NCBI GenBank assembly: GCA_002104905.1
Contig: MCFE01000752.1
Location: forward strand, 1-39,242
Source: Basidiobolus meristosporus CBS 931.73
Lineage: Eukaryota > Fungi > Basidiobolomycota
Direction: 5' to 3'
Length of the DNA stretch: 39,242 nucleotides
Part shown: piece after piece, positions 1 through 39,242 of the stretch
Position numbering within the stretch: position 1 is the first letter of the stretch
Layout: every line of letters starts with the position of its first letter
Notes under the pieces: generated by a model
Told to the model about the DNA's origin: nothing
Seen by the model: only the letters and a program-made list of their open reading frames with translations
Databases searched by the model: none
Position numbers and translations under genes: made by a program

Positions 1-11
1 ACGATGATTTG

Positions 12-867
12 TTATTTTGTAAATTCGAATGGCTCTTTTAAGTAATGGTTGACACAAGTGACGATTCTGTGGACGTCCAAAGTTACGTAACAACAGCATG
101 GAAAAGAGGATGAGACGGTTGCCCTAATATGGAGATTCCTCCCCGAAAACATGATCTCGAACGGAGAGAGCGGTATTCTATTTTGAATCCCTCTCAGGTA
201 TCTGGTTGTGTAACATATCAACCAGCCGTAACCACTACCATTTTCGATAGTGTCTCGCAGCCCAGCATTTCGCATGTCGCCCAGTGGCCAATCAGCATCC
301 ACTCCCGTCCATCCCTAGGATCGTCAAGGTTATGAAGCGCCATGTCACATTCCTTGAAGCTTGTATACCCACGAATACTTTAATAAGGATTGCGCTGATA
401 GTGGACCCATTTGGTGGGGAACTCATAAATGCACGCATGACAACAAACCAACCGGTTCCCTAAATAATCCGAAATTACCACAAAACGGTGGAAACTGGAA
501 CAATTCGAACATTCTTGCTGGATGCCAACTTTAGTAATGTCTTGTATTCACAACCATACTTGATGATTAGCTTCAACAAATGGCAGAGGTGCTCAGACTG
601 GTTGTATAGCCGAATGATTCATGTTTGGCTCTCTCGCCACTTGGGCCAACAAATGGTAGGAACGTGCCGGAAAGCATTGGACAATACCGGTATGCCTAAA
701 CCCACGGAGAGCACACAGTCCAACAAACACAAACTGAATCTCAATCACAGACTAGTTACCACCTCGGTGTATCTCAAGTGATTTCACTAGTTTTCACTGG
801 GTGCAACCCAGGTTGGGATTAACCTGAGGGATCCGAATGCCGACCAAATCACCCGATTGCCGCTCAT
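12..867 (-). CDS. Putative multi-exon hypothetical gene (function unknown; 3' end uncertain)
   Basis: ATG at 867 followed by short open segments separated by plausible GT..AG introns of ~50-65 nt, giving e.g. SEHLCHLLKLIIKYGCEYKTLLKLASSK and SPPNGSTISAILIK|GWTGVDADWPLGDMRNAGLRDTIEN. No family recognised; exon structure is tentative. Confidence 0.3.
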
Positions 868-1142
868 TACAGGTTTTTGTAGACAAGCGTAGCATTTATT
901 AAAACCAGGGCGTATTCTACAGTACGGTGGAATGCTTTTGCCTCTGACTGGTCGAAACAACCTCACCTAGAGGTAGCACGAGATTTACAACACATGAAGA
1001 TTGAGCGGTTGATAAGGAGGGTAGATTGTGAGAGGATAGCTGGGAGATTCATGTGGCCACTATGTTCCGATGTTTACAATACATCTCGTTTGTCTCGTTT
1101 GTTGTCAACGAGTGACGCTCAAGACAAAATGTACCACGCTGT

Positions 1143-3268
1143 CTACCTAGAGCTGCGATGGCGATCTCGTGACCGGCTTCTCGTGCGCCCAGAAGACTCA
1201 TGTCGAGAGGAGCGGGAGCGGTGGTGGTCACGGGAGCGATGTCGGTGGGAGCTACGCCTACTTGGTGATTCCCTTCGTGTTCGTCGTCTAGAGGGTGAGC
1301 GGCTGCGAGAGGGATTTCGTTTACGGCTCCTCGAGGTGTGCGATGACTCGCTACGTCTTGAAGGGTCTTGGGGATATCTGTCAGGGCTTCGGGCCTGCTG
1401 CGACAGGCCTTCAGGTGCAACCTTTACATCGATAGCTTCGCCTAGCAGAGAGCCGGAGTTAGTCGAAACTGGAAAAGGAGAGTTGATCCAGAGTGAAACT
1501 CCATATTTACGTGAATCAGCCCTGATGAGACTGTGAGCTGAGACCGAGTCTAGGCAATCGTCGGGATAAAGGTTCCCAGGATTTCGATACACATGCAGGA
1601 AGTTGCAATCTTTCCCTTTTGGGCACTGTTGACGTTGGGCCATGCCTACACACAGTTGAGCATCTTCGAGGCATCTTGAATAAAACGACGAAGACTTACC
1701 GCATATGGCCGCATTCCAGCTTTCAATTGCAACCAACTCGCAAGTCAGTTGTTTGCCGGCATACCAGCGACCATGCAGAGCCTCCACCGCCGAGGCTGCT
1801 TCCGTGCTTGTGGCGTATTGCACATAAACATTTCCATCCAGGTGGGGCAGTTCGTTGCTGCAAACCTAGAGAAGGCGTTCAGCGTCATCCAACAGGAAGG
1901 TACCTAGCAAGCAATACCTTTAACTGATCGATCTTTCCGAATTTCAAAAGCTCCGTGTGCACATCCTCAAAGAAGTTTTCGAAATGCTTGTATGCCTCTG
2001 CTTCATCGAACTTTGGAAGAGAAGATTTCCATTAGAAAATAAGGGAGAGCTTGAGTTAAGGATGAACTGGATCATAGTGAAACAAATCATAAAGCGCACA
2101 AACAACCAACTGGAGAACAAGAAAATAAGAAACAGCAACAAGAGAAAAGCTATGATCCCGATGTTTCTCTCCATGGGTCTATAAACGTGATTTTACCTCT
2201 AAGGTATCATCTGATTCTTCATCCACCATCAATCGTGGAATTTTCACATACATATTCTTAATCAAAATAGTTTTACTCTGTGTAGGATACGGGTGCTCTC
2301 GACTGCACAAGTTTCCGTAGCGACATGCGCCAGTCTTCAAGTAAAACGGGCATTTCGTTGATTCCTGGAGTTTTGCTCTTAGGAATAATCAAAGACGAGT
2401 AACGATAATAGCAAAGTACCTTCTCCGTCTCGTCGTTGTCGCCTGGATATGGTGGAGGCTGGGCGTTTACAGTGGCTTCCTTTGCAGAAACCTGTGAGAA
2501 AGAATGGCTGTTAGGAAATGGCGAACAAGTTGGCCATCATTGAGCAGCTGCAGACTAACCATAGAGCTTTTGGCGCGGGTATCCGATAACAAAGCCCTTG
2601 AGGCAATCTCCTAGACTCGGTGTAAATACAGGTGGAAACCAGCAGGAATAAGCAATCAACTTACCCTGGCAACCTTTTCGGAGACACTCTTGATCCTTTC
2701 TCTTTTGAGTTCTTCCTCTCTCACTCTATCGAATTCCTTGTCTCTCAGCTCCCATAACAGCCGTTGTCTATCACTTGAACGCAAATGAGTCTTGGTGGAT
2801 GGAATCGAAGTACTTTGAAAGCCAAATTACTGTTCTTGCTCCTCGATGATGCGTGCCTCTTTTTGTTTTTCTGTTTCTATTTGGAAAATGTCGGTTTGAG
2901 GAGAGTTGGTTTAATACAGGTGGAAGTAGATCAACCCTTAAATCAACTTAGTAACCTTCAATTTCCTGCTCCTTCAGCTGGTACAGTTCTTGTCGAATCG
3001 CCCTTTTTCTCAATTTTTTCTTGAGCTTTCGGTACTCGTTTCGGGGCAATCTCCGGGTTTTCCCCGTACCACCTGTGCCATTAACAGCCTGCTCTTTGTT
3101 GATCCCCCGATCCGTTTCGAGCACGGCGTTCTCTGTAGGGGCGTGGGGGGACACATGGTCGCCATGGTGGATCTCAGTCGTTCCAGTTTGGAGACTGTCG
3201 AGCTGTGTACTCAGAGAGCCTTCCATCACAGTAAACTCGTCAGTTGGAAGCTCTTGGGCTAGATGCAT
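1143..3268 (-). CDS. ZRSR2: ZRSR2/Urp-like U2AF35-related splicing factor (CCCH-UHM-CCCH + RS tail), multi-exon
   Basis: Spliced translation gives a charged N-terminal extension ([14 protein letters not shown]), ZnF1 [23 protein letters not shown] ([49 protein letters not shown]), ZnF2 [16 protein letters not shown] and an RS-repeat C-terminus. The long N-terminus and the WYAGKQL/FLHVxRNP motifs fit ZRSR2 rather than U2AF1. Confidence 0.85.
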
Positions 3269-3713
3269 TCCCACAATAAATGGTTGAAAATTTCAAGGAT
3301 CAATCACTTCTCACATTGCTGATCGCTTGATTCTAGAATGCTCGATTGGGAAATAGGAAATCTTGGTTAGCAACCCATATGGAGGTCAATCGCCCGTGAA
3401 GATAAAATCCAACTTGATCTAGGTTACTGCAGCTTTAATATTATATCTGGTCAAATTATCTCTATAGAACCGACTGTTTACTCGAGGCTCAAAAGGTCAA
3501 GGAATGGTTGTATCTAGATGGCTAAGGATTTTGTGGGGAACACGCGAGGCCTTTGAATTATTATTATGGAGTAACGGCCGACGAGACAATTGTTAAGGCG
3601 CGCCATTTTAGGGAGGATCGGAAAATTGTGAACAAACGTTGTATACAAATAGCAAAATGACAAGTATCAAAAGTGGCAGGGAGGTTGATGGATAGGCACT
3701 GGGGTTACAGCGG

Positions 3714-4993
3714 TCAGACTCTGAATGGCTTGCGATCTGGAAGATCTTCGGGAATGGGATAGACCCGAAGACTCGAGGGAAAGTTGTTCACGTTGGCACC
3801 GCTGGTTTCCCAAGATTTCAAGCCAAACGTTGTCGCCAAAGTGCTTTGTGAAAGTCGATGATGATAAGCGCGGGTGGATTTCATGAAAGGAAGGTCATCG
3901 CAAGGCACGGTGAGCTTGGAGATACGAGACGAGAACGAGGCGGTGCTGACGGGCGAATCTTTCGACATATACTTGGAGGAGCTTGCTGACGAGCGCAAAT
4001 CCAACGGCTTTATCCGGTTCTGAGGGGTGATGGGGGCCGAAGGGGTAGATGATCTTTGTGGTGTGCCCGAGGGCTCGGTGACGTTCTCCGAATCGCAGTC
4101 TGACCCCTCACTTAGACTAGGGATGGACTGTGACGGAGAGCTTTGGGACGATCCTGCTTTCAAATTATTCTTACTTTCCTCGCTCAAATCATCCTTGAAT
4201 GTCTCCGCACGTGCTTTGTATTGTCTACGATAGGCATCGTATACTCTTTTGGTCACCTCCCTTACTTCTTGACTTGGGTCCATACACCCTACACGTATGG
4301 CGTCTTCAAATATATCCAGATACGGCTCGAGCTTGTTATCGAAGAACTGAATATACTCCACCAGTATCTCCATAATGTTGCATTTCGCAAACTCGTTTCC
4401 CCCTTTGAAGCCATGGATGACTCCGGCGGTATGGGAGAGTAGCTTGCCGTTTTGTACCAAAGTAACCAGGCACTCCCTTGCACGAAGCTGAAAGATCCTG
4501 GAATCACGATGAATCAACTCCAGAATGGATGGGACAAACTGCTCTTCCAACGGGAGGAACTTGTCGGCATCCAACTTCATACCCAAGGTTTTCACGAAAT
4601 CAAGAGTAGTGGCAACTAGAATGCTTTTTTGTGATGTCATCTGGAAAGGCTATGTGAGTAGGGTGCGGGCTGAGGACCGGGGAAGGTTCAACATACCAGA
4701 GTTTTGATATGAATGGCCAATTCCTGGAGCAGGGTGGGAAAGGTATCGGGAAGCTGGCCCTGTTTACAGAAATCGTCAAGCTCACGGATGGTTTCATTCA
4801 GCAAAGACCAGGTGTCGTCAGTCTCAGGAGTATTTTTGAGGATGTTGGCAATTTCATTATACAGCTTGACAGAGCTGGAAGACTAGATGGCAAGGGGATG
4901 AATATGAATGGCGACGAGATGGTGTCAATGCAAGAACCGAGCCCGACTTACATTATCAGAGTTATGAACAGGGGAGTTGGCAATGTCCAGCAT
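3714..4993 (-). CDS. CLASP N-terminal (TOG-like HEAT) domain protein with Ser-rich tail
   Basis: ATG at 4993; introns 4951-4883 (GTAAGT..CTAG) and 4696-4641 (GTATGT..CCAG) keep frame. ETDDTWSLL..SQKSILVATTL..FVPSILEL..RARECL..IRVGCMDPSQEVRE matches the CLASP_N/Stu1 pattern. Much shorter than full-length Stu1/CLASP. Confidence 0.75.
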
Positions 4994-6737
4994 TTTGGAA
5001 GTCTTTATAGTACTGATCAGTGATGATTAGGAGCGTGTGTAGGGTTCTATAAAAGTAGAGCAATAATAAGCCACGTAAACTTCGAGAAAGTGATTATGTG
5101 AAAGGAAGGCACCTGAACACAGAGTTGAAGAGATGGTATGCGTCTAGGGAAGGAAGGGAAGAAATATGGATGAGAGAGGAGGCTTTTGACTTGAGTGCTT
5201 TACAGGAGATTAAGGCCCACTCCGCCCTTTATAATTCCCGAAAGCACACCAGTTACCCATGTTGATCCGAGCTCGCATTCTCACCAAAATTGTTAATATA
5301 AATGGAATGAATCGGTGAATTCACTTTAATTATGATAGGAATATATTGTAAGGTTCTGGACTAATTTAAGTATCAGTTTCACTGCAATGAATGTCGGAGT
5401 AAATCAGTACAATACGGAACGATCTTGAAAATATGAAACTAATACCAAATACTTAATCAAGTTCGATGAGCGAGGTGAATGAAATATGCGAACTCTCCTG
5501 TTTCAAGGTTAGCCAGCAAGATCCATGATATAGCTAGGATTCCTGCTCCAATCCAGTCGTCAAACGCCATAATTTCTTCCTTCTCCATGACAGTGCTGAA
5601 TTCATGGGTTGGATGCGATGCGTGCATAGCAATCAGCTTGTAGACCAGCACACGCACAACCAATTCATTAATTCAGCTCCGGTGTGTATCACTCCTCATC
5701 ACACTCTTGTGAAAAATGCATCATGCTTTGCATCTCCACCCTGTTACATTGCGGCAGTTGCTCATGTAACATACGCTGGTTCTGAGTTTAACCAGAAACT
5801 AATATGTCAAGAAATTCACGATTATCAAGTTTTCATACCACCCTGCATTCATCCACAGAGTCCCACTCCTTCTCATTAGCCCCTATTGTATCCGTTTTGG
5901 TTCAAAGCGCTGCCAAGTCTTGGAGCTGAGCAGTTGCGAATAGCTCAGATTTGGCATCGATGATCATATCAGCATCCGCAACAGCACTTTGTAGGGACTG
6001 AAGTCGCACCTCATTGTGTCTTCGTCATTGAAATCTTGTTGGGCATACCGGTTCTCATTCCTCCTTGATTGGCCAACGTTGTCGTGAGGAGTCGTAGGGC
6101 GATTCCGGACACCTTGGAACACTGAATCCTGGACCAACGTCATCATACAATCTTGAAGATTCGAGCTTCAGGTGCTACTCGAGTTCTAGTCGTTAGCGAC
6201 TGAACACAAAATGTAGTACAAATTAGCATTTTGATGATTCGCTGTCCACTCTGCCTGCCTCAGCGATGCCACAAAATCAAGGTCATACACGCATCCTAGC
6301 TCATGATGGATCCAGAATTGGCAGGCCTTTTCAAGTCAGTTGTCTGAGAAGAGCGTGGTCTTCCTGGCAGGCTTGGCCCAGAGCACCCGCGTATCGCGTG
6401 GATCTCATTCGAACCATCCCAATCCCGCTCAAGAATCCAACTTTGCCAGTGCCTCTACCTCAAATCCAACTTGGAACCGCTCGAGTGGAAATGTTCTCTA
6501 GTATCATTATTAATAAACCTTATTTCACAGCATTCAAAACTGTTGATGACAACAAAAGGCTATACTATTCTATCGACAAAGGAAATAAATATTCAAAGAT
6601 AAGGTGCTCAAGAAATCATACATCAGAAGCTATTGAAAATCTATATTAGATCAAAAGGGTGGAAATTTTACAAAAGTAGCAGAAGACGCTAGGCCATAGT
6701 GCAAATCGGCACATGAAGACAAACATCACCAATGCAT

Positions 6738-9700
6738 TTACCGTTGATGCTTCCTGAGTAAGGTTTCAAAATCATCTTCCACATAGCCCTGTTGGCCCTC
6801 TGCGTCGTAATCAAGATCCCCGCCACCAGGTTCAGATCCACCAGAGGCCTCTTTGGCTTTGTTTTTCTTCCGTTTCTTCTTCTTGCTCTTCGCTTTCCGT
6901 GAGGCGGTTGTTCCGGTCAACGCCTCTACTTCTGCAGGAGCAATATGCGGGTATTTGCAGTCCGGCTTGGTGCACACACCAGTACTAGCAAATGTGAAAC
7001 AGTATCCGGCTGGGCCAGGAAGCCTCGGAGGAAATGTATATGGTACTTGGTCCGGGGGCCCATTCCAGGCTGCAGGTATGTACGGGATGGTCTTTAGGTC
7101 AACGGCCACTGGGCTGGAGTGGGCCTTATGAAGATCATAATGGTTGGGTTGTGGTTTATCCGTAAGCGAGACATTTCTAAATATAGAGGCGTTGATTTCA
7201 CCCTTCGTGTGAGTGATGAGATAAATGCCGTTCGCAAAGCCTTGAACTTTCGTAAAGAGATAATGCAATAATTTACTGTGTGGGCGCGGCCAATTTCCAT
7301 TCGGTATGATGTCTACCATATTCCGGCGCTCCACCTTTACTAATCTACCTGAGAGTGCGTCTATTCTGCCGACCATCAGGCTGGCATCCCCACGTATGAA
7401 CGTATGAATCCACCAGCGCGCCTTCTCCTCCGCAACCACATCCTCGAAGCCATGATCGAGATGATATTCCATCTTGGTCTTGATCCCAACCAACTTTGAC
7501 TTGTTCTCCGGCCCATTGCTCTTGATAAATCCATGAATTTTGCATCGAATCAATACAGTGAAGCTTCCGAATGTCCATAAGGTATAAGTTGTATCATCCA
7601 TATTTTCTGGATTGGTCAGATTGGATTTGTGCTGCGAAACATCAGAACCCGGAAGTTTGTCGATTTTACCAGTTGCTTCTGGTGCACAGGTGTTTGGGCT
7701 GGGCTCAGGATTGGTACATTCTGGATCGTGCAACTCAGACTGGATTTGAGTCGAGCTGTCGTTACTGGACGCCGTGTTGTTGTTCAGCGTAGCATTGGTG
7801 GTGGTGGGAAGCGAGTTGAGATTCTCAGGAGCGCTTGGTGGGATATTTGAAGTGGCGTCGGGTGGAATGGCTGAAGGAGCCTCATGTGGCATATCTGAAG
7901 GATTCGATGCATTATGGCTTGGCGATGTGACGTGTTGTGCTTGGTTCTCCATGACGGGTTTTTCAGCAATACTGTTGATGCCATTAGTTTTCACAAACAT
8001 ACTTTTGAAGGCCGCGTTGAAGAACTGCTGATTCCTGGAGCGAGGAGTCACGGATTTTTTCAGAAGTGGCTTGTCTATAAATATCACTTTCTTGGTTTGC
8101 CCGTCTGATAAAGTAATTTCTTTGACTACTACGGGGATTTCGCATTCACTATCCAATGATGCTTGTAAAGCAACTAATGCAGAAAGGCCACCGGATGATA
8201 TAACGATATCTACATTATGCTTGGTCACGAGATCTTGAACATATGGATCCTTGCTAACCACTGGAGCCTTCTTCTTACTCCACGAGTTGGAGCTTTCGGG
8301 TGGGTTAAGAGAGCTTTGCTGAGGGCTTTCGGGTGGAATATAGTTTTCCCAGCATTTCTTGTTGATAGTAATCTCAAGGGGTTGTTGGAAAAATGGTAGG
8401 TCAAGTTGATGACAGTTGCCCACTCGCAACAATGTTTGCTTGTAAGATAGTACAGGCTCTCGGGGTGAAGGTGCGCCTAGACGTAAGCCGACTGTATGCA
8501 AAAACTCATAATGGCGAGGATACTGTTGCAGAATACGTTGACGATCAACTTCGAGTTTCTGTTGAATCTGCTTTGCTATATTTTCGTCAAGTATAAACAA
8601 CCTATCTTTAGTAGTCTCGTATTGCCATTTATGAAAGAGTTCCCTTTCTTGATCAATGCGTTGGCGTAAGCGCATATATAATGTATGATCAGCGTCCGAG
8701 AGCAGCGTGTTATTCTTCTCCGAAAGCATATGGATTTTTAAGAATTTCAAATGATCCTCCTTCGTAAGTGAAGAGATAGGAATCGATGGTCTCTTCGTGT
8801 CATTGGCCGATCTGGTGGATGAGGATGGAGATGAGCAGGTTTGTTGGGAGAGGACTGTTGATGTTTCTGAAGGCAGCTCTGAAGTTGGTAACACTGTTCC
8901 ACCAAGAGAGGAGAGAGCAATTAGCATGTCGGTTGGAATGGCTTGTGGGAATGGTCGAGTTGCCTCATAATTAATGATGCCTTGAGGTTTCTCTTTTGCG
9001 CTGGGTACTTCAGTTATTTTCTCGATAAGACTATCAACAGATTGAATCTCTTGTACTGGCTTTTCAACCTCTCTTTCGTCAGCAACTTTTCTCTCTGGCG
9101 CAGCATCTGTGTTGGGTCGTTGGGCAACTTCACATTCAGTGGAGTCGATATTGTCTTTCTCTAACATCGATTTGTTGGTCGCTATAAATTGTGAGGGAAG
9201 ATTCTCAGTATTGCCGGTACATATTGTATCGGTATGCTCAGGGCCATTGGGAGAGACGTTCGATTGGTTTGTAAATGGAGTGATTATATCGCACATAGAG
9301 CCGCCAACGTCGACTACCTCCTCAGTTATGAGTGAATCCTCTATGATACTAATCGCCTGAGGGACTCCAGCTAACAGATAATACACACATTAAAAAAACC
9401 CCAATCGATTTGCTTAGCAAGATGACATACCTGGTTGGCTCGACTCATTTGATGCTTCACCATTTTCTTTACTTTTCCTTTGCTCGGAATCACTGGTTGG
9501 TTTTATGACTGGCGAATCCGGTTTCCTGAAATCTTCGATCGAATTGTCCTTAGATGTTACTGTTTGCATGTTTGCCTGCTTCATCAATGACGCAGGCTCG
9601 AAAGATTGTGTCGTTGTCTTCGCTTTTCGAAGAGGTGGGAGGGTAGGTGACATTGGAGATGGAAGATTCTTCAGTAGGAGAAAATCTTCTGATGATTGAG

Positions 9701-11493
9701 ATGGAGGAGGCGTTTTAGATTGTTTGAATGATGAGCTCTTTTTCCGTGGTTGTACATCCGTTGGCAATTCCTCCTGCTCCGGCCTAACTGTGACCTCCAC
9801 AGTAGAAGTAGGTTCAGGATTTGCGGACAGGTGACTTTCAGAGGACTTCTTTATTTTTTTGGAGGTAGTAGAATCGGTAGACTTCTTGCGCTTTTTGGTA
9901 ACCTTGCTGGAGGCTTTTTCACTAATATTCGAGTCTACTTGGATGTTATTAACATTCTCGGTTTGCGAATCTATCCACATTTGCCCCTTGTTGGCTGGAA
10001 GAACAGTGGCTGTTTCGTGACCCATAGAGTTCTGACTTGAATCCAAGAGCATGTAGTTACTGGTCTGCAAGTTACGGATTGTCGTTTTAAGATCGGAAAT
10101 TTCGATTTGTTGCTCAGTGAACACATCTTGCAACACGCGCTTTGCTTTCTCTAACTTGTCTATTTCACCTCGTAACTGTGCAATGATTGATGGATCAAAG
10201 CCTGCGTTAGAATGTTTGACTGCATTCGGCTCCGGTAGCTTTTTGGCTGTCTTCAGTTCACTAATAGTATGTTCTTGCTTTGTGAGTAAAGATTTTGCAG
10301 CATGGAGCTTTTTCTTCAGGCCCTCAGCTTCTACTTGATGTTTAGTAGCCTCAATATTCAGTTTCTTCTCAAACTCTGACTGGGCTTTACGAGATGCATC
10401 CTGTAGCTCATTGATCAAATCTTCCTGCCTTCTGAAATTACTTTCAAGTTCGTGATAACGCTTATCTACGCTAACTTGCTGCTCTTTTGTAATCTCCAGT
10501 TGGGTTTTCAAGTCAGAAATCTCCTCCTTCATCTGATTAATTTTTGATTCAGACTCATCATCACTGACATTATCAATCTGCTCTCGTAACAGCTCGTTCT
10601 CCAACTTCAACTCATTAATAAGATCCTCTCTATAATCGGTATACATTAGGACCTGTGTAGTACGCTAAACAAACCAAATTCGCACTTACTTTGCCTCCAA
10701 TTCAACTTTCAAATCGTCCGAAATAGAGTTCTTCTTTTCGCCATCTTTTAACTTGAGTCCTATTGACTGATTTTCCTTTTCCAACTGTTTGACACGCGCT
10801 TTCAGCTGTTCACAGAGCGATTTTTCATTCTTCTCTTGTGTTCCTCTGAGATATGCAACAAACTTTAAATCACTGAAGGCATACCATACATTAAATAATT
10901 CAGCTTTTACCTTGATTCCAAGTCCTTGGTTAACTTGTGAATTTGTTTTTTCTGGTCTTCCACTAAATTCCGGAATGGCTCCAACTCTTCCAGTTGATAC
11001 TGAAGCTGATTTTTCAGAAGCTTAAGGTTGAAATTGCCGACATTAGATCAATTAAGAGACGATAAGAAACCGAAATTGGTTACCTCCAGTGAGGCAAACT
11101 TGGATTTCCATTTTTCCATCTCCTCGCGTAAAGAAACGCTGACTTTCTCTTTCTCCGATGAAGAGGTTTGGCATTGGTTCAGTGCGTCTTTCAAACGTGC
11201 AATCTCATCTTTGTATACTACTTCCTGGTGAACCGATCTTAAAGTAGAGCTTTTTGTCTCTTGTAACTCTTCTTGCAGCTTCTTGATGGTTTCTTTCGCT
11301 TTCTTATTTTCTATCAAGGGATTTGTAGTTCAATACGAGAAGGTTTCAAACAAATGCCACCAAACAATGTACCTTCTTCTTTCACGTCAAATATTTTCAA
11401 CAATTTGTTGGTGTTGATGATTCGCTCTTTGATCGCCTGTATGTTCTCTTCGGGTGAGACAGTTTTTGGTTTACTCTTCTCCTCGTTAGACAT
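6738..11493 (-). CDS. Little elongation complex protein: ICE1-like N-terminal coiled coil joined to ICE2/NARG2 homology region and a C-terminal CCCH finger
   Basis: ORF 6738-9386 has ICE2 motifs (SKDP..LV.K...DIVISS, EIPV.V, VIFIDKPL..K..T.R.RNQ.F; NARG2_C-like LWTFG.F.VLIRC, KMEY, RWW.HTFIR) and C-x8-C-x4-C-x3-H. It is joined in frame to the coiled-coil ORF 9414-10646 by intron 9430-9371 (60 nt, GTATGT..TTAG). Further in-frame exons extend to ATG 11493 (e.g. intron 11372-11311). Confidence 0.8.
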
Positions 11494-12060
11494 GCTGACA
11501 TGAAGATGCACGCTCTTGAGAAATCCGAAAGGCTCGATTCTAATTTTCTTCCCTTGCAAAAAGAAAAAAACGATCTAAGGAATTTCCAACACTAATACTA
11601 AAGGAGGGACAACTTGGAAAATTCGAACTTGCACCTAGTGTTAAATATCAGAAAATATCAATATCTTGAAGGTATGAACTTTTTTTTCGCAGTCCAATTA
11701 CTTTTTAATCAGCATTCAATGTCAAGTTTGTGATGTATTTCAGAGTGCCTTTTGATCCATTTTGATTGGTGCTGATCTCCGTTGGTATTGCTGATATCAA
11801 TTCCGATGAATATTTCAGAAGCACGACTGTCAGAAGTTGAATGAGATGATCCATTTTATTCATACCCAGGGCATATGATACCTGCACGTATATTTTGGAC
11901 TGCATTGCTGAGGGAGCCGTTAAAAAAAATACTTCTTGGCATAAAAGGCTTCTAAGGGATTTTGTTGATCGATGACGGTTGTGTAATTTGGTTCACCACC
12001 GGGAGGAAGTGTCTTGAGTGTTCTCGTATGTTCAAGAAAGAGTCATAGCACTCGGCTTAC

Positions 12061-12423
12061 CTAGAGAAACCACGAGAAGCCTGCTTCAAGAAGCAACCGT
12101 TATTCTTCTTAGCAGTTTTGGAATTGGTCCTTGTTCGTTGACCACGTACTGGTAAGTCAATGTGCGTCTCTTACTAACGTACGAGTTTGTTTGACGAAGT
12201 TGCAATATTAACTTGCCTCTCAAATCGCTCTCGATAGTCATATTGGTGAGAAGGCCACTTAGTGAGCTAAGCAATACTCAGATTAACCAGCTAAGCTTAC
12301 ACTCCTTGTGGATACTTAATTTGCTGCCCAGGCCTTCAGCGATGGTATGGCCAATAGCATCAAAGTAAGTAAAGGCACGTATAACTTCTTATCAGGCAAA
12401 TTCACACTAGGGAGATGAAGCAT
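12061..12423 (-). pseudogene. Decayed nuclear gene for mitochondrial ribosomal protein uS13m (SWS2/RPS13-like)
   Basis: MLHLPSVNLPDKKL / FTYFDAIGHTIAEGLGSKLSIHKECKL / MTIESDLR / LPVRGQRTRTNSKTAKK. The uS13 signature is clear but needs two frameshifts and read-through of a TGA at 12278-12280. Confidence 0.8.
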
Positions 12424-13520
12424 AGCGTATCAATATTCCAACAAGCAGAAGCACGCTTTATTGAATATCTCATGATATTCGGTGTTTGATCGACTCTTCC
12501 CCACACCATTGATAGACTTTTCACCCCTGGTTCTTAATCTTGCTTACAACTCTGCTTAAATATGAGTTTATCAACGCTAGATTGTCCAAGTTGAAAATCC
12601 TACAAATATGATCGCAGTTGGATATTAATCCGAGGATTGCCTCAACGCAATTGGAGATATTTCGGGATCTTGATATCAAGATATAAACACTCCTGAATCA
12701 TACCCCAGCCACTAATATTGAATTCAAGGAAATGTTGCTGGGTTCAGCTTATAAGCCCCAAGATGTGCAATGTACCTTTTGAGAATTATTATGTCCCTTT
12801 CAGACACATACGTGAAAACAGCTGTATTAGGTGGTTATAGAGTAAGATGCAATGATAGAATTGCTAAAATTGGAATGAGTTTCTCCACAAAATTCTCTTG
12901 AAGACATTATGCAACAAAGAATACCTTTATTCGTTGAATTGTGGGCTGCTTGAATACATTTCTACACCCCGCACCCTCCTTGCGCAAGCACTACGACCCT
13001 CGAGGTTCAGGTGAGCAAGAGTTTGCTGAGTACTGGTAGACAACAATGAGCATTGGGGTGTTCTTTTTCATTCCAGGTGTTACATATATACTATAGCATC
13101 CATTGCTATAATGGAAACACGATATGATGCCAGTTGTGGGACAAAAGTAGCAAGTTATCAACTGCAAAGTCTGCGACACAAGGAAACTATCTAGATTGAA
13201 AGCTAGCCAATCAAAGAGACAAATAGCTCATTCATCTCAATAGGGGCCGTATTCCAAACAATATGGGAATATATCAAATATCAAGAGGAATTGAATTCAA
13301 AATCGGCCCTCTGAAATTTCTAGAAAAATATAGGGAAATGATCAAATGATAAGCTAGATTTAAGGTAAGTAACTTGTTCACATAAGTTACATCCACAACA
13401 TTTGGGACTCCAAGGTCTTTTCTCTCAAGAATTTTATTCGTGCTGCGAAAAACCCATTTATCATATTTTAGAACACGTTAGCATATACTCGACTGACATC
13501 TTTGTTGTTTCCCATTTGCC

Positions 13521-13784
13521 ATGGAGTGCCTCAAGTGGTTTATTCCACTGTTTCTTCTTCCGCAACCTAGCGCTTCGCCATACTTTATATATTTATTTTT
13601 GTTTTCTTATATCCTACACAGTAAGCCTTGTGTCTATTGTACGATTCTATTAGTAGCATTACTAGGCTCTACTTGCTACTGGGGGACCGATCATTGTTGG
13701 GTTGACACAAACCACATGGATATTTTCTCGCCTCGAAACATTTCGCTATTAACCCCACTCCCGCTTCAAGAAGAGCAGATATAA
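13521..13784 (+). CDS. BC10/BLCAP (bladder cancer-associated protein) family small membrane protein
   Basis: MECLKWFIPLFLLPQP...FLFSYILHSKPCVYCTILL..STCYW matches the BLCAP pattern MxCLxWxxPxxLxP...KPCxxC. Intronless, 87 aa. Confidence 0.8.
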   Translation: MECLKWFIPLFLLPQPSASPYFIYLFLFSYILHSKPCVYCTILLVALLGSTCYWGTDHCWVDTNHMDIFSPRNISLLTPLPLQEEQI

Positions 13785-15523
13785 TGCAAGAAATCCATCT
13801 TACGATACCTCTCTTTTTGACCTTCCCCCGCCAAGCTAGAGATCATAGTGTTTTCCCGCGATAAAGCCCTCTTCGAGCTACACAAATTTGTCAAGGAGCC
13901 AGACAGCCGAATCCTTCCGCAGCTTGCAAACCGATTTTTTCCCTCTATGAAAAGGATTCGTCTGTCTGGTGCCTTGAAAATAAGTTTTGTATTATTGCGC
14001 TTTAGTATTCGTACTTGTCGCGAATCTGAAGTTTTCTTCACTGACATCATCTGCCATTTTGGTTGAGTTTGTTGACTTCATATAAAGGTTAATATAATTC
14101 TACGCCGACGTCTACTAGTACCTAATTTTCATCTGTAGTATTTGACGACTACTTTAAATGACCGGCAGAGTAGCCCATGCACAGAAATATCCTTTGAATT
14201 AACTAATGATGGGCTGGCTACCTTGAATTCCCATACTCAAGGTACAAGGTTCTCTTGTCAAATACGTTGCCAGAGAGGAGCAACTACAAAAAAGGAACAT
14301 TCACAAAATCGTAATAGTCTGCTGTGGAAAATTGGGATGGTATTAGCAAAAGCCATATCCAACCAGGAGGTCAATCCCAGTAGCAAATGTATTCGAGCTC
14401 ACCAATTGATCATTCGTTGTCTGATCTATCATGTAAAGTTTAGTAGTCCATGAAAGGATAATTAATGATAGATATTGAGAGCACCGTATTTTTTAGCCAT
14501 GCTACTGTGGACCTAGTTCCATCAAGATGTTTGGGTACTGTTATTGTTGTTTTGAAGTAATCCAAAAGGAACCAGTGATATTTCGTGGGGTCTTAGGGAA
14601 GTCCATACACTAGCGATTTTCAAGCAAATAATGGTTCTCCAAGATTGTCTAATGTCCAATGGCCATTGGCCGAGAAACGAAGTGATCAATGGGTTACTGG
14701 AGACCAGAAACATCTTGGAATGCGGTTGGTATTGGCAAATTGGTCGCGTATTGTCTCATACCCTGTGGATGTGAAGTCGTTGAATGTCTCAAAAGAAGGC
14801 CACTGGCTTGACAAATCATGCTTCCCAAACTACTGAATTTATGCATCAAATATCTTCTATCGAAGAATCTGTGAATATGAAATTCACACCCCCTGAGTAC
14901 AAGTTCAAAGAATAATAGGATTCTTCAAGCTGGCCAACAGTAATGATATCAAACTCGATGGACTGAGCTATTTTGAACCCAGAGGCTAATGGCCAATCAG
15001 GTCAATTTTTTCAGTGACACTTGCAAATTGCAAACTTGGTTAGCATTTATTTCATTGTGGTCCGGAGGTCTGCCACGTTGAGTCATGACCATGTGAGCAC
15101 TACTTCTAATTATAGCATGTTGAAAATCGCCCATATCGGAGTTGGTTTAAGTATGGCAACGTGGATTTTGTATACTGTTCTTATGCTTCACCAAAGACTT
15201 AATATTACTTTGTTGGATCCAATATTTACAAAATCGATCAAGAACGATACAACCACACTATAATTCAGACTGTCATATGCATGTTGCGTTAGCTGCTAAC
15301 GAAACTGCAACATGTTATTAGCTCAGGAATACAAATCATTTATTTCATGGGTTTCTCATATAGAGGCAGGAAAAAAATGGTACCAACGGATCGTTCGGGT
15401 TAGTCCACAGGAAAGTTACAAGGTAGTCGGTAGTTGGTAGTCTAATTAAGTGCTTTATGAATGTTGTCATTGAGGTGGTTATGTAAGCGGGCTTGAAGTC
15501 AAAGCTTCATGTTTACTCGGCGA

Positions 15524-17118
15524 TTAAAGTCCACTCTTCTTGCGTAGTTTTTCTCCCTTAAACTTAACCCACAGCATTGCTGTGATAATAGCCAAGTTCA
15601 GTACTGCAAGTAAGACGGAGAGATATCTGACGCCAATACGTTGAATCAGTGGCTCGGCTGTGATTGATAAGATGGCTGCTATGGTCATCCTAACAAAATT
15701 CGCAGCTGCTGATGCGCTGGCGCCACGACCGGGCACAGCATCAACCAAGTAGGTTGTTGCTGATGTTGATATTTGCATTAAGCCAAAGCAGAGAATACCA
15801 AATCCGATAATCGGTGCTACTATATATACGCCATAGTATACAGTCCATCCGAAGATTAGTGCGCCCCCGGGTACTATCAAATACCCGCTGAGCCACATGT
15901 GTGGTGCTAAGCGATCTTCAGGAATATTGGTTCCACCACGACGTTTGCTTGCTTGTCGCATGAAATAGTCAGAGAGTACACCGCCAACACAACTTCCCAA
16001 TATGTTGCCGCAACCGGCACCGAGATACGTAATCCCTGTTTGCGCAGAGGATAACCCATAGACATGTGAAAACAGCTCAGGCAAGATAGTTTCTATCGTA
16101 AACATTGTGCCAAAGGATATACCTGTCTCGATAGACACAATAACAAGAAACCAGTGCTTTAGGAGAGCAAGCGAGGCAAATGGGTTCATTCGCTTGGTAG
16201 TAGTTCGAGTATTGCGTGATACATGGTTAGGAATCTTGATTTTCACGGTCTCATGTATATCCTGGGCTTCCGACGCAATAGTATTTGTGCCCTTTTGCTG
16301 TAAGTTACTACTGTCCGAAGGCAATTCTAACCATTCGTCTTCTCTCCTGTATGTCTCTGGCAGAGCAAAGAACATGATAAAGAAGATAAAGACTCCAAAT
16401 GCGCCGCAGAAATAGAATGTGGATCTCCAACCAAATCTAGACGTTAAAAAGCCTCCGATGGTGGGTCCCTAATACGGAACATCGTTAGTCAACTGTCTAG
16501 AATTAAATAAGAAGCAATCAAGGTACTCACGATCAAGGGGCCTATGTATTGGCCTAAGAATAGCAAACCCATAGACATGCCTCTCTCATGTATGCCAAAG
16601 CAATCCGCAATTGTCCCTGGGCTCAAGCTATAAAGAGAACTGGATCCACATGACTGGATACAGCGGAGTATAATCAAGAGGGTGGTGCTGTTGACGAAAG
16701 CTGCGCCAATAGTGGCGCCAATGAATATCAGGACAGACACCAAGTAGAGTACTCTTCGTATACCATAGTGATCGGATAGACTGGCCCAGAAAACGGGTGC
16801 GATACCCATGAACAAAATAAACAATGATACAGTAGCATTAACGGCTATACTCGATGCATTCAAGTCTCTGCTAATGGCTGGAAGCGCAGGGAAATAAATG
16901 GTAGAAGCCAAAGGCGCCAGCATTCCACCAATTCCTAGTTGTGCCACGATAAGTGTCTTGCTTGTTTTTGAGAATGTACGAGGGTCCTTTTCAATTACGG
17001 GATTGGGCGTAAGTTGACGTTTAAAGTAGGCAACGATTTTTTCTCCCATGGTGTTATTGTGGGAGCTTTTCTCAACGGTTACTTCGGGGGTAGCTTGTGT
17101 ATGACTTGGATTATTCAT
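15524..17118 (-). CDS. MFS transporter, DHA1-type multidrug/Qdr-Dtr1-like
   Basis: STIYFPALP, PVFWASLSDHYGIRR, LRCIQSCG, GTIADCF..HERG, GPLI|GPTIGG...GWRSTF, LPETY, GGVLSD, PEDRL, YLVDA. Intron 16530-16469 (62 nt) joins the two ORFs in frame. Start taken at MNNPSH (17118). Confidence 0.9.
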
Positions 17119-19933
17119 AGTTAGGTTTTTTAAGGTTGGGTTACTTGTTTTTAGTTGTTTAGATATAGCCTGAAGGACTAAGTCGGCTATGAATGCAGGA
17201 GTATAGGTCAATGCTGATATATGGGTTATGGAGATCAATGCTTGCAGAGTGGCACTCTATTTATGTAGATCGAAGACGACCATTCTAATCTTAGAGAAGG
17301 GTACAATCATTTAGGATTTCAACCCTTTCCATCAATATCATAGAATTAGATGTGTTGGCGAGTATTTGGGGGTTTTCCGATCGGTAAACCATTGGGTATG
17401 TAGCCCTAACCTTAAGAAAGGTTCTATGGTAAGAAATGGCAGGAGGTTCTGTAGTTACAATATGTGGTTTTGTCATGCCTATCATTCGTGGTTCCCAGAG
17501 AAACCTTATGCGTAAGCGTTCATTGATGGGTAATTTTGATAGACGTCAAACCGATTCAATGATAAGGTTGGCTCTAATGCAGAGCGCACGAATACCACAC
17601 GCCTCACTATGTGCATATAAAACTGAATATCTCGCAAATCAGACTGGTTTTCCTCGCTAATCATGGAAGTTCTAATTGTGGATAATCCCCAATACCATTA
17701 ACTTAGCATATCTGATGAACAAACAGCCACAGCTCAAGTTGTGAATATTCCGAATATTCAGGGGATTGGTTCCCTATAGCGGTTGCATGAAGCGCCAAGA
17801 TGTAAGTTAGGATTGGCCCGGGAGGGTTTAAGCCGCACCGAAGTGACCATTTGTTAAGTGAAAAATATTAATGTAATTCAGCAATGCTATAGCCTTCTAA
17901 CGTGGTTTGTGCTTGGCAGTGACTCAGAAGAGTCTATTCCGCCCAGAACATCTATTCATTCAGTAATGGGGAAACATAACCACTCCCAGTGCTAAGTGGG
18001 ACAGGTGAAAAGCCATCTGAGCGTCATGAAATCATCCCATACGATGTTATTCAAGATGCACAACGTTTCCCAAAATAGCTATACAACTGAGGTGTATGTT
18101 CTACGGATCAAACCCAAAGCCCATGAGTTGGTAGTATGTGGATCAATATTTTGAGAAGATCAATGCTGACAAAACAGGCCTACACAGCCGCTGATGAAGT
18201 AGGGATGCGATTGAAGTACTAGATACGCTGTCCAGGTTGGATGATTCATTTCCAGCAGGTGATCTAGATATGGGGGTGGCACTCCCTTGAGCTCTGATGG
18301 GCTAAAGCCCTCTATGCGAACAGGGGAGAGCTCACTTCGTTCAACATCAAATTGTGGGTGGGTTGCTTAGGAGAACATTTGGCCATCTTAAGGCTTTATC
18401 AGCTACGCAATAGCCCAGATAACCCAGAACCTCCTCTCACGACTCTGGCAGAACTACGAGCACAGATGATCTAATCACCTTCAATATTTTTCATGTAGCC
18501 ATAAATGGGCCGCACCACAAGAGTAAGGCTAAATGTACCCTCATAAATACCTGCGCACCCGATAACAGGTATGTGTCCACTTAGGAGAGGCTTCGCTCAT
18601 TGTTGATAATCCACCATTGGCTGATAGTTCGAATCGAGGATGAAACTTGGCCTAATCATCAGATGTGTTAGATGTACGTCTATGGCAACAGTATTGACAT
18701 AAACCATTCAGATCCGCCATAAATGGTCTCTATGGTTAGCTGTTCTGAAGCAATGCCCACTTTTACCAGTAGATGCAATTGTTGCCTACGTGTATACAGA
18801 GCAGTACTATATTCACCTTGGACGCACTGGATCTCTTTTTCATATGGTAGAGTGTTGATGGCCGGTGGGAGTTGATTTGTCATAGTAAATCCCCCATCCC
18901 TGGTAGACCGACATGCCTGCAAAGCGCGCTACAGATCCCGTACGATTCCTGTTTGTGGGCAAAGCTAAGCTCTCCACCCAAGAAACCTTGATTGATATGC
19001 CACTGCTGAAGCCATAGGATAGAAGGGCAGATATGCATCTATCGAGCAACATCCTCGTTCTGGTAGATCAGATAAATGATGCTTTTGTGTTGTTTGTTAG
19101 GGCTCGTGTAATGCCACCATAAGTTTTACTTCTCTGAGTCCTGTCAATAACTTTTTCCTATTTGGGCTGGCCCATCAGTCAACCGTAAACCAAATTAAGC
19201 TTCTGATTGTCGCCTGGGTATTTGGCACTGGAAGTTAGGAAGTGTGGGTGTGACGCATGAGCATTTGCTTGAAATGATGTCATTTGCCTGTCATTGTAGC
19301 AAGGTGCCCTATGCGCTTGACAGAAAAGTGGATTCTAACGCTCTCGCGTGGCAGCCAACTTACTAGTTACACATATGGAGTGTTAGGTTGCTTACTCATA
19401 ACTCTGTGCGGGGATCATCGGGCTGTATTACAACCTCATCAGTTTTTCACTTCTACTCCTTTCAACGGCAAAAATACTTGAGAATAGTGGGACACCTTGC
19501 CAAACAATAGCCAGAGGCTCTCATTTTAGAAACCACTGTACAAACTGTCTTACGTAATGATTGGTTCAGATATTGTTTCTCTTGAGCGTATAAGATTGTG
19601 GAAAATGGATTGCCAATGCCCCGTCTGAATGTCTATGATGTCTTTTGTTTCAATTACAACGATTTACTTTTGATTTAATTTCAAGGTAAACATGTGCTAT
19701 AGGACGTGAGGATGGTGAGCGTAAATATGTATGGTACAGTTGACTTTTGGGGTCTCAAATAATAAATACAGGCCAAAGGGATACTCCTCGATGTGTAGCG
19801 TTAAGGTTGTGCAAAGGTTCACGTCGCCGTAAAGAAATTCGGGACACACAATTAGCTTCAAAAAGACGATCAAAATCTCGACCTTGGCAATGTCCTATTA
19901 GCATTATATTTCGGTCCTTGATTTTGGTGGGTT

Positions 19934-21073
<1,140 letters not shown>

Positions 21074-24000
21074 GGTTGAAGTGTAATAATTTGGCCTAAG
21101 TATGATGAGCTGAATATTTTGGTCGAGGGAATCTAAAGATATTAAATTTCTCAGGTTTTTTGAAATACGGCAGACAAAGACCAGGGATCACTGAAATTGT
21201 TATATAAGTCAATAATGGTTGATGGAGTGGCATGGAGTTCATGGTCTATTATATACGAGAGTCACTGACAAATAGACTGATTTTAATGGCGCGCCTCAAC
21301 TTGTGTGGAAAAGCATTTGCTGACTGGGTATCCCAAGGGAAATGAGTTATCGAGGAATTAGCAAACTGCTGATACCTAGTTTCAAATGAAAAATTACCCT
21401 CACTGGCTATCATGGATGCTTTCTTGTAATAGAATTGATATTGGATCCAGTTTACAAATTCACGGATGTTCCTGATAAAAACCCATTCAGTTGATTTGGA
21501 ATGGGCTTGAAAAGAAATTATTAAGACTCAATGAAATGACTGACGGCTAGTACAGATCGAATATGTACGTCTTGAGGCGAAACGCATCTTGCTATGAAAG
21601 GGTCCATCTTCGAGATTTATCTATGCATTCCTGCAACCAGATCGAGACGGAATGATTGGTGGGCTCGTCTCACTTAAGGCCACTATTAGGGAAAGGATTC
21701 AGCTGAGTGTAGTCGTTGTTGCCTCTCCAAAACGACTGAATATTCCGGAGAAATTCTGTAGCAACATTACCACCGGCGGCACCCAAGTCTTATTAGTACC
21801 AATATCAGCTCGGGTTGAATCGCCATCAATAAGTACGTAGATGATACATCTTCACCAACATGCGTTTGTGATATAGCGATACGCTACCCCATTCCACCAT
21901 CCATCATTAGCAGGGAGCGCCGCCAAATTTGCCCCTGGATATAATTAATCTCAAAGCAGCACGGCATTCAATTGAGGCGTAGATTCTCACTACCTGCACG
22001 CGCCATATGGACAAGGAGCGCTTTTTGGCGAGAAAGTGATACTCCGAATAAAATTATCATATCGCAACAACAGTACGTATCTTATTTTCGTGAGCATCGT
22101 TAACAAGACCATAAGGCCGACACGAATCCACGTATATCGCGGGTTGATCCAAGATAGGGTTGTTACCAACTGGGGTAAGAAAATCCTAGCGTATAAAACG
22201 CTGCATGAAAGTCCATTACGTTCCATACTCATGGAACAAATTACCGCACTAACTCATCGAGGCAATGCAAAGTTATGACTGTTGTTCGGCCAAGACCTAC
22301 CGTATAGTTCACGACTTCATGCTCTAGTCCGACAACGGCTGGCTATTGGCAGGTTCTAGGTTAAAGTAAATTTGCTTGATCCATGGAAATATTTATAATG
22401 CGGAATATTTTTGGGGAATCTTGGCGTTTCTGTCGAAAACTACATCGCTAATCAAGTCAGTGAGACCAATTTTAATTTAATAGTATTGATCACCAAATGT
22501 GTCATAGTCTCACATAAACTCACTGGGTAGTCAACAGACATTCATTGCAGCAATCCTCCATGTCAAGAGTATATGGGGACTGTGGTCTGGGAGAGTGCAC
22601 GCCACACCATAACCCTGTGAAAGTAATTACAAAGCTGCCAATATCGAACATAACACTGGCACTAAGAAACTAATGATCGGGTTAGTCGTTTCAGACATTA
22701 TAGCAACCAAACTGAATCGACCTGTTATTTTTGAGAGCATCATTCTTGGGACCTGTACCGTCTCCCAGGTGTTACTCGATTTGATTACCCTGCGCTAACA
22801 GCACCTTTGTGTCAGTATAATTTGGAGCTGCGAAGGCAGATCATAGAGACTATAATGTGGAAACAGCAGAAATAAAACGTTGGCTTTGCTTTTCTATGCA
22901 TGAAGTGCAGTACAAATGCCAAGATACATTATGCAAAATATATTTCTAGAGGTGGCCGCCGATGATCCACTGTTATCACCTTTCGGGCGAGTCAATGGGT
23001 GATGTTTAGGTATAGGAGGGGTATGCACTGATTGATCAGGTATAAGGGTGCAAACCTACCACTCTAGTTTGAAGTATTGTCTCATAACGGAGTTGTTCCA
23101 GCTCCCTTAACTGCAAAGTTACCTATTGGTATCATTTGAAGCGAGTTGGTGATGCGCCCTTGTTTCTCTCCAACATACAAGTTCGAATCAGCTCACACTT
23201 CCCACCCCCTTGTTTATTCCATCACAGGGCATTCAAGACAGGGCTCACCAACATGCTTTGCATCAAATGATATCAAGCAATCCTAAACTAATGGGTATAC
23301 TTTGCGTCTATATATCTACTCCCACTGCCGTTACATATGGAAGAGCTTGAATTCACGCGGCCTTACAGGTCAGGATGTCTGTGTGTACTAGTTGATATGG
23401 ATTCGGATATCAGGTGTTTTTATTAATTACTTGATGATCTATCATTGGATTCTCTGGCTAAATGCAAATTATGATCAAGAATAATTAGCATACATTCTGA
23501 TCTCGTACGATATGATGGCAATCACCCCTAGTAGAGAATCGTTGGCGTGCCATCCCCTATCTTCCCAGTATCGTGCTCAATAGCAAACTGATATCAATGA
23601 GATGATGAGATCTCCAATATCCTATTCCAATACGTTAGCGCTATCAGTGGTCTCTCTATGACCTAGCTTCCCGCATTAGTAAATTCAAAGAATCCATTTC
23701 ATTAGGTCAGCACCAGTCTTTGGTTAGTTCGAAGATCTAGAACATATTGGACAGTTGCATATGATGAGACCATTGCCAGTATCTTGTGTACTATTACACC
23801 ATATATACGCTTTTTGGGCAGTAAATGCGCGAACCTGATGTAAATGCGCTCTCTATGGTAAGAGATAGATTTTAAGATTGGATCCACAATTTCAGCAGTG
23901 ACCAGTTTCACTGATGAGAATTGAATCCTCAATTCCAAACCAGACGGTATCATGCACCCCACACTTGCTTTGGCACGTGAACAAGATCGTTTACCTCATC

Positions 24001-24833
24001 AGATTAGCAAGAGCTCTGCTGACTGTGGAAACCTTAATGTTTACGCCCCAACATGCCAACATAATGATTGTGGTCGTGGCCAATGAGCCTTTGCGACTCA
24101 CTTCTCATACACCGTATCGAAGAGCAGACTCCTGAAAGCTGAGATGGTGACATGTTGGCTTCAGCTCTAGCGGTTACCCAAACGTACGTCGCTAATCTGC
24201 AGGATTATTAATGATGCAAACCTGCATCGGTTAAAAAGGAAGCCCAATTGGTACCCTTATGGCATGTTACTTCTATGAGCCTAGTTAGGTGGATCCATTG
24301 ACTTTATATGTCTAAATAAAGACCAGCATTATCCCAAATGTCAATATCCAACTGCAATTTTTGGCTGTATCATTACAAAATTGCTTAAATTTACATGAAT
24401 AGACATAAGTGACAAAAAAAGGAGCAGGAAAGCCCAATCACCTCTGTTCCATCGCTTCTACACTACTTGATGGGTGGGCTTTCAAGAACTATCATGTATT
24501 AAATAACACATCCTCCTCCTCACTAGAGAACCGGTTTTGCGGTCTTTATCACATCAGACCTGCACTTGAGCACATCCTACTCCACACTATAAATACTATC
24601 CCCCAGTCGCCAAATTCAGTAGCATTCCTAATTCCATCATCCAGCTGGTCCAATTTTTGCCTTAATTATTCATAGAGCAATCCTTTGTTCATATTTCCTT
24701 TAACACGGACACGTCCAATTTCACTCCAGTAATACAGCACGAAAAAGCAGAATTCATTTGTGCTCGACACAAAGTACGATTGGTAGCTACCTACTGACCT
24801 CACTATATCTCGTCTCCGCAGCATTTGCATACT

Positions 24834-25178
24834 ATGCCTCCGTCAACAAATCCTTCGCAGCCAACCAAGCTACAAATACGATCAAGTGGTATGGCGGCCC
24901 GTGCCACAAAGTTCGGCAAAAATCGAGTGGGAGCAATCACTAGTGACATAACTGAAGACCCCTCACAAGAGATCAAGGAGTACGACTCGTTAGCTGAAGA
25001 GCTTTCTCGTGAGCGGATACCTGTCTCGCAAGCTAGTTGCTCGCTAATCAACTATGCAGTAACGAAACGAGATCTCTTAATTCCGAGCACAGCGATGGAC
25101 CGGGCCATCAAGCGTAGCAGTAGATATAATATTGAACCCACCCAAAGTCCACCCCCATGCTTGTGCCAAATTATGTGA
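24834..25178 (+). CDS. Heterotrimeric G-protein gamma subunit (GGL domain, CAAX)
   Basis: LAEELSRERIPVSQASCSLINYAVTKRDLLIPS is the GGL core; ends CLCQIM (CaaX plus upstream Cys). Confidence 0.8.
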   Translation: MPPSTNPSQPTKLQIRSSGMAARATKFGKNRVGAITSDITEDPSQEIKEYDSLAEELSRERIPVSQASCSLINYAVTKRDLLIPSTAMDRAIKRSSRYNIEPTQSPPPCLCQIM

Positions 25179-27063
25179 TAACGAATTCGCTCATAAGTTA
25201 ATATTGATTAGCATCTTAACATTATTGAGGTTGATTTCCCTTAGACTTGTTGCTGGCAGAGAAATATGTAATAAATACAATGCCTTTGAAACATACAATT
25301 CCTTGATTCTCTCTGCCACGATGATGGATTAATAGGGATTTTTTGTTTGTTAGACTCAGCCACCAAATCAGTAAATGATATCATTCTTCCTTGATGAGAA
25401 GAAACATGCAACTTCTTACACCATTCAACTACGCCCCCACTGTTTTTGAAGGGATTTACAGAAGGTAGTATTCCTCAGATAAACATATAGGACTTGCTAC
25501 GTAAAGGAGAATACGTTTATAATCTTGCTTTAATATCTATGGAAAATTCTCTCGGCTACGTTACACTGCAAAACAGCATTCAAGGTAGAAAAATTGCAGA
25601 TAAAACTGAAAGCCTTATTGCACATCCCCTTCATCACACCTTAAGTGCTGTCGAGGGTAAGAATGGTAGATAAAGAATAGTATATAATTTATACAACTGA
25701 ATGGGAGTACCCACAAATCTGGTGGTTTAGAGATCATCCCTCCACTGGGTGAACGTAATTCAGATAGTCTACCACCTTTGTGGCATTAGAATTAAGAGTG
25801 CCATTATAGTGTAACATCAATTGTTACAAGACATCCCAAAAACCGTATTGGAGTACTACACGTTTGAAATAATAGCCCAGCAATCCATGAGCTCGAGCAC
25901 GAAAGTCTGCACCAACTGGAGCTTTACATTGGATGCGCTAACAAATATAGAAGACCTGGTAAACGGAAACACGAGATTATAGAGCCCATATATGCTAAAA
26001 GAATGAGCGGTTTGGAAGCCTGCTGAAGTAACCAGATCACAAGTACGGAAAAATTCTCCATGGAAAAAAGGAATCATCAATGACCTGTTGCTGTGATGGA
26101 CATATTACTGGTCGAAATGATATGGATAAATTGGACTAACCAACAAAATCAGTCTTAATTTCTCCACTTTCCGATAAATAAAAACTGCGCCATTCTGTAC
26201 AGAACACGGTCTACAACACTAACCATATTTCCCCAAGATAATCCGAATGATATCAGACACCAGACTAATTTATTATCAGTTAGAATATATCGCTTTAAAC
26301 ATGCTGATGTTTAATATACGTATTTACGAGTGGCCACACCTGATTTGCTCTTCACTGAATGATAACGGCGCCATATGAAAGCTTAAAATGGTCGAGGTTC
26401 GGTGTGAATATGGAGTGTCCCATATGCGATTCAACGGTCCTATAATGGCGCTGCTTATGTAGTACTCTAGGTTTGCATCTCAAATAATAAGTAGTCAACG
26501 GGTTGTGGATCCGTTGTCCCCAGTTCTCATGGCCATTTTGCGTCATACATGAGTAAGGATTTAAGCTTAAAAATACATTGAACCAGCCAATTTAAGGTTA
26601 CACATTGCGAGTCCTTATATCGAGGCAATTAACCGTCATTGGAGAGTTCGGTATTTCGCTTACCAAGAAGGCTCCATGCTGAGTTGTTTTTGTTTGCTCT
26701 TTATTGCCAGGTCCACATATGACCCCATATCTGTATGTTATATTTATAGATTCCTGATTACTACTTTAAATGGACATATTGGGGTAATACTTGTGGATGT
26801 TCAGTACGCCAAATGCAACAGCTCTGAGGCAGATCAAGACTCCAGGTTGGCTTTGTGGCATGAGGCTTCAGTTCCCATTCTATAACAGATCACATATTTA
26901 GCAAGGATGAAAAAAGGGCATCAATTGGGTCTAGTTCATCTATATGATAATTCAATCAGGGATGCTTGTGGCGAAGAACGCTAATTTGATTTTATAATCC
27001 CAGGATATAAGTAGAGGCTAACAGAACATCTGAATTGCAGATTTGTTTTCTCCAATATTTGAG

Positions 27064-28179
27064 ATGTTAGCGAAACCTTCCCTTGCTACTATTACACTTT
27101 CCACTCTTGCAACTCTATCAGTACTTCACGGGGTTTTGAGCGCTGTGGACCCCTCCCAACTTGGATGTAGTCCTTCTAATCCGTTGGTTCAATGCCCAGT
27201 AGGTTATTGTTGCTCTAAGCATGGCTTTTGTGGACAAAGCGACGACTTTTGCAAGGCAAACTGTGGTTTTCAATGTGACGGACATCCTGAGGCTAGTAAT
27301 GCGCCAGCTCCTCAGGTCGGGACTTACATCCATCAATGTAATATCCCTGGTACCGTTGCTATGACCTTTGACGATGGACCTCATACTCTAACTAACCAGT
27401 TGCTCGACACCCTCAAAGCTAAGGGCCTTCACGTCACCTTCTTCATCATTGGTAACACGTTAGAAAACGCCAATAACGGACCAATTTTGAAGAGAGCTTA
27501 CGATGAGGGTCATCACATCGCTCAACATACCTATAATCACATTGATACAGGCCTAAAGATTGTACCAGAGGCCGAAGTTCGTGCTGATTTGGCCAAAACT
27601 GAAGACGCAATTTATAAGATTATTGGGAAGCGTACTCGTTACTTCCGTCCCCCAACTGGTATCAGCTCACCTGAGCAACTCAAGATGATGACTGAGTTGG
27701 GATATCAAGTAATTCACTGGAACTTGGATACCAATGACTGGCGCCACAGAGATGCCCAAAAGGTTCGGGATGTTTATGCCCAGACCCTTCGCGGCATGGA
27801 TCCCAAGAAACATCAACTTCTTGCCCTACATCACGACATCCACGATGCTTCAGTTATTGCTGCACCTGATGTTATCAAGATGGTTGAAGATGCTTGCTTT
27901 AAAATTGTCACAGTTCCTGAATGTCTTGGGGATAAGCAATGGTACAAAGATGAGGGTGAGCATGCTGGCCATCGTGTTCCTTCAATTGATGCCAATTGTG
28001 TCCCCAAGTATCCTGAGTTGCCAGTAGTAACCCCTAACGCCACTTTATCAAGCGGACAACCAAGCCCTACCGGAAACGCGACCTCTGATGGCAAGGACGT
28101 AGGTAAGTCCGGCTCAACCGTAAATTTGCCCTCTCTTATTGTCAGCGGAATCATCTCAGCAGTGGTAGCACTGTTGTGA
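27064..28179 (+). CDS. Secreted/GPI-anchored chitin deacetylase-like protein (CBM18 hevein + CE4 NodB domain)
   Basis: Signal peptide; 8-Cys hevein domain (CCSKHGFCG); CE4 motifs TFDDGP, HTYNH, RYFRPP, DTNDW, LHHD; Ser/Thr linker and hydrophobic C-terminus. Intronless. Confidence 0.92.
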   Translation: MLAKPSLATITLSTLATLSVLHGVLSAVDPSQLGCSPSNPLVQCPVGYCCSKHGFCGQSDDFCKANCGFQCDGHPEASNAPAPQVGTYIHQCNIPGTVAMTFDDGPHTLTNQLLDTLKAKGLHVTFFIIGNTLENANNGPILKRAYDEGHHIAQHTYNHIDTGLKIVPEAEVRADLAKTEDAIYKIIGKRTRYFRPPTGISSPEQLKMMTELGYQVIHWNLDTNDWRHRDAQKVRDVYAQTLRGMDPKKHQLLALHHDIHDASVIAAPDVIKMVEDACFKIVTVPECLGDKQWYKDEGEHAGHRVPSIDANCVPKYPELPVVTPNATLSSGQPSPTGNATSDGKDVGKSGSTVNLPSLIVSGIISAVVALL

Positions 28180-28584
28180 ATTTAGTTTTGTATCCAATTA
28201 TTTCGTAACGCTCATTATTATCCATGTATTACTATGCATATCACTATTACAACTACTTGATACTTGACTCATTTATTAGAGAGGTTGGAAAGCTTCAATA
28301 TCTGGCATTTCGGCATGAATAAACCGAGGTTTCCATCTTAAATTATAATGTGCTCATTGTTCAGAGCATAAGCAAGCGCTATAATTGTTGTGTGCTTGTA
28401 TTATTCGGTGACGAGGTGCCTCCATTGCCATCATCATAAAGCCAACAATATTGATTCTTTTTAGAGTTGAATTGCATCGGAATTTAATACGGCACCTATA
28501 AATATCTAGTGGTGGTATCTTGTTTACAGCAGTTCAAACCTAACTCATCTAACTCTAACTCTAACACCATCTAATAATAGTAAA

Positions 28585-29010
28585 ATGAAAAATAGTTCCA
28601 TAATCTTGATTGTTATTCTTGCATTCGCCAACTTCATGTACACTTCCGAAGGGGTTGTAAGCGTAGACGGCACTTGTGGTGTTGGAGTTGAATGCCCGGC
28701 TGGATCTTGCTGTTCCCTCTGGGGATACTGTGGCTCCGGAGACGGCTTTTGCAATACGCAACATTCTAATATTCATTGGGTAAATGGCCAGCCTTTAACA
28801 CCATCAGCCACCTCACAAACAAGTAGTCAACAATCTGCCAGTCCAGTGGGACAGCCAATCAAGACTGACCAATTCGCTCAGAACGGGGTAGCTCAACAAA
28901 GCGGCAATATGAAGCCGGAAGATAAATATACAATGAGTTCCAGTGTCTCAGTAACTCCCGGATTTTTACTAATGTTTCTCGTCACTATTATGACTTGTAT
29001 ATTCCAGTGA
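28585..29010 (+). CDS. Small secreted hevein/CBM18 chitin-binding protein, probably GPI-anchored
   Basis: Signal peptide, DGTCG..CPAGSCCSLWGYCGSGDGFC, Ser/Gln/Thr-rich stalk, hydrophobic tail (FLLMFLVTIMTCIFQ). Confidence 0.85.
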   Translation: MKNSSIILIVILAFANFMYTSEGVVSVDGTCGVGVECPAGSCCSLWGYCGSGDGFCNTQHSNIHWVNGQPLTPSATSQTSSQQSASPVGQPIKTDQFAQNGVAQQSGNMKPEDKYTMSSSVSVTPGFLLMFLVTIMTCIFQ

Positions 29011-29777
29011 GGCTTATCAAACCGACTGCTCACAAGAGAGTTTGAAATGAAGCTTTTGCATGGTACATAGCTATCTTAATAGACATGCTTAGAGTGCACT
29101 TGTAGCCGAGAATACCTAGAAATAAATCCACTTTCAGTATTTATTGCTTTCGGTAGCCTATTCAGATGGCACCTGGTCAGAGAGCTGGATGACCGGCTGA
29201 ATCGTTTGATTAGACGGCAAAACGAAAGTTGGAGTGTTCGGGTCGTGACCACAATGGATAAAAAATCCTCAGTTCATTTTACGATTCTATCAGAACATTA
29301 GTGGTTGATTTTCGTGTTTCGCATGAACAGTAGTTTATAGGATTATCAAGCAATAGGCGGTAAATTGAATTACAATTAAATCCAATTATTCAATTGTCTC
29401 GAACGTATTATGTAGGAACGGATGCGGCAGCTGTATAGTGAGTGGATGAAAATATTTTAAATCGAATCCGTAGCCAAGATTACTAAGAAACCATCATCGG
29501 CCAATCATCTAGAGCGCCGCCTATGACCAATCAGCTTCAGGTAACGATCGGTTCCATAAGTTTTGGTTGGGCGATCTGCCAGGTTCGAATTGAGGCCATT
29601 TCCAAAAAAGCTTTATGACAGAACATATGAGAAATCACCAGAAAAGCCTGAAGCATATTACTGATCAATGGAAAGCTAGATCAGATGTGAGGTTCTACTT
29701 AAATATCGCCGATTCTATGACACATTGCTCATTATAGCTTACCAAGTCTCCCTAGCTCCTGTGGATGGACGAATAGC

Positions 29778-30917
29778 ATGTATCCGCCTTACACCGAGTT
29801 TTATCCGTACGAGGCTGTGTGCCAAATTCCAACTCAACGACGTAGAGTCCTTGAGCCTGTCTATTATGCCCCTTCGATTTCTACTTCACGTCGCTATGTG
29901 CATCCAGAAAATTACATAGAATATGTTTCACATCCTCGGTATTACCATACATCAAGTCCAAGCGAGCGGTATTTCACACAAAGCTCTAGATATCCGAGAG
30001 CTTTTGAGCCTGATGTTGGAAGATCCTACATCCACCCAAGCCATATAGATCGTGCTGCTAGCTTTACACCTGTTATAAACCAGATACGGCTACAGCCAGC
30101 AAGAGAGTCAAGCCAATACAAGCTTCTAAGGCCCAACAATGGCGCACTACCACTTGATTACATGCGCCAATCTCTTCCTCCACCTGAGGCTAGTTATGGC
30201 AACCCACGGAGAATTCACGGACAGAGACTGAACAACTCTGTACTGGACATGCATCATCTTGAGTATCATCCCGAATATAGGGTATCGGCCCGCGATTCCC
30301 TGAACAACCATGCAGCTCGTTATTCTGCGCAACCATGGTTGCAAAACGCTCTGTTACAACAAGAGCAGCATACACTAATGATGGAGAACCAAAAGAAGCG
30401 ATTAGAGGAAGAGAGAAGGATCCGGGCTATTCACCTTTTCATACTGAACAGGGCAACAAAAACGATTCAACGCCAGTGGCGACTCTACTGTGGGCGACGC
30501 CGAGTCAAAGCAGCTGAAACAATTGTAAACTTCATTATTTCTCAAAGAGAAATCCATCAGGCACGTAAAATCAAAAGTAGTCTCCGACAATTGCGCGACT
30601 ATGGCAAGGAGGTTGAGAAGATTCATGATAGTCAGATACCAAGAGTCTTCGAACACCCGCTGAAGTTTGATTGCTCTGCTGGGAGTGCTCAACAAGTTCC
30701 GCCAATCAAGGAGAACCAAATCTTTCTTGGATGCGAGGAAGCTTTGTTAAAAATGTTGGTCCGCATTGATGGAGTGGAAAGTATGGATTGTATGATAATA
30801 AGAGAGGTGCGAAAATCGCTGGTGCAAAAGGTTCAATCATTCCTTGATAAGCTTGATAATTATAAGGTAATTCAGTACGAGGAATATCTCCAAAAGCAGA
30901 TCAAGCAAGTTGCATAG
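29778..30917 (+). CDS. IQ-motif + BAG-domain co-chaperone
   Basis: Pro/Tyr/Ser-rich N-terminus, IQ-like ATKTIQRQWRLY, BAG helices FLGCEEALLKMLVRIDGVES..IREVRKSLVQKVQSFLDKLD. Confidence 0.8.
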   Translation: MYPPYTEFYPYEAVCQIPTQRRRVLEPVYYAPSISTSRRYVHPENYIEYVSHPRYYHTSSPSERYFTQSSRYPRAFEPDVGRSYIHPSHIDRAASFTPVINQIRLQPARESSQYKLLRPNNGALPLDYMRQSLPPPEASYGNPRRIHGQRLNNSVLDMHHLEYHPEYRVSARDSLNNHAARYSAQPWLQNALLQQEQHTLMMENQKKRLEEERRIRAIHLFILNRATKTIQRQWRLYCGRRRVKAAETIVNFIISQREIHQARKIKSSLRQLRDYGKEVEKIHDSQIPRVFEHPLKFDCSAGSAQQVPPIKENQIFLGCEEALLKMLVRIDGVESMDCMIIREVRKSLVQKVQSFLDKLDNYKVIQYEEYLQKQIKQVA

Positions 30918-31418
30918 TAACACATATTATTAATGAGATGATATGTACATAATCCTATAACTTGTCATTTTTAATTGGAATACAGACACATCGGATTAGA
31001 GAAACTCGATTATCAGTCTGATAAGCGAATAAATAATAACCAAGTACATTAGTAAATCGCATATCAATGGAACAATATTGTGTGATAGTCTGGTTCACTA
31101 AACCTTGAGTGGAACTATCAGACACCACAAAGGACTTCAGGATGAGGATGTTCCTGCAAAGGTTCGGAACAAGAAAAGCTTGTGAACACAGCGCAATGCA
31201 AAATAGGGCTATTGAAACAAAATATTCAATGATTAAATGTTTGGTTTACTGAATATCTTGTATCAAAATCTGAATATTGATTTTTGTGTGATCATCCTGG
31301 TCCTTGCATAGGAGCTTGAATCTCTCTGACCTTTCTCCAATGCAGCTTGCTTGAAAATGTAGGAAGGAAAATAAATCCACTACCAATGAAATGTTTCTTT
31401 TAATAATTCAACCTACAG

Positions 31419-31576
31419 TTGGGGGGGGAGAAAGTCACATACATGTAAGATTATTGATTTGAGCAAAGCAAAAAGGCTAGTGCAACTTTTGTTACTTCTT
31501 TACAAGAATATAGTGCCAATATGAGTTGGCATTTAGACATTAAAGAGTAAACAATAGCCCATCAACATTCTAAGGG
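31419..31576 (-). mobile_element. 3' fragment of divergent non-LTR retroelement (type C end)
   Basis: Begins tt-G8-ag-aaagTCACA-taca-TGTAA, the same terminal architecture as the other five ends. No coding remnant recognised. Confidence 0.55.
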
Positions 31577-31613
31577 TTAGGGGGGAGACAGTCACCAACA
31601 AGTGAAATCTTTA
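31577..31613 (-). mobile_element. 37-bp extreme 3' end of non-LTR family A
   Basis: ttaggggggagacagtcaccaacaagtgaaatcttta is near-identical to the family A termini at 35944 and 37038. Confidence 0.75.
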
Positions 31614-31882
31614 GGGGAGGGAAAGTCACCAAGTTAGTGAAATCTTTATTTGAGTAAAGAACTAATCTAAGTACAAATAAAGAAGCCAATTAAGAAGTCT
31701 AGAACCTCTCTAATAAGTAATCTAAATTATGTTTTGTTTCATCTCTAATGCTTGTTTCAATAAAGTAAAGCTCATCAGGGGTAAATATAAAATTCAAGGG
31801 TTTTGGGGGAAGTACAAATTGTAAATGTTTCTGATCAATATAATCCAAGACTGGAACCCAGCCTGGGATTAGGTGTAGTAGG
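31611..31882 (-). mobile_element. 3' fragment of RT-encoding non-LTR family B, cut by the copia LTR
   Basis: Conserved terminus. Encodes PGWVPVLDYIDQKHLQFVLPPKPLNFIFTPDEL, which aligns with the family A C-terminus PYHIPLINVVHKSFLPLLLPPLPLNSVLSTEEL. Confidence 0.7.
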
Positions 31883-32231
31883 TGTTGTAAGAGTCTTGGA
31901 GATATTGGAAGTGATTGGGAGAACAAGTAGATTATGTGGTTTTCACTTAATGATTTATTGAATGTAAAAGTAGTATTTATACTTTTACCTGGTCTTGGCA
32001 TTAAAAACACGTAGAATAGGTTAAGGAAGGTCCCAAGAACATGTGTGCAAAGTTTGGGGCTGTTTGGACAACTTTGAGAATTATCATGTTCTGGGTACCT
32101 GGTATTTTGGTGAAAATAATCTAAGTAAATCCCGACAAGGAATTTGGTCAGTATTCTCTAGGATTTGAAGGTAATGATCTAAGTGACTAAGTTAGGTGAA
32201 TATTTAGGTGGAAATACAAACTTTTACAACA
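31883..32231 (-). repeat. Ty1/copia 3' LTR (349 bp)
   Basis: TGTTGTAA...TTACAACA termini; TATAAATA and AATAAA on the minus strand; preceded in element sense by PPT GAGTGGGAG (32232-32240). Confidence 0.9.
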
Positions 32232-33650
32232 CTCCCACTCAGCTAAATGTTCATACTGACTAGTCCTAATTTTGACCTAAGATATTCAAACTTGTCTCTA
32301 GCTAATGGTTTGGTAAATATGTCTGCAATCATTTCATCTGTAGGACAGTAAACTAAGCTAACTAAGTTATTCTCTATAGCTTCACGTATGAAATGATGTC
32401 TAATATCTATGTGCTTGGTTCTAGCATGAAAAGTTGGATTTCTACCTAATTGTATACATCCTTGATTATCTTGAAATAAAGTAATAGGCGTTTTTTGACA
32501 TAGGCCTAAATCTGTAAACAGCTTTCTTAACCACATTGCTTCTTTTGTAGCTTCACAGGCTGCCATATACTCTGCCTCTGTGGTGGAAAGCGCTACGGTT
32601 GGTTGCTTTCTTGAATTCCATGAAATTGCTCCTTTACAATAAAGAAAGGTGTATCCTGTGGTGGATCTTCTGTCTTCTAAATTTCGTCCCCAATCAGCAT
32701 CAGAGTATCCCACAAGATCCTGTTCTGAGTCCTTATAAGTATATCTTAAGCAGATATCAGCAGTTCCTTTTAGGTATCTAAAAATCCGCTTAACTGCTGC
32801 AATATGATCAGATCCATAGTTCTGATTATGTTGGCTGACAACTCCCACCAAATATGAGATATCTGACATGTTCCAAGCATGATATACATCAGACTGCCGA
32901 CCATAGATTGATAAGGAAAGTCAGGGCTTTCAGATGGCACCAAGCTCTCTTGATTTGGTTGAGTTTTGACCAAGTTAAGGTTTGTCTACATTGGGGTAGC
33001 TGCCGGTTTACAGTCTTCCATTTTGTACTTCTTTAGTATATCTTGAATATACTTGGATTGGCTTAGGGTAATAGTCTGGGTACTTCTGTCTATGGAGAAC
33101 TTAATCTCTAAGTAGTAACTGAGTTCTCCTAGATCAGACATCTTGAACTCTTTAGATAGGCTGGATTTAGTCTCTTCCAATGTTTCTAGGTTATTGGCGG
33201 CTATAATAAGATCATCCACATATAGAGCTAATAGAACTGGATTTGCTCTATCTGGCTTATTGTATATACTATAGTCAGCATTACTTCTTTTGAAACTCAA
33301 AGATTCCAAATAAGAATCTATCTTGCAATTCCAGGCTCTCAGTGATTGTTTGAGACCATATAGTGACTTTTTAAGATTGCAGACCAAATAGGGGTTATCT
33401 TGGTCAATAAACCCATCAGGCTGGTCCATATACACATCCTCATCAAGTTCTCCATTCAAAAATGCAGTTTTTACATCCATTTGATGAATAAAAAACTTAT
33501 ATTTTGCTGCAATAGCCAATATTAATCTGATGGAATTAAACTTGGCTACCGGTGCAAAGGTCTCAGTATAGTCAAGTCCTTTTGTTTGAGAGTATCCTTT
33601 GGCTACAAGTCTTGCTTTGTATCTTTCAATTGTACCATCAGCCTTGTATT

Positions 33651-33999
33651 TGTTGTAAGAGTCTTGGAGATACTGGAAGTGATTGGGAGAACAAGTAGAT
33701 TATGTGGTTTTCACTTAATGATTTATTGAATGTAAAAGTGGTATTTATACTTTTACCTGGTCTTGGCATTGAAAACATGTAGAATAGGTTACGGAAGGTC
33801 CCAAGAACATGTGTGCAAAGTTTGGGGCTGTTTGAACAACTTTGAGAATTTTCATGTTCTGGGTACCTGATATTTTGGTGAAAATAATCTAAGTAAATCC
33901 CAACAAGGAATTTGGTCAGTATTCTCTAGGATTTGAAGGTGATGATCTAAGTGACTAAGTTAGGTGAATATTTAGGTGGAAATACAAATTTTTACAACA
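33651..33999 (-). repeat. Solo LTR of the same copia family inserted in RT, 5-bp TSD GTATT
   Basis: 349 bp, 11 substitutions versus 31883-32231 by eye; GTATT at 33646-33650 and 34000-34004. Removing LTR plus one TSD restores WVFKTKYKADGTIERYKARLVAKG. Confidence 0.92.
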
Positions 34000-35057
34000 G
34001 TATTTTGTCTTGAAGACCCATCTGCATCCAATTGATTTTTGGTTGATTGGTAATTTGACTAAGTCCCAAGTTTGATTTTCCATCAGGGCCTGATATTCCT
34101 CAGTCATTGCAGATCTCCAAAACTTTGTCTGAGGGCTATTTAGGGCCTCTTTTACAGTCTGGGGTTCATCAATATGGACTGAATAGGCATAGGCTAAGTT
34201 TGTACCCTCATTGATATAGTAATTTGGGCTATTTCTTGTCCGATCGGATCTCCAGGTATTTGATACTGGAATGATCACTTCTGGGATATTCCTGGGCACT
34301 GATTCTGGCTGAACCATGGTTGTAGAGTCCTCTGGAGTGAAAAAATTTTCATTGTTTTGCTCTGATTCAATCCTGACAATTGGTGGACTTGAGATCAAAT
34401 TTTTGTCATCATCTGATGTCATTTTTTGTGAAAATTTTGAATTTTCATCAAACAACACATCCCTGGACTTGATAAGCTTCTTTGCTTTGGTATTGTAGAG
34501 TCTGTATGCCTTACTCTCATTGCAGTAGCCCAAAAATATGCATTTTACACTTTTTGGCTCAAATTTTGACTGATTTCCGGCCAGTTTTTTGGCATATGCT
34601 GTACACCCAAATATTCTTAGAAGTTCTGCACTTGGTCTGTATCCATACCATGCTTCAAATGGAGTAGAATCACGAAGTATTCTGTTATAACTCCTATGTT
34701 TAATGTATACAGCAGTAGCAACTGATTCCGCCCAAAATTCATAGGATAATTTTTGATCATGGATCATAGATCTTACCATATCAATTATTGATCTGTTAGC
34801 TTGTTCTGCTACTCCATTTTGCTATGGGGAGTATGGTACAGTAGTCTCTTGCTTTATCCCATGAATTTTGCAGAAGTGGATGAAGAGTTTTGAGGTATAT
34901 TCTCCACCATTGTCAGAGCGTATTTTCTTGATTTTTTCACCAGTTTCTCTCTCCACCATGGCTTTAAACTCCCTGAGCTTAGACAGAGCTTCTTCCTTTC
35001 TCTCCATGAAGTAGACCCATGTGTATCTTGTATAATCATCAATAAAAGTGATTAAAT

Positions 35058-35943
35058 TTAGGGGGGGAGGGAAAGTCACCAAGGTAGGTGAAATCTTTAT
35101 TTGATTTCAGACAAGTCTAACTACAAATAAAGAAGCCAGCTGGGAATAGAAGATTCCCAAAGTAAACACCAAGTTGAATATGAATAAATCTAAGCTAAAG
35201 TTAAGGCAGTATCCCAAAGTACACTGGAGTTCAGGTTCATGGGGGAGTGAAGTAGATAAGCTTGAGAGATATAATAATCTTTGAGGAAGTGGGTAACAGC
35301 AGGTGAAGGGGAGTTTTTGATAAGTGAAGTGAATCTTGAGAGCAGAGATTCCTCTAATGAGAAGGTCTTGTAAACTGGAGAATCAGGAAACTCTTTAAAG
35401 GCATGGTCAGTAGGTTCCCAGTAAAACTGGTCAGAGACATTTTGAGAGAATTGTTTAGCAATACTTTTGTCAAGTACTACCTCCAGAGTGTGATGGTTGA
35501 TAAACCTCATGTTAACAATCTTGGACAAATTGTAACCTTGTTGCTTGAGATACATCCTATGCTCAGATATAGGAATAAACTCCACATTGGCAAAGTAGCA
35601 GACAGCCCAGTCAGTAGCAGGAGGCAAATCAGAAGTGGCAGGAAACTTTCTTTTAGTCTTGGGAGGAGCAGCAGGATGTCTTGAGGAAGCAGGAACAGGC
35701 TTTTTGACAGCTTCAGAGTAGGAAGAGTGAGCAGGAGCAGATGATTCTTGGGGAGTCTTGTTGACAGAAAGAGCTGGCAGAGAGACAATAGATTCTTGCA
35801 GATCAGAGAAGGCAGAAAACAGCTTTTGGACTTGTTTCTTGAGTAAAGCATTTTCAGCTTCAACAAGTGCAAGCCTTTCCTGAAGGAAGGAAATCTGAAG
35901 GGAATGGAGTGAAGGCATACAAAATAAGAAGAAGAGGGTAAGA
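35058..35943 (-). mobile_element. ORF1/gag-only non-autonomous non-LTR element with family B-type 3' end
   Basis: ~25-nt pyrimidine-rich leader, one 242-aa ORF, ~130-nt 3' UTR ending in the conserved hairpin-C7-TAA terminus; no RT. Confidence 0.7.
35190..35918 (-). CDS. LINE ORF1/gag-like protein (coiled coil + SYSEAVKK + RRM-like region)
   Basis: LQERLALVEAENALLKKQVQKL coiled coil; SYxxAV motif common in non-LTR ORF1s; YFANV...YLKQQGYNLSKIVNMRFINHHTLEVVL recalls ORF1-like proteins of early-diverging fungal LINEs. Intact and intronless. Confidence 0.6.
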   Translation of the reverse strand: MPSLHSLQISFLQERLALVEAENALLKKQVQKLFSAFSDLQESIVSLPALSVNKTPQESSAPAHSSYSEAVKKPVPASSRHPAAPPKTKRKFPATSDLPPATDWAVCYFANVEFIPISEHRMYLKQQGYNLSKIVNMRFINHHTLEVVLDKSIAKQFSQNVSDQFYWEPTDHAFKEFPDSPVYKTFSLEESLLSRFTSLIKNSPSPAVTHFLKDYYISQAYLLHSPMNLNSSVLWDTALTLA

Positions 35944-37037
35944 TAGGGGGGGGGAGACAGTCACCAACAGGTGAAATCTTTATTTCAGTTGAAACAAAGA
36001 AGCCAGCGCTACTGTTGTAGCTTTGATACAAGAGTGTGTAGCTGAGGGGAATTAGTAGGTAAGTTAATAAGAAGTGATGATAGTTCTTCAGTGCTCAAGA
36101 CACTGTTCAGTGGGAAGGGGGGTAGCAAGAGAGGTAAGAATGACTTGTGAACAACATTAATGAGGGGAATGTGATAAGGATTGATATTCATCATAAAGGG
36201 AGTGTGCTGCTGCAGATATTGCTGCCAAAGGTCTGTCAAGTACTTCAGGTAGGCCAGCTTGGGTTTTTCTGACTGCAGAATATAGTGAGCAAACTTCTTG
36301 ACTTCAGGATCTCCGAGTATAGTTCTCCAGCAGGAGCCAGGTGTTGTGTGGTGTGTTCTCTTCCAGGCCTTAATCAGTGGGTTGTTGCAGTTGTGAAGTC
36401 TGAGGTATAATCTGGTTCTAAGGTAGAGAAGTCTGATCTTATAGGGCATAAACCCAAAAGCACCAAGAATAGCATGTCTGTAGGGGCATTCAGGCAAATG
36501 AGGCACCAAGGAGGTAATGCACCATACTGCAAACTTGTCAAGCTTAGTGCAGTCTCTAGAAGTAAGAGAGAGAAGTGGTAAGCCAAATTCCAGGACAGGG
36601 AAGACAAACTGCTTGAGTAGAAGGAGGCAGCTGGGAGCTGAAGTTGTAGGAGGAGTAACAGCCAGTAGCTTGTGGAGTGCCTGTCTTGCCAGGATAATTC
36701 TCTTCTTCAGGTGTGCTCCAGAGTCTAGTCCAGTAGGAAGGAAAGGAAAGCCAAGATATGTAGCAGAAACCTGAGCAGGTAGAGTGGAGTTCTCCAAGTT
36801 GATGGGAGAGCCCAAAGGTACTGTCTTTGCAATGGAAAGCTGGAGATTATTCTTCTGCAGATACTGGTGGATGGTCTGGGAGTCTTGTTGCACATTGGAG
36901 GAGGATATTCTGATGTCATCAGCAAAGAGAGTAACCAGGCAGTCAGCTGAGAGTCTTGGGAAATCATTCAGGAAGATGGCAAACAGTATAGGACCAAGCA
37001 CAGAGCCTTGAACCACTCCATTAGGAACTGAGAACAC
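35944..37037 (-). mobile_element. 5'-truncated copy of non-LTR family A
   Basis: Matches 37039-38131 with 9 substitutions by eye (~99%); starts mid-RT at (A)VFSVPNGVVQG. Confidence 0.9.
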
Positions 37038-39242
37038 TTAGGGGGGGGAGACAGTCACCAACAGGTGAAATCTTTATTTCAGTTGAAACAAAGAAGCCAG
37101 CGCTACTGTTGTAGCTTTGATACAAGAGTGTGTAGCTGAGGGGAATTTGTAGGTAAGTTAATAAGAAGTGATGATAGTTCTTCAGTGCTCAAGACACTGT
37201 TCAGTGGGAGGGGGGGTAGCAAGAGAGGTAAGAATGACTTGTGAACAACATTAATGAGGGGAATGTGATAAGGATTGATATTCATCATAAAGGGAGTGTG
37301 CTGCTGCAGATATTGCTGCCAAAGGTCTGTCAAGTACTTCAGGTAGGCCAGCTTGGGTTTTTCTGACTGCAGAATAAATTCAGCAAACTTCTTGACTTCA
37401 GGATCTCCAAGTATAGTTCTCCAGCAGGAGTCAGGTGTAGTGTGGTGTGTTCTCTTCCAGGCCTTAATCAGTGGGTTGTTGCAGTTGTGAAGTCTGAGGT
37501 ATAATCTGGTTCTAAGGTAGAGAAGTCTGATCTTATAGGGCATAAACCCAAAAGCACCAAGAATAGCATGTCTGTAGGGGCATTCAGGCAAATGAGGCAC
37601 CAAGGAGGTAATGCACCATACTGCAAACTTGTCAAGCTTAGTGCAGTCTCTAGAAGTAAGAGAGAGAAGTGGTAAGCCAAATTCCAGGACAGGGAAGACA
37701 AACTGCTTGAGTAGAAGGAGGCAGCTTGGAGCTGAAGTTGTAGGAGGAGTAACAGCCAGTAGCTTGTGGAGTGCCTGTCTTGCCAGGATAATTCTCTTCT
37801 TCAGGTGTGCTCCAGAGTCTAGTCCAGTAGGAAGGAAAGGAAAGCCAAGATATGTAGCAGAAACCTGAGCAGGTAGAGTGGAGTTCTCCAAGTTGATGGG
37901 AGAGCCCAAAGGTACTGTCTTTGCAATGGAAAGCTGGAGATTATTCTTCTGCAGATACTGGTGGATGGTCTGGGAGTCTTGTTGCACATTGGAGGAGGAT
38001 ATTCTGATGTCATCAGCAAAGAGAGTAACCAGGCAGTCAGCTGAGAGTCTTGGGAAATCATTCAGGAAGATGGCAAACAGTATAGGACCAAGCACAGAGC
38101 CTTGAACCACTCCATTAGGAACTGAGAACACAGCTGATTGCTCACTTGGGTGCAGAATTCTTGCTTGTGGATCCAGAAACAGAGACCTGACAAGGAGGGT
38201 GAGAGAGGTACTGGAGAAGCATTGCAACTTGGACCAAAGCAGATTTCTGTCAACTGAATCAAAGGCCTTAGTAATATCAAACAGAACAGAGGGATACTTG
38301 CACTGGAGAGAGTGATCTTGGCTAAGTATGACTGCATATTCCAAGGAGAGGCCAGGAACAAAGCCAAACTGTGCAGGATGAAACTTGAGGGAGTCAGAGT
38401 AGAGCTCCTGAGCAAGCAGAAGCTCAAACACCTTTCTGCAGGTGGGCAGCAGAGATATTGGCCTGTAGGAGCTAGGATCCAGGTGCTTTCCTTTACCCTT
38501 GTACAGTGGCAGAACATTTGCAAAGGACCATTCCTCAGGAGTAGAAAGCTGGGCTGAGCATTGCTGAAACAGTGGAAGCAGAAGTGCAGACATGGCCTTG
38601 GTACTAGTCTTCAGAAGCTCATAGGAGATTGTGTCCACACCTGGAGCAGTAGAGTTGGGAAGCCTCTTCAGCACATTATGGATTCTCCTTTGATCAAGTG
38701 CAAGTGGGATGGGCAGAGTCTTGAAGTCAGGATGAAAGCCAGGAGTTGAGTACTGCTTTGTAGAGAAGAAGATGTTAGCCAGCTGTTCTGTTGAAGGTAA
38801 CTTCCTGGAAGAGGGCCTCATTGCCCTGTAGAGTCTTGATACTGTTCTTGTTATAGAGTTGGAAGATTGCAGAGGCAAAGAACTCATAATATGATCCCAG
38901 AGCTGAGTATGCAGAGTGTGGTGAATTGCCTTGGAGTGGTGTATTGCTGTCAGGAGGAGTTTCTCTGTTTTTGGGTTAGGAAACTAAGGTAGCTTTGTTG
39001 CAGGGCTGAAACAATGGATTCCCATTTTCTTGAGGTAACAGCAGTAGTCTTGCATGGCAGTGAGAGGGAGGCAGACACCAGAATCAGATGCTTCACAAAG
39101 AGCCAGGCAAAGTTGAGATCATCTGGCAGAGAAAGTAGCAAACTGGCAAGCTTCAAGTAGTTCCCAAAGTCTTTCTTCTGATTCTTGGTAGCTTTGTGGG
39201 TGAGCACAGTAAGTTTGGCAGCTTCTTCTTCACACTGGTTGC
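37038..39242 (-). mobile_element. Non-LTR retrotransposon family A (continues beyond window)
   Basis: RT ORF plus conserved 3' terminus TTA-G8 at 37038-37048. Confidence 0.9.
37103..38887 (-). CDS. Non-LTR (LINE-type) reverse transcriptase, ORF2 C-terminal part
   Basis: APGVD, YRPISLL, QFGF, LFDITKAFDSV, QGSVLGPILF, FADD, YLGF. The frame stays open upstream to a TAG at 38984-38986 and overlaps an upstream frame that is open to the window edge. Confidence 0.92.
   Translation of the reverse strand: MSSLPLQSSNSITRTVSRLYRAMRPSSRKLPSTEQLANIFFSTKQYSTPGFHPDFKTLPIPLALDQRRIHNVLKRLPNSTAPGVDTISYELLKTSTKAMSALLLPLFQQCSAQLSTPEEWSFANVLPLYKGKGKHLDPSSYRPISLLPTCRKVFELLLAQELYSDSLKFHPAQFGFVPGLSLEYAVILSQDHSLQCKYPSVLFDITKAFDSVDRNLLWSKLQCFSSTSLTLLVRSLFLDPQARILHPSEQSAVFSVPNGVVQGSVLGPILFAIFLNDFPRLSADCLVTLFADDIRISSSNVQQDSQTIHQYLQKNNLQLSIAKTVPLGSPINLENSTLPAQVSATYLGFPFLPTGLDSGAHLKKRIILARQALHKLLAVTPPTTSAPSCLLLLKQFVFPVLEFGLPLLSLTSRDCTKLDKFAVWCITSLVPHLPECPYRHAILGAFGFMPYKIRLLYLRTRLYLRLHNCNNPLIKAWKRTHHTTPDSCWRTILGDPEVKKFAEFILQSEKPKLAYLKYLTDLWQQYLQQHTPFMMNINPYHIPLINVVHKSFLPLLLPPLPLNSVLSTEELSSLLINLPTNSPQLHTLVSKLQQ

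Follow-up and report, generated by a model that had tools for sequence, protein, structure and literature searches.

The little elongation complex (LEC) is usually written up as an animal device for the transcription of snRNA genes by RNA polymerase II, and an ICE2-like sequence joined to a long N-terminal coiled coil in a fungus raises the question of what kind of protein such a gene encodes. The gene lies within a 39,242-nt window of Basidiobolus meristosporus CBS 931.73 (contig MCFE01000752.1; the window is the whole stretch of DNA analyzed), and an earlier note had read it as a fusion of ICE1 and ICE2. We conclude that it is probably a single gene, the Basidiobolus ortholog of LEC subunit 2 (ICE2/NARG2), carrying a lineage-specific coiled-coil extension and a CCCH finger. 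Our literature search on fungal NARG2 or on LEC outside animals found nothing, and no paper describing fungal ICE2 orthologs.

The gene occupies positions 11493-6738 of the minus strand and comprises six exons and 1,481 codons, from an ATG at 11493-11491 to a stop codon at 6740-6738; upstream of this start, the first in-frame stop is at 11577, with no in-frame ATG in between. Exon 1 (11373-11493, 40 codons plus 1 base) encodes MSNEEKSKPKTVSPEENIQAIKERIINTNKLLKIFDVKEE, the best-conserved portion of the N-terminal head, and is followed by exon 2 (11084-11310, 227 nt, helical or coiled-coil in composition), exon 3 (10911-11020, 110 nt, with strong heptad periodicity), and exon 4 (10690-10845, 156 nt, of coiled-coil composition). 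Exon 5 (9431-10629, 1,199 nt) is a single uninterrupted frame in which the final ~200 residues of the helical head precede a disordered linker of ~200 residues, and exon 6 (6738-9370, 2,633 nt including the stop) encodes the ICE2-homologous body. The strings quoted in the earlier note were located in exon 1 (IQAIKERIINTNKLL) and exon 2 (LQEELQETKSSTLRSVHQE). All five introns have GT..AG borders: intron 1 (11311-11372, 62 nt, phase 1), intron 2 (11021-11083, 63 nt, phase 0), intron 3 (10846-10910, 65 nt, phase 2), intron 4 (10630-10689, 60 nt, GTAAGT..TAG, phase 2), and intron 5 (9371-9430, 60 nt, GTATGT..TAG, phase 1). Their G+C content is 0.31-0.38, against 0.38-0.46 for the exons, and we infer from the sequence that all five are spliced. 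The canonical 60-nt in-frame intron proposed at 9430-9371 was thus borne out as a predicted intron; its junction reads in frame from ...SSQP to (A)GVPQAISII..., and an in-frame TAA at 9416-9414 falls inside it.

That the N- and C-terminal halves belong to one gene, as had been claimed, is supported by comparison with Basidiobolus ranarum and by the linkage of a family motif to the ICE2 core (see below). At the syntenic B. ranarum locus (L004), the five introns are kept at identical positions and phases, with lengths (here/B. ranarum) of 62/102, 63/115, 65/92, 60/80, and 60/68 nt. The ortholog of intron 5 (L004:8286-8353) lies at the identical codon position, and its donor is GTTCGT in place of GTATGT, with the phase conserved. 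At 68 nt, this intron puts exons 5 and 6 of B. ranarum in different genomic frames, so that only splicing joins them. Beyond the acceptor, the B. ranarum frame of exon 6 is open and conserved (EDPLILEEVIDIGGS against EDSLITEEVVDVGGS), and its first Met is ~147 codons downstream. Amino acid identity to B. ranarum is 93% for exon 1 (L004:6057-6177, equal length), 73% for exon 2 (equal length), 89% for exon 3, 57% for exon 4 (equal length), and 59% for exon 5 (protein P0006). Across exons 1-4, identity is 76-100% at codon positions 1 and 2 but 33-75% at position 3 (0.85/0.88/0.43 for the three positions of exon 2 and 0.76/0.78/0.33 for those of exon 4). By this codon-position pattern, the helices predicted by AF2 in exon 5, and significant heptad periodicity, the head exons are coding.

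A single gene might still have two outputs, with splicing giving the 1,481-residue protein and retention of intron 5 giving a coiled-coil-plus-motif protein of ~610 residues that, having no ICE2 core, could act as a regulator or competitor of the full-length one. Intron retention is the common type of alternative splicing in fungi, and a retained intron 5 meets a stop soon after the donor in both species (5 codons here, 29 in B. ranarum). A stop within a retained AT-rich intron is, however, expected by chance, and transcripts with such stops are usually decay targets; we consider a second output unlikely.

The body encoded by exon 6 was described at the outset as ICE2/NARG2-like, a description upheld by Pfam and by a collinear alignment with animal ICE2. 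Pfam NARG2_C (PF10505) matches at 7074-7607 of the minus strand (exon-6 residues 588-765, E 4.5e-21), scoring 75.7 bits, above the gathering score of 30.8. Exon 6 also matches an Acropora protein named "little elongation complex subunit 2-like" (E 2.9e-33, with 62% of the exon covered) and Oratosquilla Ice2 (E 6.9e-11). Homology spans roughly residues 205-800 of exon 6, about 600 residues collinear with cnidarian and crustacean ICE2; ahead of this region lie ~200 residues of low conservation that are predicted to be disordered. In the alignment of six proteins, 22 columns are invariant across fungi and animals, 16 of them in homology block 1 (7959-8756, minus strand; exon-6 residues 205-470; VVSKDP...VDIVISSGGL...IFIDKPL), which is 43% identical to the Endogone protein over 99% of its length (E 4.2e-56). 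Basidiobolus shares with animal ICE2 the blocks VSxDP, (V/I)(V/L)ISS, FIDKP, and ExxxxW and a K-rich cluster near the C terminus, but the animal proteins recovered are 762-843 aa, about half as long, and those examined lack the ~400-residue coiled coil, the motif linker, and the CCCH finger.

Three uncharacterized fungal proteins with NARG2_C complete the comparison: Endogone sp. BC937DRAFT_87358 (P0004), Funneliformis geosporum 15400_t:CDS:10 (P0001), and the chytrid Quaeritorhiza haematococci HK102_001292 (P0005). Word-index protein searches with the whole of exon 6 and with the alignment were dominated by words of low complexity, yielding 3 matches from 8,000 scored candidates in each case, and a region-restricted search brought up the Endogone and chytrid proteins. 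The ICE2 core of the three is 31-41% identical to that of Basidiobolus, but they have no N-terminal coiled coil, their N termini being short or disordered. The above-cutoff NARG2_C score of exon 6, its matches to animal ICE2, and the 22 invariant columns together place the Basidiobolus protein in the ICE2 family, which is therefore present in early-diverging fungi (Basidiobolus, Endogone, Funneliformis, and Quaeritorhiza). A structure model of the ICE2 body built from the six-sequence alignment (mean pLDDT 39.7) was too poor for use, and a PDB sequence search with exons 1, 2, 5, and 6, each queried singly, returned no ICE2 or ICE1 structure and nothing relevant.

By sequence comparison, the features that the protein has in common with other early-diverging fungi include a disordered N-terminal region holding a predicted nuclear-targeting basic cluster, a short linear motif, and a two-block ICE2 core. 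The basic cluster TKKRKKSTDSTTSKKIKK (9846-9899, minus strand), nearly invariant between the two Basidiobolus species, is probably a nuclear localization signal, and Endogone, the chytrid, and locus L008 have comparable clusters upstream of the motif. The motif itself, DFLLLKNLPSPMSPTLPPL (9630-9686, minus strand; family consensus LLxNLPxPxSPTLPP), is identical in B. ranarum and has eleven invariant positions in common with the Endogone protein and the chytrid (L003:7920-7994); a variant, PRPLSPGLPS, is found in L008/L009. Each locus has a single copy, always on the N-terminal side of the ICE2 core, and in Endogone and the chytrid one gene or ORF contains both motif and core.

Early-diverging fungi also have in common an acidic DDFExLL tail, a lysine-rich cluster, and, in the case of Endogone and Funneliformis, a single CCCH finger. 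We defined a CCCH finger by C-x7-8-C-x4-5-C-x3-H spacing together with a Pfam score above cutoff. The Basidiobolus finger CFTFASTGVCTKPDCKYPH (6945-7001, minus strand; C-x8-C-x4-C-x3-H) scores weakly against zf-CCCH (13.2 bits, E 0.076), and its identical spacing in Endogone and Funneliformis makes it conserved across three fungal lineages; the Funneliformis finger lies above the Pfam cutoffs (zf-CCCH, 20.7 against 20.5; zf-CCCH_10, 27.3 against 27). The lysine-rich cluster KAKSKKKKRKKNKAK (6852-6896, minus strand), a K-rich stretch found at the same place in six of the six aligned proteins, is a probable second nuclear localization signal. The acidic-hydrophobic C-terminal tail, DDFETLL (6756-6776, minus strand), is conserved as D[DE]F[EA]xLL in Endogone and the chytrid and as DFATLL in Funneliformis, a tail of this type thus being present in 3/3 of the fungal proteins.

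The coiled-coil head has a different distribution. Its ~400 residues come from the four small exons plus the initial half of exon 5. Within exon 5, AF2 predicts an alpha-helical, coiled-coil-like segment (10032-10625, minus strand; exon-5 residues 2-199) composed of helices spanning residues 2-129 and 146-199, for the most part with pLDDT >90; the remainder of the exon is <50. Heptad periodicity is significant in exon 5 (z = 5.3), as is 3.5-residue hydrophobic periodicity in exon 3 (z = 4.8 against shuffles). A phmmer search of exon 5, the part of the head covered by the search of 1.84 billion representative proteins (exons were queried singly), gave no match beyond the B. ranarum ortholog, and the Atlas look-alikes of exons 2 and 5 were all generic coiled-coil proteins. 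The head was not found at loci L001, L002, L003, and L008/L009, and the ICE2-like genes examined from Endogone, Funneliformis, the chytrid, and metagenomic fungi do not have it. We also asked whether other fungi carry the head as a gene of its own upstream of ICE2 and rejected this, the upstream neighbors being unrelated: a transposon-like ORF in Funneliformis, the carbamoyl-phosphate synthase small chain in Endogone, and, judged by eye, a SURF1-like gene in the chytrid. On this sampling of sequences, the head is a Basidiobolus-lineage addition at the genus level, by itself of limited general interest.

Could the head nevertheless descend from ICE1, making the protein an ICE1-ICE2 fusion that holds the LEC scaffold in a single chain? 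In overall layout, with a coiled coil at the N terminus and long disorder after it, the protein resembles what has been described for ICE1 (KIAA0947), the LEC scaffold, and the head is physically joined to ICE2, ICE1's partner. Exon 1 is also constrained to an unusual degree (93% identity; exons 2-5, 57-89%) and so holds a specific functional element, and the earlier note attributed a similar string to human ICE1. A full-text literature search for the strings so attributed found no paper, however, and no match to ICE1 emerged from the phmmer, Pfam (exons 1-4 singly), PDB (exons 1, 2, and 5 singly), or Atlas searches, the look-alikes in the last three being generic coiled-coil families. Of the relatives in which the fusion was sought, B. 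ranarum has the head joined to ICE2 and the other fungal ICE2-like genes examined do not, which argues for a late addition.

The C-terminal parts of ICE1 have no counterpart either. ICE1 has a conserved C-terminal putative MIF4G domain of ~30 kDa (PMC5896957), whereas Pfam found no MIF4G or other domain in exons 1-5 (E up to 1), and the exon-5 stretch linking the helices to the ICE2 body, ~185 residues predicted by AF2 to be disordered (pLDDT <50), is too short and of too little complexity for such a domain. Human ICE1 binds both ICE2 and ELL through residues 1191-2266 (PMC7044329), and by Pfam and AF2 no segment comparable in size, and no globular domain, precedes the ICE2 body. The proposal that the fusion marks the interacting regions fails on the same point: the ICE2- and ELL-binding part of the human protein is C-terminal, so an N-terminal coiled coil fused to ICE2 would not mark them. 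ICE1 has, moreover, been reported missing from the fungi surveyed (PMC6351623). An ICE1 identity of the head is therefore unsupported rather than disproved, and descent from ICE1 appears quite improbable.

A related version, in which the strongly conserved N-terminal helix and coiled coil are a diverged ICE1 remnant ahead of the ICE2 core and the CCCH finger in cis replaces ZC3H8 in trans, would give a single-chain LEC scaffold; if true, an LEC-type snRNA transcription module would predate the animal-fungal split and have been compacted in the Basidiobolus lineage. In human cells, a CCCH finger is linked to LEC in trans via ZC3H8 (PMC7044329; PMC6057032), and in fungal ICE2 a finger of this type accompanies an LEC component in cis. 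ZC3H8, however, is a separate protein with three fingers, and Basidiobolus has one, with weak Pfam scores, the likeness being by finger type alone; we give the single-chain scaffold very little credence.

Similarly small is the chance that the locus holds two genes, with a coiled-coil protein terminated by the TAA at 9414 and ICE2 initiated on its own from the ATG at 9296-9294. In favor of this split, retention of intron 5 leaves the TAA in frame, a Met is available at codon 25 of exon 6, and the automatic B. ranarum annotation divides the locus, one of its models, 405 aa long, running on into the intron. Against it, stop and next start would be only ~118 nt apart, B. ranarum has no comparable Met in a stretch that is nonetheless open and conserved, the intron 5 donor is present in both species with its phase kept despite differing intron lengths, and the family motif found before intron 5 is, in Endogone and the chytrid, part of the ICE2 protein.

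As a single ICE2 ortholog, the Basidiobolus protein would act through its conserved modules. The ICE2 core and the motif LLxNLPxPxSPTLPP, a putative docking motif, may join elongation factors of the ELL/EAF type in a complex on RNA polymerase II at genes for small RNAs; the CCCH finger would contact nucleic acid in cis, and the coiled coil may dimerize the protein or tether a partner. The motif, the finger, and the DDFExLL tail offer direct handles for finding ICE2 binding partners. With clear ICE2 orthologs in Zoopagomycota, Mucoromycota, Glomeromycotina, and a chytrid, at least the ICE2 subunit dates to before the animal-fungal split. In the deposited annotation, the B. ranarum gene appears as separate "hypothetical proteins" (one model of 197 aa and K7432_011475 of 405 aa), and merging them is called for.

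The gene lies on the minus strand of the window and begins with an ATG at 11493; its six exons (11493-11373, 11310-11084, 11020-10911, 10845-10690, 10629-9431 and 9370-6738) encode a predicted product of 1,481 residues. All five introns (62, 63, 65, 60 and 60 nt) have GT..AG ends, and G+C content is higher in the exons (0.38-0.46) than in the introns (0.31-0.38). The earlier note described 9430-9371 as an intron linking two long reading frames in frame, and this sequence observation was correct: intron 5 is in phase 1, runs from GTATGT to TAG, and contains the TAA at 9416-9414, and the peptide strings that had been quoted were located in exons 1 and 2. Judged by sequence comparison, the six exons form one genuine gene, whose product is a fungal ICE2 orthologue of unusual architecture. 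An out-of-frame ATG (11499-11501, minus strand) sits 8 nt upstream of the start codon, in the sole stretch of the 5' flank conserved with Basidiobolus ranarum, cttcATGtcagcATG (B. ranarum counterpart, L004:6049-6051), and may mark an overlapping upstream ORF or leaky scanning.

The assignment of the C-terminal half to ICE2 held up well. Exon 6 scored 75.7 bits against Pfam NARG2_C (gathering score 30.8) and matched animal proteins named little elongation complex subunit 2/Ice2 in a coral (E 2.9e-33 at 62% coverage) and in a mantis shrimp, as well as uncharacterised proteins of Funneliformis geosporum, Endogone sp. and the chytrid Quaeritorhiza haematococci. A six-sequence alignment was collinear, with 22 invariant columns and two conserved blocks around a variable, low-complexity insert. 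Scanning metagenomes added 14 ICE2-like loci, including cnidarian-like full ORFs (765-781 residues) and several fungal-like contigs. Four of the metagenome contigs (L013, L014, L016 and L017) carry ICE2-like fragments at very low contig G+C (0.26-0.29), the best segment of L014 being 57% identical to the Basidiobolus protein; their source lineages are probably fungal. NARG2/ICE2 is an established family, and databases already show members in early-diverging fungi, although we found no paper describing them there; novelty on this point is modest. The coiled-coil head, the motif and the finger make the Basidiobolus protein a distinct form of ICE2.

To place both halves in one gene, we relied on comparison with B. 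ranarum. A phmmer search of 1.84 billion representative proteins with exon 5 returned exactly one match, KAK9701952.1 (K7432_011475, a hypothetical protein of B. ranarum). Its locus, L004 (contig JASJQH010007766.1, GCA_040143965.1), is syntenic with the window, retaining in order the upstream genes on the minus strand: ribosomal protein S13/S18 (11926-12423), a second conserved gene (13480-13783) and the end of a transporter-like gene (15524-15742). The ORFs of this last gene span 15524-17238 on the minus strand, and its assignment as a transporter was made by eye. All six exons are collinear between the species, with amino-acid identities of 93%, 73%, 89%, 57% and 59% for exons 1 to 5 and 42% for the first 200 residues of exon 6, and exons 1-4 have the same lengths in both. 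Every one of the five introns keeps its codon position and phase, at lengths in B. ranarum of 102, 115, 92, 80 and 68 nt. The intron 5 orthologue, at 68 nt, is not a multiple of three; exon 6 is consequently out of genomic frame with exon 5 in B. ranarum, and an open frame results only after splicing. Beyond the intron 5 acceptor, this frame is open and conserved (EDPLILEEVIDIGGS versus EDSLITEEVVDVGGS), with the first Met about 147 codons downstream.

Selection on the protein is evident in exons 1-4, where identity to B. ranarum was 76-100% at codon positions 1 and 2 versus 33-75% at position 3, a signature of purifying selection. Third positions of exon 1 (11374-11493) were 75% identical between the two species, versus 33-50% in exons 2-4, which suggests an additional RNA or DNA constraint on the 5'-terminal coding sequence. 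The deposited B. ranarum annotation (L004:6057-8374) divides the locus into a 197-aa model, which covers exons 1-3 and then reads through, and a 405-aa model, K7432_011475, which starts at an internal Met of exon 5 and reads into intron 5; we regard these separate models as an annotation error, and they should be merged. The ICE2 body of B. ranarum runs off the end of the contig.

Further evidence tying the two sides of intron 5 together comes from DFLLLKNLPSPMSPTLPPL, a short motif encoded towards the 3' end of exon 5. The annotated ICE2-like protein of Endogone contains it too, and in the chytrid (L003:7368-8114) it occurs as LLSRISNLPAPVSPTLPP shortly before the annotated start and in frame with it. 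The chytrid model, HK102_001292, begins at an internal Met, and because the open frame continues upstream and carries LLSRISNLPAPVSPTLPP, we consider this model N-terminally truncated. Eleven motif positions are invariant across Basidiobolus, Endogone and the chytrid, and a variant occurs in the metagenomic fungal contigs L008 and L009. Each locus has one copy, in every case N-terminal of the ICE2 core. In Basidiobolus, intron 5 falls between the motif and the core, so the sequences on either side of it belong together.

The head has coiled-coil composition throughout exons 1-4 and the first half of exon 5, with significant heptad periodicity in exon 3 and the first 215 residues of exon 5. AlphaFold2 predicted confident long helices at exon 5 residues 2-129 and 146-199 and disorder at residues 200-399. 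In exon 5 a single unbroken reading frame encodes the final 200 residues of the helical region as well as the family motif, which by itself makes the head a segment of the ICE2 protein; no intron need be invoked. We did not find this ~400-residue head in the Funneliformis, Endogone, chytrid or L008 loci: what lies ahead of the ICE2-like gene is, in Funneliformis, a transposon-like ORF on the opposite strand, in Endogone a carbamoyl-phosphate synthase gene 466 nt away, and in the chytrid a gene that by eye is SURF1-like, and the L008 N-terminus is a short disordered stretch. The head is thus an addition made in the Basidiobolus lineage to an older fungal ICE2 protein. Exon 1 is very strongly conserved, which shows that a specific function resides at the very N-terminus.

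The earlier note had read this head as ICE1, making the gene an ICE1-ICE2 fusion, but ICE1 was not recovered by Pfam, PDB, Atlas or phmmer searches. With exons queried one by one, Pfam (E up to 1) matched exons 2-5 weakly to generic coiled-coil families and to no others, and had no match to exon 1; PDB sequence searches of exons 1, 2 and 5 gave nothing relevant; and the large phmmer search, which covered exon 5, matched no protein outside Basidiobolus. The proteins that exons 5 and 2 resembled in the Atlas were Spindly, CENP-F, HOOK1, ERC, GOLGA2 and similar proteins. The conserved module of ICE1 is a C-terminal, ~30 kDa putative MIF4G domain (PMC5896957), for which the Basidiobolus gene has no room, and no ICE1 turned up in Saccharomycotina or Basidiomycota (PMC6351623). 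ICE1 ancestry of the head is thus unsupported and, though not disproved, very improbable. Nor would a fusion mark interacting regions, as had been proposed: human ICE1 binds ICE2 and ELL through residues 1191-2266, which suffice for the core LEC, and residues 1-1190 bind CBP80 (PMC7044329), so an N-terminal coiled coil on ICE2 would not identify the contact.

C-terminal of the ICE2 core, the Basidiobolus, Endogone and Funneliformis proteins carry a putative C-x8-C-x4-C-x3-H finger that neither the chytrid model nor the animal proteins compared possess; only the Funneliformis copy reached Pfam cutoffs. In humans the CCCH protein ZC3H8 is associated with LEC (PMC7044329), and a finger provided in cis by the fungal ICE2 would be an attractive parallel, though no more than an analogy. 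Two basic clusters resemble nuclear localisation signals. An acidic-hydrophobic DDFExLL tail is conserved in fungi, as D(D/E)F(E/A)xLL across four lineages (window 6756-6776; residues 1112-1118 of Endogone BC937DRAFT_87358 and 675-681 of HK102_001292), and may be a docking peptide. The coral ICE2 ends in ...YDDVDF at the aligned place.

Elsewhere in the window, a minus-strand ORF at 1143-1823 combines a CNFLH motif resembling a CCCH finger with an RS-rich tail and by eye looks like the U2AF small subunit, and the start of another (19934-20629, minus) corresponds by eye to the end of a forkhead DNA-binding domain.
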